This document shows, in pieces, positions 1 through 64,000 of a DNA stretch of 64,000 nucleotides. Position 1 is the stretch's first letter. Each line of letters begins with the position of its first letter. Position numbers and translations under genes: made by a program. The stretch is from Terriglobia bacterium (GTDB taxonomy: Bacteria; Acidobacteriota; Terriglobia; 20CM-2-55-15): positions 5,894,002 to 5,958,001 of the forward strand of contig CBDHGK010000041.1 of NCBI GenBank assembly GCA_965263045.1, written 5' to 3'. Below the pieces are notes generated by a model. It was not told the origin of the DNA. It was given only the letters and a program-made list of their open reading frames with translations, and made no database searches.

Positions 1-329
1 AGCTCGAGGGTCGCGACGTGTTCAGAGGGGGTGAAAACAACATCGTCGTGTACTCAATCAACGCGGTAACCGGAGAACCCACCGCAATCCAGCACATCGA
101 GACGCGTGCCATACATCCGCGCACCTTTCACATCGACCCGAGCGGGCGCTTGCTTGTGGCCGAGCACAATCTGGCTGTCAACATCAGAGACGGCGATGAA
201 ATACGGACCGCGTCCGCCGGCCTGTCGGTGTTCCGTATCGGCGATGACGGCAAGCTTACATACGTGCGCAAGTACGATGTGGATGTCGGCGACCAGACCA
301 TGTTCTGGATGGGAATGGTGGGGCTGTAA
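1..329 (+). CDS. C-terminal part (5' truncated at window edge) of a beta-propeller lactonase-family protein (6-phosphogluconolactonase / 3-carboxymuconate cycloisomerase-like)
   Basis: ORF 18..329 reads like the final propeller blades of the lactonase family (IDPSGRLLVAEHN, SVFRIGDDGKLTY). The reading frame is open to position 1. Confidence 0.5.
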   Translation, partial: LEGRDVFRGGENNIVVYSINAVTGEPTAIQHIETRAIHPRTFHIDPSGRLLVAEHNLAVNIRDGDEIRTASAGLSVFRIGDDGKLTYVRKYDVDVGDQTMFWMGMVGL

Positions 330-509
330 ACAGTCCGTAGATTCGTCACGCCGACTGGAGGGGCAGGCACGTTATCACCGGACCCGGCCTGGATTAGCGG
401 TGGATTTGCGGTGGGCCACTGGTTCGACGTGTGCCGAGACCACTTGGCGGAAGGAACAGGTGGCGCGGATTCGGCGTCACCTCCCACGGTGTTCAATATA
501 GAGGGACTT

Positions 510-1850
510 ATGACATCAGAGAATCAGCATCAGACCTTTGGGCGCCCCTGGCTGAAGATTGCCGCGCAAGCCGCGATCGCGGTGCACCTCATCGCGTTCG
601 GGTCCGCATTCGGGCCCGCGCTCGGTGCCCAGGGCAACGCCGGGCATTGGGTTGGCACCTGGGCGACGGCGCTGGTCGAGCGCCCCGTGGTCGTGGCTCG
701 GCAGGCGGACCGACAGGGACAGCGGGGGCAAGCGACCTCACGGGTATCCTCGTTCAACAACCAGACGCTTCGGCAGATCGTGCACGTGAGTCTCGGTGGG
801 CGCGAGATCCGCGTCGTCCTCAGCAACGCTTTCGGCACAGCGCCGCTAAAGATCGGTGCAGCGCACGTTGCGCGGCGCGATACGAATTCCACCATCGTCG
901 AGGCCACCGGCCGGCCCTTGATGTTCGACGGGAGCGCCGCCGTCACCATTCCGGCCGGAGCGTCCCTCACCAGCGATCCGGTCAACCTGGCCCTACCCTC
1001 GCTCTCGGACCTGGCGATCGACATTTACATTCCGGGCGACACAACAGCCGAGAATCTGGCGCTCACCACTCACAACGGCGCACAGCAGACGAGCTACGTT
1101 TCCACAGCTGGCGATCATGTGGGTGTGCTCGATCTTCCGCTCGCGAAGACGACTGGGTCGTGGTTCTTCCTGGCTCGTGTGGAAGTCATGGCGCCCGCAG
1201 CGGTCGGCGCCGTCGTTGCCTTTGGCGATTCGATCACCGACGGCACCCGCAGCACGCCGGACTCGAACAATCGCTGGCCGAATGAGCTCGCTCGACGCCT
1301 GAACGCGGAACAGACTGGCATGGCTGTGCTCGATCTCGGTATCGGGGGCAACCGGCTGCTGCTCGACGGCACCGGCCCCAACGCGCTGGCCCGGCTCGAT
1401 CGCGACGTGCTCGCGCAGCCGGGCATAACGCATTTGATCGTTCTTGAAGGCATCAACGACATCCGGCACACCGGCATCGACCGCGATCTCGGGATGCCTC
1501 CGGTGACGGTGGCCGACCTCATCATGGCCCATAAGCAGATTATCGAGCGGGCGCACGCGCACGGGGTGAAGGTAATCGGTGCAACGCTGACGCCGTTCGA
1601 AGGCAGCCTCTGGACCCCGGAGAACGAAGCCAAGCGCCAGGCGGTTAACGACTGGATTCAGAGCGGTGATGGTTATGACGCGTTCATAGATTTTGACGCG
1701 GTCACACGCGATCCGCGTCGTCCGACCCCACTGAATCCAATGTTCGATTCAGGCGATCACATTCATCCAAACGACGCCGGCTACCGCGCAATGGGGACCG
1801 CGATCGATCTGGCGGTCTTCGGGACCGGCCTGCTGTCGAACACGAACTGA
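510..1850 (+). CDS. Secreted SGNH/GDSL family hydrolase (lipase/esterase-like)
   Basis: GDSITDG block I motif and DHIHPNDAGY catalytic His block. ATG at 510 (MTSENQ...) is followed by a hydrophobic signal-like segment. The longer ORF starts at 411. Confidence 0.75.
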   Translation: MTSENQHQTFGRPWLKIAAQAAIAVHLIAFGSAFGPALGAQGNAGHWVGTWATALVERPVVVARQADRQGQRGQATSRVSSFNNQTLRQIVHVSLGGREIRVVLSNAFGTAPLKIGAAHVARRDTNSTIVEATGRPLMFDGSAAVTIPAGASLTSDPVNLALPSLSDLAIDIYIPGDTTAENLALTTHNGAQQTSYVSTAGDHVGVLDLPLAKTTGSWFFLARVEVMAPAAVGAVVAFGDSITDGTRSTPDSNNRWPNELARRLNAEQTGMAVLDLGIGGNRLLLDGTGPNALARLDRDVLAQPGITHLIVLEGINDIRHTGIDRDLGMPPVTVADLIMAHKQIIERAHAHGVKVIGATLTPFEGSLWTPENEAKRQAVNDWIQSGDGYDAFIDFDAVTRDPRRPTPLNPMFDSGDHIHPNDAGYRAMGTAIDLAVFGTGLLSNTN

Positions 1851-1975
1851 TGGGTGGTTGAAGCGGCGCCGTCCCCGGGGCACCGGCCGACCCGGGCCGT
1901 GCTTGCCTCAACATCACAGAGGCCGTCCCGCAGGGATGTTGTGCGACGACGCACTCAAATAGCGGGTTCTCTCGT

Positions 1976-2518
1976 GTGACGGAATCAAGGGCGAGTGCTT
2001 CGAGCTGGTATGTCCTGACCGGACGGCCGTGCTCAGGAATCAGCACGACGGTGGCAGCCCTGAGGGCTCGCGGTTATCGCACCGTACGGGAGGCCGCGCG
2101 CTCGATCATCGACGAAGGTGTCGCCGAGGGTCGGACCGCCGAGATGATTCGCTCCGACGACGCCCAGTTTCAGCGGGACGTACTGAAGCGAAAGGTCGAC
2201 TCCGAAAGAAGATTGCCCAAGGACACCGTCGTCTTCCTTGACCGCGGGCTGCCCGAGAGTATCGTCTATTACTCGATTGCCGGACTGGATCCAGAGGAAG
2301 TCGCCGGCGTCTGCAGCCGGGGAATCTATCGCAAAATATTCTTTATGGCGCCCCCGCCCTACGAGCCCAACTATGCCCGGAGTGAAAGCGCGGCGGTGCT
2401 CGAACAACTGGAGCGAGAGTTGAGGTCTGTCTATCTCGATCTGGGCTATGAGGTGGTGTTCATTCCGGTCGGGACTGTTGAAGCACGAGTCGAACGGATA
2501 CTCCAGCATGTCAGCTGA
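1976..2518 (+). CDS. AAA-family ATPase / P-loop NTPase (AAA_28-like)
   Basis: YVLTGRPCSGISTT P-loop-like motif near the N-terminus. Size is 180 aa. Confidence 0.45.
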   Translation: MTESRASASSWYVLTGRPCSGISTTVAALRARGYRTVREAARSIIDEGVAEGRTAEMIRSDDAQFQRDVLKRKVDSERRLPKDTVVFLDRGLPESIVYYSIAGLDPEEVAGVCSRGIYRKIFFMAPPPYEPNYARSESAAVLEQLERELRSVYLDLGYEVVFIPVGTVEARVERILQHVS

Positions 2519-2811
2519 GGCTTGGATTCTAAACTCTGACAGGGGCGACAGATTCACTTGGGCCTGTAGGCCCCCTACTGGAGGTGTGGCACCTGCCTCA
2601 CATAGGGCGTTTATCACGATCCTCTATCGTCGTTTCATGGGAGTCGAGATATCGCTTGGCCCCGATCCCTTCCATAGATTAGATTTGGCTCATTCTACGC
2701 CGATCTGGACGGTGTACATTAATTCAACCTTGATTATGAGGTTGAACGTGGATAGTGATAGTTGGGAGCATTTTCTGACGCTCAGCCAACGTGACCCATA
2801 GCGGTGCCGAC

Positions 2812-3444
2812 ATGCCCGATGACCACCATCATTCACACGATCCACAGGATGGCTCCGAATTGTCGGAAATGCAGATCAGGGTCCGTTCCCTGGAGACGGT
2901 TCTGTCGGAGAAGGGCTATATCGATCCGGCGGCGCTGGATGCCATCGTCGAGGCTTTTGAAACCCGCATCGGGCCGCACAATGGCGCGCAGGTTGTCGCC
3001 CGTGCCTGGAACGATCCACAGTTCAGGAGTGAACTCCTTGAGGATGCGACCCGGGCGGTCAATGCCATGGGCCATGTCAGCTCCGTCGGCAGCCATCTCA
3101 TTGCCGTTGCCAACACCGAATCGACGCACAATATCGTCGTGTGCACGCTCTGCTCCTGCTATCCATGGGAAGTGCTGGGGCTGCCTCCGGTCTGGTACAA
3201 ATCGGCGCCGTATCGTTCCCGGGTGGTGATCGAGCCCAGAAAGGTGCTGTCGGATTTCGGCCTTAGCCTGCCCACGGACACCGAGATCCGGGTCTGGGAT
3301 TCGACCGCGGAAACAAGGTTCCTGGTGGTGCCCGCCCGACCCGCCGGAACGGAAGGCTGGAGCGAGAAACAACTCGCCACCCTGGTCACCCGCGACAGCA
3401 TGATCGGTACGGGTCTGGCAAAGAACCCGGAAGACGCTGCGTGA
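2812..3444 (+). CDS. nthA: Nitrile hydratase alpha subunit, cobalt type
   Basis: VCTLCSCYPW metal-binding motif (Thr variant = Co-type), plus PPVWYKS and RVWDS blocks typical of NHase alpha. Start could be 2791 or 2812. Confidence 0.85.
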   Translation: MPDDHHHSHDPQDGSELSEMQIRVRSLETVLSEKGYIDPAALDAIVEAFETRIGPHNGAQVVARAWNDPQFRSELLEDATRAVNAMGHVSSVGSHLIAVANTESTHNIVVCTLCSCYPWEVLGLPPVWYKSAPYRSRVVIEPRKVLSDFGLSLPTDTEIRVWDSTAETRFLVVPARPAGTEGWSEKQLATLVTRDSMIGTGLAKNPEDAA

Positions 3445-4097
3445 CCAACTCGATCCACGACATGGGCGGCATGCACGGTTTTGGCCGGGTGCGTCCGGAA
3501 GCCGATGAGCCGGTATTCCACGAGCTCTGGGAAGGACGCGTCTATGCTATGCAGCGGGCCATGGGTCCCCTTGGCCTGTGGACCATCGATATGGCGCGCG
3601 CATCGCAGGAGACGCTGCCGCCGGATCTTTATCTCAGGGCGTCCTATTACGAACGCTGGCTGTGTGGTCTCGAGCGCCGCGTTGTCGAGCACAATCTCGC
3701 CGGTGCCGATGAACTCGAAGCGGGACAATCGCTCAGGACCGTCGACAAGCCTGATCGAATCTTCACGCCCGATGACGCGAGCCGCATGACGCGCGGAAGC
3801 TTCGAACGGGATGCATCGAACCCGCCCCGGTTCAAGGCCGGCGACGGCGTCCGGACGAGGAACAGCAACCCAGAGACGCATACGCGTTTGCCGCGCTATG
3901 CGCGGGACAAGTTGGGAGCAGTCGAAGCCGTTCGCGGATGCTACGTCTATCCCGACTCGGTCGCCGCAGGCGAGGGTGAAGATCCGCAATGGTTGTACAC
4001 CGTGATGTTTCACGGCCAGGAACTGTGGGGAGCAGGCAGCGATCCATCGGTGAAGGTTTCGATAGAGGCGTTCGAACCCTACCTGGTATCGGCATGA
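3441..4097 (+). CDS. nthB: Nitrile hydratase beta subunit
   Basis: N-terminal HDMGGMHGFG block and C-terminal YTVMFHGQELWG block typical of NHase beta. Its start overlaps the alpha-subunit stop (ATGA). Confidence 0.85.
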   Translation: MTNSIHDMGGMHGFGRVRPEADEPVFHELWEGRVYAMQRAMGPLGLWTIDMARASQETLPPDLYLRASYYERWLCGLERRVVEHNLAGADELEAGQSLRTVDKPDRIFTPDDASRMTRGSFERDASNPPRFKAGDGVRTRNSNPETHTRLPRYARDKLGAVEAVRGCYVYPDSVAAGEGEDPQWLYTVMFHGQELWGAGSDPSVKVSIEAFEPYLVSA

Positions 4098-4483
4098 GCG
4101 AGATCCACAGGGACACCGCGCGCCACGCCCTGGACGAGGTTCCCAGCATCCCGCGCAACGCTGACGGGCCAGTCTTCAGGGCGCCCTGGGAAGCACAGTC
4201 CTTTGCTATTACACTGGGACTCTACGATCAGGGCCTGTTCACGTGGAAAGAGTGGACGGCTGCGCTTGTCATGGAGATCAAACGCGCACAGGAAGCGGGC
4301 GATCCCGACACCGGCGAAACCTACTACCTGCACTGGCTCGCCGCCCTGGAACGGATCGTTGCGGAAAAGGGTGTGACCGACGCTTCGACGCTTGGCCGAT
4401 ATCGCGATGCGTGGCGTCGGGCCGCGGACCGAACGCCACATGGTCAGCCCATCCTCCTTGACCCCTGGGATATTGAGACCTGA
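4094..4483 (+). CDS. Nitrile hydratase accessory/activator protein (beta-homologue, P14K-like)
   Basis: About 129 aa with a FRAPWEAQSFAITLGL block that resembles the N-terminal region of the NHase beta subunit. ATG overlaps the beta-subunit stop (ATGA). Confidence 0.7.
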   Translation: MSEIHRDTARHALDEVPSIPRNADGPVFRAPWEAQSFAITLGLYDQGLFTWKEWTAALVMEIKRAQEAGDPDTGETYYLHWLAALERIVAEKGVTDASTLGRYRDAWRRAADRTPHGQPILLDPWDIET

Positions 4484-4690
4484 GCCTTCACTGGCGCTCG
4501 CATAACCTCCGCAATTCGGGGGCCCAATGGAGTCCTGGTAGCGGTCTGTGACTGCCCGATATTGAGCGTTCAGGCATAGGAGACCGACCGAAGGACGGTG
4601 GACCCTATGCTGAGAAATGCCCGCACCCACAGTGTAAACTCGACATTAACCACGGGCTGCTGACGCACCCTGGGTGTTAGCATCGATATC

Positions 4691-4882
4691 ATGTCCAACG
4701 AATCTCACGAGAACCCGCCGTTGCCCTGCGATGATCTGTCGCGAGCCGAGTACAGCGACGACGGCGTCGATCTCACGCTGATCCGATGGATGCTTTCGCT
4801 GACTCCCGCGCAGCGATTACAGGTGCTGCAGCAAAACGTCCGTTCGATCGAGAAGCTACATGGTCGACTCTCCAACCGTTGA
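4691..4882 (+). CDS. Small hypothetical protein (63 aa), possible partner of the downstream nucleotidyltransferase
   Basis: ORF with an ATG start. Its end overlaps the start of the nucleotidyltransferase reading frame. Confidence 0.3.
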   Translation: MSNESHENPPLPCDDLSRAEYSDDGVDLTLIRWMLSLTPAQRLQVLQQNVRSIEKLHGRLSNR

Positions 4883-5290
4883 TTTCGTCGCTATCCTCGA
4901 GACCCTGTCGGCGAACGCTGTCGACTTTGTCGTCGTGGGCGGGGTGTCGGCCGTGTTGAACGGGGCTCCCGTATCAACGTTTGATCTGGACATCAGCTGT
5001 TGTCTACACGATCGGGTCCTCTTTATGTGCTGGGAACGATCGGGCGAGGCCTGAGCTATGAGGACCTTGCTCCCCGTTGTTCGGATAGAGAGATTTCCAG
5101 CGGACTCGAGATTCGTGTTCTCAACCTGGAGACGCTGATCGAAATCAAGGAAGCGATAGCCAGTGAGAAGGACCAGGCGACACTACCGATACTGCGACGC
5201 GCTAGAGGCGATCCGGGACTCGAACAAGTGAACGGGCCATTCGCCCGACACACGAAGGTTGTTGTGAAAACGCAATGGCAGTGCTACTAA
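4860..5290 (+). pseudogene. Nucleotidyltransferase-family gene (MNT/AbiEii-like NTase fold), frameshifted and internally deleted
   Basis: The N-terminal VDFVVVGGVSAVLNGAPVSTFDLDI block is in frame 0 (4860..5054). The C-terminal block (IRVLNLETLIEIKEAIASEKDQATLPIL) is in frame 2 (4985..5290). The segment normally between them is absent. Confidence 0.5.
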
Positions 5291-5332
5291 GAGATGGCGG
5301 CCCGCTTGCGCGGCCACGAAAGGAAAACACTG

Positions 5333-6217
5333 ATGCGGCCTCTTTCTAAATCCGGAAACGTGCTTGCCTGCGTGTCGGTTTGCCTCATGTTTGCCGTGTC
5401 GGCCGGGGCGTATCCCGTTGTCTGGCATCTGTCGGACGAGGATTCAGACATCTACATCCTGGGAACAGTCCACGTCCTGCCACCCGGACTGGAATGGCAA
5501 AGCGACGAGATCAATGCCGCGTTCGAGGGCGCCGACACGATTTGGTTCGAGGCTCCCGTGGCGGATCCGGCGGCGCAGATGGAGACGGTGCAACTCATAT
5601 ATCAGTACGGACTCAACGAGCCGGACAATCCTCTCTCAGAGCAGATCAGTGCGGAAGGTCAGGCCTTACTCGCCGGGATCATATCCCGCTACGGCATCGG
5701 GGCGACCGACCTGGATGCCATGCGACCGTGGATGGCGGCAATGACGCTGAGTCTCGCCCTCATTCAATCGCTGGATTACGAGCCGAAATCCGGGGTGGAT
5801 TTCGTGCTGTGGAGAAAAGCCAACGGCAGCGGGAAAGAGATCGCGTACTTCGAAACGCTCGAACAACAGGTGCGCTTCATGGCGGACCTGCCGCCCGAGA
5901 TCGAGGCCGCCTACCTGGAACAAACCCTCAAGGATTTCGAAGGCAGCGAAGCCCAACTCGAAGAACTCGTTCAAGCATGGAACGCTGGAGACATTCGAAC
6001 GATAGACCGTGTGATGAACGGAGAAACGCGTGATGCGGCGCCGGAGGTCCACGATGTACTCCTCGTTGAGCGGAACCGGGTCTGGCTTCAGACGATCAAG
6101 GAAACGCTCGCGGGCTCGGGCACAGACTTCATGGCGGTGGGTGCGGGCCATGTGGCCGGGCCCGACGGCCTGATCGAACTCCTTCGCGCGGAAGGATTCG
6201 AGGTTGCCGGCCCATAA
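5333..6217 (+). CDS. TraB/GumN family protein (secreted)
   Basis: YILGTVHV motif and overall TraB/GumN-like sequence. Signal peptide begins at MRPLSKSGNVLACVSVCLMFAVSAGA. Confidence 0.7.
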   Translation: MRPLSKSGNVLACVSVCLMFAVSAGAYPVVWHLSDEDSDIYILGTVHVLPPGLEWQSDEINAAFEGADTIWFEAPVADPAAQMETVQLIYQYGLNEPDNPLSEQISAEGQALLAGIISRYGIGATDLDAMRPWMAAMTLSLALIQSLDYEPKSGVDFVLWRKANGSGKEIAYFETLEQQVRFMADLPPEIEAAYLEQTLKDFEGSEAQLEELVQAWNAGDIRTIDRVMNGETRDAAPEVHDVLLVERNRVWLQTIKETLAGSGTDFMAVGAGHVAGPDGLIELLRAEGFEVAGP

Positions 6218-6274
6218 GGCCTGACCGCGACAGGTGAATCCTCGTTGCGCCCCGCCTCTACCGGAGGAAGATTG

Positions 6275-7723
6275 ATGCGGACCCTGCCCAATGGTTTGAT
6301 TGCCCCCAATGGTGTGATCGCCTTTGTTAAGCGCGATTGTCCGACCTGCACCCTGGTCGAACCCGTACTGGAGCGAATCGGGAGTGCGCCCGGTTCATTG
6401 ACGGTTTATTCACAGGACGATCCGGACTTTCCAGCAAATGTCGCCAACGTGATTGACGACCGCAGTCTGGAACATTCCTATCTGTTTCAGATCGAGACGG
6501 TCCCGACCTTGCTCCGTGTTGAAAACGGTGGCGAGGTGGGCCGGACCCTTGGATGGCATCGCGCAGAGTGGGAGGCATTGAGCGGAATCGGCGGGCTCGG
6601 AGCAGGCCTGCCGGAAACCCAACCGGGATGCGGGTCGATAAGCGTGGAGCCCGGGACGGCCGAGCAGTTGGCCGTCCAATTTGGAGATGCCGTCCTGGCT
6701 GCCCGGAAAGTCGAGGTTGGGTCTTCAGAAGACGAAGTGGAGGCGTGCTTCGAACGTGGGTGGACCGACGGGCTGCCTGTGGTGCCCCCGACCGAAGGGA
6801 GGGTTGTGCGGATGCTGGAAGGCACCGGCCGTTCCCCCGATGAGGTGGTGGGAATCGTGCCACCCAACTACAACCGATGCACAGTTGAAAAGGTTGCGAT
6901 CAATGCAGTGATGGCCGGATGCAAGCCGGAGTATATGCCGGTAGTGCTGGCCGCTGTTGAAGCAGCGTTGATGGAAGAATTTGGAATGCACGGTCTGCTC
7001 GCAACCACGTTTTTTGCAGGACCGATGGTCGTCGTCAATGGACCAATTGCGCCCGAAATAGGGATGAATTCGGGGATCAACGTCCTGGGCCAGGGCAACC
7101 GGGCAAACGCCACCATTGGCCGAACGCTTCAACTGGTGATCCGCAACGTGGGCGGAGGGGTCCCGGGTGGGGTGGACCGGGCGATGCAGGGCAATCCGGG
7201 AAAGTATACGTTCTGTTTTGCGGAGCGGGCACAGGACTCGCCGTGGGATTCTCTGGCCCTCGAACGCGGATTCGCCCGGGGGGTATCCACCGTGTCGCTG
7301 TTCGCTGCCAGCGGGGTGACACCGATCATGGATACGGCATCCCGGGAGCCGGAGGGACTGTGCCGCTCCATTGCCGCCTGCCTCAAAGCCGTAGGGCACC
7401 CCAAGCATGCGAACGGTCCCGGCCCTGTGCTGGTGATTTCGCCCGAGCACACGCGTCGGTTCCAGGACGCGGGATGGTCGAAGGCCCGGTTTCGCGAGAT
7501 GCTGGATCGATGCCTGGAGGTTCCGGTCGCACAACTGGTTTCCGGGGCAGGGGGGATTGCGGAGGGGATTTCAGAAAAACGGGCGGCGGGTCGCGAGACG
7601 CTGCCCAAGTTTCGGCCGGGGACCTTACATATTGTACGGGCCGGTGGAGACGCAGGTTTGTTTTCATCGATCATTGGCAGTTGGGGAGGGAGTCAATCCG
7701 TTTCGAAGGAGATTGTGAAATGA
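6275..7723 (+). CDS. Thioredoxin-like domain protein (CPTC motif) with a large uncharacterised C-terminal domain
   Basis: N-terminal FVKRDCPTCTLVEPVLERIG thioredoxin-fold CxxC motif. The C-terminal domain is unrecognised. Stop overlaps the start of the UGSC selenoprotein (ATGA). Alternative start at 6245. Confidence 0.5.
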   Translation: MRTLPNGLIAPNGVIAFVKRDCPTCTLVEPVLERIGSAPGSLTVYSQDDPDFPANVANVIDDRSLEHSYLFQIETVPTLLRVENGGEVGRTLGWHRAEWEALSGIGGLGAGLPETQPGCGSISVEPGTAEQLAVQFGDAVLAARKVEVGSSEDEVEACFERGWTDGLPVVPPTEGRVVRMLEGTGRSPDEVVGIVPPNYNRCTVEKVAINAVMAGCKPEYMPVVLAAVEAALMEEFGMHGLLATTFFAGPMVVVNGPIAPEIGMNSGINVLGQGNRANATIGRTLQLVIRNVGGGVPGGVDRAMQGNPGKYTFCFAERAQDSPWDSLALERGFARGVSTVSLFAASGVTPIMDTASREPEGLCRSIAACLKAVGHPKHANGPGPVLVISPEHTRRFQDAGWSKARFREMLDRCLEVPVAQLVSGAGGIAEGISEKRAAGRETLPKFRPGTLHIVRAGGDAGLFSSIIGSWGGSQSVSKEIVK

Positions 7724-8241
7724 AGGAGACACTTGTGATACTGGATCCCACGTCAGAACAGCAACCGGCCGAGCGCAAACGTGTGGATCGGCCCGAATCG
7801 CTGGAGGGCTTGACGATTGGATTGCTGGATATTTCAAAAAACCGGGGTGACGTCTTTCTGGACCAGGTGGCATCCCGTTTGGTCGACCGGGGCTTGAACA
7901 TAAAGCGCTATCGGAAGCCGACGTTTACGCGGCCGGCGCCTGTAGGGCTCCAGCAGAGGATTGCCACAGAGTGCGATGTTGTTGTGGAAGGTCTGGCCGA
8001 CTGAGGGTCGTGTACAACGTGCAGTGTGCACGATACGACCAATTTCGAAGGCCGGGGTATTCCGGCCGCATTCGTAGCGTCGGAGCCGTTTCGAGAAGCC
8101 GCCACTGTCCAGGCGACGGCATTGGGACTGGATGCTGCTCGGATCTTTGTTCCACACCCGATTCAGGATCGGACGGATGCTGAAATGCGGGCGCTTGCGG
8201 ATGGGGCTCTCGAAGCACTTGTAAAATCCGTTTCGGCCTGA
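7720..8241 (+). CDS. UGSC-family selenoprotein, with an in-frame UGA at 8002-8004 read as selenocysteine
   Basis: ORFs 7243..8004 and 8026..8241 share one frame and are separated only by TGA. Translation across it gives ...VVEGLAD-U-GSCTTCSVHD..., the exact UGSC motif. A hairpin lies 3-35 nt downstream. Confidence 0.7.
8007..8039 (+). promoter_or_regulatory. Candidate bacterial SECIS hairpin for the UGSC selenoprotein
   Basis: GTCGT...CGTGCA-GTG-TGCACG...ACGAC stem-loop. The apical GUG loop sits about 22 nt after the UGA. Confidence 0.4.
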
Positions 8242-8320
8242 AATCGGCCACGCCTGCAGCAGGTGTAGCGTAGGTCCGGAAGACACCGGGGACGCACAGA
8301 AGACCTAGATTGGAGGGACT

Positions 8321-9892
8321 GTGGAGACACCTCTATCACCTCTCGAGTTCCAGCGGCGTGCGCGCTCTCTCTATCCGAATCGGGAGGCCGTCGTCGACGG
8401 GTCGACGCGCCTGACCTACGAGGAGTTTTTCGACCGCTGCGACCGCTGGTCTGCGGTGCTCGAGCGTCTGAGTGTGAGCAAGGGCGACCGCGTCGCCTAC
8501 GTTTCGCCGAACACCCATCAGATGCTCGAGTCGTTCTATGCCGTGCCCCAGATCGGGGGCGTTCTCGTTCCTATCAACTTCCGACTGAAACCCCACGAGA
8601 TCGAGTACATCGTCGTGCACAGCGGGGCGTCGGTCGTGTGTGTGGACGGGGAACATCTCGAAGCGCTCGAATCCCTGCGCAGCCACTGCCCCGGCGTCCG
8701 GCACTTTGTGGCGCTCGGGGGACAGTCCGACGGCTGGGAGCCATACGAGACGTTGCTCAAGGCTGAATCCGGGAGTTTCGAGCGTCCTTCGGTTGACGAG
8801 GGCGACCTGCTCACAATCAACTACACGAGCGGGACGACCGCCCGGCCTAAGGGCGTCATGATTACCCATCGCAACGCGTACATGAACGCGATCGGAACGA
8901 TGCTCCATTTGACGATGACCAGCACAGACCGGTATCTGTGGACGTTGCCGATGTTCCATGCCAACGGCTGGACCTTCGTCTGGATCGTGACCGCTGTGGG
9001 CGGTACACATGTATGTCTGCGCAAGGTCGATCCGGCCAGGGCGTTCAAGCTGGTCCGCGACGAGTCGGTGACGATGCTTTGCGCGGCGCCAACGGTGCTG
9101 ATCGGACTGGCCAACGCTACAGACGAACAGCGGGGCGAGGTGGGGTCGGGTGTGCGGGTCCTGACGGCCGGAGCCTCTCCGGCCGCTGCGACGATTCAGC
9201 GGATCGAAAGTGAGCTGGGCTGGGAGCTCACGCAGGCCTATGGTTTGACCGAAACGGCTCCGTTAATCTCCATCTGCGAGCCGCGACCCGAGCACGCCGA
9301 ACTCAGCCTCGAAGAGCGCTCCGTCATCAAAGCCCGCCAGGGTGTGGAACTGATCACCTCGGGGGAGTTGTGCGTGGTTGACGAAGAAGGCAACCCCGTA
9401 CCGCGAGATGGTCGGACCCTCGGCGAGATCGTGGTTCGCGGCAATGTCGTGATGCAGGGCTATTACGAAGACCCCGAGGCGACCGCGGAGGCCATGCGGG
9501 GCGGATGGTTCCACAGTGGTGACGCTGCAGTCGTGCACGGGGACGGGTATATCGAGATTCGCGACCGGTTCAAGGACGTGATTATCAGCGGCGGGGAGAA
9601 TATCTCTTCGGTGGAGGTCGAGGGTATTCTGATGCGCCATCCGGGGGTTCAGGAGGTGGCCGTCGTGGGGATGCCCGACGCAGAGTGGGGCGAGACTCCC
9701 CATGCGTTCGTGGTCCTGGCCCGCGATGCCACACTGACTGAAGCGGACCTGATCCGGCATGCGCGGGACCACATGGCCCATTTCAAGGCTCCCCGAAAAG
9801 TCCGGTTTGTAACCGAGCTGCCGAAAACCGCGACCGGAAAGATCCAGAAATACGTGTTGAGGGGCGGTCGGAGCGCAATTTCCGTTCAGTGA
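8321..9892 (+). CDS. AMP-dependent acyl-CoA synthetase/ligase
   Basis: TSGTTARPKGV AMP-binding motif, GYYEDPEAT and C-terminal TATGKIQK blocks. Length is 523 aa. Confidence 0.85.
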   Translation: METPLSPLEFQRRARSLYPNREAVVDGSTRLTYEEFFDRCDRWSAVLERLSVSKGDRVAYVSPNTHQMLESFYAVPQIGGVLVPINFRLKPHEIEYIVVHSGASVVCVDGEHLEALESLRSHCPGVRHFVALGGQSDGWEPYETLLKAESGSFERPSVDEGDLLTINYTSGTTARPKGVMITHRNAYMNAIGTMLHLTMTSTDRYLWTLPMFHANGWTFVWIVTAVGGTHVCLRKVDPARAFKLVRDESVTMLCAAPTVLIGLANATDEQRGEVGSGVRVLTAGASPAAATIQRIESELGWELTQAYGLTETAPLISICEPRPEHAELSLEERSVIKARQGVELITSGELCVVDEEGNPVPRDGRTLGEIVVRGNVVMQGYYEDPEATAEAMRGGWFHSGDAAVVHGDGYIEIRDRFKDVIISGGENISSVEVEGILMRHPGVQEVAVVGMPDAEWGETPHAFVVLARDATLTEADLIRHARDHMAHFKAPRKVRFVTELPKTATGKIQKYVLRGGRSAISVQ

Positions 9893-10043
9893 ACGTCGAA
9901 CAGGCCGAGGTCACTGGTTGCCTCGAAACCGGTGTCCGGGATTCAGAAACCGCGGGTGGCGGTAGTCGCCCGATGTGGATCACTGGTTTTGCTATCGATT
10001 TCTGTCCATAACGTGTAAGTTCAGATCGGGAGAGAGAATAGAA

Positions 10044-10604
10044 GTGAGAATCATCGCGAGCTTGATTCAGTGCATGGCGCTCACCTTAGTCCTGGGGTGG
10101 GCATTGCCGCCGTTGTATGCACAGGACACCAATATGGAACAGTTCCGCTGGTTTGAACTCGAGCGCCGATCTGAACTCAGCGAAGTCCCCGACACCCGGG
10201 GGTCCACGGAGAATCGGTGGGGGCGTTTTCTGGAGAATCTGGAAGGACTGGAAAAGTTTGGTGTCCAGGACTGGCACATTGAATCGAACCCGGATGCTGG
10301 TGAAGATGCGGGCGCAGAGGTTGGGCGAGACCTGGAAGAGCGATCGAAGAGCCTCGGGCGGGTCGCAGGCGAGATCCGTGAGTTGTTCCAATGGTATTTC
10401 AATGTGCCGACGCCCGAGATTGACTCAATTTCGGCAGAAGCCCTCGACGAACGACTCGTACGGATCACGTCCAAAGTCAACGAGGTCATCCCCTTGGTCA
10501 TCGCGGCGGTCGACAGCCAGGCCGCGCTGGATGTGGAAGCATTCCCCCGAATGATGCGCGGCCTCGCTGAAATTGAAGCGCTCACTCAAGCCTTGCAAAA
10601 ATAG
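10044..10604 (+). CDS. Hypothetical secreted protein
   Basis: GTG at 10044 gives a signal peptide MRIIASLIQCMALTLVLGWALPPLYAQ. The body is acidic and helical with no recognised domain. Confidence 0.4.
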   Translation: MRIIASLIQCMALTLVLGWALPPLYAQDTNMEQFRWFELERRSELSEVPDTRGSTENRWGRFLENLEGLEKFGVQDWHIESNPDAGEDAGAEVGRDLEERSKSLGRVAGEIRELFQWYFNVPTPEIDSISAEALDERLVRITSKVNEVIPLVIAAVDSQAALDVEAFPRMMRGLAEIEALTQALQK

Positions 10605-10675
10605 GGACCGCGTGTCGGCTCGATGGTCAAGCCGGTGCAGCAAGTGACTCAAGTCGATAGCGGAGGGTTTCAGAT

Positions 10676-11113
10676 GTGGCGAGAGTTGTAGAGACAATCC
10701 ACCACACCAATGCGCCCAAAGATGTCTGGATGCCCTATGCCCCCGGCCTGAAAGTCAACAAGGGGAACATCCTGTTCGTTTCTGGTTGTACCGCAGCCCC
10801 GGTCTACCATTCCCATCCTCACAAACCGGAGGAGTTTGAATCGATTCCCGCAGATATGGGAGAGCAAACGCGCATTGCGTACGAGAACGTGAGGCGGACG
10901 GTCGCAGCGGCCGGGGGCAGTCTGGATGATGTGGTCGATGTGACCCGGTTTATCGTAACCATGGACGAGCAGGACGCGGCCAACAGAGCCCAGGCCGAGT
11001 TCTTTCCCAACCACATGCCAGCGTCAACGACGGTCGGGGTGACCTGTCTAGCAACCGACCCCAGGTGCAAGATCGAAATCCGTGCGATCGCCGTGATCGA
11101 TGACGGGTCATAG
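10676..11113 (+). CDS. RidA family protein (YjgF/endoribonuclease L-PSP fold)
   Basis: 145 aa with a RidA-like sequence throughout (VVDVTRFIVTMDE...). Confidence 0.75.
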   Translation: MARVVETIHHTNAPKDVWMPYAPGLKVNKGNILFVSGCTAAPVYHSHPHKPEEFESIPADMGEQTRIAYENVRRTVAAAGGSLDDVVDVTRFIVTMDEQDAANRAQAEFFPNHMPASTTVGVTCLATDPRCKIEIRAIAVIDDGS

Positions 11114-11352
11114 TTCCGTTTGACCCTTTTGCAGGACGGACGTCGTCGCCCCAGATCTGCTCCGTGCGAACCACGACCCTGTGCCGGGGGGAGGGAGGTC
11201 TCAGAGCGCCGAAACGGAAGAGCGCGCCCGGGAGCCGACAGAATCGTCAACTCCCGAACCCACAGCTGCAGCTATCGACGGGCAGACGGCTGTCCATGTC
11301 GGGACTTTCACATGCGGCCCGATCCGGGTTCGAGCTGTCCTCTCGACAACGG

Positions 11353-12117
11353 CTAGTTTCGGGAGATCCCGCGGCTGACGGGGTTCCCGTGAACTTCGAT
11401 CCAGTCCACACCGCTGTTCCCGTTGGTCCCGTGACCGGCCCCGCGCATCAGGTCGGTGAAGCCGACCTCGTCGACGCGGCTGAAATCCACGTCTGTCTTC
11501 CAGTCGGAATCTCTCGCCACGGCCATCCCCGTTTCTTCGATCATGCGCCAGCGTGGAACGTCTGCAAGATAAAATTCGGTTTCGCGCCAGTAAGACGATT
11601 CCGGCTCCACGTAGTCGGCCGCCAGCATGGTGCCGTCGGCAAGTTTTATGAGCAGCCGGGTCTGATACAAGCTCCGGGTCCGGGTGCGCCATCGAATCTT
11701 GGCAGGCCCCCGCAGGTCGAGATAGTTGTTCTTGTGCCTCAGCATGAGGCCCCAATTGTCTTCGGTGACGCCCGACCAGATATAGCTGACGCTCTCACCC
11801 GGTCGCGCTCCGTCGACGGCCTGCTGCAGCAGGAGCCCGGACTCATATTCGGGGACCGCTTTCGCGCCCGGACCGTACAGTTTCATCTCCACATTAGCGT
11901 TCGTCACGTGCTGTTCGGTCAGCGCGACGGGAGTTGGCGAGTTCGGCTGGGGCCCGCGCAGATTGCTTTCGTCCACGATGTTCGGGAAGCTCTCCCGGAA
12001 AAGCAGCCTCGCGGATGTTGGCGCATCTGAGGCCGTGTTCTGGGCGGCCTCGGCGAATGTGAGTCCAGCGGAGCCAATCAATAGGACAGAAAACAGAACA
12101 TAGGCTGTTCGTCGCAT
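11353..12117 (-). CDS. Hypothetical secreted protein
   Basis: Signal peptide MRRTAYVLFSVLLIGSAGLTFAEA. The overlapping plus-strand ORF 11164..12030 is judged antisense. Confidence 0.4.
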   Translation of the reverse strand: MRRTAYVLFSVLLIGSAGLTFAEAAQNTASDAPTSARLLFRESFPNIVDESNLRGPQPNSPTPVALTEQHVTNANVEMKLYGPGAKAVPEYESGLLLQQAVDGARPGESVSYIWSGVTEDNWGLMLRHKNNYLDLRGPAKIRWRTRTRSLYQTRLLIKLADGTMLAADYVEPESSYWRETEFYLADVPRWRMIEETGMAVARDSDWKTDVDFSRVDEVGFTDLMRGAGHGTNGNSGVDWIEVHGNPVSRGISRN

Positions 12118-12427
12118 CAAATATCCCTCCGTCATTTGCACAATGACGTTCTTTGACGGTCGTTGTTTTGTTGTGTGTTCGAGGTTTCGGCAGCATATAC
12201 GACTGGGAGTCGGCTGTCCACAGGACTGGCTCTACACCGTGATGGGTGCCCTGTGACGCCCGGACTACGCAGCTCAAGCGCGAAGTTGTCACGATCCAAC
12301 TCTCCGCTCTGTGTCCCAGGACGCTCTTCTTATGGAAGACTGAACGCCACTAGTCCCTGAACAAGCGTGATTGATGAGGAATTGAAAGTGGAATAACCGC
12401 CGAAGTACCCGAAATGCCCCCTCTCCG

Positions 12428-14060
12428 TGCGAAAAAAACCTTGGACAGATTCTTTGGAGAAGGAGGCATTTCAGATGAACGATTATACGCGCAAGAACAT
12501 GAGGAACCGCAAGCGGCGAATTGAGCGTCGGCTTGGGGATCGGAATTGGAAAGATCAGGCGAAGCCGATGCTGTCGGCGCGCAACATCCGGTACGAGATG
12601 GGAGACCGGATGAGGGGTCTGTCGGTGGGCGGCATCGGAATGATGCATCAGGTGGCGCGGCGGACCGGACTGATCGAAGCCATCGACAAGGACGTGCATG
12701 TGCTGAAGCGGCATCTGCCCTACCAGGAATCGGATCACGTGTTGAACATCGCCTACAACGCGTTGAGTGGGGGCACGTGTATGGAAGATATCGAACTGCG
12801 GCGCAATGACGAAGTGTATCTGGACGCGTTGGGAGCACAGCGGATTCCGGATCCGACCACGGCGGGAGACTTCTGCCGGCGATTTGAGGAAGACGACGTG
12901 GAGTCGCTGATGGACACGTTCAATAAAGTGCGGCTGAAAGTCTGGCGCCAGCAGCCCGATGCGTTTTTCGAGGAAGCGGTTCTGGAGGCGGACGGGACAT
13001 TGGCCCCAACCACCGGAGAATGCAAAGACGGGATGGACGTGGCCTACGACGGGACATGGGGTTATCACCCACTGTTGATTTCGCTGGCGAACACGGCCGA
13101 ACCGTTATACCTGGTGAACCGGAGCGGCAACCGGCCCTCGCATGAGGGAGCGGCCAAACGGTTCGATCAGGCAATCGCGTTGTGCCAGCGTGCGGGGTTC
13201 GATCAGATCCTGCTGCGCGGGGACACCGACTTCAGCCAGACCCGGTATTTGGATGGATGGGACGACCAGGGCGTGGGCTTCATCTTCGGCATCGACGCGA
13301 TGAAAAACCTGGTGGCCCGGGCCGACCAATTGGAGCCGGACTGCTGGGCGCGCCTGGAACGTCCCGCCAAGTACGAGGTAGCCAGCCAACCCCGCCAGCG
13401 TCCCGACAAGGTCAAGGAACGGATCGTTCGGGAGCGTGACTTTGAGAATATCCGCTTGCGGGGCGAGGATGTGGCCGAGTTTGCGTATCGGCCCGGAGCC
13501 TGCGATCGGGACTACCGCGTCGTTGTGGTGCGAAAGAATCTGTCGGTGGCCAAAGGGGAGCAGGTGTTGTTCGACGACATCCGGTACTTCTTCTACATTA
13601 CCAACCGTGCGGATCCTGCGGACCAGATCGTGATGCGTGCGAATCAACGGTGCAATCAAGAGAATCTTATTGAGCAGCTCAAGAACGGCGTACACGCCTT
13701 GGGGATGCCGGTCGGGGATCAGACCAGCAACTGGGCCTACATGGTGATGGCCTCACTGGCCTGGACACTGAAGGCGTGGTTTGCGTTATTGCTGCCCGAA
13801 ACCGGACGTTGGGGCCAGAAGTATCAGGCCGAGAAGCAGACCGTGCTACGCATGGAGTTCAAAACGTTCCTGAACGCCTTCATGCTCGTGCCTTGCCAGC
13901 TCGTGCGTACTGGTCGGCGCATCGTCTTCCGGCTGATGGCCTGGAACCCGTGGTTGCCAGTCTTGTTTCGTGCCGTGGATGTGTTGCGTCAACCTCTGCG
14001 ATGCTGACCCGATCATGGATCTGAGCCCGGGCGGTCGAGGTCCCGGTTTCTTTCAACCCT
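12428..14060 (+). mobile_element. IS1380-family insertion sequence (~1.63 kb)
   Basis: A single DDE transposase ORF is flanked by imperfect inverted repeats: left GCGAAAAAAACCTTGGAC (~12430) and right GTCCCGGTTTCTTTCAAC (~14043, reverse complement GTTGAAAGAAACCGGGAC). Confidence 0.5.
12475..14007 (+). CDS. IS1380-family DDE transposase
   Basis: Family-typical blocks NALSGGTCMEDIE, YDGTWGYHPL and LLRGDTDFS. Strong SD (GGAGAAGGAGG) upstream of the ATG at 12475. Confidence 0.8.
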   Translation: MNDYTRKNMRNRKRRIERRLGDRNWKDQAKPMLSARNIRYEMGDRMRGLSVGGIGMMHQVARRTGLIEAIDKDVHVLKRHLPYQESDHVLNIAYNALSGGTCMEDIELRRNDEVYLDALGAQRIPDPTTAGDFCRRFEEDDVESLMDTFNKVRLKVWRQQPDAFFEEAVLEADGTLAPTTGECKDGMDVAYDGTWGYHPLLISLANTAEPLYLVNRSGNRPSHEGAAKRFDQAIALCQRAGFDQILLRGDTDFSQTRYLDGWDDQGVGFIFGIDAMKNLVARADQLEPDCWARLERPAKYEVASQPRQRPDKVKERIVRERDFENIRLRGEDVAEFAYRPGACDRDYRVVVVRKNLSVAKGEQVLFDDIRYFFYITNRADPADQIVMRANQRCNQENLIEQLKNGVHALGMPVGDQTSNWAYMVMASLAWTLKAWFALLLPETGRWGQKYQAEKQTVLRMEFKTFLNAFMLVPCQLVRTGRRIVFRLMAWNPWLPVLFRAVDVLRQPLRC

Positions 14061-14142
14061 TCAAACAGACACGGCGAGGCGGCAACTGAAACAGATACAA
14101 CACGAACCGCATACCTGGAAAAAGCGATCTGGGAACGGGAGC

Positions 14143-16167
14143 TTATGCCTCCAATTTTACGGCCGTGAACCGGCCGTTTGTCCACTGGTTATGCGCTTGT
14201 TTTGGGACTAGTTCGGCGGAGTGCAGGCTGTCCCCAATCGCAACGACGATGTATTGACGCGCTCCAACCATGTAGCTCACCGGCGGCGCGGTCGTGCCGG
14301 CCTCAAGCTCCCTCTCCCAGACAGTTGCCCCGGTTGCTTTATCGTAGGCGCGGAACATGTGCCCCCCGCTGTTGGTGACGATCTCGGGGGGCATCCCCGG
14401 CGGGACGCGTGGGTCATTGTCAAAATCAATGTTGGTTTGTCCTTCGCCGATGAATAAGAGCGTCTTCGTCAGCAGGGGCGAAGGTCGGCCCGGGCTGCCC
14501 AGAGGGCCTACATTCAGATGTGCAATCGCCGGGTGGTCACGCGGACCATCGCCGTTGGGCACCATCCAGACATGTTCCCCGGCGTTCATGTCGACCGCCG
14601 TAATCCTACCGTAGGGTGGTTTGAACAGAGGTAGTCCTCGCGGCCCGCCGATCCATTGTCGCATCCCTTTCACATAGCGAAGGTTTTGCCGTTCGGGATC
14701 GCCCTCCTGAATGTCGGCCACGAAAGGAGACGTAATCGATGGGATATATAGAATTCCCGTGTCGGGATCGAAGGCAGCGCCCTGGACGTCCGCTCCACCT
14801 TGAGAGCCGGGAAGCTGAATCGTCCCTAACGTGTCATTCGGGCCATCTCCGCGAACCGACGGTGGGGTGAACAGTGGGCCTGTGACGTAGCGTTCAGCGA
14901 TTTCAAGCGCTTCAGCGCGAAGCTCCGGTGTGAAATCGATCAGGTTTTCTTCAACGGAGCCCTGCAGGTCGAACGGTGGTGGCTTCGTCGGGAACGGTTG
15001 CGTCGGCGAAGTTTGCTCGCCCGGTGTAGTCGATGGGGGTGCTGGACGTTCTTCGATCGGCCACACCGGTTCACCTGTCGCGCGGTCAAAAACGAACGCA
15101 AATGCCTGTTTCGTGATCTGTGTGACCGCTTTGACCGCCTGGCCGTCCACGGTGATGTCCATCAGGATCGGGGCCGCCGGGAGGTCATAGTCCCACAAAC
15201 CGTGGTGGACCGTCTGATAATGCCAGACCCGCTCGCCGGTTTCCGCGTCCACCGCGACCAGGCTCTGTCCGAACAGGTTGTCGCCGATCCGGTGGCCCCC
15301 GTACATATCGTTGGTTGGCGATGACAGCGGCATGTATATGTAACCGAGTTCTTCGTCCGCACTGAAAAGTGACCACACCGGCACGTGGCCGGTGTAGGAC
15401 CACGATTCATCTTCCCAGGTGTCGGTACCGAACTCTCCTGCCTGGGGGATCGTGTGAAAGATCCAGCGCAGGTCGCCGGTCTCGACGTCGAAAGCGCGCA
15501 CGTCCCCGCGTATCGCCTCTTTGGTCGTGAACGTATCCGACATCGACTGTCCCACGACCACGACATCGCGCACCACCATGGGTGCGCCGCCCCAGACGTA
15601 GAATGCCCCTTCCGCCAGACCCGTCGTCAGATCGACCCGGCCCGCGTCGCCGAAATCAGGGTACAACTCTCCGGTCTCCGCATTGAGGGCGTACAGATAC
15701 CGGTCGCGCTGTACAAGGACTCTCGCGTCGGTTCCATCCGACCAGTACGCGACTCCACGAGTACTCGTTCCGAACAGATCATTGACCCCACCATAGGGTT
15801 CCTGAACCCAGATCGTCTCACCTGTTTCCGGGTCAAACGCCTCCACCAGACCGATCCCGTTCGGGATGAAGGCCATGCCATCAACCACCAGAGGCAGGGC
15901 CACATAATTGTTCGGGTAGAGCAGCGCCGGATTCATGTCCAGGTAGTGAGCGTCGACCCCCGGACGGCGCCACGCCACCTGTAGGTCGTCGACGTTGGTT
16001 GCATCGATCGTGTCCAGTGGAGTGTACTTCGTGCTGCCGGAGTCGCCGCCAAAGGCACGCCACTCGCCACCGGCCGCGCCCAGTTGCGCCTGAAGCGAGG
16101 GAACCAGCAGCAGCGAACCCATCAGTGCATGAGTCAAGAACAGGAACAACCTTGCCGGCGCGTTCAT
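14143..16167 (-). CDS. PQQ-dependent dehydrogenase, methanol/ethanol family (secreted quinoprotein)
   Basis: Signal peptide, then W-motif propeller repeats and a VWHYQTVHHGLWDYD active-site block. Confidence 0.8.
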   Translation of the reverse strand: MNAPARLFLFLTHALMGSLLLVPSLQAQLGAAGGEWRAFGGDSGSTKYTPLDTIDATNVDDLQVAWRRPGVDAHYLDMNPALLYPNNYVALPLVVDGMAFIPNGIGLVEAFDPETGETIWVQEPYGGVNDLFGTSTRGVAYWSDGTDARVLVQRDRYLYALNAETGELYPDFGDAGRVDLTTGLAEGAFYVWGGAPMVVRDVVVVGQSMSDTFTTKEAIRGDVRAFDVETGDLRWIFHTIPQAGEFGTDTWEDESWSYTGHVPVWSLFSADEELGYIYMPLSSPTNDMYGGHRIGDNLFGQSLVAVDAETGERVWHYQTVHHGLWDYDLPAAPILMDITVDGQAVKAVTQITKQAFAFVFDRATGEPVWPIEERPAPPSTTPGEQTSPTQPFPTKPPPFDLQGSVEENLIDFTPELRAEALEIAERYVTGPLFTPPSVRGDGPNDTLGTIQLPGSQGGADVQGAAFDPDTGILYIPSITSPFVADIQEGDPERQNLRYVKGMRQWIGGPRGLPLFKPPYGRITAVDMNAGEHVWMVPNGDGPRDHPAIAHLNVGPLGSPGRPSPLLTKTLLFIGEGQTNIDFDNDPRVPPGMPPEIVTNSGGHMFRAYDKATGATVWERELEAGTTAPPVSYMVGARQYIVVAIGDSLHSAELVPKQAHNQWTNGRFTAVKLEA

Positions 16168-16222
16168 CAGTCAATCCTCCCGTGTCGGAACGCCAGAATC
16201 AATCGAGAGTCAGTGGGCGTTT

Positions 16223-16505
16223 GAGGGATGCTAGCAGCCCGTGGCATAAGTCTCAAGGGCCGCGTTACGGCCAAACGGGGCCGGATTCTAGGAGGCGACG
16301 ACGCTGCAATGCTCATTCATTGCGAGGAGTCGGCGACAACGAAGACGGCCCCGTATCGCCGTAACCCTATGGGCGCAGGGGGGTTCGGGCCACAGGCTTT
16401 GTCCCTCGTCGGTCACGATGAAAAGACATCGTTCCGCTCCTCACTTCGCGCCTGCAACACGAAGACCCCTCCGCGCGGCCCTTGAGACTTATGCCACGGG
16501 CTGCT
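16223..16505. repeat. Perfect 32-bp inverted repeats (16223-16254 and 16474-16505) flanking a 219-bp core
   Basis: AGCAGCCCGTGGCATAAGTCTCAAGGGCCGCG and its exact reverse complement, read directly from the sequence. It lies in the divergent intergenic region between the two PQQ dehydrogenase genes. Confidence 0.85.
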
Positions 16506-16939
16506 GGGGCTAGTTTTGAGCCATGTCAAAGGAATAACTATTCGCAAACGAGAATCTTCGCGGACGGGCTGGAAGAACGGAGACAACGGGTGCAGCAGCG
16601 GCACGCGATCTCTGTTTAGAATTCCGAATCCGGCAATGCGCGCATGAGCGGTCAACGTTTAATAGCGGGCCCTATGTTTTCCATGAGATTCCGCTTCGCG
16701 CGCCGGGTAGAATTGCGTGATCAACCATTTGGACCTGATTCGGAACTCCGATCCAGGTCGCACGTGCTGTGGTCCCGAACTGCACGATCGTTGACTCCAC
16801 AGTAGTGCTCATTTTTCTCTTCCCGTCCCGGAAGCCTATTTGAGTAGAATAGCGGGTGAATTCTAAAAACGTTTCGGTCCAGTCCGGGTCATGGGCCGTC
16901 CCGACCCGAAGAAAAGCGGTCGACCCTTGGGGGATAGAG

Positions 16940-19012
16940 ATGAAAAATAAGGACAAACGGTGGCAGCGGTCGGTGACATTCAAGTGGCTCATTGCGGCAC
17001 TCGGCATGCTGGTTATTGCGCCAACAGCGGTCTTGTCCCAGGGACCGGGAGTCGAGAACGGGCAGTGGTCCTACATCGGCGGGGACGCCTGGCACACACG
17101 CTACACCCAGGCGAGTGAGATCAATTCCTCCAACTTCGAAAACATGGAGGTCGTCTGGGAGTGGAACGCGGCGAGTTTCGGCTCAAGTACCCCGCGGTCA
17201 ACACCCACCTACGTCGACGGTAAGTTGATCACGGTCACCGGCGAGCGTCGGCATATCGTGGCTCTAGATCCCGAAACGGGAGAGCTTCTCTGGAGTTATT
17301 CTGAGCCGATGACCGCGCGCTACGAGTACTCCATGCGAAAGGGTTACGGAAAAGGGATCGCGTACGGTGAGATCGACGGCCGCGGCGTCGTATTTCTAGC
17401 GACACCCGCATTTTTCCTCCACGCCATCGATGCCGAGACCGGCCTGCACCTTGAAAACTGGGGCACGAGGATAGGGCTGGAGGGCTTCCCGGAGACGGGC
17501 GTCGTGGATCTGCTGCCACCCCTTATCGCGGATTGGGACCGGTGGCTGGAATCCGGCGAAGAGTACGATCCTTATTACGGAATCCCCCTGGAGCTGGGCT
17601 ACATCACGGCATCGTCCCCGCCCATTGTTGTGAATGGCACCGTCGTCGTGGGGAACTCCGCGGAGCAGGGGTACAACCAGACCCGCATCGAGAACGTTCC
17701 CGGCGACATCCTCGCGTTCGATGCGCGGACCGGCCAGTACAAGTGGAAGTTCCACGTCATCCCGCGACCGGGTGAGTTGGGACACGAGACGTGGGAGAAC
17801 GATGCCTGGCAGTGGACGGGCGATGTCTCGTCCTGGGCGCCGCTATCCGCCGATCCGGAGCTCGGGTTGGTCTACGTTCCGACGAATGGTCCCACCATCG
17901 ATTACTATGGCGGGTTCCATCCCGGGGATAACTTATTCGGCACGAGTCTGATCGCTCTCGATGTCGAGACCGGTAACCGGGCCTGGCATTACCAACTGGT
18001 TCACCACGACATTTGGAACTACGACACCCCGACGGCGCCAATACTGATGGACGTGACGGTCGACGGGGATGAGATCCCCGGCGTCTTTCAGGTCACCAAA
18101 CAGTCGTTCGTTTACGCTTTCAACCGGGAGACCGGTGAGCCGATCTGGCCCATCGAAGAACGGCCCGTACCGCAATCCCGGGTACCCGGTGAGCAGCTCT
18201 CTGCAACGCAACCGTTTCCGACCCGACCGGCGCCGTTCGACATCCAGGGGAGAACTGAGGAACACCTCATCGACTTTACGCCCGAGATTAAACGCAGGGC
18301 GATGGAAGTGGCGCTCGAGAACAACCTGTTCGTCCCCCTGTTCAGCCCGCCGACCCATGTCGGCGACCCGGAACTGGTGGTGCCGGCCCGGGCGTGTCCG
18401 GGCGGGGGCGGCGGCGCGAACATTACCGGACCGCCTGTCGCCGATCCGGTGGCGGGCGTAATCTTCATCAACTCGCAAAGCGCATGCACCACGATCCATC
18501 TCGCACCGGCGTCGGACTCTCCATTGGACGGACCCGCGCAGACGGGGACCAACCACTCCGACTACTCGAGAGCGATCGACGTGGAAGCCCCGCCCAGAAC
18601 GGAGACCCTGGATGGGCTCTCAATCTGGAGGGGACCGGTCGGGCGGATCACGGCGATCGATATGAATACAGGGGAACACCTCTGGGTGGTCCCGCACGGG
18701 GATGCGCCTCGAGAGCAACAGGAGCTGATCCGGAATCACCCGTTGCTCCAGGGGATCGAGGGTGTTCCGGCGAATCCCGGCCGCCTCGGCCAGGCCGCTA
18801 TGTTGACGACGCCGACGCTGCTGCTTGCTTCAGGTCAGACCAGCGATGGCGCGCCGCACCTGTTCGCAATCGACAAGCAGACCGGTGAGCGTGTCGGGGC
18901 TGTGGAGATACCGGACGTTTCGCGGTACGGCATGTCGAGTTGGGTCCACGAAGGACGCCAGTACGTCATCGTTCAGCTCGAAGACGGTCTGGCGGCGATG
19001 GCGTTGCGCTGA
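16940..19012 (+). CDS. PQQ-dependent dehydrogenase, methanol/ethanol family (paralogue of 14143..16167)
   Basis: Signal peptide from MKNKDKRW..., AWHYQLVHHDIWNYD block and the same domain order as the divergent neighbour. Confidence 0.8.
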   Translation: MKNKDKRWQRSVTFKWLIAALGMLVIAPTAVLSQGPGVENGQWSYIGGDAWHTRYTQASEINSSNFENMEVVWEWNAASFGSSTPRSTPTYVDGKLITVTGERRHIVALDPETGELLWSYSEPMTARYEYSMRKGYGKGIAYGEIDGRGVVFLATPAFFLHAIDAETGLHLENWGTRIGLEGFPETGVVDLLPPLIADWDRWLESGEEYDPYYGIPLELGYITASSPPIVVNGTVVVGNSAEQGYNQTRIENVPGDILAFDARTGQYKWKFHVIPRPGELGHETWENDAWQWTGDVSSWAPLSADPELGLVYVPTNGPTIDYYGGFHPGDNLFGTSLIALDVETGNRAWHYQLVHHDIWNYDTPTAPILMDVTVDGDEIPGVFQVTKQSFVYAFNRETGEPIWPIEERPVPQSRVPGEQLSATQPFPTRPAPFDIQGRTEEHLIDFTPEIKRRAMEVALENNLFVPLFSPPTHVGDPELVVPARACPGGGGGANITGPPVADPVAGVIFINSQSACTTIHLAPASDSPLDGPAQTGTNHSDYSRAIDVEAPPRTETLDGLSIWRGPVGRITAIDMNTGEHLWVVPHGDAPREQQELIRNHPLLQGIEGVPANPGRLGQAAMLTTPTLLLASGQTSDGAPHLFAIDKQTGERVGAVEIPDVSRYGMSSWVHEGRQYVIVQLEDGLAAMALR

Positions 19013-19140
19013 TTCAATCGGCGCCGGAGAAGATTCAGAAACCAACAGAGATTCTCAGAACTGGATGTGGGTCACGCTGGCGGGTCCGTCCCCGCCGTGC
19101 ACCGACTCTGAACGGACTCGAGACGTGAAGGAGAAGAAAA

Positions 19141-20289
19141 ATGAGTGACATGCGATGGTTGTTCCTCACCCGATGCGGCGTGGCGCTCGCGGCCACCTCG
19201 TCCCTGATGCTCGCCGCGTGCGCCCCCAATCCGCCGCCTGAGCCAGAAATGGGAACAGGCGCCCCGACGGCGACGACCTCGAGTGAATTCGTCGACCGCC
19301 AGCTACCGAACCCCACGGGTGAGGTGATGCTGAACTGGGCACCGCTTCCGGATGGTCGGGAGTGGGGATCGACGGCCGGCATCGACATCGGTCCCGATGG
19401 GCATATCTGGACTTACGACCGTTGCGGCGGGCTGGCGCTGGCAGGCGGTTGCGAGGAGAATCCCGATCGGGATCCGATCTTCAAGTTCAACAAGGACACC
19501 GGCGAGATGATGACGAGCTTTGGCGCGGGGCTTTTCGTACTCCCGCATGGGCTCCACGTCGATGCAGAGGGAAACGTCTGGGTTACCGACTCCCAGGGCA
19601 ACGAGGCCGGGACGAAGGGGCATCAGGTCATCAAGTTCAGCGCGGACGGCGAGGAACTCCTGCGCCTGGGGACGCCCGGACAACCGGGCAGCGGTCCCGG
19701 TCAACTTAACGAGCCGTGCGACGTGATCACGGCGCCGAACGGTGACATTTTCGTCTCCGACGGGCATAGCGGCCAGAGTCCGGATCCGCCTCCGGGCGCC
19801 ACGGGGCGCATCCTGAAATTTGACAGTGAGGGCAACTTCATCACCTCGTGGGGCGAACTCGGTTTCAGGCCCGGCCAGTTCCGCACGCCGCACGCGCTGG
19901 AGTTCGATTCCGAGGGCCGACTGTATGTGGCCGACCGCGGCAATCATCGGATTCAAATCTTCAGCCAGGACGGCGAGTTGCTCGACACGTATTTGCACTA
20001 CAGCCGGGTCAGCGGGCTGTTCATCACGGACGACGACACGCTCTACGCGATCGATTCGGAATCTGACGCCCAGCGCCATCCGGGATGGCGCACCGGGGTG
20101 CGAATCGGTCCCGCGGGCGAGGACCGCGTGACGGCCTTCGTGCCACCCCACGCCCACGACACACGCGTATTGCAGGGTGTGGCCGGCGAAGGCGTGGCGG
20201 TTGATGCGGACGGCAACATCTACGCCGCAGAAGGCCCCGGATCGCGTCCGGTCGCCGGCGGTGGCATCACGAAGTACGTGGTCCCGTAG
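19141..20289 (+). CDS. NHL-repeat beta-propeller lipoprotein
   Basis: Lipobox (LMLAAC). Repeated NHL-like units (GQFRTPHALEFDSEGRLYVADRGNHRIQIF). Confidence 0.7.
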   Translation: MSDMRWLFLTRCGVALAATSSLMLAACAPNPPPEPEMGTGAPTATTSSEFVDRQLPNPTGEVMLNWAPLPDGREWGSTAGIDIGPDGHIWTYDRCGGLALAGGCEENPDRDPIFKFNKDTGEMMTSFGAGLFVLPHGLHVDAEGNVWVTDSQGNEAGTKGHQVIKFSADGEELLRLGTPGQPGSGPGQLNEPCDVITAPNGDIFVSDGHSGQSPDPPPGATGRILKFDSEGNFITSWGELGFRPGQFRTPHALEFDSEGRLYVADRGNHRIQIFSQDGELLDTYLHYSRVSGLFITDDDTLYAIDSESDAQRHPGWRTGVRIGPAGEDRVTAFVPPHAHDTRVLQGVAGEGVAVDADGNIYAAEGPGSRPVAGGGITKYVVP

Positions 20290-20583
20290 GCCACGCACGC
20301 ACTCGCTCGGCCGACGGGCGTCAAGGTTACGCCCGCCATCCAGGAGGACTGTCTCACGGCGGCCCGGGCGGGCGCTATCTTCACTTTGGACCTTGAAAAA
20401 AATCGGGTCGCCGCGGATTCGCTGGCTTTCGCTTTCCGGATCGACCCGTTCGCCCGCAACTGCCAACTGGCCGGCATCGACGACCTCGAGTATATCCTCC
20501 GGCATGAGGACGCGATCAAGGCCTTCGAGGCCAGGAACGATTAATCTGGGGACGGCGACCGAATACGGTCTCTGTCCCGAATG

Positions 20584-21924
20584 TCAGTAGGACGCAGCGA
20601 TCGACTCGAGCCGCTGCTGGATGTCGGCTTCAGGTATCCACTGCCCGCGAACCATCACGCCCCGACGCTGGGCGACGTGGCCCACATCCTCGAGGGGGTT
20701 GGCTTCCACAAGAATCAGGTCGGCGCGCGCGCCGACGCTGATCGTTCCGAAATCATCTTCGTTACCGAAGTACTCCCCGACAGCCCGCGTGCCGGAAGCG
20801 ATCACCTGGTAAGGCGACATGCCGGCCTCGACCATCCGCTCCATCTCTCGATGAATGGAGAAGCCCGGGACGCTGAAGACCTGTGGCGAATCGGTCCCGA
20901 GCATGATGCGTGCACCTCCCTCGTGCAGCGCCGTGAGGACGCGCATCCGGTTGGCGATCAACCTCCGAGCTGCGGCAGGGTCGAAGGCTGGATCGCCGAG
21001 AGCCCGGTCGATCCGCACCGTCCACTGCTCGACCATTGCCGGCGGCATGTACTTTGTTTCAGGATACGACACGACGGTTTCGCGCGGGATCGTGCCCCGG
21101 AGAACCTCCCATAGCGCCATTGTCGGTACGGCCCATGCACCGGCTTCTCGCGTCATCTCCACGACTTCCGCCAGACGGGCCTCGTCGAGATTCCCCGCCA
21201 CATCGGCCAGATACTGCACGTAACCGTCCAAGTGGTCGAAGGTCTCCTGGCCCGACTCGATTGCATGAATCAGGCCGACATCGGCCGGCACATGCCCCCC
21301 GAAGCGAATCCCCTCTTCGTGGGCTGTCTGAGCCATCGCGTCGTAAGTGGGAACGCTCAAACCGTTCTGAACCTTCAGCAGATGCCAACCCTCTGATTTC
21401 TGCGTCCGGACTCTCTCGATGGCGGCGTCGGGCGAGGTGACACTCTCGCCGTTGAAGCTGGGGCCAGCCAGATACAGACTGGGTCCTACCAGCTCCCCGG
21501 CATTCACGCGGTTTCGCAGCGCAATTTGGCCATCCCTACCCTGCATCCCGCGGACTGTGGTGACGCCGTTGGCAACATAGAGGAAAAGGACGTCTTCGGT
21601 GAGCTGCTGTGGCTGGTCCGGCCCTGGAATATGGCCATGCATTTCACCGAGTCCCGGCATCAGATACAGGCCGTTCCCATCGATGCGCGCTGCATTGGCG
21701 GGTACATCAACGCTTTCGGCCGGCCCGACGGCCACAATTCGATCCTCGCGCGTGAGGACGGTCTGACCCGGAACAACCTGTTCGAAGTCCATCCGCACGA
21801 GATTGACGTCGATAAACGCGAGGCCGGAACCGCCCGCATCGGTCGCAGGCGGAGCCTCGGCCGGCGCGCACGACACAGCCAGTATGACAAGTCCAGTCAG
21901 GAAGACAGGCAGTTTGACATTCAT
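20584..21924 (-). CDS. Amidohydrolase family protein (metal-dependent hydrolase), lipoprotein
   Basis: GEMHGHIPGP metal-binding HxH block. Amidohydrolase-like sequence throughout. N-terminal signal with Cys lipobox. Confidence 0.75.
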   Translation of the reverse strand: MNVKLPVFLTGLVILAVSCAPAEAPPATDAGGSGLAFIDVNLVRMDFEQVVPGQTVLTREDRIVAVGPAESVDVPANAARIDGNGLYLMPGLGEMHGHIPGPDQPQQLTEDVLFLYVANGVTTVRGMQGRDGQIALRNRVNAGELVGPSLYLAGPSFNGESVTSPDAAIERVRTQKSEGWHLLKVQNGLSVPTYDAMAQTAHEEGIRFGGHVPADVGLIHAIESGQETFDHLDGYVQYLADVAGNLDEARLAEVVEMTREAGAWAVPTMALWEVLRGTIPRETVVSYPETKYMPPAMVEQWTVRIDRALGDPAFDPAAARRLIANRMRVLTALHEGGARIMLGTDSPQVFSVPGFSIHREMERMVEAGMSPYQVIASGTRAVGEYFGNEDDFGTISVGARADLILVEANPLEDVGHVAQRRGVMVRGQWIPEADIQQRLESIAASY

Positions 21925-22035
21925 TCGAACCTCCGCGATTCAGAGTGGGAAGGACCTACGATTTCACAGGATGGTGAAGGCGTCAAACAATAGTCACCAA
22001 TTCTGGAAGGATCGCCGGGAGGGAATCGAGATCGG

Positions 22036-22270
22036 CTATGTCGGTGTGCGAAGACCGTTCGGCGCGAAAGCGGTCCACGTTCTGGTCCAGGGTGCCAATT
22101 GAACTTTCACGAAGTTGGCATAGACTGCGTAGAGCGCAACCATCCACTTGTGATTCTCGAACTTCTTCCTGAATCCCTTGGTCAGGCGAGTGAACCAACG
22201 CATGTGCATGCGCATGGTGAGGTTCTGGCGGTCTACATGTGACCTTGAAATTTGCTTGGGATCCGAGCTT
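22036..22270 (-). pseudogene. C-terminal remnant of an IS transposase (resembles the IS1595/ISXO2-like C-terminus)
   Basis: ...MRMHMRWFTRLTKGFRKKFENHKWMVALYAVYANFVKVQLAPWTRTWTAFAPNGL matches the conserved transposase C-terminal tail. Nothing transposase-like lies upstream of it. It sits in a lower-GC patch. Confidence 0.4.
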
Positions 22271-22383
22271 TCGTATCGAGAGGTTTCTTGCAAATGAATT
22301 CCACCTGTAGTTAGATTTCCGCGATGACACGGACACCCGGTTCGATGATGGCAGCCGGCATACCGCTCAAAGGAGGCAATGTC

Positions 22384-23880
22384 ATGAAGTCTGGCGCATG
22401 GAAGGTCGACCGACGTCTTCTCGGCTGGCTCGCCCTGTTCTGTTTGGGAGCCTGCGGCGGACCTGCTCCCGAAGGACCGTACCAGGCCACGGGGATGAAG
22501 ATCGGAGAAGTGACCGATACACAGGCAATCGTCTGGACCCGGCTGACCCGGTCTCAGCAACGCGTTGGCAGCGAAGCCCCCATGCCGGAGTTTCTATATC
22601 GGACCCCCGGGAACGATGCACTCGTCGAGGCGGCCGGAGGCCCGTCTTTTCCCGTCGACTGGGTGCCCGTCGTCCAGTATCCGGATGGTTTTACGATTGA
22701 TACGATCGAGGGCGCGGTCACCGGCGCTTCAGGCGAAACACGGGTGCTGTACCGGGCGGGTGATTCAGACAACTGGCAATCGACGGATTGGGCAGCGGTG
22801 GACAACGGGCGGGACTTCACCCGCCAGTTCACCTTGACGGGCCTCTTGCCCGCGACGGAGTACGCACTGCGCGTCGAGGCGCGCCGCTCCGAGAGTGAGA
22901 TAGTTGGTTCATCGCTCGATGGCCGGTTTCGAACGGCGCCGTCACCGGATCAGCCCGCGCGACTCGTTTTTGCAGCGACCACCGGGACGGAGTACCCGGA
23001 TCAGGATGCACCCGGGGGCGGCTTCAGAATTCACCAGTCCATGATGGATCTGGGCGTCGATTTCTTCGTGCACACCGGGGACATTCTGTACTACGACCGC
23101 TGGGCGAAGAGCGTTGATCTTGCGCGCTGGGGCTGGGCGCGGATGTTCAGCCTCCCGACCCATCTCGAATTTCACCGGCAGGTTCCGACCTACTTCATGA
23201 AAGACGACCACGATACGTGGCAGAACGACACGTGGCCAACCCATGAGAGTCTCTTCATGGGTGACTTCACGTTTCAGAACGGGCTGGATACGTTCAGGGA
23301 ACAGGTTCCGATGGGTGATCGAACCTACCGGACGTTTCGGTGGGGCCAGGATGTACAGATCTGGCTTGTTGAAGGTAGGGACTACCGTAGCGCGAATCCG
23401 GACCCGGACGGGCCGGAAAAGACGATCTGGGGAGCGGAGCAGAAAGCGTGGTTTAAAGATACCGTCGAGGCCTCTGATGCCGCTTTCCGCATCCTGATCA
23501 GCCCGACGCCTTTCGTGGGCCCGGATGCCCCGGACAAATCCGACAGTCATGCCAACGATGCATTTACTACCGAGGCCCGTGAGCTCAGGGCGTTTCTGAC
23601 CGAGCACGACATGATCGTCATTTGTGGTGACCGCCACTGGCAGTATGTTTCGGTGCACGAGGAAACCGGGTTGAGAGAGTTCGCAACCGGGGCGGCCAGC
23701 GATGAGCACGCCGGTGGCTGGACGCCCGGTGATGTACGCCCCGAGCATCGATACCTCAATGTCGTCGGAGGTTTCCTGTCAGTCACGGCCCAACGCCGCG
23801 AGGATACGCCGACCCTGACGCTGCGCAACCACGGCGTCGACGGCGAAGTCCTCAACGAAACCGAACTCGGCACTGAGTAG
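22384..23880 (+). CDS. PhoD-like phosphatase / alkaline phosphatase D family lipoprotein
   Basis: Lipobox LFCLGACGG. PhoD-like metallophosphatase blocks (FVHTGDILYYD, ICGDRHWQY). Confidence 0.65.
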   Translation: MKSGAWKVDRRLLGWLALFCLGACGGPAPEGPYQATGMKIGEVTDTQAIVWTRLTRSQQRVGSEAPMPEFLYRTPGNDALVEAAGGPSFPVDWVPVVQYPDGFTIDTIEGAVTGASGETRVLYRAGDSDNWQSTDWAAVDNGRDFTRQFTLTGLLPATEYALRVEARRSESEIVGSSLDGRFRTAPSPDQPARLVFAATTGTEYPDQDAPGGGFRIHQSMMDLGVDFFVHTGDILYYDRWAKSVDLARWGWARMFSLPTHLEFHRQVPTYFMKDDHDTWQNDTWPTHESLFMGDFTFQNGLDTFREQVPMGDRTYRTFRWGQDVQIWLVEGRDYRSANPDPDGPEKTIWGAEQKAWFKDTVEASDAAFRILISPTPFVGPDAPDKSDSHANDAFTTEARELRAFLTEHDMIVICGDRHWQYVSVHEETGLREFATGAASDEHAGGWTPGDVRPEHRYLNVVGGFLSVTAQRREDTPTLTLRNHGVDGEVLNETELGTE

Positions 23881-24266
23881 CTTCAGAATCATCGACGTAA
23901 GGTGGATGCGGTTGACTGGTGCTGGGTTGCACTGCGCTACCGCAGGGCTCGCCCCGTCGTTAAATCTCACGCGGAGATCGTCCAAGCCGGAAGCACCCGA
24001 GCAAATATGGAGGTAACCGAGCGGTTGAGGCTGTTGCTTAAGGGCTGCGACAGTTCGTGACGGCACGACTGCCCACAACCGTTGCCAAACAGTTCGGATC
24101 TTGGCAAACGGCAGTTCATGGGACGCGCGCAGTCGGGTAGGGTTCCCGATGACGTTATCCGCCTGGAAGTGTCACCGGGAGCAGGGCATAGTGGCTCCCG
24201 CGCCGTCATCTTATTAGACGATGCGGCTCGGGAACCACTCTGGACTTCGGTGCTGGCCGTGGTGGC

Positions 24267-25211
24267 TTAAGCCGCGGGTGCGCGTACGTACTGGTTAAAC
24301 CAGTAAATGGTCCGCGTCCAGGCCTGTTCCGCCGTCACCTTGTTGTATCGTTCCGGCGTGGCGTCGTTGAAGAAACCATGCACGGAATCGGGATAGATGT
24401 GGCCTTCATGCGGGATGTTGTTGCTCCGCAATGCCGCTTCATAAGCGGGATAGGCGCTGACCAGGCGTTCATCGAGCCCGCCGTGGTGGATGAGCATCGC
24501 CGCCGAGATTCTCGGGACGTCCGCAATATCGGGCCCGCCGCCATAAAATGGGGCTGCTGCTGCCAGATCCGGCCCCAGCAGCACAGCCAGCGTATTGGAC
24601 ATGCCCCCGCCGAAGCAGAAACCGGTTACGCCGATGTTCCCGTTGCTGTCTGGACGCGCTTTCAGCCACTGTGCGGCGGCGACGAAGTCCTGTGTCAACC
24701 TCGCGCGGTCGATCCCACGAAACATCTGGCCGCCTCTGTAGTCGTCGTCAGGATAACCGCCTACCGTCGCCAGGGCATCCGGCGCAAACGCCATGAAGTT
24801 CTCCAGCGCGAATCGCCGTGCAACGTCCTCGGTGTGCGGGTTGAGTCCCCGATTCTCGTGAATGACGAGGATTCCGGGCAGCTGGGATGGGGTGTCGCTG
24901 CGCGAAGTGGCGCTGAAGGGTTTCACAAGATAGCCCGAGATATAGCCATTCCCATCGGGTGAGGGCACGGTCTCATACGAGGCCCGAATCCGCTCGTCAT
25001 CCCTGCGAACCTGCTGCCCCAGTGCATAGTTCGGCATCAAAGCCTTAACAATCGCCGCAGCCGTCAGCCCGGCGACGGCAAATCGCTGGACCTTGGATAA
25101 AAACTCACGACGATCGATCTCGCCGTGAATGTAGCGTGTGTACAGTTCGACCGCTTCCGCGGGTATTTTCTTCTGTTCCATTGCTGGCTCCTTTTGTTCC
25201 GTAGCTTCCAT
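24267..25211 (-). CDS. Dienelactone hydrolase family protein with a Tat-type signal
   Basis: RREFLSKVQRFAVAGLTAAAIV twin-arginine motif. Alpha/beta-hydrolase blocks (GVTGFCFGG). Two in-frame ATGs (25211, 25181) lie inside a 30-bp tandem duplication. Confidence 0.75.
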   Translation of the reverse strand: MEATEQKEPAMEQKKIPAEAVELYTRYIHGEIDRREFLSKVQRFAVAGLTAAAIVKALMPNYALGQQVRRDDERIRASYETVPSPDGNGYISGYLVKPFSATSRSDTPSQLPGILVIHENRGLNPHTEDVARRFALENFMAFAPDALATVGGYPDDDYRGGQMFRGIDRARLTQDFVAAAQWLKARPDSNGNIGVTGFCFGGGMSNTLAVLLGPDLAAAAPFYGGGPDIADVPRISAAMLIHHGGLDERLVSAYPAYEAALRSNNIPHEGHIYPDSVHGFFNDATPERYNKVTAEQAWTRTIYWFNQYVRAPAA

Positions 25212-25565
25212 TGCTGGCTCCTTTCACCCGGACGAGGATATCATTGCCCGCGCTACTTCTGAACCCTGTAACTCAATTGATCGTTTGTGGCTCTCGGTAC
25301 CATCCGAAACGGGACCGGAGACACAGTGTCCTGACGGGAATAGCGAGGCGCGAGTCAGCGGTCGATGTCCCCATATCGACGACTCCTCGCAACGAAGATT
25401 TCGCCGGCTGACTCTGTCGGCCCGAGACTTCAGGCGACCCGTGTTGACCGATCGATATCGATGACGGCGGCGGTCAATTGCGAGGGCTTGAGAGTTTGAT
25501 TGCGTCTAATTTCTTCCCCGAGTATTCTTTATCGAGTTTTCCATCCGGCGCGTAAGCCGCACCCT

Positions 25566-26705
25566 ATGACTCTTAAATCAGGCACAAAGTTGGCAACGGC
25601 CCTCGCTCTGATTCTCCTTCCGGTGGCCCTCAGCCTCGTGTACCGGAACCTGACCGCGTTCCCGGCAGAGATCACAATTGTGACCGGGCCTGAAGGGGGC
25701 AAATACGCTCCGTTGAGCGCGAATTTCGCCGCTGAGATCGAGGAGCAGCTCTCTGTAAGGGTCAACGAGGTTCAAACCAACGGTTCACTTGAGAACCTGC
25801 TGTCTCTTGAATCGGGCATGGCGGATCTGGGACTGTACCAACCGGGTACGCTTGAAATGTTCGAACGATATCTGCCGGGTACTGTGGAACAGGCGAGAGC
25901 CGCGCTTGCGAATTCCGCGGGGAGCATAGATGTATCCGTCGTGGCCAACCTGTACTCGCAGCCCGCACATTTCTTTGTTCGCCGCGCGGCCGGCATCAGC
26001 AGCCCGGCCGATCTGGAAGGAAAGAGTGTCGCGGTCGGGTTAGAACCGTCCGGAGACAGGGCCATGAGCCTCGTGATCCTGGATCACTTCAGTCTGATTG
26101 GGGAAGTTAGAAGTATGGAGTTGCCCTACACGGAAGTTCAGCAGGGATTTCGCGACGGCACACTGGATGCCGCCTTCATCACGTTAGGCTCAGACGCCCA
26201 GGTTTTTGCAGATCTGGCGGCTTTAGACGACGTCGAGTTGATCGGTGTGCCAACGGCGTCAGCCCTCGCAACCAGGTATCAGTTCATTTATACCTACGAT
26301 ATTCCGGCCGGACGACACCGGGTCCGCCCGCGTCAAGTGCCGGACTCTGACATTCAGACGGTGGCGGCAGGGGCGCAGCTGCTGGCCAGGACGGACCTGC
26401 ACCCGGGCCTAGTGGAGGAGATTGCGAGGATTGCCCTGAGCCAGACATTTTCAAAGTCCAACAGGCTGGACGAACTGGCCGAGGGAGGCCGGAATTTTGC
26501 GCTCGGACGACCTGACTTTCCGATTCACGCCGGCGCAAGGAACTTCTACGAACCCGGATCCCGCCCGGTCCGTTTGTTTGACGAGGCGATGGCAGGGGTC
26601 CGGCCGGCTGTGATGTCGGTCGCAATTGCCATAATCGTGCTATTGGGATGGCGTCGGGAAAAAAGACTGGAAAAGGAAGCACAAGACCTGACGATGTATC
26701 CTTGA
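25566..26705 (+). CDS. TAXI-family TRAP transporter solute receptor-like protein
   Basis: Signal peptide. ITIVTGPEGGKYAPLSANFAAEIE resembles TAXI receptors. There is a C-terminal TM helix. Confidence 0.5.
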   Translation: MTLKSGTKLATALALILLPVALSLVYRNLTAFPAEITIVTGPEGGKYAPLSANFAAEIEEQLSVRVNEVQTNGSLENLLSLESGMADLGLYQPGTLEMFERYLPGTVEQARAALANSAGSIDVSVVANLYSQPAHFFVRRAAGISSPADLEGKSVAVGLEPSGDRAMSLVILDHFSLIGEVRSMELPYTEVQQGFRDGTLDAAFITLGSDAQVFADLAALDDVELIGVPTASALATRYQFIYTYDIPAGRHRVRPRQVPDSDIQTVAAGAQLLARTDLHPGLVEEIARIALSQTFSKSNRLDELAEGGRNFALGRPDFPIHAGARNFYEPGSRPVRLFDEAMAGVRPAVMSVAIAIIVLLGWRREKRLEKEAQDLTMYP

Positions 26706-26826
26706 CCGGCTGGTCCTGGGGAGTGTGCGCCGCCAAGCGACAGGCGCCCCCCCCCCAGTGCCGCCTTGCGACCCGCCGGAATCGGGCGCTGCGATGACCG
26801 TTCCTGTTGCCCGTTGACCTGCCTCT

Positions 26827-28272
26827 TTACCACACACCGATCACTTTCCACCACAGCCCGCCGATGCCCAACCAGATGATGAGGTTCACGACGCTGATCA
26901 GGCCCCCTAACTTCCACCAGTCACCCATCTCGACGTAACCCGAACCAAAGAGGACAGGTGCCGGGCCGGCTCCGTAGTGGGTCAGGCTCCCGAAGAGATT
27001 GCTGAAAAATCCCAGAACCAGAGCGGCCAGCAACGGCGGTGTGCCGACCGACACCGCGACAACGAGGAATGCCGAATACATCGCGGTGACGTGAGCGGTA
27101 TTGCTCGCAAACAGATAGTGACTGTAGAAGTAGCTCAAACTGATGACGAGGAAGGCCGCGACCCAACCGAATCCCTCGACGAAACCGCTCATGGTTTCGC
27201 CGAACCACGGAATCAGGCCCAGGTCATTCAAATGCCGCGCCATCATGACCAACGCCGAAAACCAGACCAGGGTATTCCAGGCCCCGCGTTCCTGGAGAAT
27301 GTCCTCCCAGGTCAGTGTTCCGCTGACGAGGAGCAATCCCAGCCCGACAAAGGCTGCCGTGGTTGCATTGAGCGCCAGCGCGCTGCCGAAAATCCATAGG
27401 ATCAGCAGCATGAAAAACGTTGCTGCCATCATCCATTCCCCGTGCTTTGGGGATCCCATTTCCGCCAGTTTCTCCCGAGCCATGCGGGGAGCGGAGGGTG
27501 TCTCTTTGACTTCAGGGGGATACAAAACATACAGGAGCCAGGGAACGACCAGCAGACTGATGAGACCTGGAACGGCCGCAGCCACGGCCCAGCCAGTCCA
27601 TGTGATTTCGATTCCAAGGTCACGCGCAAGCCCGGCCGCAACAGGGTTGGCCGCCATGGAGGTCAGAAACATCGCGCTGGTGATGACGTTTGCCTGGAAA
27701 GAGGACTTGATCAGGAATGCCCCGATCTTTCGCGCCGTGCCGTTTTCGGGAGAGCTGTCGTAGGAGACGGCGATCGACCTGACAATCGGGAATATGACGC
27801 CTCCGGCCCGGGCCGTATTGCTTGGAATGGCCGGCGCCAGGACCAGATCTGTTGCGGCGATTCCATAAGCCAGACCGAGGGATTTCTTTCCTGTGAGAGC
27901 GATGAAAACGTAAGCGATGCGGGTTCCGAGCCCGGTCTTGATGAAGCCCCTGGAGATAAAGAAAGCGATCACGATCAGCCAGATCGTGCGGTCCGCGAAG
28001 CCACCGAGCGCTTCGTCGATGCTGAGGATGCCGGTCGCCGCCGTTGCGGTGATGCCCAGCAGTGCAACGGCCGCCATCGGCAGCGGCTTTGCGATCAGTC
28101 CGACGATCGTTGCTACGAAAACAGCCAGGAGATGCCAGGCACGCTCATCGACGCCCATGGGCGCGGGTACAAACCAGATGGCCGTGCCGATCAATACCAC
28201 GATCAGCAGCATCTTCAGATTGACTGCGTTTGTTTTCTCGGTTGGTGGCATTTCGCAATCCTTTCCGGACAA
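26827..28272 (-). CDS. DASS/SLC13-family anion:sodium symporter
   Basis: Multi-pass membrane protein, 481 aa. The sequence matches divalent anion:Na+ symporter family permeases. Confidence 0.7.
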   Translation of the reverse strand: MSGKDCEMPPTEKTNAVNLKMLLIVVLIGTAIWFVPAPMGVDERAWHLLAVFVATIVGLIAKPLPMAAVALLGITATAATGILSIDEALGGFADRTIWLIVIAFFISRGFIKTGLGTRIAYVFIALTGKKSLGLAYGIAATDLVLAPAIPSNTARAGGVIFPIVRSIAVSYDSSPENGTARKIGAFLIKSSFQANVITSAMFLTSMAANPVAAGLARDLGIEITWTGWAVAAAVPGLISLLVVPWLLYVLYPPEVKETPSAPRMAREKLAEMGSPKHGEWMMAATFFMLLILWIFGSALALNATTAAFVGLGLLLVSGTLTWEDILQERGAWNTLVWFSALVMMARHLNDLGLIPWFGETMSGFVEGFGWVAAFLVISLSYFYSHYLFASNTAHVTAMYSAFLVVAVSVGTPPLLAALVLGFFSNLFGSLTHYGAGPAPVLFGSGYVEMGDWWKLGGLISVVNLIIWLGIGGLWWKVIGVW

Positions 28273-28442
28273 TCAGATCCTGGGGTTCATTCCCGGGATC
28301 GGTCGTTGTCATGTGCTACAAACATCAAGACGACAGGGAATGCCGCGCGAACCGCCTATCTTCGAAATATCTGCAATTAACCACGCCTGGACTGACAATT
28401 CGCTGGAATTAGTAGCTGAACTGGTTCTGGCCGACGTCCCGG

Positions 28443-30578
28443 TTAAACGGATGCGGGTGTCGCCCGAGGGGACCGCAGGTTTCGAATGACGAGGGCGGTG
28501 AGCACCGCAGCCAGCAATGCGCCCAGAATGAGCCAAAATTCAACCGGAACGACGGGAGCGTATTCCTGCTGAACGAGGACTACGAATTCCGAGTCCGCGA
28601 CCGGCGCGAAGCTTGCGAACCAACGGCCGCCGTATTCTCCGGCGGTCCGCTCATTCAACGATGCAACCGGGTCCCTGTATTCCCCGGTCGATCCCCCATC
28701 CATGGCGGCCAGGTAACTTTCCGGGAACCAGACCGGGTCAATTCCGCGTTCGTAGCCGGGATGGAGAAGGACCATGAAATCTGACGCACCCGCAGGCGGC
28801 GTCCCGGTCTCTCCGGGTACCAGGAACGCATCTCTCGGGGCGAGTAGAGTCGTGACGAAGCCCGGCTCTTCAATTCCGGGAAGGCCCATCTGTTGACTCG
28901 TCGTGACCGTCGCCACCACAACACCCACGTTCTTTCCCTGGTGCCGCACCCACGCTGAGACTGCGAACTTGTACAGTTCGTCGGAGAGCGCCCTGAAGGT
29001 TTGCGAGACATAGGTGCTATCCACAATCTCGGCCTCGCTCAGGCCCTCATAATAATCGCGCTTGCTGAAGTCCACACCGTCTGTGTCGGGCGACATCTCC
29101 GGCCATCGCGCCACGATTGCCCCGTTTCGGTCGTCGATGACGAACCAGCTTTCGAACGGAGATGATCCGTTCAGATCGACACGGCTGTTCCCGGATTCCA
29201 TCATGAATTCCTGCAGGGCCAAGGGCTCCTGCTGCACCAGCAGTGCCCCGACTTCAGGGTCCCGGGCAACGGAGATTACGGCCTGACTGAATTGTTGAAG
29301 TCGGATCTCGAGTGTCTCGGCCTGTTGCCGAGCCAGTGTTGCCTGGGCCCGACCCGGTTCACCGAGTCGGTCTGCGACGTTCACCCCGACCAACGCCATA
29401 AGAGCCACCAGGACCGCAGCGAGGCCCACTCCCACCGGGTTTCTGAGACACCAGAGCTTGACGCGCTCTCCCGTCTTTGGGGGTTTGGCTTCAGTCGGCA
29501 TGTGAGCCAGCCAGCGATCAATATCCTTGGCAACACCCTCAGCGGATCGGTAACGATTGCGAGGATTCTTCTCCAGGCACTTCATGCAGATTGCCTCGAA
29601 CGTGGGATCGATGGCCGGATTCAACTCTCGCGGGGGCCGGGGTTTCTCCATTGGATCAGAGACGAGGTGCAAGGTTTCGTTGAGTGTCTCGCCCCAGAAA
29701 GGCGCCTCACCGGTTTGTAGCGCGTACACAATCGTTCCGATCCCATAGACGTCGCTGAGGGTCGTCACGTCTTTGCCTGTGGCCTGCTCAGGCGACATGT
29801 AACTGGCCGTTCCGACAACACTCCCGTAGGCGGTGATGTCGGGATCGGACCCTCCCGCGCCCTCGTGCCGGAGGGCTCGAGCGTCTATCGGCTTTGCAAG
29901 TCCGAAGTCACTGACATACGGGCGGTCAGACCCGGCTTCGTCGGTGTCCAGCAGGATATTCGATGGCTTCAGATCGCGATGGAGGATCAGTTGCTGATGG
30001 GAGTAATGAACCGCCCGGGATACGCTTACCATCAGCCGCGCCCCGGATCGGGGATCGTCAATGAACCGGTCCAGGTGGGTCTCGAGACTGCCGCCCGGGA
30101 TGAATTCCATGCTTATGAACTGACGCCCCTTGTAATCCTTGACGTCGAACACGCGTGCGACGTTGGGGTGGCTGAGCTGGGCCATGCTCTGGGCGTCGAA
30201 GAGGAAACGATTCGCTTCAGCCGCCGTGGCCTGGGTGCCGGACTTGCTGACTTTCAGGGCCACCCACGTCTGCAATTGTTGATCGAAGGCCTTGTACACG
30301 ACGGCCTGTCCGCCCTCACCGAGTCGTGTCACGTCGGTGTAGCGTTCGGACTCGGGTGGAGCAGCGTACACGCAGTCGAAACGGCCCTGGGCTGCATCTT
30401 CGTTCTGGAAGTAGCTGTTGAGATGCGGTGCCAGTTCCAGGTAGTCGCCAAAGTACCGTTCCCGCAACAAGCCCAGTTGCACGGAATCTCTGTCGTGGGT
30501 TGCGGCCTCGTCGTTGTAACGGGCCAGCACCTCGTCCAGCTTCGGGGTTTCATCGCGAGAGTCTGAAGGTGTTTTCAT
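28443..30578 (-). CDS. Serine/threonine protein kinase with TM segment and extracytoplasmic sensor domain
   Basis: HRDLKPSNILL catalytic loop and DFGLAK. A TM helix and a ~300-aa C-terminal domain follow the kinase domain. Confidence 0.8.
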   Translation of the reverse strand: MKTPSDSRDETPKLDEVLARYNDEAATHDRDSVQLGLLRERYFGDYLELAPHLNSYFQNEDAAQGRFDCVYAAPPESERYTDVTRLGEGGQAVVYKAFDQQLQTWVALKVSKSGTQATAAEANRFLFDAQSMAQLSHPNVARVFDVKDYKGRQFISMEFIPGGSLETHLDRFIDDPRSGARLMVSVSRAVHYSHQQLILHRDLKPSNILLDTDEAGSDRPYVSDFGLAKPIDARALRHEGAGGSDPDITAYGSVVGTASYMSPEQATGKDVTTLSDVYGIGTIVYALQTGEAPFWGETLNETLHLVSDPMEKPRPPRELNPAIDPTFEAICMKCLEKNPRNRYRSAEGVAKDIDRWLAHMPTEAKPPKTGERVKLWCLRNPVGVGLAAVLVALMALVGVNVADRLGEPGRAQATLARQQAETLEIRLQQFSQAVISVARDPEVGALLVQQEPLALQEFMMESGNSRVDLNGSSPFESWFVIDDRNGAIVARWPEMSPDTDGVDFSKRDYYEGLSEAEIVDSTYVSQTFRALSDELYKFAVSAWVRHQGKNVGVVVATVTTSQQMGLPGIEEPGFVTTLLAPRDAFLVPGETGTPPAGASDFMVLLHPGYERGIDPVWFPESYLAAMDGGSTGEYRDPVASLNERTAGEYGGRWFASFAPVADSEFVVLVQQEYAPVVPVEFWLILGALLAAVLTALVIRNLRSPRATPASV

Positions 30579-31174
30579 CAGCCTGTCTGCTTCTGGGTGT
30601 CGGGACTATCTGACCGCTCCAGTTCCTGGCACAACGCTTTCAACCCACGCCTCAGCAGGCCGGCGACGCTGGCCTTGGTCCGGTTCGTGAACTGAGCGAT
30701 TTCCTCGGGCGACCAGTCTGCCAGATGCCGGAGTTCGACCGCAGTCCGTTGATCTTCAGGGAGGGTTTCCAGCGCCCGGACCAGATGCATCTGTCGTTCG
30801 TGCCGTGCCAGATGCTGGCTCGGCGAGGTCTGGGCCAGGACCCGCATCCGGATCATGCGGACATCGGAATTTTCTATCGTTTCCTGATAGACCGCCTCCA
30901 GCGCCGCGTCGCGTTTCTTACGGAGGAAGTGGCGTTCCTTATCGATCAGCTCGTTTCTGAGAATCTGTCTCAGCCAGGCCATGAACTCTTCCGGTGTCGT
31001 GCCCTTGAACTGTTTCTCCCGTTGATGGGCCCGCAGCATGACACTCTGGACGAGATCCGATGCATCCACCTTGGCCCGCACCGGTCCGGCGCCGGCCAAC
31101 AGCACTCGGGCCAATCCCATCAGGTAGGACCGATACGAATCCAGGGGAAGTGTAGGACTAATATCGGTTGGCAT
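30578..31174 (-). CDS. ECF-type RNA polymerase sigma-70 family factor
   Basis: Sigma region 2 (DLVQSVMLRAHQ) and region 4 (DWSPEEIAQFTNRTKASVAGLLRRGL). Stop overlaps the kinase start. The longer ORF extends to 31309. Confidence 0.7.
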   Translation of the reverse strand: MPTDISPTLPLDSYRSYLMGLARVLLAGAGPVRAKVDASDLVQSVMLRAHQREKQFKGTTPEEFMAWLRQILRNELIDKERHFLRKKRDAALEAVYQETIENSDVRMIRMRVLAQTSPSQHLARHERQMHLVRALETLPEDQRTAVELRHLADWSPEEIAQFTNRTKASVAGLLRRGLKALCQELERSDSPDTQKQTG

Positions 31175-31295
31175 TGCCGGCAACTCTCGGTACAGGGTGA
31201 CAGTTGGTGACCCAAGTGTAACCCAATCCAAAGCTGAGCCCTGACGAACATCACGGGTGGGGACTGGACCGGTGATCGTCACCCGTATACTGTAC

Positions 31296-32711
31296 CTAAC
31301 GCGCACCACGCGTCGCTCCTGGAGGTACCGACAGATCCAGCCCCATTTGTTGGGCGACGATGAGCTGCATCATTTGAGCAAAATCAGTGGATGCCCGGTC
31401 GGTATCGCCAGCCCCGCCCGCACCCCCACCGCCACCCATGACGAGTGTCGGCACCTGACGTTGGGCATAAGCGCTTGCCCAGACCTGCTGTGCCTGTACA
31501 TAGGCGTGCAGTTTTTCCTGCAAGGCCCCGTCGGCCTGGAGAACGAGTCGCTTTCTTTCGGCCTCTCCCTGACCGAGGAGGATTTCTTCCTGCTTTTTCG
31601 CAGCGGCGGCCTGCCGGTCGAGCTCTGCAACCTCGACCCGCTGCCCGGCTTCAACCAGGGCTTGGACTTTTTCAAACTCGGCGACTTCCAGCCGCTGCTG
31701 TGCCTGAACCACCACTCGAATCTTCATCTGCTCTTCCGCGTACCGCTCCCGTGCCACGTCCGCCTTACCTTCCGCCTCGACCATCAGGGCTTCCTGCTCC
31801 GCCTGCTGGGCCTTGGCCATTGCGGTCGCCACCGCCATGAGCGCGGTCTGCTGAGTGCCGATCTGTTCGCGAACTTTCTCTGTGTAGTCAAACTGCTTGA
31901 CCTCGAAGTTCGCGAGCGTAATGCCGAGTCCATCCAGAGGATTTCGCTGATAGATCGGGTCCCCGTTCTCCTGCTTCTTGATTATCTTGAAGGTCTTCGT
32001 CACCTCCTGCCCCGACACCGGATCCACAACCTTTCGGGTTTCCTCCTCCGTTTCGTAGAGTCCGTTCTGGATCTGATCCCACGCCCAGTAGACATAGTCT
32101 GCACGCCTTTCCGAGTACGACTCGCGCGCAGACATCAGATTTGCAGTGAAGCGGAGGGCGTTCCTCACAACGGGGAGGATGAGCTTCTGTTCGAGCTCTG
32201 TGTAGTCGGCGTAGCCGTACTTGGTCACCACGTCGATGGCCTGCCGTTCGGAACTGGGAAGAATAATGCGCAGGGTGCCGGACACATCACAGAGCGAACC
32301 GTCATTGAAGCGCACTTCGATGGCCTGGGCCGACCCGCTCTCGTCGCTCACAAAGAAGAAGGTCTCCGCTTTCGGCCAGGTCACGATGTTGCTGAATAGC
32401 TGCAGCCACATTCCCGGCATCAGCTTGGCATCCATCTTGCCGCTGACGACCATCTGCCTAACCTGGTAGGAGTCCTGACTGACGGTCTCAACAATCCCAT
32501 AGCCCAGTACGGTCAGCATTCCCAGGATCGACCCCACGGCAGCAAACTGCTTGAATGACAGCAATAATGCGCCTGTCGAGCTTATCCGGGAGCTGAGACG
32601 CGTCGCTTTCAAGCAAGCGCCAAGGAAGGCCATTGCGGCGTTCTTCGCATTTTCTGCACTGCGTTCCCGTTCTGGCCTTGGTTTCGGTTCGTCCAATAGA
32701 CCCATGATCAA
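31296..32711 (-). CDS. SPFH/Band-7 (flotillin-like) domain protein
   Basis: SPFH domain, then a long A/E/Q-rich coiled coil and a glycine-rich tail. Confidence 0.75.
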   Translation of the reverse strand: MIMGLLDEPKPRPERERSAENAKNAAMAFLGACLKATRLSSRISSTGALLLSFKQFAAVGSILGMLTVLGYGIVETVSQDSYQVRQMVVSGKMDAKLMPGMWLQLFSNIVTWPKAETFFFVSDESGSAQAIEVRFNDGSLCDVSGTLRIILPSSERQAIDVVTKYGYADYTELEQKLILPVVRNALRFTANLMSARESYSERRADYVYWAWDQIQNGLYETEEETRKVVDPVSGQEVTKTFKIIKKQENGDPIYQRNPLDGLGITLANFEVKQFDYTEKVREQIGTQQTALMAVATAMAKAQQAEQEALMVEAEGKADVARERYAEEQMKIRVVVQAQQRLEVAEFEKVQALVEAGQRVEVAELDRQAAAAKKQEEILLGQGEAERKRLVLQADGALQEKLHAYVQAQQVWASAYAQRQVPTLVMGGGGGAGGAGDTDRASTDFAQMMQLIVAQQMGLDLSVPPGATRGAR

Positions 32712-33179
32712 TGCCTCCTGATGTCGTCGATTAAAGTTCTAACTCTCTTCTTCGGATCCTCACAATGCTTACAAGGACTAGGACGACAAATCCAAGCGCA
32801 GGGACCGCGGAAATTTCAGAGCGGCTATAAACTAATGAGCCATTCATCATCACGTACCCTTCTGAACTGGATTGAATAACGGAAGGAACAGGGAGCGGAA
32901 TTGAAGTTGCCGCTCATTCGGGGAAGGGAGAGTACGAGGGTGCTGTATTCCGAATGATTGCAGCTGAGCGCTGCTTGGCAAGACTCACTCTGAATCGATT
33001 CGGGATGTCGGGGCCCGACATCCTTTGAAAGGCTGCGGGCAGACCGCCCCGGCGCTTTGATTAGCGAACGTTTTTCCGAGTGCGTCGCTTCACTCTGCCC
33101 CCAACGGCCAATCGGTTGCCCGATGACGGGCTCTCAGTTCGCGGGAAGCGTGAACGATGCGGGTTTCGAATTCGTCGCT

Positions 33180-34532
33180 TCACTCGCCGATGGCGATCAG
33201 GTTCTGTCGGGTGCGGATATACCATTTTCCGTCGACCAGCGCCGGTGAGGCCAACACAGGCTCTCCGATGTCATTCACGCGTAGTATTTCGAAGTTCCTG
33301 CCGGCGTTGAGCACAAAGGTCTCGCCGTTGTCGTTGGTGAAAAACACCTTGCCGTCCACGGCAACGGGTGAGGCTGAAAAGCCCTCCCTCCGGGCAACTC
33401 CGAGCCGTCCCTGCCAGAGGCTATCCCCCGTTCTCGCATCGAAGGAAGTGGCGATGCTGGCCATGTCGTTGACGATGTAAAGCTGGTCCGCGTAGAGAAT
33501 CGGAGACGGAACGAAAGGAGAGCCCCTGGGGCTCGACCACACCACATGGCTGGCTGTGACGTCGCCCGTGCCGCCGGGACGAATCGCCATCGTCGGACCG
33601 GCGCGACCCGAGGAACAAAAAAGCATCCCGTAGCCGACGACGGGGGTGGGGATCACTTCGAACGTATTGCCGTCGCACCACCAGAGTTCCTCTCCGGATT
33701 CGGGATCATAAGCTTGGACCCGGCGCTGGCTGTGGACGATGATTTCGTCATGACCGTCCACGTGGATGGCGATCGGCGAACCCCACCCGACGCTGGCTCG
33801 CCGCGCGGTCCGCCACAGCATGTCGCCTGTCCGGGTGTCGAATGCGGCAACGAACGAACCGGCGGAGTGATCCTGAAAAATGATGAGGCGGTCTTTGTAG
33901 ACCAGGGGTGATCCGGCCGTGCCGTGATAGTTGCTGATCTGGCCGATATCCTGAGTCCAGATCAGTGCGCCGTCCATACTGAACGCCATCAGTCCGCGGG
34001 CGCCGAAAGAGACATACACCCGTTCACCGTCGGTCGTCGGCGTCGCGGAGGCGTGACCATTCTTCTGATGCAGCCGTTCCCGGCTCCCGTCGGGAGCGAA
34101 GCCCTCCCACAGCATCATCCCGTCGGATCTCCGGTAGGCCAGAAGCGACAGCCGCTGGCCGCCGTCATAGGACGTCGTCAGGAAAATCCGGTCATCCCAC
34201 ACGATGGGCGACGAGTTCCCGCTCCCCGGGACGGACATTCTCCACAGTACGTTTTCAGTTTCCGACCAGGTGTCGGGATAGCCGCTGCCGGGAACCAGCC
34301 CCTGGCCCGAAGGACCGCGCCAGCGCGGCCAGTATTCGGCGCCCTCGCCTTCGACGGGAATCATTTGAATTCCGGATTCCCCTTCGGGTCGGGCGGGTTC
34401 GTTGATTCCGGCCTGGGGGACTGCTTCGACCCCACGGGGTCTGCCCCCCAGCGCCACCAGCCCCAGCAGGGCTGCGATTGCTGCACCGATCGCCAGGAAT
34501 GTCTTTCTGTCGGTGGTCCTGTTGTTCTTCAT
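33180..34532 (-). CDS. PQQ-like beta-propeller repeat protein (BamB-like fold), secreted
   Basis: Signal peptide. WPRWRGPSGQG motif and repeated propeller blades. Paralogue of 43424..44737. Overlaps the permease stop. Confidence 0.65.
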   Translation of the reverse strand: MKNNRTTDRKTFLAIGAAIAALLGLVALGGRPRGVEAVPQAGINEPARPEGESGIQMIPVEGEGAEYWPRWRGPSGQGLVPGSGYPDTWSETENVLWRMSVPGSGNSSPIVWDDRIFLTTSYDGGQRLSLLAYRRSDGMMLWEGFAPDGSRERLHQKNGHASATPTTDGERVYVSFGARGLMAFSMDGALIWTQDIGQISNYHGTAGSPLVYKDRLIIFQDHSAGSFVAAFDTRTGDMLWRTARRASVGWGSPIAIHVDGHDEIIVHSQRRVQAYDPESGEELWWCDGNTFEVIPTPVVGYGMLFCSSGRAGPTMAIRPGGTGDVTASHVVWSSPRGSPFVPSPILYADQLYIVNDMASIATSFDARTGDSLWQGRLGVARREGFSASPVAVDGKVFFTNDNGETFVLNAGRNFEILRVNDIGEPVLASPALVDGKWYIRTRQNLIAIGE

Positions 34533-34545
34533 CGGATACCTCAAC

Positions 34546-37500
34546 TCATTCTTCCCGAAGCGCCGGCAACAAGGGTGACCGGAAGGCCGCAACGGTCGCA
34601 GATAGCGATGCTGCCAATCCGACGGCCAGCACCCCGCCTAGGAGTCCAAGGACCAGTGTGCCGGGAAGTTGCCCCCCTCGATCCCAGATCACGGGTGCGG
34701 TGGCGAGAAAGGCTGAAGCGGCGCCCGTCAGCAGGCCGGCGACCAGCAGCGTCACGCTTTCGGCCATGGACATCAGCAGAAAATCCCGCTGCTGGTAGCC
34801 CAGGGCGCGCATGAGGGCCAGTTCCCGTCGACGCTCCAGGATGTTGCGCAACATCACGGCACCCAGGCCGACGGTTCCAAGCAACAGACCCAGACCGCCG
34901 AGCATCTGAAACGTCGACAGATAGGTGTTCTCGACCTGGTGGAACCGGGCCAGGTAGTCGGCGGTCGGTGTGGCGGACCCTCCGAAATCCAGCAGGGCGT
35001 TTTCGATCGACGCTACCGATGCTCCGACCCGGCCGGGTTCGGTCTCCACCAGCAGGAGACGATAGCCTTCGTGTTCGGGAAACAGGTCCAGAAAATTTTC
35101 CTCCGACATCACGAGCTCGCCCTGGAATATGCTGTCATCCAGAGCCGCCACGAGTCGCAGGCGAATCGATCGGTTTCCTGCCGTGATGACGATCTCATCA
35201 CCGAGTGCCCGATGCAGGACGTAGGTCATGGAGTTTGCGTCTCCAATCACGGGGATCGCACCGTCGGGTTCCTGACGATGGAGGAGCTGCCACGGATTGG
35301 CGCGTTCGGCTTCGGTCGAGGCCAGGGAATCGAGGAAGGCGAAACGGCCCTGTTCGATGAAGGCATTGCTGGGGGCCACAATCCGGGGGTTCGTCGGTTC
35401 GTAAAGGTTCAGACAACTGGCATCATCGCCTCCCCGGACGCGGAATGGCGCTACGCCGACCGAATCGAAGCCGCCCAGTCCGAGCAAGGCCTGGCCTTCG
35501 GTGCCGCTCGGGTCCTGTGAGAGCGGCAGCAGCGACTCGACGCGTACCGTGTACCCGCCCAGTCCCGAATCGGGACCGAGATCTGTAATCGTGTCTCTGC
35601 GGAAAGCGTCGACGGATAACAGGATGAACGTGGCTGAAGCGATCATGCCAATCGCGGTGACGCTTCGCGCCGGTCTGTAGGTGGCGTTTCGAAAACCCAG
35701 CCTTGAAACCGGCCACCAGCCCTGCCCCTGGAGCGCTTGTTGCCCGCCCCCACGAAAGCGGACCAGCAGAAAACACAGGCTGGCCGCCAGCACCGCCATT
35801 CCGCCACCGAAAAAGCCAGCGGCCCGTTCGACGAAACCAAATCCCGCGCCGGCGATGAGGACGGTACCCAGCCCGCTGAGCACAAACAGTCCCACGCGTG
35901 CCAGGCAGTTTCGACTCCGGGTTCCGCCGACGGTTTCATCGGACAGTTGTCCGGCCAGCAGGCGACGTTCGGATACTGTGGCGAGGCCACCGAGGGTCGA
36001 CCAGATGCAGGCCATGGCCGCAACAACACCGCCGGCTGCGCCCCCAGCAAGCGATGTGGCAGAAACATGCAGGCCGACGGCGGTAGTGCCTACCGCATCG
36101 ACCCACCAGGTGCCCAGCGCCGTGACCAGCAGCCACGCGTAGCCCAGCGCACCCACCACGCCGATAATGGCACTCACCGAGGAAAGCACGAGGCCCTCGG
36201 TCAGGAACAGTCCCCGGAGCATGGCGGGGGTAAAGCCGACCGATCGCAGCAACCCGACTTCGGGTCCCCGTCCTTCGACACTCAACTTGAAGAACAACGC
36301 CGCCAGCATGAGTGCCGAAACGACGAGGAAGAAACTGAAGTACACGAAGTACTCGCTGAAGTTCGTGGCGCCGCGCGAAGCTTCAAGACTCACAGATCGC
36401 ACCGAACGGACTTCCAGTCCCACACCTTGCGCATTCAGTGTCGTTCCCAGACGTTCGGCGTAGCTGGCGGCCCTCTCCTCAAACCCGGCAGGGTCTGCCT
36501 CAGCCGGGTTCGAAGTAAAGCGAATAGACGAGATCGAACCGTATCGGGATTGCCAGAGTTCACGGCCGACTTCGAGAGAAACGAAGGCCTTGGGCGTCGT
36601 TCGATAAAGCTCCCAAAACCGTTCATCGATGGGACGGATTCGACCCAAATCGATCGGAAATGGTGGGTCCCAATCGCCCACGGCCGCCGAATCGGTGATG
36701 CCCGGATAGTTTGGAGCCATCGCCCGATCGCCCGTCTCGACGGGAACGACTGCGGCCACTTCGAATTCCGCCGTGCGGGTGACCAACTGCCCGGGGTCCT
36801 CCCAGACGAAGTATTCCATCGACAGGCGGTCACCGGATGAAACCCCCAGGTCGTTTGCGGCCCAGTCGGTGAGGACAACCGGGGCGACGTCGGACCTTGC
36901 GGTCGGATTTGCCGCCGGAAGGAGCGTTCCAAGGTCAGTCGCGGTCACGAGTGAATACGGAATTTCACCTCGAGCGTTTCCCAGGCTGTTGACGAGGTAG
37001 GTGAATATTGGCCGGGCTTCCAGGTTGAGGGCCGTCGCAGCTTCAAGAGCGATCTGTTCTTTCTGATCGTCGATCAACCCTCCGGAGCCTTCGAGGATCA
37101 TCGCCCCGGCCGGCTCCATCAGTCTGAGGTTCAAACCCTGGTCACCCAATTCAGCTTCACTTTGAACGATGTTCTTGAGTGCCGCCGTAGCGATATCTTC
37201 GTCTGTACTGCCATCTCTGTTTTCGGAACTTGTGGACACAAGCAGCAGGTTGACGCGTTCCCCAAGATCGAGGTCCGCCTGGACCCGGTCCATCGGAAGA
37301 AAGACGGCATACACCTCCCCCTGAGTCGCGTCGAGAGAAAACTCGCCGAGTGCTTCGCGCCTGACCACAGCCGCGACATTCGCCCGGATGGTGCGGCCCA
37401 CGTCCTCCCTGTTTCCGTGGATCGATTCGAGTGGGATCTCCGACGGTCGCTGCACCCGAACCAGGATCGTATCGCCGGGTCCGGCATCGATCGCTTCGGC

Positions 37501-37938
37501 CAGGGCCGGGCTCAGGAGCGCCTCACGGCCCTCGGGACCAGTGATCTCGTCGACGCCGTGAAACCGCCAGAACCCGTCATCAACACCGTAGACGCGCACC
37601 TGGTTCGCACGGCCGTCTCCGGTTTGTGTCGTGACGAGACCTTCGGCCAGGATGACGGGTGAGACATCGTTGAAGTTGTCCTCGAAATCGGGATGGGAAA
37701 GCAGATCTGCGGCCAGCGTCTCCCGGAAGAAGTCGGTGGACATCACGATCTGATCCGTATTCCCAATCCGCTGGAGAACGAGGTCCCGGAGGCTGCCGCG
37801 GACGGAGTCGCCGACGAGCAGGGCGCCGGAGAGGACGGCGACGGCTGTTGCGATTCCCAGAACCACAGCGATGTTCGTCCGCCAGTAGAACATCAGGCTT
37901 TGAACAATAAGTCGTCTGCGTGTAATCGGTTTAGACAT
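34546..37938 (-). CDS. ABC transporter permease with two FtsX-like modules (MacB/LolE-like), 1130 aa
   Basis: Two sets of four TM helices, each preceded by a large periplasmic domain. Adjacent to the ABC ATPase gene. Confidence 0.8.
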   Translation of the reverse strand: MSKPITRRRLIVQSLMFYWRTNIAVVLGIATAVAVLSGALLVGDSVRGSLRDLVLQRIGNTDQIVMSTDFFRETLAADLLSHPDFEDNFNDVSPVILAEGLVTTQTGDGRANQVRVYGVDDGFWRFHGVDEITGPEGREALLSPALAEAIDAGPGDTILVRVQRPSEIPLESIHGNREDVGRTIRANVAAVVRREALGEFSLDATQGEVYAVFLPMDRVQADLDLGERVNLLLVSTSSENRDGSTDEDIATAALKNIVQSEAELGDQGLNLRLMEPAGAMILEGSGGLIDDQKEQIALEAATALNLEARPIFTYLVNSLGNARGEIPYSLVTATDLGTLLPAANPTARSDVAPVVLTDWAANDLGVSSGDRLSMEYFVWEDPGQLVTRTAEFEVAAVVPVETGDRAMAPNYPGITDSAAVGDWDPPFPIDLGRIRPIDERFWELYRTTPKAFVSLEVGRELWQSRYGSISSIRFTSNPAEADPAGFEERAASYAERLGTTLNAQGVGLEVRSVRSVSLEASRGATNFSEYFVYFSFFLVVSALMLAALFFKLSVEGRGPEVGLLRSVGFTPAMLRGLFLTEGLVLSSVSAIIGVVGALGYAWLLVTALGTWWVDAVGTTAVGLHVSATSLAGGAAGGVVAAMACIWSTLGGLATVSERRLLAGQLSDETVGGTRSRNCLARVGLFVLSGLGTVLIAGAGFGFVERAAGFFGGGMAVLAASLCFLLVRFRGGGQQALQGQGWWPVSRLGFRNATYRPARSVTAIGMIASATFILLSVDAFRRDTITDLGPDSGLGGYTVRVESLLPLSQDPSGTEGQALLGLGGFDSVGVAPFRVRGGDDASCLNLYEPTNPRIVAPSNAFIEQGRFAFLDSLASTEAERANPWQLLHRQEPDGAIPVIGDANSMTYVLHRALGDEIVITAGNRSIRLRLVAALDDSIFQGELVMSEENFLDLFPEHEGYRLLLVETEPGRVGASVASIENALLDFGGSATPTADYLARFHQVENTYLSTFQMLGGLGLLLGTVGLGAVMLRNILERRRELALMRALGYQQRDFLLMSMAESVTLLVAGLLTGAASAFLATAPVIWDRGGQLPGTLVLGLLGGVLAVGLAASLSATVAAFRSPLLPALREE

Positions 37939-38010
37939 GGTGGCCCGTGTGCCTGTGGAGTCGTTGTTGCCGACGGATTGATAAGTGCATCTTACGTACC
38001 TCTTGGCTAC

Positions 38011-38697
38011 CTATGATTCAACCCGACCGAGCCGCCCTTCTGCAAGTTCAAACCGTATCGGAAACTGTGCAGCAAAACGGGCACTGTGCGTCACCGCGAT
38101 CAGGATGTTCTGTTGGGCCCGGTGCAGTTCAAGCAGCAGCGACGCGACAGTCTCCGCCGTTGCTGCGTCGAGGTTGCCGGTGGGTTCGTCACACAACACC
38201 AGGCGGGGTTGCCGGATTAACGCACGGGCGATGGCCACACGCTGCTTCTCCCCACCCGACAACTGCCCGGGCCGGTGGTCGATCCGGTCTTCCAGGCCGA
38301 CCTGATCGACCAGGGAACGCGCATAGGAGCCAGGGTCTGGAGGCGTTTCGCTCAATGGCCCATGCCGCGCGAGAGTCGGCACCAGGACGTTCTCGAGGAC
38401 GGAGCACTGGGGCAGCAGACAGTGGTCCTGGAAAACGAAGCCGATCCGGGAATTGCGGAAAGCCGCCTGTTCGGAACGACTCATGGCAAACAAGTCCTGT
38501 CCGTCCAGGCTTACCGTACCCGCCGACGGTGGCTCCAGACCTCCAAGCACGTAAAGGAGCGAACTCTTGCCGCTGCCCGATGGTCCCATGATCGCCGCGG
38601 CTTCGCCGGGTGCGAGGCAGAGGTTCACATCGGACCATACGACGAGGGGACCTCGTGGGGTCGGAAACTCCTTGTTCAGATGTGAGACTTCGAGCAA
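38011..38697 (-). CDS. ABC transporter ATP-binding protein (LolD/MacB type)
   Basis: Walker A GPSGSGKSS, signature LSGGEKQRVAIARAL, Walker B LVLCDEPT. Confidence 0.85.
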   Translation of the reverse strand: MLEVSHLNKEFPTPRGPLVVWSDVNLCLAPGEAAAIMGPSGSGKSSLLYVLGGLEPPSAGTVSLDGQDLFAMSRSEQAAFRNSRIGFVFQDHCLLPQCSVLENVLVPTLARHGPLSETPPDPGSYARSLVDQVGLEDRIDHRPGQLSGGEKQRVAIARALIRQPRLVLCDEPTGNLDAATAETVASLLLELHRAQQNILIAVTHSARFAAQFPIRFELAEGRLGRVES

Positions 38698-38757
38698 TGG
38701 TCCCTCTGAAATTCCTCGCCGGGCCGGGTACCGGAGAAATTTCTTTACCGGGAAGCC

Positions 38758-40101
38758 TTATCCGCCCAGCGGAGCACCCGCAGGGTGCAGGGTGCCCGCT
38801 CCAGACCCGTTGTTCAACACTGAGTCATAGAGTGCAACCAACCGGTTCGCCGAGCCCCGCACGGAATAGTGTGCGTGGACGCCCCGCAGTCCCTGTCGGC
38901 CGAAGGTATCCCGAAGTTCCCGATCGTTCCACAGTTGCCACAGACCCTCCGCCAGGCTGTCCGCATCGTCGGCTTCGACCAGCAATCCACCTCCGGTCTG
39001 TTCGACGATTTCCGTGAAGGCGCCCCGGCGGGGTTGAACAACCGGCACGCCGTTGGCCATGGCCTCGAGCAGGAACAGGCCTTTCGGCTCATCATAGGTT
39101 GCCGGGACTGAAAGGACGTCAAGTTCCTGGAGAAACGCAAGTTTTCCGTCGCGGTCCACGACACCCCGGTAGGAAAACTCGTTCGCGTAGCCGGCCCCGG
39201 CAAGGGTCTCTCGAACCTCGCTCATGTATTCGGCGTGCGCCGGTGCAGTGTAGCCTGCGACCTTAAGCCGTACCGAAGCATCCCCTGCCCGTTGCCTGAA
39301 CCGGATGTAGGCTTCGGCCAGGATATGCAAACCCTTTTCCGGTGCAACCCGCGCGAAATATCCGACGCGAAAATCAGCCTTCCTTTTCCGGGATGGGCGG
39401 CTTTCGGGATAACCCGCAAGGTTGATACCGAGAGGCACGACTCCGATGCGTTCCTCAGGGATTTCAAGGTACTCCGTCATGAAGCGGCGGCAGTACTCGC
39501 TGACGGCGACGAACCGGTCCACCGTTGAGATCTGTGCCCGGATCAGATCGAGTGCCTGTTCGCGATAGGGAGGCCGCAATCCGTCAATGAAGAGTTCTTC
39601 TCCCTGCAGCGTGCAACAGACAGGCCGATCGAATTTCTCGCGCAGCGGTTTGGCCAGCGCAATCAGCAGCGAGTTGGGCAGATTGATGATATCGGGCGTG
39701 GGCTGATGACCGATCCAGTCGGCGAGTTTCTCGAATTCCTTGCGCAGGGCGCTGTGTTCGCCTTCGAGCATGGAAATTGTGAGATCACCCAACAGTTGAG
39801 GGTCGTTCGAGACCGCGCGTCCCGCAACATGGTCGATTACCCAGGGGGAGTCCCACAGCCGGTCCAGGAATCGGGGAGTTTTCCGGAAAAACGGGAAATA
39901 CTGCTGCAGATAAACGCTGATACCCCCGAACAGGACATGTGGGCGGCTGGCGTTGGGTTCGTCCGTCCGTGTGGGCGTGTAGACCGGTACGAGAGTGCAG
40001 TCGTGCCCAAGCGATAGTAGTTCCCGTGCCAGTGCGTTGTCGCGGGCGCAACTCCCGCAATACATTCCCGCCGCGCCGGCTGTGATCGATAAAATCCGCA
40101 T
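38758..40101 (-). CDS. GT4-family glycosyltransferase
   Basis: GT-B fold with the EAMANGVPVV block. The N-terminus (AGMYCGSCARDN) is unusual. Confidence 0.8.
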   Translation of the reverse strand: MRILSITAGAAGMYCGSCARDNALARELLSLGHDCTLVPVYTPTRTDEPNASRPHVLFGGISVYLQQYFPFFRKTPRFLDRLWDSPWVIDHVAGRAVSNDPQLLGDLTISMLEGEHSALRKEFEKLADWIGHQPTPDIINLPNSLLIALAKPLREKFDRPVCCTLQGEELFIDGLRPPYREQALDLIRAQISTVDRFVAVSEYCRRFMTEYLEIPEERIGVVPLGINLAGYPESRPSRKRKADFRVGYFARVAPEKGLHILAEAYIRFRQRAGDASVRLKVAGYTAPAHAEYMSEVRETLAGAGYANEFSYRGVVDRDGKLAFLQELDVLSVPATYDEPKGLFLLEAMANGVPVVQPRRGAFTEIVEQTGGGLLVEADDADSLAEGLWQLWNDRELRDTFGRQGLRGVHAHYSVRGSANRLVALYDSVLNNGSGAGTLHPAGAPLGG

Positions 40102-40220
40102 TCACTCGGGTTCGTTCGTGGGCGATTGTTCTCGGTTAGAAGTGGATTGCTTGTTGGTTTCTTGATGGTTCGAAGAGATTATCTTATTCCTCTAAACGCC
40201 TCGGCCGCCGCCTCGTTGTT

Positions 40221-40355
40221 CACCCGCACCGTGGGACCGGTGCGGGTAATTTTGGGGGACTGCTTTAACCTTTCCTCAATCCCTATAGGCCCCGCCATCA
40301 CGATGATGGCGGGGGTCGCCGATCGTTCAGACAGGATGTCTGAAAGAACGATCGA
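40221..40355 (-). ncRNA. Copy 1 of a conserved three-hairpin structured element (candidate cis-regulatory leader RNA). Strand is inferred.
   Basis: H1 CCCGCACCG-TGGGAC-CGGTGCGGG, H2 CCCGCCATCA-CGA-TGATGGCGGG, H3 CGATCGTTC...GAACGATCG with an inner hairpin. Lies 119 nt upstream of the GT4 start on the minus strand. Confidence 0.5.
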
Positions 40356-40391
40356 GCGAAATCCCAAATCAGAAACTTTCAACCGAGCCCA

Positions 40392-41819
40392 TTAGCTGAA
40401 CGGCGCGTCCTGAAATGCGCGTGCGCGAAACAGAAAGTCGATGATGTTGCCCTCGTGGGGTTGCAGCCAGTTGAGCTTCGTCGTAGGCACCGGCCCCAGA
40501 TTCAGCCGGTCGATGTTCACGGCGTCGACGAGGCGACGGCGGAATCCGTCGTCGTTGGTGATCGCGCTGCACACCAATGTCGGTCCGATGGCCCGAATCA
40601 TTTCGGCTTCCGGGCATTCTACGACGGAGACAAAGGGGAACATGTATTCCTTGCCCGCGATCGCGGCTTCCGGTGACTCGGCGTGGATCACCGTTGGCAG
40701 CAAATAGTCGGCCAGGCCGGCATCGACCACACGCTTCCCGTCCCGATACATTGCAGTGACATCCCGGACGCCGGGGGCCTCGAGATCGGCGTCGATCGAT
40801 TGTGAAATCGATTCGGCCACTCCGGTGACCGTGAACGCGGCCAGGGCGGCTTCGGGATCTTCCGGGGGACGCGGGTGTATCCGGGCCAGTCGCCCGGCCA
40901 GGGCGTCGGCAATCTCGCCGCCATGCCGGCTCACCCATATCCCGGAAGCGTTGATGCAGCTGCGGCCACTGTTAATTGCCACGCTCTCCACCATCAGGTC
41001 CAGGTGTTGCTCCCAGTCGTCCACCTGGTCGTCACCTATGAGAATCTTCGAAAAGCCGGGTCCATGCGCCTGGACTCGCGGATCACTCCGGTAACGCGCC
41101 ACTGTGGCTTCGCCGCCGAATATGAGGCTGCGGCTCGAAGCGTCCAGCACGGCCGCGCCGACATCGGCTTCGCCCGGATAGATGGAAATGGATTCGGTCG
41201 GAATACCAGCATCAAAGAATGCGTTGGCCATTCGATAGGGCGTCCAGGGTTCCTGGGGGCCGGGCTTGAGGACGAGGCCGATCTGCAACGCGACGATGGG
41301 CAACCACAAGGCGTGGACACCGGGGGAGTTGGACGGCAGAACGACGCTGAGCACGGGGCTCTGGGCCTGGTAGCTGATCGGAACCCCACGCTCCTCGCCG
41401 AAACCCCGGTTAAGGACCTCGAGATCCAGTCCGCGCGTCAGGGATCGGAGGATGGCCGGCATTTCGGAAAGCACGAAGCGGTTCTTTTCCATGTTGGCCC
41501 GGCACATGTTTTCCGGTAACCCGGTGCTGGCCGACTGGGCCCGCACGAACTCCTCAGGCGTCTGCGCGCCATCGCCCATGGGAACCGTGGCGGACATGAA
41601 CGTCTCACCCGCACGCTGCACGCGGTCCATTAGTTCGTTGATCGGAATCGCCCGCAGCGCGTCGCGGGCGGTCTGAGCCTTGCGCATGTCCCGCTGGATC
41701 AGTCCGCTGTTGGCACGCCCGATCCGTGCGACGGGTTCACCGGTTGAGAAATGGACGACTTCGTCCATATCGAGGCTGTCGTAGGGTTGACCCCAGCGCA
41801 GTACGGGAATTGTAATCAT
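40392..41819 (-). CDS. Aldehyde dehydrogenase superfamily protein, LuxC-like acyl-CoA reductase candidate
   Basis: 475 aa. Catalytic Cys context NSGRSCINASG. Sits immediately downstream of the LuxE-like adenylating enzyme (3-nt gap). Confidence 0.65.
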   Translation of the reverse strand: MITIPVLRWGQPYDSLDMDEVVHFSTGEPVARIGRANSGLIQRDMRKAQTARDALRAIPINELMDRVQRAGETFMSATVPMGDGAQTPEEFVRAQSASTGLPENMCRANMEKNRFVLSEMPAILRSLTRGLDLEVLNRGFGEERGVPISYQAQSPVLSVVLPSNSPGVHALWLPIVALQIGLVLKPGPQEPWTPYRMANAFFDAGIPTESISIYPGEADVGAAVLDASSRSLIFGGEATVARYRSDPRVQAHGPGFSKILIGDDQVDDWEQHLDLMVESVAINSGRSCINASGIWVSRHGGEIADALAGRLARIHPRPPEDPEAALAAFTVTGVAESISQSIDADLEAPGVRDVTAMYRDGKRVVDAGLADYLLPTVIHAESPEAAIAGKEYMFPFVSVVECPEAEMIRAIGPTLVCSAITNDDGFRRRLVDAVNIDRLNLGPVPTTKLNWLQPHEGNIIDFLFRARAFQDAPFS

Positions 41820-41821
41820 TC

Positions 41822-42937
41822 TTAATACACGCCCACCGTCGTTGTCGAAACAAGCTCACGAAAGGGCCGGACGCCGCTCACCCCATCCCAGGGATAGAGT
41901 TCGCCGGGGGGCTCGCGCTCGCCCTCGTCCCGTTCAAGGAAACCGGGCATGAAGAACTCCTGCGTCAATGTCGTCACCCGGACCCGGCCGGTCTCGCCAT
42001 ATGCCACAACATGTCCGTCCTCATCGGGATCGACGACCTCGATTACGGCACGGGGTTGGGGGGCATGGTAGGTAATCTTGTAGCCGTTGTGGGGTCCGCT
42101 CGGAGCACTGGGGGCGAGACCCATCATCGTGTTTCCGTAGGTGGGCGTCATGTATGCGCCGTCGAGCAGTTCTTCGTGGGCGAATCGGTTCCACTGAGGT
42201 GTGAATTCAGTGCCCCCAGAGAAGATACCCGTAATGCCTTCCCTGTGAATCGACGTGTCCATCGATTCGAGCCGCAGGGCCAGGGCCTCGAGCAGTTTTG
42301 GCGTCGTGAACAGACAGCGGATGTCGTGCTTGGCCCGGAGGATGGTTACGGCCTGGTCGATCACATGGTTTTTGTACGCGTTCAGGTGATCGGTCCACCC
42401 CTTCTGGATCAGCTTAATCACCCAACGGGGATCCAGATCCACAAGAAAGCAGATGCCCCCACGGTATTGAGCCAGGTGCTCGACCGCCAGGCGCAGCCGG
42501 CGGGGACCGGAAGGGCCGACCATGAGCCAGTTCGACCCTCTCGGGAACGACTCTTCGGGCAGCGTATCGCTGAAGAGTTCGTAGTCGGTCCGAAAGTCCT
42601 CGCAGTTGATGCGCGTCTTGGGGATGCCGGTGGTACCACCTGTTTCGAAAACGAACACGGGTTTGTCGGCCAGGCCGCGGGGCACCCACCGGCTGACCGG
42701 ACCTCCGCGCAACCACTCGTCTTCGAACTCACCAAAACGGCTCAGATCGCTGAAACTTTGAATTTCTGAGAGAGGGTCCCAACCGAGTTCCGTGGCTCGC
42801 TCGAGCCAGAACGGAGTTCCGGTTTTCGGGTCGAAGTGCCAGGCGACAACCTCCCGCACCCAGGCGTCGAGTGCTGTACGGGCAGCTTCCACCCGGGCGG
42901 GCACGGCCTGAGCATTTCTGGAACCGGTGTCTGCCAT
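41822..42937 (-). CDS. Adenylate-forming enzyme, LuxE-like acyl-protein synthetase / PaaK-like ligase family
   Basis: FETGGTTGIPK AMP-binding P-loop. 371 aa from the MADTGSR... start, which matches LuxE/PaaK size. The longer ORF extends to 43021. Confidence 0.6.
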   Translation of the reverse strand: MADTGSRNAQAVPARVEAARTALDAWVREVVAWHFDPKTGTPFWLERATELGWDPLSEIQSFSDLSRFGEFEDEWLRGGPVSRWVPRGLADKPVFVFETGGTTGIPKTRINCEDFRTDYELFSDTLPEESFPRGSNWLMVGPSGPRRLRLAVEHLAQYRGGICFLVDLDPRWVIKLIQKGWTDHLNAYKNHVIDQAVTILRAKHDIRCLFTTPKLLEALALRLESMDTSIHREGITGIFSGGTEFTPQWNRFAHEELLDGAYMTPTYGNTMMGLAPSAPSGPHNGYKITYHAPQPRAVIEVVDPDEDGHVVAYGETGRVRVTTLTQEFFMPGFLERDEGEREPPGELYPWDGVSGVRPFRELVSTTTVGVY

Positions 42938-43108
42938 AGCCGAAACAGTATAGCGAATTGTTGGATGGGTGGGATGAGGGTTTGGGGGGCATGGTGCCGG
43001 GCGTTGGAGATGGTAGTGCATCGGTTCTAGATTGCAGGTGATATCCGAATGAATCCATCAACTTATTACCCTGACGCCTCAGCTCCGCCGCTTTAATATG
43101 AAAGCCGT

Positions 43109-43271
43109 CCACCCGCACCGTGGGACCGGTGCGGGTTCTATTGGGAGGGAACCAGGAATTCCGTCGTTCCTTATAGGTCTTGCCATCATGATGATGGCGA
43201 GGGTCGCTGGTCGTTCGGACCACGCGTGGCACGTGTGCCACGCGACAAAGATGGTCATCCGAAAGAACGAC
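43109..43271 (-). ncRNA. Copy 2 of the conserved three-hairpin structured element
   Basis: H1 is identical (27 nt). H2 is CTTGCCATCA-TGA-TGATGGCGAG, with compensatory changes relative to copy 1. H3 has a conserved outer stem and a different, larger inner hairpin. Lies 87 nt upstream of the LuxE-like ORF. Confidence 0.5.
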
Positions 43272-43423
43272 CGAGCGATTCCCTTCTATTCTATACGGCT
43301 GAGCAAATACCAACTGAGGCACGATCTTCCCTTTGGACAGGTTGTCGAGATGAATCCGGGTTCATTTATACTGCCCCTAAGCGACAGAAGCAGAGGAATT
43401 TGATGCAACCTTCAAAAAGTTGA

Positions 43424-44737
43424 ATGGCGATTCTGTGCCTGGTCCTGACGATGGCTCTGGCAGTGTCCGCTATTGCTCAATCGCAGGCAGACGCAGAACG
43501 TTACTGGGGGCAGTGGCGGGGACCCATGGCAACCGGGGTGTCGGAAACGGCCAATCCGCCGGTCCAATGGAGTGAGACGGAGAACATTCGCTGGAAAGTG
43601 GAGATTCCAGGCCGTGGCAGCAGCTCACCCGTTATCTGGGGCGATCGGGTATTCGTGACATCGGCTGTTCCCGTGGGCGTGGATGGCGACGCGGCGCACG
43701 AGACGCGGGGTGGTGTGGAGCCTCGCGAGGCCCATCGATTTGTCGTTCTGGCGCTCGACCGCAGCGACGGCAGCGTCGTCTGGGAAAGGACCCTCCGGGA
43801 ACAGGTTCCCCATGAAGCGGGGCACTTTCGAAACTCCAGCTGGGCATCCAGTTCTCCCGTCACCGACGGCGAGCACCTGTTCGTCTATTTTGAGTCTTTC
43901 GGTCTCTATGCCCTCGATCTGGACGGAAACCTGCTTTGGGAGAAAGACTTCGGTGACAAAGGCCAGCGGAACCAGTTCGGTGAGGGGAGCACACCGGCGT
44001 TGTACGGCAATCGCCTGGTCATTGTCTGGGACCATCAGGGAGGCCAGTCCTTTGTCCTCGCGGTCGACAAACACACGGGAGCGGAAATCTGGCGTGTCGG
44101 TCGCGATGAAATCGACTCCTGGGCCACGCCCCTTGTCGTGGACCACGGAGGAGGGCCACAGGTGATCGTCCCGGGAAGGAACAGCCTGCTCGGCTACGAT
44201 CTCAGTGACGGCAGTATTGTCTGGGAGAGTCCCGGTTTGACGATGAACCCGATTCCGTCACCCGTTGTCGAGGACGGGCTGCTGATCGCCATGAGCGGTT
44301 TTCGGGGCAACAACCTCAAGGCCATCCGGCTCGACGATGCCCGCGGTGATATCAGTGAGACCGGAGCGATTGTCTGGGAGTTGAATCGGGATACGCCGTA
44401 CGTACCCTCGCCGCTGCTCTATGACGGCATCGTCTACTTCCTGAAAACGAATTCGGGGATTCTGTTCGCGTACAACGCAGCAACGGGCGAACCGTTGTTC
44501 GAGAATCAGCGCCTTCAGGGCCTGCCCAACGTATTTTCGTCTCCGGTAGGCGCACAGGGCCGCGTGTACCTGACCGGCCGTGAAGGGAGCACGCTCGTTA
44601 TTCGTCGGGGTACCGATTTCGAAGTGATGGCGATGAACACTCTCGACGACGGTTTTGACGCGTCTCCGGCGCTGGTCGACAATGAAATATACCTACGCGG
44701 AACCCGCTACCTCTACAGCATTGGTGAGGAATTCTGA
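43424..44737 (+). CDS. PQQ-like beta-propeller repeat protein (BamB-like fold), secreted
   Basis: Signal peptide, WGQWRGPMATG motif and repeated blades. Paralogue of 33180..34532. Confidence 0.65.
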   Translation: MAILCLVLTMALAVSAIAQSQADAERYWGQWRGPMATGVSETANPPVQWSETENIRWKVEIPGRGSSSPVIWGDRVFVTSAVPVGVDGDAAHETRGGVEPREAHRFVVLALDRSDGSVVWERTLREQVPHEAGHFRNSSWASSSPVTDGEHLFVYFESFGLYALDLDGNLLWEKDFGDKGQRNQFGEGSTPALYGNRLVIVWDHQGGQSFVLAVDKHTGAEIWRVGRDEIDSWATPLVVDHGGGPQVIVPGRNSLLGYDLSDGSIVWESPGLTMNPIPSPVVEDGLLIAMSGFRGNNLKAIRLDDARGDISETGAIVWELNRDTPYVPSPLLYDGIVYFLKTNSGILFAYNAATGEPLFENQRLQGLPNVFSSPVGAQGRVYLTGREGSTLVIRRGTDFEVMAMNTLDDGFDASPALVDNEIYLRGTRYLYSIGEEF

Positions 44738-44767
44738 TATATGTGCGGCGCGACCGCTGGTTAGCCG

Positions 44768-45508
44768 TCAAAAGCGTAGCTTCAGTGCCAGGCTGCCGGC
44801 AAACCCGTCCAAAGATTTTCGAAACCCGGCGGCGCCTCCAATAAGCCTGTAGCCCGCTCCAACACTCAAACGGAATCGCTCTGAGATGTTCACGATGAGG
44901 TTAACTTCGGGCTCAGCAACGAAGAAACTCACGCTTGATGCCCTGTCGGGCCCATCTGGGATCTTAAGTTCGGAGCTCGCACCATTTGCCTCATCTTCGC
45001 TGCCTTCACTGCCGCCTTCATTCATTGCGTCCGGGATATCCACGGCGCTCTCGATACCCATCGCCAGCGTTGCACTCCCACCCCCGATGAGGATGCGCCC
45101 GGATACATTCACCAAAGATCTTTCGTTGACGAAGTACTCGAAAACACCACCGCCGTAGCTCATCTCGTCGCCATCGGACCCGCTAACGAGCTGGTACCAA
45201 CTCCCACCGACCAGATAGTTCCGGTTGATCAACCAGCCACCGTACGCACCCGCAAGAATCGAATCGTCATTGCCTATCTGGGTGAACTTGAATTCGGGAA
45301 CGACCAAGTATTCGAAGTCGCTGGCAAGGAGTGTTGCCGTTCTCTCAGCATCTTGAGCGAGGGCGGCCGGAGCCGCAACCAGAGCCAGGAGTATCGCCAA
45401 AAGGAATCGTATCGATGGTACCTCCGCGCGGCCCCCCTTCAGATTCGTTCTGCCGCGTGACGCGCTAAATGAAGTGACGCCAACGGTGGGACCCTGTGCG
45501 ACGACCAC
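44768..45508 (-). CDS. Hypothetical outer-membrane beta-barrel-like protein (start uncertain)
   Basis: Signal-like LLAILLALVAAPAALAQ. Alternating amphipathic strands. C-terminal ...ALKLRF ends in an aromatic residue. The true start is probably internal to the listed ORF. Confidence 0.4.
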   Translation of the reverse strand: MVVAQGPTVGVTSFSASRGRTNLKGGRAEVPSIRFLLAILLALVAAPAALAQDAERTATLLASDFEYLVVPEFKFTQIGNDDSILAGAYGGWLINRNYLVGGSWYQLVSGSDGDEMSYGGGVFEYFVNERSLVNVSGRILIGGGSATLAMGIESAVDIPDAMNEGGSEGSEDEANGASSELKIPDGPDRASSVSFFVAEPEVNLIVNISERFRLSVGAGYRLIGGAAGFRKSLDGFAGSLALKLRF

Positions 45509-45861
45509 ATCGTTCGTGTGGACGGGAGGGATGTCGCTGGGGGCGAATGGCCAATGTTAAATAGGTCCACACGCACACCGATGGATTGCTGACGGGTACC
45601 TGTCGCTACGACCCTGTGTCTTGGATCAATCGCATCGTGGAACCCGTTCGTTGACTACCGCAAAAACGGTGACACTCCACTCTGAAGTTTCCCTGAAGCC
45701 TTGGTGGGGAAGTCTTGTCTGTGAGGGCGGTTCCGAAATTAAATTAAAGGTTCAGTCGGATTTGACACAAGTTGAGGCGAGGTGGGACGCCCCTGGGCGT
45801 GGAAGGCAAACGCGCCGGCCCGATTCGACCCAGAACAACGCGACGGCAAACAAGATCCTCG

Positions 45862-46809
45862 TCAGCGGGCGGCCTCGGCCCGCTCCCGGGCGAGTTGGGC
45901 CTGAAAATCACGTTCCCGTTGTCCGAGACTTGCCCGGCACTGCTCCGGTGCGTAGAAGGGATTGGGCTGTTCGCCCGCGAGCAGGCGGTTCATTTTATCG
46001 ATGAGTCCGAAGCCATCCGCGTGCCCTTCCGTGAAGAAGTCGCAGGAGAGTTGCCTCGCCCTCCGCAGCGTGTCGGCATAGTCTTCAGCGATGGTGGGCC
46101 AGTCGGCGTTGTTGACGAACGGCTGCCGGATGCCCCCGATGCCGCCCCAGAACACGAACGTCCGACGCTGGCCGCCGTCGTCCACCTCTGTCGTCCAGGT
46201 CGTTGCGCCGCGGGTGTGCCCGGGAAAGACGTGGGCCGTTAATGTGGTGCCACCGAGCGTCACCGCGTCACCGGTCCGGATGTAGCGATCCGGTGTCACC
46301 GGCTTGAATCGTGGTGTTCCATCGGCGCCAACCCCGCCGCCTTCGGCCAGGGATGCCCCGTCGGCTTCCGACATCACCACCTGGGCACCGGTGAGTTCCT
46401 TCGTCACGCTATGGGCTTCAATGTGGTCCGCATGGGCGTGGGAGTTCAGCATAAATTTGATGTCCCGCATGTTGAAGCCCAGTTCTTCGATGTTTTGACG
46501 GATCCAGGGCGCGTCCCGCTCGTAGGTGCTGTCGATCAGAATATGCCCCTCGGGCGTCGCGATCAGGTACACAGTCATATCGGTTCCGCCGACGTAGTAG
46601 ATATTCCCGACGATCTTAAATGGCGTCACCTTTTCGCTGATCCGCCTTCCATCGGCGCCCCGCTCACCGCCCTGGCCGGACCCTGTCACGGCGGAGGCCA
46701 TCAGCAACACAAAAAGCACTGCCCGGAACAGGGTCCAGGGCGGTATCGAACCACGACGCCATCGAGTTTCGTAGCATCTTGAATCCATCGGGCACCTCCT
46801 GAAACTCAC
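45862..46809 (-). CDS. MBL-fold metallo-hydrolase (subclass B3-like)
   Basis: HAHADHIE (HxHxDH) motif. Signal peptide present. Confidence 0.75.
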   Translation of the reverse strand: MSFRRCPMDSRCYETRWRRGSIPPWTLFRAVLFVLLMASAVTGSGQGGERGADGRRISEKVTPFKIVGNIYYVGGTDMTVYLIATPEGHILIDSTYERDAPWIRQNIEELGFNMRDIKFMLNSHAHADHIEAHSVTKELTGAQVVMSEADGASLAEGGGVGADGTPRFKPVTPDRYIRTGDAVTLGGTTLTAHVFPGHTRGATTWTTEVDDGGQRRTFVFWGGIGGIRQPFVNNADWPTIAEDYADTLRRARQLSCDFFTEGHADGFGLIDKMNRLLAGEQPNPFYAPEQCRASLGQRERDFQAQLARERAEAAR

Positions 46810-46961
46810 TCTACTCAGTGAGGATAGTCAAAATCAGAACACTTTCGCAACGAGGTTTAGGGGAGATTAACGTTAGTGTGTGGGGATTCGGCAACTCAGG
46901 CAAGTGCCAACGCGGCTGAACAAGTCAACTCCAGAATTCCCGCTGAGATCCCGGAGAAGTT

Positions 46962-47171
46962 TCATAGTGCGATGATTTTGTCTCGGAGGAATTGGAGGCG
47001 AATCATCCCGGGCCGGTGGTCCGACTCAAAGTGACACTCGACACCGTCTCTCACAGCCAGTCGCAGGTCTTCCAGATTATCCGCTTCGGTGAAGACCGGC
47101 ACGAACAACGCCTTCGCCTCGTACCCGCCTTCGGTAGACTCCACAACCGAACAAATATTCTCGTCGGACAT
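46962..47171 (-). CDS. HicB-like antitoxin-fold protein (orphan)
   Basis: MSDENICSVVESTEGGYEAKALFVPVFTEADNLEDLRLAVRDGVECHF resembles the HicB/UPF0150 family. No HicA partner was recognised. The longer ORF extends to 47393. Confidence 0.4.
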   Translation of the reverse strand: MSDENICSVVESTEGGYEAKALFVPVFTEADNLEDLRLAVRDGVECHFESDHRPGMIRLQFLRDKIIAL

Positions 47172-47762
47172 ACCCAACCATTCTCCGATTGAAGAGCGTC
47201 GCACTATGCCGCCCCACACGCACTGACGTCGTATCGAAGCGATTTCGAGCTTCATCGGCGCCGGTTTCGATCGGAGCTTAGAATGAATATTCCTCAACGA
47301 CAGTTTGTGCTCTGCTCCCCAATTATCGATTGGTGCTCTGAGAGATCGTAAATCCTCTTTCAAGTGTAACGAAGTACGACACCCTCCAAACACCCTTCAA
47401 AATAGATACGAACTAAATTGAATCAATAACATAGACGATTCGGGCAGTTTGTATGCCGCCGGAATTACTTACGATTTCTCTGCGGTGTTTCAGAGCGCAT
47501 AATTTGCGTTTTGTCGGTTTGTGTTAAGCCTGACAGCGCTTAAAGTGTTGATACTAATACGGAACCGGTCATGGGAAAGTTCAGACACAAGCATATGGAT
47601 GAAGGATGGCCCTTGTCTTGCTTGTCATAATATTGACACTTATGACAGAATATTGACGAAAACATATATCGGCTGTGGGGCGGCAGTCCGGGTGAGTGCC
47701 GCCGATCATCGTCGCAGAAGACGGCCGTCTTTCAAAATCGTCAAACTTACAGGAAGCGATAC

Positions 47763-48488
47763 ATGACCAAAATCAACTTATTCATAGTGATGGGATTCTT
47801 GGCTGCAATGGTCTATGCCCCACCCGCATACAGCGATTCGTTCGGTTTCGAGGGCGTCACCCACGGAACGATATTGAATACCCAGTTTTCCGGTGTCACG
47901 ATCAGCGCGGTAAATCTGGGTGGTGGCCCGGACCTCGCGGTCGCGTTCGACACCACACAGATATCAACATCAGACCCGGACCTGGAAGACCCGTGGGCCG
48001 CTGGAAACTTGGCCTCCACGACAGCCCTGGGGAATATCCTCATCATCCAGGAAAACTCGACGGGTATCGGTGACGGCGTCGCTGACGATCCCGACGACGA
48101 AGGAAGTCGTCCGTCGGGTCAGTTGATTCTGGCCTTTCATTCTTCCTACAGCAGCTTCGGGTTCGATCTCGTCGATGTTGAAGACACAGTGGCGACTCCG
48201 GTGGGCGAACGAGGTTTTTTAGAGTTCTACAGCGGCGCCGCCCTGGTCAAGACGGTGCAATTTATGGACTTCTCAGCCGGTGGACTGCTCGACAATGGTG
48301 CGATTTACGGCAACCGTTCCGCGAACCGAATCACGGCCTTCAGTGTCGGGACATTTGACCGAGTTGTCGTCAACCTCGGTGGTTCCGGAGGTATCGACAA
48401 CATCCAGGTTCCCGAGCCCACGACGCTCTTACTCCTGAGCATGGGTTTGACGGGGCTCGCGCTTAGCCGCAAACGTCCCCGGAAATAG
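47763..48488 (+). CDS. PEP-CTERM sorting-domain secreted protein
   Basis: C-terminal VPEPTTLLLLSMGLTGLALSRKRPRK (PEP motif, TM helix, basic tail). N-terminal signal peptide. Confidence 0.8.
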   Translation: MTKINLFIVMGFLAAMVYAPPAYSDSFGFEGVTHGTILNTQFSGVTISAVNLGGGPDLAVAFDTTQISTSDPDLEDPWAAGNLASTTALGNILIIQENSTGIGDGVADDPDDEGSRPSGQLILAFHSSYSSFGFDLVDVEDTVATPVGERGFLEFYSGAALVKTVQFMDFSAGGLLDNGAIYGNRSANRITAFSVGTFDRVVVNLGGSGGIDNIQVPEPTTLLLLSMGLTGLALSRKRPRK

Positions 48489-48838
48489 TCAAGGATCAGG
48501 ATTGGGTGAATCTCATCCTTCGATCATATGGCCAGCCGTCGGAGTTTTGTCGCATAGGAACGCACACAAAAGGCGAAGAGCACACAGATCAAGCTGGCTA
48601 AGGTCGGAGGTGAAAGTTCCCGACCCCGCGTACTCGGGGTTCCAACTTCCGGCCGATCGTGCGGCCGGCCCGGGGGCGTACTGCCCGGCTCGGGTGAAAG
48701 TCAATATCCCCGCCCCATCCAACCACGCATTTTAGTCCCTGCCTGCGCTGTTTCTCGGCTCAATCTGATTCCGCCGTTCTGCCGCCTCAACTCAACGTAA
48801 GAGCTCAATAGGCGGGGACACCTTAGGCCGAAAGCCGA

Positions 48839-49897
48839 TCATTCCGCGGCAGATTCCACCGAAGCGAGATCCCTCGATACCTGCTGTAGGATCTTCAGTG
48901 AACGATGGCACGCAATGGGATCGAAAATTCGAACCGTTGTGATCAACTCGTCGGCACCGGTCTGCTCCAAGAAGTGGCCGACGCTCTGTCGCAGTGAATC
49001 GGGGGAACCCACGAACGCATATCGAAGCCTCCTCTCCACCGCCAGTTTCTCCTGCGGCGTCCAGTAGGCCTCGATATCGTCGACGGGCGGACCGAAGGGC
49101 TCCCGAAGACCACGCATCATATCTGTCGACGCCGCCTGTTGCGACGTGAACAGCCACCGGGCCTCGTCGTCCGTATCGGCCGCCACGACATTCATTCCGA
49201 CCATCGCATAGGGTTGGTCGAGATCATCCGATGGGCGAAAGCCTTTCCGGTAGGCTTCCAGCGCGTGCATCAGATAGTCGGGCGCAAAGTGAGATGCGAA
49301 GGCATAGGGAAGCCCGAGTTGGGCGGCCAATTGAGCGCTGAACAGACTCGATCCGAGCAACCAGACTGGAACCGACAACCCGGTGCCGGGAACGGCACGC
49401 ACACTCTGTTGGGGCAGGGCCGCACGGAAATACGACTGCAGCTCCAACACATCTCGCGGAAAATCGTTGTCGGAACCTGAGAGAGTGCGTCGTAAGGCGT
49501 GTGCTGTCCGACGGTCCGTACCCGGTGCACGACCCAGTGCCAGATCGATGCGGCCGGGGTAAAGGGATTCGAGAGTGCCGAAATGCTCGGCGATTACGAG
49601 GGGCGCGTGATTGGGCAGCATCACTCCGCCCGCGCCCACGCGAATCTTTTCGGTTGCACCTGCGACGTGCCCGATCAGGACGCTGGTCGCCGCGCTCCCG
49701 ATCCCGCTCATGTTGTGATGTTCAGCGAGCCAGTATCGTTTGTAGTCCAGCTTTTCCGCCAGTTGTGCCTGCTCGCGCATCAGGTGGAAAGCGTGGCGGG
49801 CATCGCCGCCCGCCCGGATCGGGGCCAGGTCCAGTATCGAAATCGGAGTCACAATCGCTAATTCACAGCCCGCGGGGCCTTTTGACGCGGGAGGCAA
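48839..49897 (-). CDS. LLM-class (luciferase-like) flavin-dependent oxidoreductase
   Basis: TIM-barrel LLM family sequence (ISILDLAPI..., [18 protein letters not shown]). Confidence 0.75.
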
Positions 49898-50113
49898 CCT
49901 CTTCGGGTTTGGCGGCGGGTCCGATCACCGTTGAATCAGACTACAGATTGGAACTGACGTCAATCCGGAGGTCACATCGATGCAAAACCTGCGGTTCCGA
50001 TCGCGTTCGCGATTCCCCGGTTCTTAGATCCCCGTCCCATTGGCCGGAGCCGTAGACTAATGTGGTGAGTACTGGCATAATCGCCGTCAAACGATGGAAC
50101 AGGGGGCTGACTG

Positions 50114-50779
50114 ATGAGCGAATCGCGACGCTTGGCACTATTGATTTCCGTTACGTTGTGTTTGGTTACGATCCCACCCCGGGCATTCGCACAAGAAGGA
50201 CCGTATCCGTCCGAATCCGGCAAGATTGAGTACACGGTCGAAGGGGTGCAAAGTGGCACCATGATCCGCTATTGGAGAAATTGGGGATTCGAGCGGGCCG
50301 AGTTTAACGATTTGAGCGTGTCGATGTTCGGAATCAGTCAGGTGACCCGCACCCATACCATCACCAACGCCGATACCGTGACCAGCATCGATTTGACGGA
50401 CAACACCGCGACTCAAATCCAGAACCCGGTATCCGACTTTTACGACATGTCGCCGGACGAATTGGAGAACCTCAATCAGACGATGATGCAGAACCTGGGC
50501 GGGCAACTGACCGGCACCGAAGTGATTGCGGGTCAGGAGTGTGAAGTCTGGGAAGTGGCCTCGATCGGGGGGAATATGTGCTTGTGGAGCGGCGTGGAGC
50601 TTCGGAATTCCGGTGGGCTCGGCGGCATTTCGGTCACGATGACGGCGACCCTCATTGATACGAGCGATCCGGGCGAGGAGCCTTTCACGGTTCCCGCTGG
50701 CGTCACATTTTCCACGCCGGGAGCCGGCACCCCCAACATTCCCAACCTCGAGGATCTGCTGCAGGGCCTGGGCCAGTAA
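50114..50779 (+). CDS. Hypothetical secreted protein
   Basis: Signal peptide MSESRRLALLISVTLCLVTIPPRAFAQ. No recognised domain. Confidence 0.4.
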   Translation: MSESRRLALLISVTLCLVTIPPRAFAQEGPYPSESGKIEYTVEGVQSGTMIRYWRNWGFERAEFNDLSVSMFGISQVTRTHTITNADTVTSIDLTDNTATQIQNPVSDFYDMSPDELENLNQTMMQNLGGQLTGTEVIAGQECEVWEVASIGGNMCLWSGVELRNSGGLGGISVTMTATLIDTSDPGEEPFTVPAGVTFSTPGAGTPNIPNLEDLLQGLGQ

Positions 50780-50785
50780 GCGGAT

Positions 50786-51130
50786 TCAGCCAAACACGCG
50801 GGTGTAGGTGGGCTCGTCGAATCCGACGATCAATGTCCTGCCCTGTCGAAGCGCCGGGGCCCGGAGCTTCCCATTACGGCAGATGGCTTTCAACAGGTCG
50901 TCCGGCCCCGGTTTCTGTTTTCTGAGATCGAAAAAGACCACTTTCTTACCGACACAGGCATAGATTTGATCGACCTGATTGATCAGGTCCAGGACCTCTG
51001 CTGCCCGAACAGCAACCTTCCGTGCGTTCACCTCTGCCTTGATTTCAACTTTGTGTTGCGCAAGAAACTCCTGCGTCCGTCCACAGGTCTTTCAAGAGGG
51101 TCGATGATAACTCCAGTCCAACTGAGGCAT
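50786..51130 (-). CDS. ArsC/Spx-family (glutaredoxin-fold) selenoprotein with UxxC motif. In-frame UGA at 51094..51092 read as selenocysteine.
   Basis: The ORF track lists only 50786..51031 (GTG start). The frame continues upstream across a single TGA to an ATG at 51130. That gives MPQLDWSYHRPS-U-KTCGRTQEFLAQHKVEIKAEV..., which aligns the UGA with the catalytic Cys of ArsC (YHNPRCSKSR). Length 114 aa matches ArsC/Spx. Confidence 0.65.
51070..51087 (-). promoter_or_regulatory. Candidate SECIS hairpin for the ArsC-like selenoprotein
   Basis: mRNA reads UGA-AAGA-CCUGUG-GACGGA-CGCAGG: a 6-bp stem with a 6-nt G-rich loop, starting 4 nt after the UGA. The stem is short, so confidence is low. Confidence 0.3.
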
Positions 51131-51575
51131 GGTCCCTACTCCGGGTTGCAGGCCTGGTTTTGGAGACAGACCAAATCAGGCGTATCGCGATCCCTACCGG
51201 ACCCTGTGATTGCAGTTCGGCGGGACGCATAATGACGGGGGATGATTCCTGTTGTCAGTCCCTCCCGCGGATCAGTATAGCAAGCGGCTTTCGGCGTGCA
51301 GGATCTCCGGTTCCAGCCGCGAGTCTCTGTCTTGCCACCGCCGTCGGGTTTCGTGCAGCCTAACAGACGCCTCACCCCGCTACTCCCAGAGTGTGTCGTG
51401 CCGTGCCCTGCGGACACTACCGGTCCCGAATATGCCGGTTACAGTGATCTTGCCCGATCGTGGCGCTATGATAACGATCGGCGGCGGAACTGGGCGCGGC
51501 GGGCCCAGGCGGGAACGGTGCCAGACCGCGTTGCCCGCCGGCAGGAATCAGATGCTCGATAAACACTAATAGAGG

Positions 51576-53573
51576 TTGCGTGTCATGAATGAGAAGAAAA
51601 ATTCGCTGAAGTGGTACCGGGTGGCGGACGTCGACGAACTCGGGTCGGGCCGTGTGAAAACCGTAACGGCGGACACGCAATCGATGGCGCTGACCCACGT
51701 CAACGGTGAGTTCACCGCGATGGATAACCGGTGCCCACATCAGGGAGGTCCACTCGGCGAAGGGTCCATCGAAGTCGGCGTCGATGATCAGTGCTGGTTG
51801 CGCTGCCCCTGGCACGGTTGGGACTTCGACCCGCAGACGGGCCGACCGCCGGGCGGACACGAGGACAGCGGTCAAACCCTCTATCCCCTTGAAGTGCGGT
51901 CAGACGGTATTTATGTCGGGCTTCCGACTGAGGTGCCCCGGGTCGACACCGTCACCGACGTCATGGCTGAAACGATGACGAACTGGGGCGTGGGCACCGT
52001 CTTTGGGATGGTGGGCCACTCGAACCTGGGACTGGCCGACGCACTGCGTCTCCAGGAGGAGAAAGGCCGCCTGAAATACTACGGGGTCCGTCACGAAGGT
52101 GCGGCTGCCTTCGCCTGCTCCGGCTATGCGAAGCTTACGGGCCGGCCCGCAGCCTGTCTGACGATCGCCGGTCCGGGTGCGACCAACCTGATGACCGGGC
52201 TCTGGGATGCGAAAGTGGACCGGGCGCCGGTTCTGGCACTGACCGGTCAGGTTGATGTGCAGGTCCTCGGACCCGGGGCTTTTCAGGAAATCGATCTCGC
52301 GGCAGCATTCGCACCCGTGGCCCGCTTCAGTCAAACCGTGCTCCATACCTCCAAACATGCGGAGCTGATGACGCTGGCGTGCAAGAGCGCCATCGTCGAA
52401 CGCGATGTGGCCCACTTGATCTTTCCCGACGACGTCCAGACCCTTCCCGCCTCGGAGTCGGGCCGCGCCTCAACTCCAGATGGCCGGGTGTCCGTTCCAA
52501 CAATTGCACCCGACGACGCGGTACTGAATGACGCGATTGCCCGGATCAACAAATCGGCGCGACCCATCATCGTCGTCGGCTATGGGGCGCGCGACACGAT
52601 GGGCGACATTGTCGACCTGGCCGAGCGACTGCACTCGCCCGTCCTGACGACGTTCAAAGCCAAGGGCCAGATCGCCGATCATCATCCCCTGGCCGCGGGT
52701 GTCCTGGGCCGTTCGGGAACGCCCGTGGCGAGTTGGTTCATGAACGAGTGCGACCTGATCCTGGCCCTGGGGGCCTCGTTTTCCAACCACACGGGAATCA
52801 CCCCGACGAAACCCATCATCCAGGTCGATTTCGATCGCATGGCACTGGGCAAGTTTCATCCCGTGACGGTGCCGCTGTGGGGGGAAATCGGCGTCACATC
52901 CCGACGCATGGCCGACAGGATCTCCCAGCCAGCCGGGTCCATCGACCAGCGGCCCGAACTCGTCGAACGCTGGGCGATCTGGCGCGAGGAAAAACGGAGC
53001 CGGATCAACGATGATCAGGGCCGGGGACTAAATTCTGCGGCCGTCTTCGCCGCGCTCACAACTGCGATTCCTGCCGACGCCATTATCGCCGTCGATGTCG
53101 GAAACAATACGTATTCTTTCGGGCGGTACTTTGAATGTCAGGACCAGCGGATCCTGATGTCGGGCTATCTGGGCTCCATCGGGTTTTCGTTTCCCGCGGC
53201 AATGGGCGCGTGGGCTGCGACCGAGGACGGCGACGCATACAGAGGACGCAAAGTCGTGTCTGTCAGCGGCGATGGCGGATTCGGTCAGTACATGGGTGAA
53301 TTTACAACGGCCGTTAAATATGGCATGAACATCACCCACGTCCTGCTCAACAACTCACAGCTCGGCAAGATTTCCAAAGAACAGCGTGCCGGTGAGTGGC
53401 CCGTGTGGCAAACGGCGCTGCACAACCCCAGTTTCGCCAGCTACGCCCGGGAGTGTGGCGGCAAAGGCGTGCGGGTGACTCGGTCGGAAGAACTCGCTCC
53501 GGCACTGGCCGAGGCCCTGGCCCATCCTGGCCCCGCACTCGTTGAGATTGTCACTGATGCCGACCTGATTTAG
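51576..53573 (+). CDS. Fusion protein: N-terminal Rieske [2Fe-2S] domain plus thiamine-diphosphate-dependent enzyme (POX/ALS family)
   Basis: The Rieske CxH...CxxH block is CPHQGGP...CPWHGW. It is followed by all three domains of a TPP enzyme: N-terminal Pyr (GVGTVFGMVGHSN), central, and C-terminal PP with GDGGFGQYMGEF. Confidence 0.75.
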   Translation: MRVMNEKKNSLKWYRVADVDELGSGRVKTVTADTQSMALTHVNGEFTAMDNRCPHQGGPLGEGSIEVGVDDQCWLRCPWHGWDFDPQTGRPPGGHEDSGQTLYPLEVRSDGIYVGLPTEVPRVDTVTDVMAETMTNWGVGTVFGMVGHSNLGLADALRLQEEKGRLKYYGVRHEGAAAFACSGYAKLTGRPAACLTIAGPGATNLMTGLWDAKVDRAPVLALTGQVDVQVLGPGAFQEIDLAAAFAPVARFSQTVLHTSKHAELMTLACKSAIVERDVAHLIFPDDVQTLPASESGRASTPDGRVSVPTIAPDDAVLNDAIARINKSARPIIVVGYGARDTMGDIVDLAERLHSPVLTTFKAKGQIADHHPLAAGVLGRSGTPVASWFMNECDLILALGASFSNHTGITPTKPIIQVDFDRMALGKFHPVTVPLWGEIGVTSRRMADRISQPAGSIDQRPELVERWAIWREEKRSRINDDQGRGLNSAAVFAALTTAIPADAIIAVDVGNNTYSFGRYFECQDQRILMSGYLGSIGFSFPAAMGAWAATEDGDAYRGRKVVSVSGDGGFGQYMGEFTTAVKYGMNITHVLLNNSQLGKISKEQRAGEWPVWQTALHNPSFASYARECGGKGVRVTRSEELAPALAEALAHPGPALVEIVTDADLI

Positions 53574-53715
53574 AAATGCGGGCGCACGGGCGCCCGTTGA
53601 GAGATCCCTCGGCCCGGGCGCACCACAGACCGCGATCGATTGACCCGCGACGGTTCAGCGCACGTTGTTCAGGGTCCTGGGCTCCGCCCCGCGGAGCTTC
53701 GCGTACACTGGAACC

Positions 53716-54645
53716 ATGAACGCCCCCCCGAAGGTTGTCGTGATCGGCCCTGGCGCCGTAGGCGGATACTTTGGCGGCAAGCTGGCCCTCAATGGAGCAG
53801 GGCTGACGCTGGTGGGACGGCCGGGACTTCGGGGTGCTCACATGGAGACGCTCGCACGCGACGGCCTGCGCATCGAGGCACGCGATCTGGAGGCGACCAT
53901 TCCGGTCAAGGTCACCGACGACCCCAGCGTGGTTGGTGATGCCGACCTGATACTCGTCGCCGTGAAAACGCTGGACACTCCCGCGGCTGCCCGCGCTATC
54001 GCGCCCCACCTCCCTCCGGACGCCATTGTCGTCAGTTTGCAGAATGGGGTCGACAACGTCGATCGACTGGCAGCGGGTGGGGTGGATGCCCTCCCGGGGG
54101 TGGTCTACGTTGCCGTCGCCATCGACAGTCCCGGTGTGGTCACACACCGGGGCCGTGGCGATCTGGTGATTGGGCATGCCACCCGCGCGGATGACGTGCA
54201 GCGTGTGGCCGACTGGTTCGAGTCGGCCGGCGTGCCCAGTCGTGTGTCCGACCGGATCGAAGCAGAATTGTGGGGCAAGCTGGTGATCAACGCCATGGCC
54301 AACGCCATCAGCGCGTTGACCGGCGCGCCCTACGCCACCGTTGCGGGACACGAACCGTCGATGGGTGTGGCGATGGACGTCGCCGCCGAGGCCTTCCGCG
54401 TTGCGCGCGCGGCGGGGATCGGGCTGGATGAGGCAGCGGTCACCGCCGAGGCGGCGACGATCTACGGAGCGATGGGCCAGGCAACCTCCTCCACACAGCA
54501 GGATATCGCGCGGGGTAAACCCACCGAGATCGACGCGCTCAACGGCGTGATCGCACTGAAGGGAAAGGCCTTGGGTGTTCCCACCCCCGTCAACCGGGCC
54601 CTGTGGGCTCTTGTTTCTCTGCGTGAACAGATCGAGGCGCGCTGA
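53716..54645 (+). CDS. panE: 2-dehydropantoate 2-reductase family (ketopantoate reductase-like) oxidoreductase
   Basis: Rossmann VVVIGPGAVGGYFGGKLA, and an ApbA/PanE family C-terminal domain. Confidence 0.7.
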   Translation: MNAPPKVVVIGPGAVGGYFGGKLALNGAGLTLVGRPGLRGAHMETLARDGLRIEARDLEATIPVKVTDDPSVVGDADLILVAVKTLDTPAAARAIAPHLPPDAIVVSLQNGVDNVDRLAAGGVDALPGVVYVAVAIDSPGVVTHRGRGDLVIGHATRADDVQRVADWFESAGVPSRVSDRIEAELWGKLVINAMANAISALTGAPYATVAGHEPSMGVAMDVAAEAFRVARAAGIGLDEAAVTAEAATIYGAMGQATSSTQQDIARGKPTEIDALNGVIALKGKALGVPTPVNRALWALVSLREQIEAR

Positions 54646-54799
54646 AGCGTACGACAATCAGGCCAGGGGTTGATCTTTCCTACCCCAGCCGGAATCACGC
54701 CGTCATCGGCCAACTGGTCTTTGGCCGGGCTTCGCGCGGAGCAGCAGGACGTCGCTGCTTTCTGTGCCCCTCATCAGCCGCGCCGTCTACATCGACTGC

Positions 54800-55255
54800 T
54801 TATGCCGACCCTCGCTGCTCAATCTGCTTCACGTGATGCCGCAGATGGTCCAGATAGTCCTCGACCAGAAAGCCCAGTGTGACCGGATCGCCCGACCCGA
54901 TGCGGCACTGTATGCTGAGTGAACCTTCCGGAATACGTCGGATCGTTTTGGAAAGCTGACGGTTGGACAGAACCCAGAAGTCGATCAACTCCAGCCACGG
55001 GTGATCCTGGTAGCCCTGCAGTTGGACCCACGCGTCCTGAGCGTATCCCGGAAACTCGAACTCGGCCACCTGTTGAGCCCGGACGAATCGTTGCTGATTA
55101 TTGGCGGCCGAGTCGACCAGATGCCCGACGATTTCCTTGGTAGACCACGCTTCAGGCCGTGGTTTGGCGGCGGCGTCCGCATCCCCGATGGCTCTGAGAC
55201 GAATCGCGACTTCGTCCACTTCGGAAACGAGCTTATCTGCCAATTGTTGAACCAT
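54800..55255 (-). CDS. DinB/YfiT-like family protein
   Basis: 151 aa four-helix bundle with His-containing blocks typical of DinB_2. Confidence 0.55.
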   Translation of the reverse strand: MVQQLADKLVSEVDEVAIRLRAIGDADAAAKPRPEAWSTKEIVGHLVDSAANNQQRFVRAQQVAEFEFPGYAQDAWVQLQGYQDHPWLELIDFWVLSNRQLSKTIRRIPEGSLSIQCRIGSGDPVTLGFLVEDYLDHLRHHVKQIEQRGSA

Positions 55256-55337
55256 GTGTCACCTGCCATGCGAAGCGGCATAGCGGACTGGGGCTGACAG
55301 GCGGGCCGTCAGCACCAGTCAAGAGCAATCCGCCTCT

Positions 55338-55814
55338 CTATTCCCCAAGAGTCCGATACTTCCCACCATAAAAGAGCAGGGGCTCTCCCCCACCCAGATC
55401 GCCTCCGACCACTTCACCGACGAACATATCGTGATCCCCGGCTTCAAGGACGCCGGTCAATTTGCAGTCCAGATATCCCAGCGTGTCTTTAAGAATCGGC
55501 GCTCCGGTCCCGGAGTCGGTCCACTCCAGGCCCGTGAAGTCTTTCGGACCCGGTGTGGCAAAACGTGTGGATATATCTTCCTGGCTTTGAGTCAGGATAT
55601 TGATCGCGTAACACTGCCCGTCGTTCAGACATCGGTGGATCATCGCTTTCTTTTCCACCGAGACCACAACCAGCGGAGGATCCAGCGAGAGCGACATGAC
55701 CGCGTTGGCCGTCATCGCTGTAATTTCACCATCGCCATATCGGGTGGTCACCACCGTCACACCTGTCGCGAACTGTCCCATGATCTGCCGTAGCAACTTA
55801 GCGTCAAATGCCAT
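55338..55814 (-). CDS. Flavin reductase family protein (NAD(P)H:flavin oxidoreductase, split-barrel)
   Basis: GQFATGVTVVTT...AMTANAVMSLSLDPPLVVVSV family block. 158 aa from MAFDAKL. The longer ORF extends to 56066. Confidence 0.7.
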   Translation of the reverse strand: MAFDAKLLRQIMGQFATGVTVVTTRYGDGEITAMTANAVMSLSLDPPLVVVSVEKKAMIHRCLNDGQCYAINILTQSQEDISTRFATPGPKDFTGLEWTDSGTGAPILKDTLGYLDCKLTGVLEAGDHDMFVGEVVGGDLGGGEPLLFYGGKYRTLGE

Positions 55815-56253
55815 GTCTGTCCTTTCTCTGTTGCCACCTTTTTCAAAGGCGGATAGGAAAAATAGGAAGCCCACGGGCAGTATAGCCAGACTGCAGGAAA
55901 AAAGTGGATGGGGAATTTGACCGTTTCCCGGTGCGGATCCCGGCTCGCGGGTTGGATCGCACAGCCACAGATGCATGCAATGCGCGGTCACCGTACTGGT
56001 TGGTCTTTTCCGTAACGCCTCTTGATACAGTCCAACGGCATCTCCGCCGGCCGAGGACAGAGCCATGCGTTTTGTTCCGGGGCCGTCTCAGATCAACCAC
56101 GGCATAGAAAGGCACAGTAAGTGAATTGACAAAACGACAGATCGTCTCCAGTCTGGCGCCGACGGCTCGGTCGGTAACAGAAGCGCATTTGGATGGTCCA
56201 GTCCGGACACTTCGGGTTAAATGTCATCACAGAATACTCAGGAGGAGAACACG

Positions 56254-57351
56254 ATGAACGAATGGTTAACCAGAGCCTCACGCCGAATACTCATGCTTGC
56301 GATGGTGCTGGGATTAGCAGCACCGCCGCTGATGGCGCAGTTTCCGCCGAATATCAATGCCGCCGCGCCGGATGTGACCGATACGCATTTGCAGATCTGG
56401 GGCGAACGTTTCCCGCCGGGTAGCGAAGTGTGGCTGGCCGACCAACGGTTGACGGGCTTGGTCGTGGACCCGAGCGGCAATTTGATCACCGCGCTGCTTC
56501 CCCCCGTGCGAATTCATGGAACGTTTATGCTGCGAGTGGTCGAGCCCTCCCTGGGGAGGCTGGGGCGGTCCAATTTTTTTGAAGTGACGTTGGGAGCGAT
56601 CGGCCTTACAGGTGCCGCGGGTACGGATGGTGTGGACGGAAGTGATGGAGTGGATGGGGTCGACGGAGTGAACGGATTACCCGGGGCTCCTGGATTGCCG
56701 GGAGTCAATGGGGCGAATTGCTACGACGGGATCGGGATGACGGTGGCGGATTGCCAGGGAGCGCAGGGTCAGCCCGGACAGCCGGGATCGGATGCGGACG
56801 TGTGTGCGGTATACGCAATTCTTGGACAGGTGCCACCATTTGGCTCGGGGCTGCCGTGCGCCCCGACGATGCGGTTTGTGGACAACGGGGATGGAACGAT
56901 TACGGATAACCAGACGGGTCTGATGTGGGAGAAGAAGACGGCGTGCGGAGCCCAAGACCTTAACGATCCTCACTGCGTGGAGAATCGCTATGCGTGGTCA
57001 ACTAGTTTTCTTGACCCGAACGGCACGTTGTACAGCGATTTTCTTGTAAAATTGAACAGCGCCAGCCCCGAAATCGATAGTGTTACTGGCGAACTCACGG
57101 AGGTATACGGGGACTGGCGGATACCGACTCGAGCTGAACTGGAGGGCATTCTGGTGGAGCCTAATCCGTGCGGGCCGACACCGTGCATCGATGCGGCATT
57201 CGGTCCGACCCAGGCGTCCTTCTACTGGTCGTCGGCTACCAACGCCCTCTTTCCGCTCGACGCGTGGTTCGTCGACTTCAACAATGGCTTCGTGTTCTTC
57301 AACCTTAAGGGCAGCGGCAACTACGCGCGCGGGGTGCGAGGCGGCCGGTGA
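56254..57351 (+). CDS. Secreted collagen-like repeat protein with a C-terminal DUF1566 (Lcl C-terminal) domain
   Basis: Signal peptide. About 12 G-x-x triplets. DUF1566 blocks TGLMWEKK and DWRIPTRAELEGIL. Confidence 0.7.
   Translation: MNEWLTRASRRILMLAMVLGLAAPPLMAQFPPNINAAAPDVTDTHLQIWGERFPPGSEVWLADQRLTGLVVDPSGNLITALLPPVRIHGTFMLRVVEPSLGRLGRSNFFEVTLGAIGLTGAAGTDGVDGSDGVDGVDGVNGLPGAPGLPGVNGANCYDGIGMTVADCQGAQGQPGQPGSDADVCAVYAILGQVPPFGSGLPCAPTMRFVDNGDGTITDNQTGLMWEKKTACGAQDLNDPHCVENRYAWSTSFLDPNGTLYSDFLVKLNSASPEIDSVTGELTEVYGDWRIPTRAELEGILVEPNPCGPTPCIDAAFGPTQASFYWSSATNALFPLDAWFVDFNNGFVFFNLKGSGNYARGVRGGR
56611..56718 (+). repeat. Collagen-like G-x-x triplet repeat region (coding)
   Basis: GLTGAAGTDGVDGSDGVDGVDGVNGLPGAPGLPGVNG. 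Confidence 0.6.
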
Positions 57352-57734
57352 TGTCTTATTTGCTTATTTGATTCGGGGGTCTGGGGGGCTTGCCCCCCAG
57401 CGTATCCCCCGGGGTGACCAGAAATGAGACGGCAATGGCGTACACGGAGCACCTAACCAATTACAACAGCGTATACGATATCTGTCTGTACCGGGCAGAT
57501 GATCCAGGGCTTGGGACGGCATCTCAGGTATTCGAGCAGGTTGGGTATACAGGGCAGCGCCTGACGGATGTTGAAGTTGGGGGTTAAAGGCTCGGCTCAA
57601 TTCCCGGAGCGACAATTCTCCAGAATTGATCCAGTGAGTGGCCGAGGGCGGCACCGGATTCGACCACGAATGCATTCGACCAGAGCGTTAGCTTGACGGG
57701 AAGATGCGCATGGCCTTGGGCGAAAGGGAATGAA

Positions 57735-58073
57735 CTATCGGCCGAGCAGAGCTGCGACGATGGAGAGCAGGATGGCGACCTGAATGCTGACCAACCAGTG
57801 GAACTGACGGGCGACTTCCTGGCGAAACAGGTCTGCCTTCTGGTCCAGGGCGTCGATTCGAGAACCCAATTCTTCGCGAAAGCGATCCAATTTCTGGTCC
57901 AGAGCGTCGATCCGAGAACTCAAATCTCCGCGAAAGCGATCCATCTTTTGATTCACGGAATCGACTCTCCCATTTAAGTGGAGCAGAAGTTCTCGAATCT
58001 CTCCAAATCCCCGGGAGTGTTCGTCCAACTTGCCTTCCAAGAAAGCCACCCTTTCCTCTAAAGATGGAGGCAT
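57735..58073 (-). CDS. Coiled-coil protein with C-terminal TM anchor and 18-aa tandem repeats
   Basis: DRFRGDLSSRIDALDQKL / DRFREELGSRIDALDQKA repeats, encoded by a 54-bp tandem repeat (~57840-57950). C-terminal hydrophobic helix. Confidence 0.5.
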   Translation of the reverse strand: MPPSLEERVAFLEGKLDEHSRGFGEIRELLLHLNGRVDSVNQKMDRFRGDLSSRIDALDQKLDRFREELGSRIDALDQKADLFRQEVARQFHWLVSIQVAILLSIVAALLGR

Positions 58074-58478
58074 GCAGAACCTCCGTCCCGATTATATCGC
58101 GGAGTGCATTGTTTCATGCCTTATTCCAAGCATGTCGGATGCCGTTCGCGAATGAGACACTTTGGGCGGGAAAACTCGCGCAGATAGGGAATTCGGGTGC
58201 GTTTAATTCGCACCAAATGCGACTTAAGGGGAGGGCCTTGTCGGGGAACCGAGCGCGCGCGTACGCGATTCGAGCGGCCTTGAGGCACCATTAGAGGGAC
58301 CGGCACCCGTTCGGTCGATTCATCTGCTTCGACGGGATGCACCGTGCTCCTCGAGGGGGAACCCATGAGCGACAAGCCGCATGACCGGCGATGGGGATCC
58401 CAACTGCAGCTTCCGCCCACCGGTTCGCATATGTGCCAGCGACATGTGTAACCCATAGCGGCACACTGCGACCAAGCG

Positions 58479-58760
58479 ATGATTCAGTCATTCGAGGAAG
58501 CGAGACTGAAGCGTTCTTTTGAAACGGGGAATAACAAAGGCATTCCACCGCGCATGGTGCGGCGCATCGAACGACGTCTGGCCGCTCTTGACGATGCCAC
58601 GGCACGGATTGATCTGGGACAGTTCCCCGGAATTATGCTCCACGCAACAAAGGGCAATCGCAAAACCGAGTGGGCGGTGTGGGTGACCGGTAGCTGGCGA
58701 ATAACGTTTAAGTTTGCCCGTGGGAACGTGGTGGACGTGGACCTTGAGGACTATCATTAA
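58479..58760 (+). CDS. higB: HigB-type toxin (RelE/ParE superfamily)
   Basis: MIQSFEEARLKRSFETG...LHATKGNRKTEWAVWVTGSWRITFKF...VDLEDYH closely matches the HigB consensus. Confidence 0.8.
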   Translation: MIQSFEEARLKRSFETGNNKGIPPRMVRRIERRLAALDDATARIDLGQFPGIMLHATKGNRKTEWAVWVTGSWRITFKFARGNVVDVDLEDYH

Positions 58761-58851
58761 CCGTGTTCACTCCGGGATGCACCGCGTGGACTGAACGTCT
58801 GCATCAGTTTGTGTAGCAGTTGGCAATAGTAGATGAATGGGGGGCGACTCC

Positions 58852-59598
58852 ATGAAGCGAGAAAAGCGAGCACTGCGTGCTATACATCCCGGGGAAATGA
58901 TCCGGGAAGAGATACTGTCGGAACTGGATATGAGTCAGGCCGAGTTTGCCGGTCGACCGGGCGTCTCTCGCAGGGCTTCTTCAATGTCGGACTCGAACGT
59001 TCATATCACCGGAAGGAGACCCACAGTGACCATCAACCGGCTAACTCGATACGTTGCTTCCGGCTTTTTCGCCATGCTGCTGCCCCTGCTCGCTCAGGCA
59101 CAAGAGCCAGTTCGGTCCTTTGAGCAACTGGACGTGCAAATGATGCTTGCGGAAGGGGATGAGGTTCGGCTCGTCGACGTCGACGGCGTGACGGTCAATG
59201 GCCGCTTTGAGTCGGTTTCCGCTGATTCGATGGATGTGGTTGTTGATGGAAGCCGGCGCTCGATACTCGAAGAGTCCGTTCGGGAGATCAGGTTGCAACG
59301 GCCGGATTCGCGTGAGAATGGCGTGCTCATTGGTCTCGCCGCGGGCGTGGGTGCGGGTTATGTCGGTGTGGTCAGTGCATGTGATCTCCCCGACCCGGAA
59401 TGTGGGGCCAATGTAGGCGCAATCTTGTTCCCGGTTTTCGCCGGCGTCGGTGTCCTCGCTGGTTTTCTGATCGATCACCTGATTCACGGTTACGACACTG
59501 TGTTTGAAGCTCCGAATCCTGCCCAAAGTAGCCGCATCGCGATTTTTCCGGTTGTCGAGAAGCAGGAGAAAGGCATCCAGGTCAGCATTTCTTTCTGA
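58852..59598 (+). CDS. HigA-like HTH (XRE-family) N-terminus, continuous in frame with a 190-aa secreted/membrane module. The module has its own SD-GTG at 59026.
   Basis: IHPGEMIREEILSELDMSQAEFAGRPGVS resembles the HigA HTH. No stop occurs until 59598. The internal start is ggaAGGAGacccacaGTG, followed by a signal peptide (MTINRLTRYVASGFFAMLLPLLAQA) and two Gly-rich TM segments. Confidence 0.5.
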   Translation: MKREKRALRAIHPGEMIREEILSELDMSQAEFAGRPGVSRRASSMSDSNVHITGRRPTVTINRLTRYVASGFFAMLLPLLAQAQEPVRSFEQLDVQMMLAEGDEVRLVDVDGVTVNGRFESVSADSMDVVVDGSRRSILEESVREIRLQRPDSRENGVLIGLAAGVGAGYVGVVSACDLPDPECGANVGAILFPVFAGVGVLAGFLIDHLIHGYDTVFEAPNPAQSSRIAIFPVVEKQEKGIQVSISF

Positions 59599-59750
59599 TC
59601 TTGCTCTCTCCTGATCGCGACGCCCGACCCATCGTTTAATCCTTTCTAAGTCAATAATATTCTGAACCACGCCGAATACGATCGGGGTAACCGGAAGAGG
59701 TAGTACCGCCGTTGAGGAGTCTTTAGTCAATTTTTTCGGGGAGGGCGCAC

Positions 59751-59915
59751 ATGACTGCACCACGTGTATCTCAGAAATACATGGGATTGATTGGAAAGTT
59801 TTCGCTTCGTCCAATTCGGTCCGATCTGGATTTGAAAGAGGCTGACAGTCCTCACCTCTGTGCGACCCGGACATGCTTGCACCAACCGAAGAAAATGATA
59901 GAGGCAGAGCTATAA
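59751..59915 (+). CDS. Possible small ORF (54 aa) with an SD and a downstream terminator-like hairpin/T-tract
   Basis: GGGAGGG lies 6 nt before the ATG. Followed by AAAACGCGGCCGCCTCGTGCCCGACGCGTCCCGTTTTT. Lower GC than surrounding genes. Not in the ORF track because it is under 60 aa. Confidence 0.2.
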   Translation: MTAPRVSQKYMGLIGKFSLRPIRSDLDLKEADSPHLCATRTCLHQPKKMIEAEL

Positions 59916-60165
59916 AACGCGGCCGCCTCGTGCCCGACGCGTCCCGTTTTTATTGACCTTGAAACCCACCTGTAGTCTTATTCATCCAATACCAGCCGGC
60001 GCTCATAGTGGCCACCCTACAATCCGGCCCCAAACTCCTGAGAGTGGTGTGGGAGAGGTGCAAGGTGTCCGTGACAGCCGGTCAATGCGCTGGTGTCGCC
60101 ATCAGGACATTCCCCGGGGAGTTCGCACGTGATGCGGAGCTTCCCGTTCAACAAGGAGCAGCCAG

Positions 60166-61845
60166 ATGTTCAGGAAGTGGAATCAAACGGTCATCGGTCT
60201 CATTGGAACTGTGTTGCTGGCCCTCGGCTGCTCGACAGATCCAGCGGGTGATATTGCCGCCGATACGGTGGCGGCCCCGGAAGGCCACAGTGGGGTCATT
60301 CAGGGAGTGGTCTCGGATTCGTCCGGGCAGCCTCTGGCGGGAGCTTTTGTAAAGTTAAAGAACGCCGAACGGCGCCTGACGTTTATGTACATCAGCCAGG
60401 ACGAAGGGCGTTACGCAGCCACCAAACTGCCCGAGGGGAGCTACCTCGTGCAGGGTGTCGGAAACGAATTCGAGAGCGCCTGGTCCGCCCCCGTGGAGGT
60501 ATCGGATCACGGGACGGCACAGATGGATCTCGCGCTCACAGTCGGGCGGGCGCCGGCCCTGCCGGCGGCATGGCCACGGAGGGTGCCCGAGCATATGGCG
60601 ACGGCGAGCACTCTTCCTGCAGGGCGCGGCAAAGAAATTATCATGGCGCGCTGCACCGGCTGTCATTCCGAAGCCAGTGTGATTACCCGGCGAGTTGACC
60701 GCGAGACCTGGGAATCCACCATAACTGAAATGCGTGAGGAGATGGTCGGCGTCGATCTGCCCGACCTCAGCGATGACGACGTCAGCGTCTTGCTGGATTA
60801 TCTCACCCAGAACCTGCCGCCGATGCCGCCGCCCGATCCGAACAGCCGCTTGATGCGGACACTGTTGGCTGGCGAAGCCAGGAACTACCGTGTGGTGCAA
60901 TACGATGTCGAAAATGCACTGGTCGAAAACCACGATGTCGCAGTGGATCCCTGGGGAGTGGGCTGGGCCAACCAGCGTACCGGCGGCAAAATCAGCCGTT
61001 TCGATCCCGTCTCTTACGAATACAGCGAAATCGGCCCACCGCTATATACGGCCGAGCGCGCACGTCCCGGCAATCTGCAGATCAGCAGGGACGGCATCAT
61101 GTGGTTTGCCGATCCGTTCGAGACACGCTGGCTGAGCTACGACATTGCTGCCGACCAATGGACCGACTGGCCCTTCCCGAGCGGCGAGATCCGCGGACCA
61201 GTCCAGGGAAACAGCATGGTGCTGCATCCCGACGGTTCGGTCTGGTCCTCCGGCCCGGGCGCCGCAAGGAGACTGGATCCGGCCACGGGCGAATGGAGCG
61301 CATGGGATACGCCGACCTGGACGGCGACCGAGGAGAATCCCGGCGGTTACGGCATCACGGTCGCCGGTGACGGGCGGGTCTGGATGGCTGAAAACCTGGT
61401 GGACCGCCTGGCGCGTTTCGACGGACACACCGGAGAGGTGGTTGAGTTTGACGTCCCGGTGGAGGGCACCTCCTATCCACGCCGGATGGACCATGACGGG
61501 GAAGGCAATGTCTGGATCGGGTTGTGGGGGACCGGAAACATACTGAAGATTGACTACAGGACGGACGAAATGACCGTCATCGAGCCTCCGATTCCATACA
61601 GCGGTGCTTACTCGATCGATTTTGACGAGAGCAAAGACCTGCTGTGGGTGACCTTGCACACGGTGGACATTATCGCGCGGTACGATCCCAGGACCGGAGA
61701 GTGGCTGATGTTACCGCTGCCACAGGCGGAAACCGACGTGAGGCGCCTGGAAGTCGACCAGAACAACCCGAACCGCATCTGGTGGAGCAGCAACGCTTTC
61801 AACGCCAGAATCGGATACGTTGAACTGTTGGACAGCGCGGGGTAG
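60166..61845 (+). CDS. Lipoprotein with carboxypeptidase-regulatory-like N-domain, a c-type haem motif (CTGCH) and a C-terminal beta-propeller (Vgb-lyase/NHL-like repeats)
   Basis: Lipobox LALGCS. CxxCH at ARCTGCHSE. Repeated blades (ITVAGDGRVWMAEN...). Confidence 0.6.
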   Translation: MFRKWNQTVIGLIGTVLLALGCSTDPAGDIAADTVAAPEGHSGVIQGVVSDSSGQPLAGAFVKLKNAERRLTFMYISQDEGRYAATKLPEGSYLVQGVGNEFESAWSAPVEVSDHGTAQMDLALTVGRAPALPAAWPRRVPEHMATASTLPAGRGKEIIMARCTGCHSEASVITRRVDRETWESTITEMREEMVGVDLPDLSDDDVSVLLDYLTQNLPPMPPPDPNSRLMRTLLAGEARNYRVVQYDVENALVENHDVAVDPWGVGWANQRTGGKISRFDPVSYEYSEIGPPLYTAERARPGNLQISRDGIMWFADPFETRWLSYDIAADQWTDWPFPSGEIRGPVQGNSMVLHPDGSVWSSGPGAARRLDPATGEWSAWDTPTWTATEENPGGYGITVAGDGRVWMAENLVDRLARFDGHTGEVVEFDVPVEGTSYPRRMDHDGEGNVWIGLWGTGNILKIDYRTDEMTVIEPPIPYSGAYSIDFDESKDLLWVTLHTVDIIARYDPRTGEWLMLPLPQAETDVRRLEVDQNNPNRIWWSSNAFNARIGYVELLDSAG

Positions 61846-61955
61846 AGAAGCGACGGGGTACTCCCATCGAACACGACCATTGGAGTTGCCCCGGACATGT
61901 CTGTGCGAACTGGAGTGAATGTCCGATGACACTCGGGCATTGAAGGACAACGGCC

Positions 61956-62343
61956 GTGAAGCAATCGCAGTGGATAACGATCGTGGCTATTGTCTGTTTC
62001 CTGGGTGCCGGGGCAGCCGCGAAGGTACCGTCACAGGCGCAGGCCCCGGATCTGATTCTGTCGAACGGATAGATCGTCACCATAGACGACCGCTTCACGA
62101 TTGCAGAAGCGGTGGCCGTGGCCGGTGAACGTATCGTCGCGGTCGGCACGAATCAGGAAATTGCCCGATTGTCCGGTCCCAACACCCGAACGATTGATCT
62201 CGGGGGACGGACGGTCACTCCCGGTCTGATCTGCTGGTTCTGGACCGCGACTACCTGACGATTCCAGCCGACGAGATCAAGGACATCGAGTCGGCAATGG
62301 CGATTGTTGGCGGAAGAATCGCCTACGATGCCGGGCGGGACTG
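61956..62343 (+). pseudogene. Remnant of a secreted amidohydrolase gene: N-terminus fused to C-terminus by a ~1.2-kb internal deletion, plus an in-frame TAG
   Basis: GTG at 61956 gives a signal peptide (KQSQWITIVAIVCFLGAGAAA). Then PDLILSNG-TAG-IVTIDDRFTIAEAVAVAGERIVAVGTNQEI...RTVTPGLI runs straight into DLLVLDRDYLTIPADEIKDIESAMAIVGGRIAYDAGRD, in a different frame. Confidence 0.55.
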
Positions 62344-62344
62344 A

Positions 62345-62941
62345 TTATCGATATCCGTCGTTGACGGTGGCGTCTTTCGAATCGGGCAAGCCGAGCCGCC
62401 GGCGCCGGCGCTCGCTGAGAAACGTCGGTTGAGGCGGTGCGGGGACGGGGGGCTCGTGTGAGTCCCGTTTCCGGCGCCGGCGCGACAACTCCAACCGGAG
62501 GCTCTCTTCCCCCCGCGCCATCGCCCAGCCGTGATTTGCGGCGAAGACCGGCCGTATCAGGACCGACAGGTAGCGCAGCAGCGGCTTCCGGGCCGTGACT
62601 GTCCAGACGTACTCGACCCGCACATTCGGGCCGTCCGCCGTGAACGTCCAGCGTCCCTCTCCTTCGAAGTCCCCTGAGGCGCGCAGCACGATGCGGCTGG
62701 GACGAAGCATCTCGACGGTACGGGCCTTCCATTGGAGGACATAGGGGAGCCACCCCTTCGACACTAAGCGAACGACTTTGCCGATCCCATCGTCATCGCC
62801 GGCTTCGAGCACTTCAACCTGCAACCAGACGGCCGGCCACCACCTGGCGAACGCGGCCGGGTTTTCGATGACGCTGTAAACTTCTTCGGGCGTCGCTTCG
62901 ACACGCCAGCGTGTGACGAAGCGATACTGAGTGCTGAGCAT
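62345..62941 (-). CDS. SRPBCC (polyketide cyclase/START-like) family protein
   Basis: N-terminal 150 aa match the polyketide_cyc2 pattern. Basic, low-complexity tail. Confidence 0.6.
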   Translation of the reverse strand: MLSTQYRFVTRWRVEATPEEVYSVIENPAAFARWWPAVWLQVEVLEAGDDDGIGKVVRLVSKGWLPYVLQWKARTVEMLRPSRIVLRASGDFEGEGRWTFTADGPNVRVEYVWTVTARKPLLRYLSVLIRPVFAANHGWAMARGEESLRLELSRRRRKRDSHEPPVPAPPQPTFLSERRRRRLGLPDSKDATVNDGYR

Positions 62942-62951
62942 CTAAACCTGA

Positions 62952-63746
62952 TCACTTCGATCGATTTCGCTTGTCGGATGCAACGGTGGCGAGCTCCAGC
63001 ACTACCGGGCAGTGATCCGAACCCGTAATATCATTGAGAATATCGGCGTTCTTGATCTGGCCTGTCAGGGTCTCCGATACAAGAAAGTAGTCGATTCTCC
63101 AGCCCACGTTGTTTTGCCGCGCGTTGGCGCGGTAGCTCCACCAGCTGTACTTGATCGCATCGGGATTCTTATATCTGAAGGTATCCACGAATCCGGAGGC
63201 GATCAGATTATCCATTCCGTCGATTTCAGCCTGCGTATATCCCGGGCTCTTGTTGTAGTTGGGTTTGGGGCGGGCGAGGTCAATGTCGGTGTGCGCAACA
63301 TTGAAATCGCCACACAGCACCACAGGCTTTTCTTTTTCCAGTTTCTTAAGATACTTGAGGAAATCCGCATCCCACTGTTGTCGATACTTCAGCCGTTTGA
63401 GTCCATCACCGGAGTTGGGAGTATAGGCCGTCACAACGAAACAGGAAACCAATTCGACAGCGATGACCCGACCCTCCAGATCATGCGCCTCAACACCAAT
63501 GTCTGCGCGGACGGAGAGCGGTTCCTCCCTGCATAAGATCGCCGTGCCCGAATATCCCTTTTTCTCGGCGGAATTGGTGATGATGCGGTAGCTGTCAATA
63601 TCGGCGAGAGCTTCGAGGACTTGATCGTCCTGGGCTTTGGTTTCTTGCAGGCAGAACACATCAGCGTCCAGGCTCTCGAAGGAAGCCGCAAAGCCCTTTT
63701 TGATTGCGGCACGAACGCCATTAACGTTCCAGGAAACTAAGCGCAT
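62952..63746 (-). CDS. xth: Exodeoxyribonuclease III
   Basis: MRLVSWNVNG..., CLQETK, GDFNVAH, SDHCPV blocks of the ExoIII/APE1 family. The longer ORF extends to 63803. Confidence 0.85.
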   Translation of the reverse strand: MRLVSWNVNGVRAAIKKGFAASFESLDADVFCLQETKAQDDQVLEALADIDSYRIITNSAEKKGYSGTAILCREEPLSVRADIGVEAHDLEGRVIAVELVSCFVVTAYTPNSGDGLKRLKYRQQWDADFLKYLKKLEKEKPVVLCGDFNVAHTDIDLARPKPNYNKSPGYTQAEIDGMDNLIASGFVDTFRYKNPDAIKYSWWSYRANARQNNVGWRIDYFLVSETLTGQIKNADILNDITGSDHCPVVLELATVASDKRNRSK

Positions 63747-64000
63747 GGATCTTTCCTGCTTGTGGCTCGGTTTGCGATTCTGTCCGTCATCCTTGCTGCA
63801 CAATATAATACCGGATCAACTGCAGCTGAGTTGATCTACAGGCAATTCAAAGACTGTTTCGTATTCGCTTCGTAAGAAAAGCGTAAGGCGGCGAGCGTCG
63901 AACGCGGCCGAGGAGCACTGCGGCGGCGAGCCAGAATCCCCACGACAGCCGCTCAGCCAGGGACAGCATCCGCAGATGCTCCCAGGCAAGCCAGGGCGTC

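Follow-up and report, generated by a model that had tools for sequence, protein, structure and literature searches.

The fusion gene and the downstream reductase gene

The window analyzed here, a 64,000-nucleotide stretch of bacterial DNA, contains a gene that joins a Rieske iron-sulfur domain to a thiamine diphosphate (ThDP)-dependent enzyme, followed by a gene of the PanE type. The original prediction placed this pair at positions 51576 to 54645, and these coordinates are correct. The reading frame of the fusion gene is unbroken: the mechanically called open reading frame (ORF) extends from 51576 to 53573 on the plus strand and encodes 665 aa when read from the TTG codon at 51576. The true start is almost certainly not this TTG but the ATG at 51585, since an AGAGG sequence lies ~10 nt upstream of the ATG and since the resulting 662-aa product (51585 to 53573, plus strand) has the same sequence as the database protein P0001, which like its relatives falls within a range of 660 to 663 aa. 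Pfam domain ranges are given below in the 665-aa numbering, and residue numbers and motifs are given in the 662-aa numbering. The protein consists, in order, of an N-terminal Rieske [2Fe-2S] ferredoxin, a linker of ~8 residues, and a complete TPP_N/M/C enzyme. No rRNA or tRNA gene was found within the 64-kb window, and sampling its 10 largest ORFs between 1 and 41 kb turned up no housekeeping marker.

That the Rieske and ThDP parts belong to one polypeptide, as first predicted from the translation, is borne out by the intact ORF and by its relatives. The same architecture occurs as a single ORF in more than 120 protein clusters at 78 to 82% identity. It is also found in thousands of metagenome proteins and in at least 595 species-representative genomes, most of which belong to marine Alpha- and Gammaproteobacteria. 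At least 71 of 80 genome loci contain a continuous ORF of 660 to 663 aa, with the rest cut by contig ends or differing in called length, and the linker is collinear throughout the relatives. We considered whether a sequencing frameshift or an overlooked stop codon had merged two adjacent genes, one for a ThDP enzyme and one for a Rieske ferredoxin, into one reading frame. Nothing was found in favor of such an artifact, and the uniform single-ORF homologs from independent clusters rule it out. Judged by sequence comparison, the two parts truly form one polypeptide, and the fusion is under selection. The accompanying remark that these domains are not commonly fused needs qualification: fused forms account for a small fraction of ThDP enzymes as a whole, but they make up a populous family. 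Its members are named "pyruvate oxidase," "Rieske 2Fe-2S domain-containing protein," or "thiamine pyrophosphate-dependent enzyme" in databases.

About 142 nt away from the fusion gene, and in the same orientation, lies a gene for an ApbA/PanE-family 2-oxoacid (ketopantoate) reductase (53716 to 54645, plus strand; ORF 53665 to 54645, probable start ATG 53716). Its predicted family membership is supported by a TIGR00745 match of 250 bits (cutoff, 141) and by the presence of the ApbA and ApbA_C domains. A longer antisense ORF (53551 to 54657, minus strand) covers the gene. It had also been suggested that the two gene products may share a pathway, in which they would act on the same 2-oxoacid or acyloin. 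Both families do act on 2-oxoacids, and no terminator-like site was found between the two closely spaced, codirectional genes. However, in 80 related loci, searched by tblastn to a distance of 6 kb from the fusion gene, no match to this PanE was found (0/80), and independent gene calls placed no PanE near the fusion gene in those 81%-identical relatives that were examined. Five other proteins flanking the fusion gene in the window likewise gave no tblastn matches in the 80 loci; by these comparisons, no flanking gene of the window is a conserved neighbor of the fusion gene. A shared pathway is therefore very improbable, and, as far as these comparisons indicate, the PanE-like gene is only a chance neighbor that does not belong to a conserved unit.

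The Rieske domain and the ThDP core

The N-terminal domain (aa 8 to 114; 51606 to 51926, plus strand) was identified as a Rieske-type [2Fe-2S] ferredoxin domain by its match to Pfam PF00355 (residues 12 to 90; 63.5 bits; E = 1.8e-17; gathering cutoff, 20.3), its invariant ligands, and the AF2 model, which is beta-rich across the domain with a pLDDT of about 80 to 90. The two ligand motifs quoted in the original prediction were confirmed as CPHQGGP (C50, codon 51732 to 51734; H52, codon 51738 to 51740) and CPWHGW (C74, codon 51804 to 51806; H77, codon 51813 to 51815). All four ligands, arranged as C50-P-H52 and C74-P-W-H77 (CxH...CxxH), are unchanged across the family alignment (71/71). The best solved matches of the domain are the soluble Rieske ferredoxins RFESD, T4moC, NDO ferredoxin, BphF, and CarAc, and the bc1-type disulfide Cys, the second Cys of each ligand loop, is absent, as read directly from the sequence. 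On these two grounds, the domain is assigned to the soluble, low-potential oxygenase-ferredoxin (electron-shuttle) subtype and not to the bc1/b6f subtype. It resembles T4moC, NDO ferredoxin, BphF, CarAc, and mouse RFESD in ligands and size but differs from them in being covalently joined to its presumed reductase, which here would be a ThDP enzyme, whereas theirs is an NAD(P)H-dependent flavoprotein. Ferredoxin-type Rieske clusters have potentials similar to that of flavin, so the direction of electron transfer is not dictated by the sequence.

The linker (aa 115 to 121; 51927 to 51947, plus strand) was delimited by AF2 secondary structure and by the start of the PoxB alignment at aa 122. Beyond it, all three domains of a TPP enzyme follow in canonical order on the plus strand, each above its Pfam gathering cutoff: TPP_enzyme_N, or Pyr (residues 125 to 242; 51948 to 52301; 113.9 bits against 26.8); TPP_enzyme_M, the central nucleotide/FAD-type domain (residues 318 to 441; 52527 to 52898; 107.9 bits against 30.4); and TPP_enzyme_C, or PP (residues 507 to 658; 53094 to 53549; 122.7 bits against 21.9). 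The catalytic Glu, E171 (codon 52095 to 52097), corresponds to PoxB E50 in the alignment. Within TPP_enzyme_C lies the GDGG...NN motif for ThDP/Mg (aa 562 to 590; 53268 to 53354), which begins at G562 with the GDGGFGQYMGE string noticed earlier and follows the pattern GDG-X(24-27)-NN (G562-D563-G564...N589-N590) without change in 71 of 71 members. The enzyme is thus complete in its three domains, as had been predicted. E171, D563, N590, and E599, the last of which aligns with PoxB E469, are as invariant among the 71 members as the four Rieske ligands.

In PoxB, F112 and V380 flank the methyl group of pyruvate (PMC7824062). Their equivalents in the fusion protein, F233 in TPP_enzyme_N and V505 in TPP_enzyme_C, are invariant (71/71). 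Two other positions depart from PoxB. F465 of PoxB, like F479 of LpPOX, is an aromatic residue located between ThDP and the flavin; the F465 position is occupied by K595 in 71 of 71 family members and by Lys, Met, or Asn in the rubredoxin-fused relatives described below. The position of PoxB L253 is occupied by an Arg that is invariant in the family alignment. Given these two replacements, the electron path, if there is one, would differ from that in PoxB and POX.

Among NCBIfam models, the core is matched best by the pyruvate oxidase model PRK08611 (380 bits against a cutoff of 742), and the other POX/PoxB models, PRK09124 (298 against 792) and TIGR02720 (276 against 638), score lower. Since every equivalog cutoff is missed, and by a wide margin, the enzyme is by this sequence-based measure not an ortholog of any named enzyme. 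FAD-containing families score 276 to 380 bits, and AlsS, Xsc, and 5-guanidino-2-oxopentanoate decarboxylase, families that are not known to contain FAD, score no more than 233; three unnamed or ambiguously named families fall at 246 to 292 bits. The best solved sequence match of the core is PoxB (E = 2e-62), followed by AHAS I. When the central domain is considered alone, the best matches are the FAD-binding AHAS I, POX, PQO, AHAS, CDH, and PoxB, with modest margins over ADP-binding or cofactor-free relatives. Because AHAS I heads the matches of the central domain and ranks second among solved relatives overall, we considered a non-redox carboligase or lyase resembling AHAS or glyoxylate carboligase, in which any flavin would be structural and the Rieske domain would sense redox state, O2, or NO or would keep the flavin reduced. 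AHAS and glyoxylate carboligase contain FAD but carry out no net redox chemistry, and the lack of the PoxB electron-relay Phe speaks for such an enzyme. However, it is the oxidases PoxB, PQO, and POX that match best overall, by HMM as well as by structure, and together with the carrier domains and neighboring genes of the relatives (see below), this makes a carboligase rather improbable.

The AF2 model of the fusion protein (pLDDT, 89.9; pTM, 0.82) has a PoxB-like fold and is matched best by C-terminally truncated structures, with a TM score of 0.92 to 0.93 and an rmsd of 2.5 Å to truncated PoxB and a TM score of 0.91 to truncated PQO. Its C terminus lies 5 residues past the position aligned to residue 527 of the 572 residues of PoxB (approximately PoxB residue 530), and the C-terminal membrane-binding, lipid-activation peptide of PoxB and PQO is absent. 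As judged from the alignments and the model, the core is built on the PoxB/PQO scaffold. Compared with Escherichia coli PoxB (pyruvate:ubiquinone oxidoreductase, "pyruvate dehydrogenase [cytochrome]"; PDB 3EY9/3EYA) and Corynebacterium glutamicum PQO (PDB 9EV3 to 9EV6), it shares the three-domain ThDP fold, the catalytic Glu, the GDG...NN motif, both substrate-pocket residues (Phe and Val), and the counterpart of E469, and its central domain would be of the FAD-binding kind, but the identity is only about 26 to 30%. The fusion protein further differs from both in its added N-terminal Rieske ferredoxin, in the missing auto-inhibitory C-terminal peptide, in having Lys for F465 and Arg for L253, and in its presumed acceptor, which would be its own Fe-S domain, whereas theirs is quinone.

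The pyruvate oxidases of Lactobacillus plantarum and Aerococcus (EC 1.2.3.3; PDB 1POX and 1V5E) are alike in fold and cofactor motifs, in line with PRK08611 being the best NCBIfam model, but the fusion protein is shorter by about 55 C-terminal residues and has no equivalent of Phe479. That a one-electron carrier is fused to the enzyme speaks against O2 being the acceptor for which it is designed. With PFOR and OFOR the likeness is a functional analogy only, in that a ThDP enzyme passes electrons from 2-oxoacids to Fe-S clusters of the same protein; there is no homology beyond the ThDP fold, the domain organization is unrelated, and these enzymes have [4Fe-4S] clusters, depend on CoA, contain no flavin, and are usually oxygen sensitive.

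Rubredoxin-fused relatives and the proposed reaction

The nearest non-Rieske relatives of the ThDP core (39 to 51% identity) carry a rubredoxin at the same N-terminal position. When ThDP cores were compared in an NJ tree, 79 proteins with a fused rubredoxin and 57 with a fused Rieske domain grouped in a single clade that held no unfused enzyme, and within this clade the two carrier domains are, from tree and domain order, interchangeable. A further relative, P0121, combines Fer4_19 and two CDGSH domains with the Rieske domain. The rubredoxin-fused enzymes (e.g., P0127 and P0310) are uncharacterized and are named "rubredoxin" or "thiamine pyrophosphate-binding protein" by NCBI. They likewise have a one-electron carrier at the N terminus, but with an Fe(Cys)4 rubredoxin in place of the Rieske [2Fe-2S] domain, and they are found largely in other phyla, mostly as solitary genes. 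Their gene context is miscellaneous, and a recurring oxygenase partner was not found in it. Literature searches for a Rieske domain or rubredoxin joined to a ThDP enzyme or pyruvate oxidase returned nothing relevant. The exchange of Rieske for rubredoxin and the extension by Fer4_19 and two CDGSH domains within one clade look like an electron wire and not like a specific sensor, which speaks against the non-redox carboligase.

With a PoxB/PQO-like core and a rubredoxin at the same position in sister enzymes, the best reading is the one first proposed, an electron-transfer-coupled 2-oxoacid reaction. Specifically, we propose, with a probability of roughly 0.6, that the protein is a soluble enzyme of the cytoplasm that uses flavin and ThDP for the oxidative decarboxylation of pyruvate or another small 2-oxoacid and delivers single electrons to its own Fe-S domain. 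ThDP, activated by Glu171, would attack and decarboxylate the 2-oxoacid, and the two electrons of the hydroxyethyl-ThDP intermediate would pass to a flavin in the central domain. From there, they would exit one at a time through the N-terminal low-potential Rieske [2Fe-2S] domain to a protein acceptor, so that the Rieske domain would take the place of the C-terminal membrane-binding tail by which PoxB and PQO deliver electrons to quinone. The parts of this best explanation that we infer are that FAD is bound, that the substrate is pyruvate, which way the electrons flow, and what accepts them.

Gene neighborhoods and possible electron acceptors

In related genomes, the fusion gene sits in operon-like clusters with other Rieske-carrying redox proteins, a setting that again disfavors a non-redox carboligase. 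A Rieske-GltS-FMN protein (a Rieske-GltS-like flavoprotein, here c1) is encoded near the fusion gene in 41 of 80 related loci, and an MsrQ-like heme-b/Rieske membrane protein (c3) is encoded there in 25. The c3 gene is always accompanied by that of c4 (25/25), a partner with a Cys/His motif and an N-terminal membrane segment, and 20 of these 25 loci also contain c1. With F denoting the fusion gene, one-strand orders include "1> 3> 4> F>" in loci L064 and L067 and "F> 1> 3> 4> 2>" in L039, L042, and L044. A DUF5996 gene is also paired with the fusion gene in related genomes; literature searches on DUF5996 and on Woeseia yielded nothing relevant. In some loci, genes for an ECF sigma factor and an anti-sigma factor form a pair upstream. 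When the conserved partners c1 to c24 were sought in the 64-kb window, only the Rieske part of c3 gave a match, which was to the fusion gene itself. The window holds genes for a luciferase-like monooxygenase and a flavin reductase near the fusion gene, neither of which is a conserved neighbor among the 80 loci by tblastn.

These arrangements raise the possibility of a pyruvate-driven reductase module, with the same chemistry as proposed above but with electrons feeding a dedicated Rieske-to-Rieske chain (c1, c3, and c4) or an oxygenase instead of general metabolism. The one-strand gene orders, the strict pairing of c3 with c4, and the MsrQ-like character of c3 are in keeping with such a chain, and the homology of the Rieske domain to ferredoxins that serve oxygenases, along with the monooxygenase and flavin reductase in the window, is in keeping with an oxygenase. 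Nevertheless, c1 is present in only about half of the loci and c3/c4 in about a third, all three genes are absent from the window, neither the monooxygenase nor the flavin reductase of the window is a conserved neighbor, and the rubredoxin-fused relatives are mostly solitary genes. We therefore regard a dedicated module as possible but unlikely.

Enzymes of the pyruvate oxidase family are known to pass electrons to O2 or to membrane quinone. Extending the proposed decarboxylase to the whole clade, we suggest, quite tentatively, that the Rieske- and rubredoxin-fused enzymes may constitute a third functional class of the pyruvate oxidase family, oxygen-tolerant, flavin-based "pyruvate:iron-sulfur-protein oxidoreductases," and that in marine Proteobacteria the Rieske form may feed a dedicated Rieske-to-Rieske chain. 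This chain would comprise the Rieske-GltS-like flavoprotein and the MsrQ-like heme-b/Rieske membrane protein with its Cys/His-motif partner. The reducing power of central 2-oxoacids would then cross the membrane without passing through NAD(P)H or the quinone pool, possibly to serve stress defense or the repair of the envelope. Members of the family are plentiful in Proteobacteria from marine sediment and in those associated with sponges, and cultured carriers such as Roseibium sp. SCP15 make the family directly testable. A self-contained, pyruvate-driven reductase might also be of use for Rieske- or rubredoxin-dependent oxygenases. If the proposal is true, a conserved clade with a hard-wired one-electron Fe-S carrier, be it Rieske, rubredoxin, or a multi-cluster extension, would add a third type of acceptor to the pyruvate oxidase family, and aerobes would gain a flavin-based functional analog of pyruvate:ferredoxin oxidoreductase.

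Rieske domain and ThDP enzyme in one reading frame

An uninterrupted ORF spans positions 51576 to 53573 of the plus strand, and its true start is likely the ATG at 51585, since an AGAGG lies ~10 nt upstream and since P0001, the identical database protein, and its relatives are 660 to 663 aa long; residues are numbered here on the 662-aa form. Pfam placed four domains in this ORF, all well above threshold: Rieske (63.5 bits), TPP_enzyme_N, TPP_enzyme_M, and TPP_enzyme_C. Direct inspection of the codons gave the cluster ligands as C50-P-H52 and C74-P-W-H77. The thiamine diphosphate (ThDP) motif reads G562-D-G-G...N589-N590, and Glu171, aligned to E50 of the pyruvate oxidase-type enzyme PoxB, is the cofactor-activating glutamate. 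The original prediction of a Rieske domain and a TPP enzyme in one ORF, followed by a PanE-like gene, was confirmed in its ORF, domains, ligands, ThDP motif, and downstream gene. In an AlphaFold2 model built from a 39-sequence alignment, which is confident (pLDDT, 89.9; pTM, 0.82), the tether from the Rieske to the Pyr domain is only ~8 residues long.

In a search of 5.8 billion proteins, at least 120 clusters matched the fusion at 78 to 82% identity (659 to 671 aa, nearly all 660 to 663 aa), and all of them share the Rieske plus TPP N/M/C arrangement in a single polypeptide. When one genome per species was scanned, at least 595 genomes proved to carry a relative. The best 80 of these (65 to 82% identity) are nearly all marine Alpha- and Gammaproteobacteria, including Woeseiaceae, Arenicellales, Granulosicoccus, Hyphomicrobiales, Parvibaculaceae, Maricaulaceae, Stappiaceae/Roseibium, and sponge symbionts, with Acidobacteriota or Nitrospirota labels on a few bins; a second database search added Acidobacteria bacterium Mor1 and Polyangiales. 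Exhaustive HMMER searching across 1.84 billion cluster representatives showed that the Rieske-fused proteins form a compact family, of which only ~3 full-length representatives are left at 50% clustering. Across an alignment of 71 full-length members, the four cluster ligands, E171, F233, Q234, R376, V505, D563, N590, K595, and E599 are invariant, so that the Rieske ligands, the catalytic glutamate, and the ThDP-binding residues are all conserved. The same single ORF and architecture across homologues, together with these invariant residues, exclude a frameshift or missed stop as the source of the fusion, and the idea that it is an artifact is refuted.

The PanE-like neighbor and the surrounding window

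The downstream ApbA/PanE-family gene (probable start, ATG 53716) scores 250 bits with TIGR00745 against a cutoff of 141. We found no terminator-like site between it and the fusion gene, so the two may be cotranscribed in the window. A shared pathway had also been proposed for them, but this is unsupported: when PanE and five more proteins from genes flanking the fusion were searched by tblastn against the 80 related loci, none had a match within 6 kb, and independent gene calls did not find PanE in 81%-identical relatives. The PanE-like neighbor is specific to the window, and we regard the pathway idea as highly improbable. An antisense ORF of 368 aa (53551 to 54657, minus strand), longer than the real plus-strand PanE gene, was rejected as a high-GC artifact.

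Accessory genes around the fusion encode a luciferase-like monooxygenase, a flavin reductase, DinB, a PEP-CTERM protein, a collagen/Lcl protein, a transposase, PQQ dehydrogenases, and a Ser/Thr kinase. The luciferase-like monooxygenase (48839 to 49897) and the Flavin_Reduct-domain protein (55338 to 56066), both on the minus strand, could together make up a two-component flavin monooxygenase; the true start of the reductase is probably internal, given the ~95-aa nonhomologous N-terminal extension of its ORF. The product of 56221 to 57351 (plus strand) has a collagen-like Gly-X-Y repeat (~aa 126 to 165) and then an Lcl C-terminal domain, and a DDE transposase lies beside two PQQ-dependent dehydrogenase genes (12427 to 14007, plus; 14143 to 16167, minus; 16856 to 19012, plus). 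No rRNA or tRNA was found in the window and no housekeeping marker among the 10 largest ORFs sampled from 1 to 41 kb, and the window as a whole resembles accessory or variable genome.

A pyruvate oxidase-like core

The best curated family models for the core are pyruvate oxidase (380 bits) and PoxB-type pyruvate dehydrogenases (~298 to 301 bits), along with acetohydroxyacid synthase (AHAS) large subunits. Because none of these reached its equivalog cutoff, the enzyme is not an orthologue of any named enzyme. Models for the AlsS, Xsc, and 5-guanidino-2-oxopentanoate decarboxylase families, which are not known to carry FAD, scored at most 233 bits. By sequence, the best solved relative is Escherichia coli PoxB (E = 2e-62; query 122 to 657 against PoxB 4 to 527), and the closest structural fit of the AlphaFold2 model is to PoxB truncated by proteolysis (3EYA; TM, 0.92 to 0.93; rmsd, 2.5 Å), with a TM of 0.91 for C-terminally truncated C. 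glutamicum pyruvate:quinone oxidoreductase (PQO; 9EV6). No solved chain in the PDB copy searched covers more than ~75% of the query, and a Rieske domain and a ThDP enzyme in one chain are thus without structural precedent in that copy.

The fusion ends 5 residues past the position aligned to PoxB 527 and therefore lacks the C-terminal peptide that binds PoxB and PQO to the membrane. Two replacements relative to PoxB are invariant in the family. Lys595 stands in for F465, an aromatic residue that lies between ThDP and flavin and corresponds to LpPOX F479. Arg376 stands in for L253, which is described as having a part in electron transfer to FAD (PMC7824062). PoxB F112 and V380 contact the alkyl group of pyruvate or 2-oxobutyrate (PMC7824062), and their retention as F233 and V505 points to a small 2-oxoacid as the substrate. 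When searched alone, the central domain matched FAD-binding enzymes first (AHAS I, POX, PQO, plant AHAS, cyclohexanedione hydrolase, and PoxB), with the ThDP enzymes CsmA and BbmA, counted with neither group, at ranks 2 and 3 and ADP-binding or cofactor-free relatives lower; from this ranking, the domain likely binds FAD.

Exchangeable carriers and recurrent redox partners

The closest solved relatives of the Rieske domain are soluble Rieske ferredoxins (RFESD, T4moC, the naphthalene and biphenyl dioxygenase ferredoxins, and CarAc), and the additional pair of cysteines that makes the disulfide in high-potential bc1-type Rieske proteins is missing from its sequence. In one Rieske-fused relative of 873 aa (P0121), Fer4_19 and two zf-CDGSH [2Fe-2S] domains precede the Rieske domain, giving four Fe-S modules in series before the ThDP enzyme. 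Beyond the Rieske-fused family, the nearest full-length proteins carry an N-terminal rubredoxin and are 39 to 51% identical over the ThDP core (P0127, P0131, P0135, P0142, and P0144); unfused ThDP proteins first appear at 42% identity or less. The second database search found the rubredoxin-fused group to be large too (clusters of up to 714 members), its scores interleaving with those of further Rieske-fused proteins. In a neighbor-joining tree without bootstrap (522 ThDP-core columns, 185 sequences, PoxB outgroup), one clade held all 79 rubredoxin-fused, all 57 Rieske-fused, and no unfused members, and a 16-member rubredoxin subclade lay between 3 Rieske-fused proteins and the main 54. Since analogous one-electron carriers are swapped at the same position and extended to multicluster arrays, the N-terminal domain would be expected to act as an electron outlet or inlet. 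Such exchange is unlike that of a structural or sensor domain, and we consider it quite unlikely that the protein is a nonredox carboligase whose Rieske domain serves in sensing or flavin priming.

We favor, with a probability of about 0.6, a soluble enzyme of the PoxB/PQO type that decarboxylates a 2-oxoacid oxidatively and passes electrons out through its fused Rieske domain to a protein acceptor. On ThDP, pyruvate or a different small 2-oxoacid would lose CO2, and the electrons of hydroxyethyl-ThDP would move to a flavin in the central domain, leaving it singly via the low-potential Rieske cluster; the Fe-S domain would be a functional stand-in for the membrane/quinone interface of PoxB.

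A 538-aa Rieske plus GltS-type FMN/Fe-S protein (c1) is encoded in 41 of the 80 related loci, usually adjacent to the fusion and on the same strand. In 25 loci there is c3, a 354-aa MsrQ-like heme-b membrane protein that ends in a Rieske domain, and in all 25 its gene is adjoined by that of c4, an uncharacterized protein of ~255 aa (e.g., L052 3593 to 4372, minus; L064 5248 to 5976, plus). c4 has no Pfam or NCBIfam match; a membrane segment lies at its N terminus, and its conserved C-terminal Cys/His motif, CDxKC...G.M.PG.G..HK.CA..C..GG.P, resembles a metal or redox site. The order, on one strand, is c1, c3, c4, fusion in L064 and L067 and fusion, c1, c3, c4, c2 in L039, L042, and L044; L083 5519 to 9989 is a further example of the module. 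This recurrent operon-like cluster contains three different redox proteins, each with its own Rieske domain. By extension of this chemistry, the fusion might serve the Rieske/MsrQ-like module, or an oxygenase, as its dedicated reductase, a role that we judge unlikely; none of the recurrent partners lies within the 64-kb window.

DUF5996 and a Na+/H+ exchanger also recur beside the fusion gene, and some loci have an ECF sigma/anti-sigma pair that is transcribed divergently. Among the 81%-identical relatives, some have an FMN_red gene (NADPH-dependent FMN reductase family; L081 6403 to 7266, L082 490 to 1239) in place of that of the Rieske-GltS flavoprotein, upstream of DUF5996 and the fusion. 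Most rubredoxin-fused relatives are solitary genes; directly upstream of one lies a separate 45-aa rubredoxin gene (L087 5751 to 5888), whose product might serve the fused carrier as an external acceptor.

Full-text literature searches turned up no account of POX-type ThDP enzymes fused to a Rieske domain or a rubredoxin, and database entries for the family carry automatic names only. The gene belongs to an abundant, uncharacterized family that is best described as a pyruvate oxidase/quinone oxidoreductase scaffold with a hard-wired Fe-S acceptor and that, because cultured carriers exist, is readily testable.
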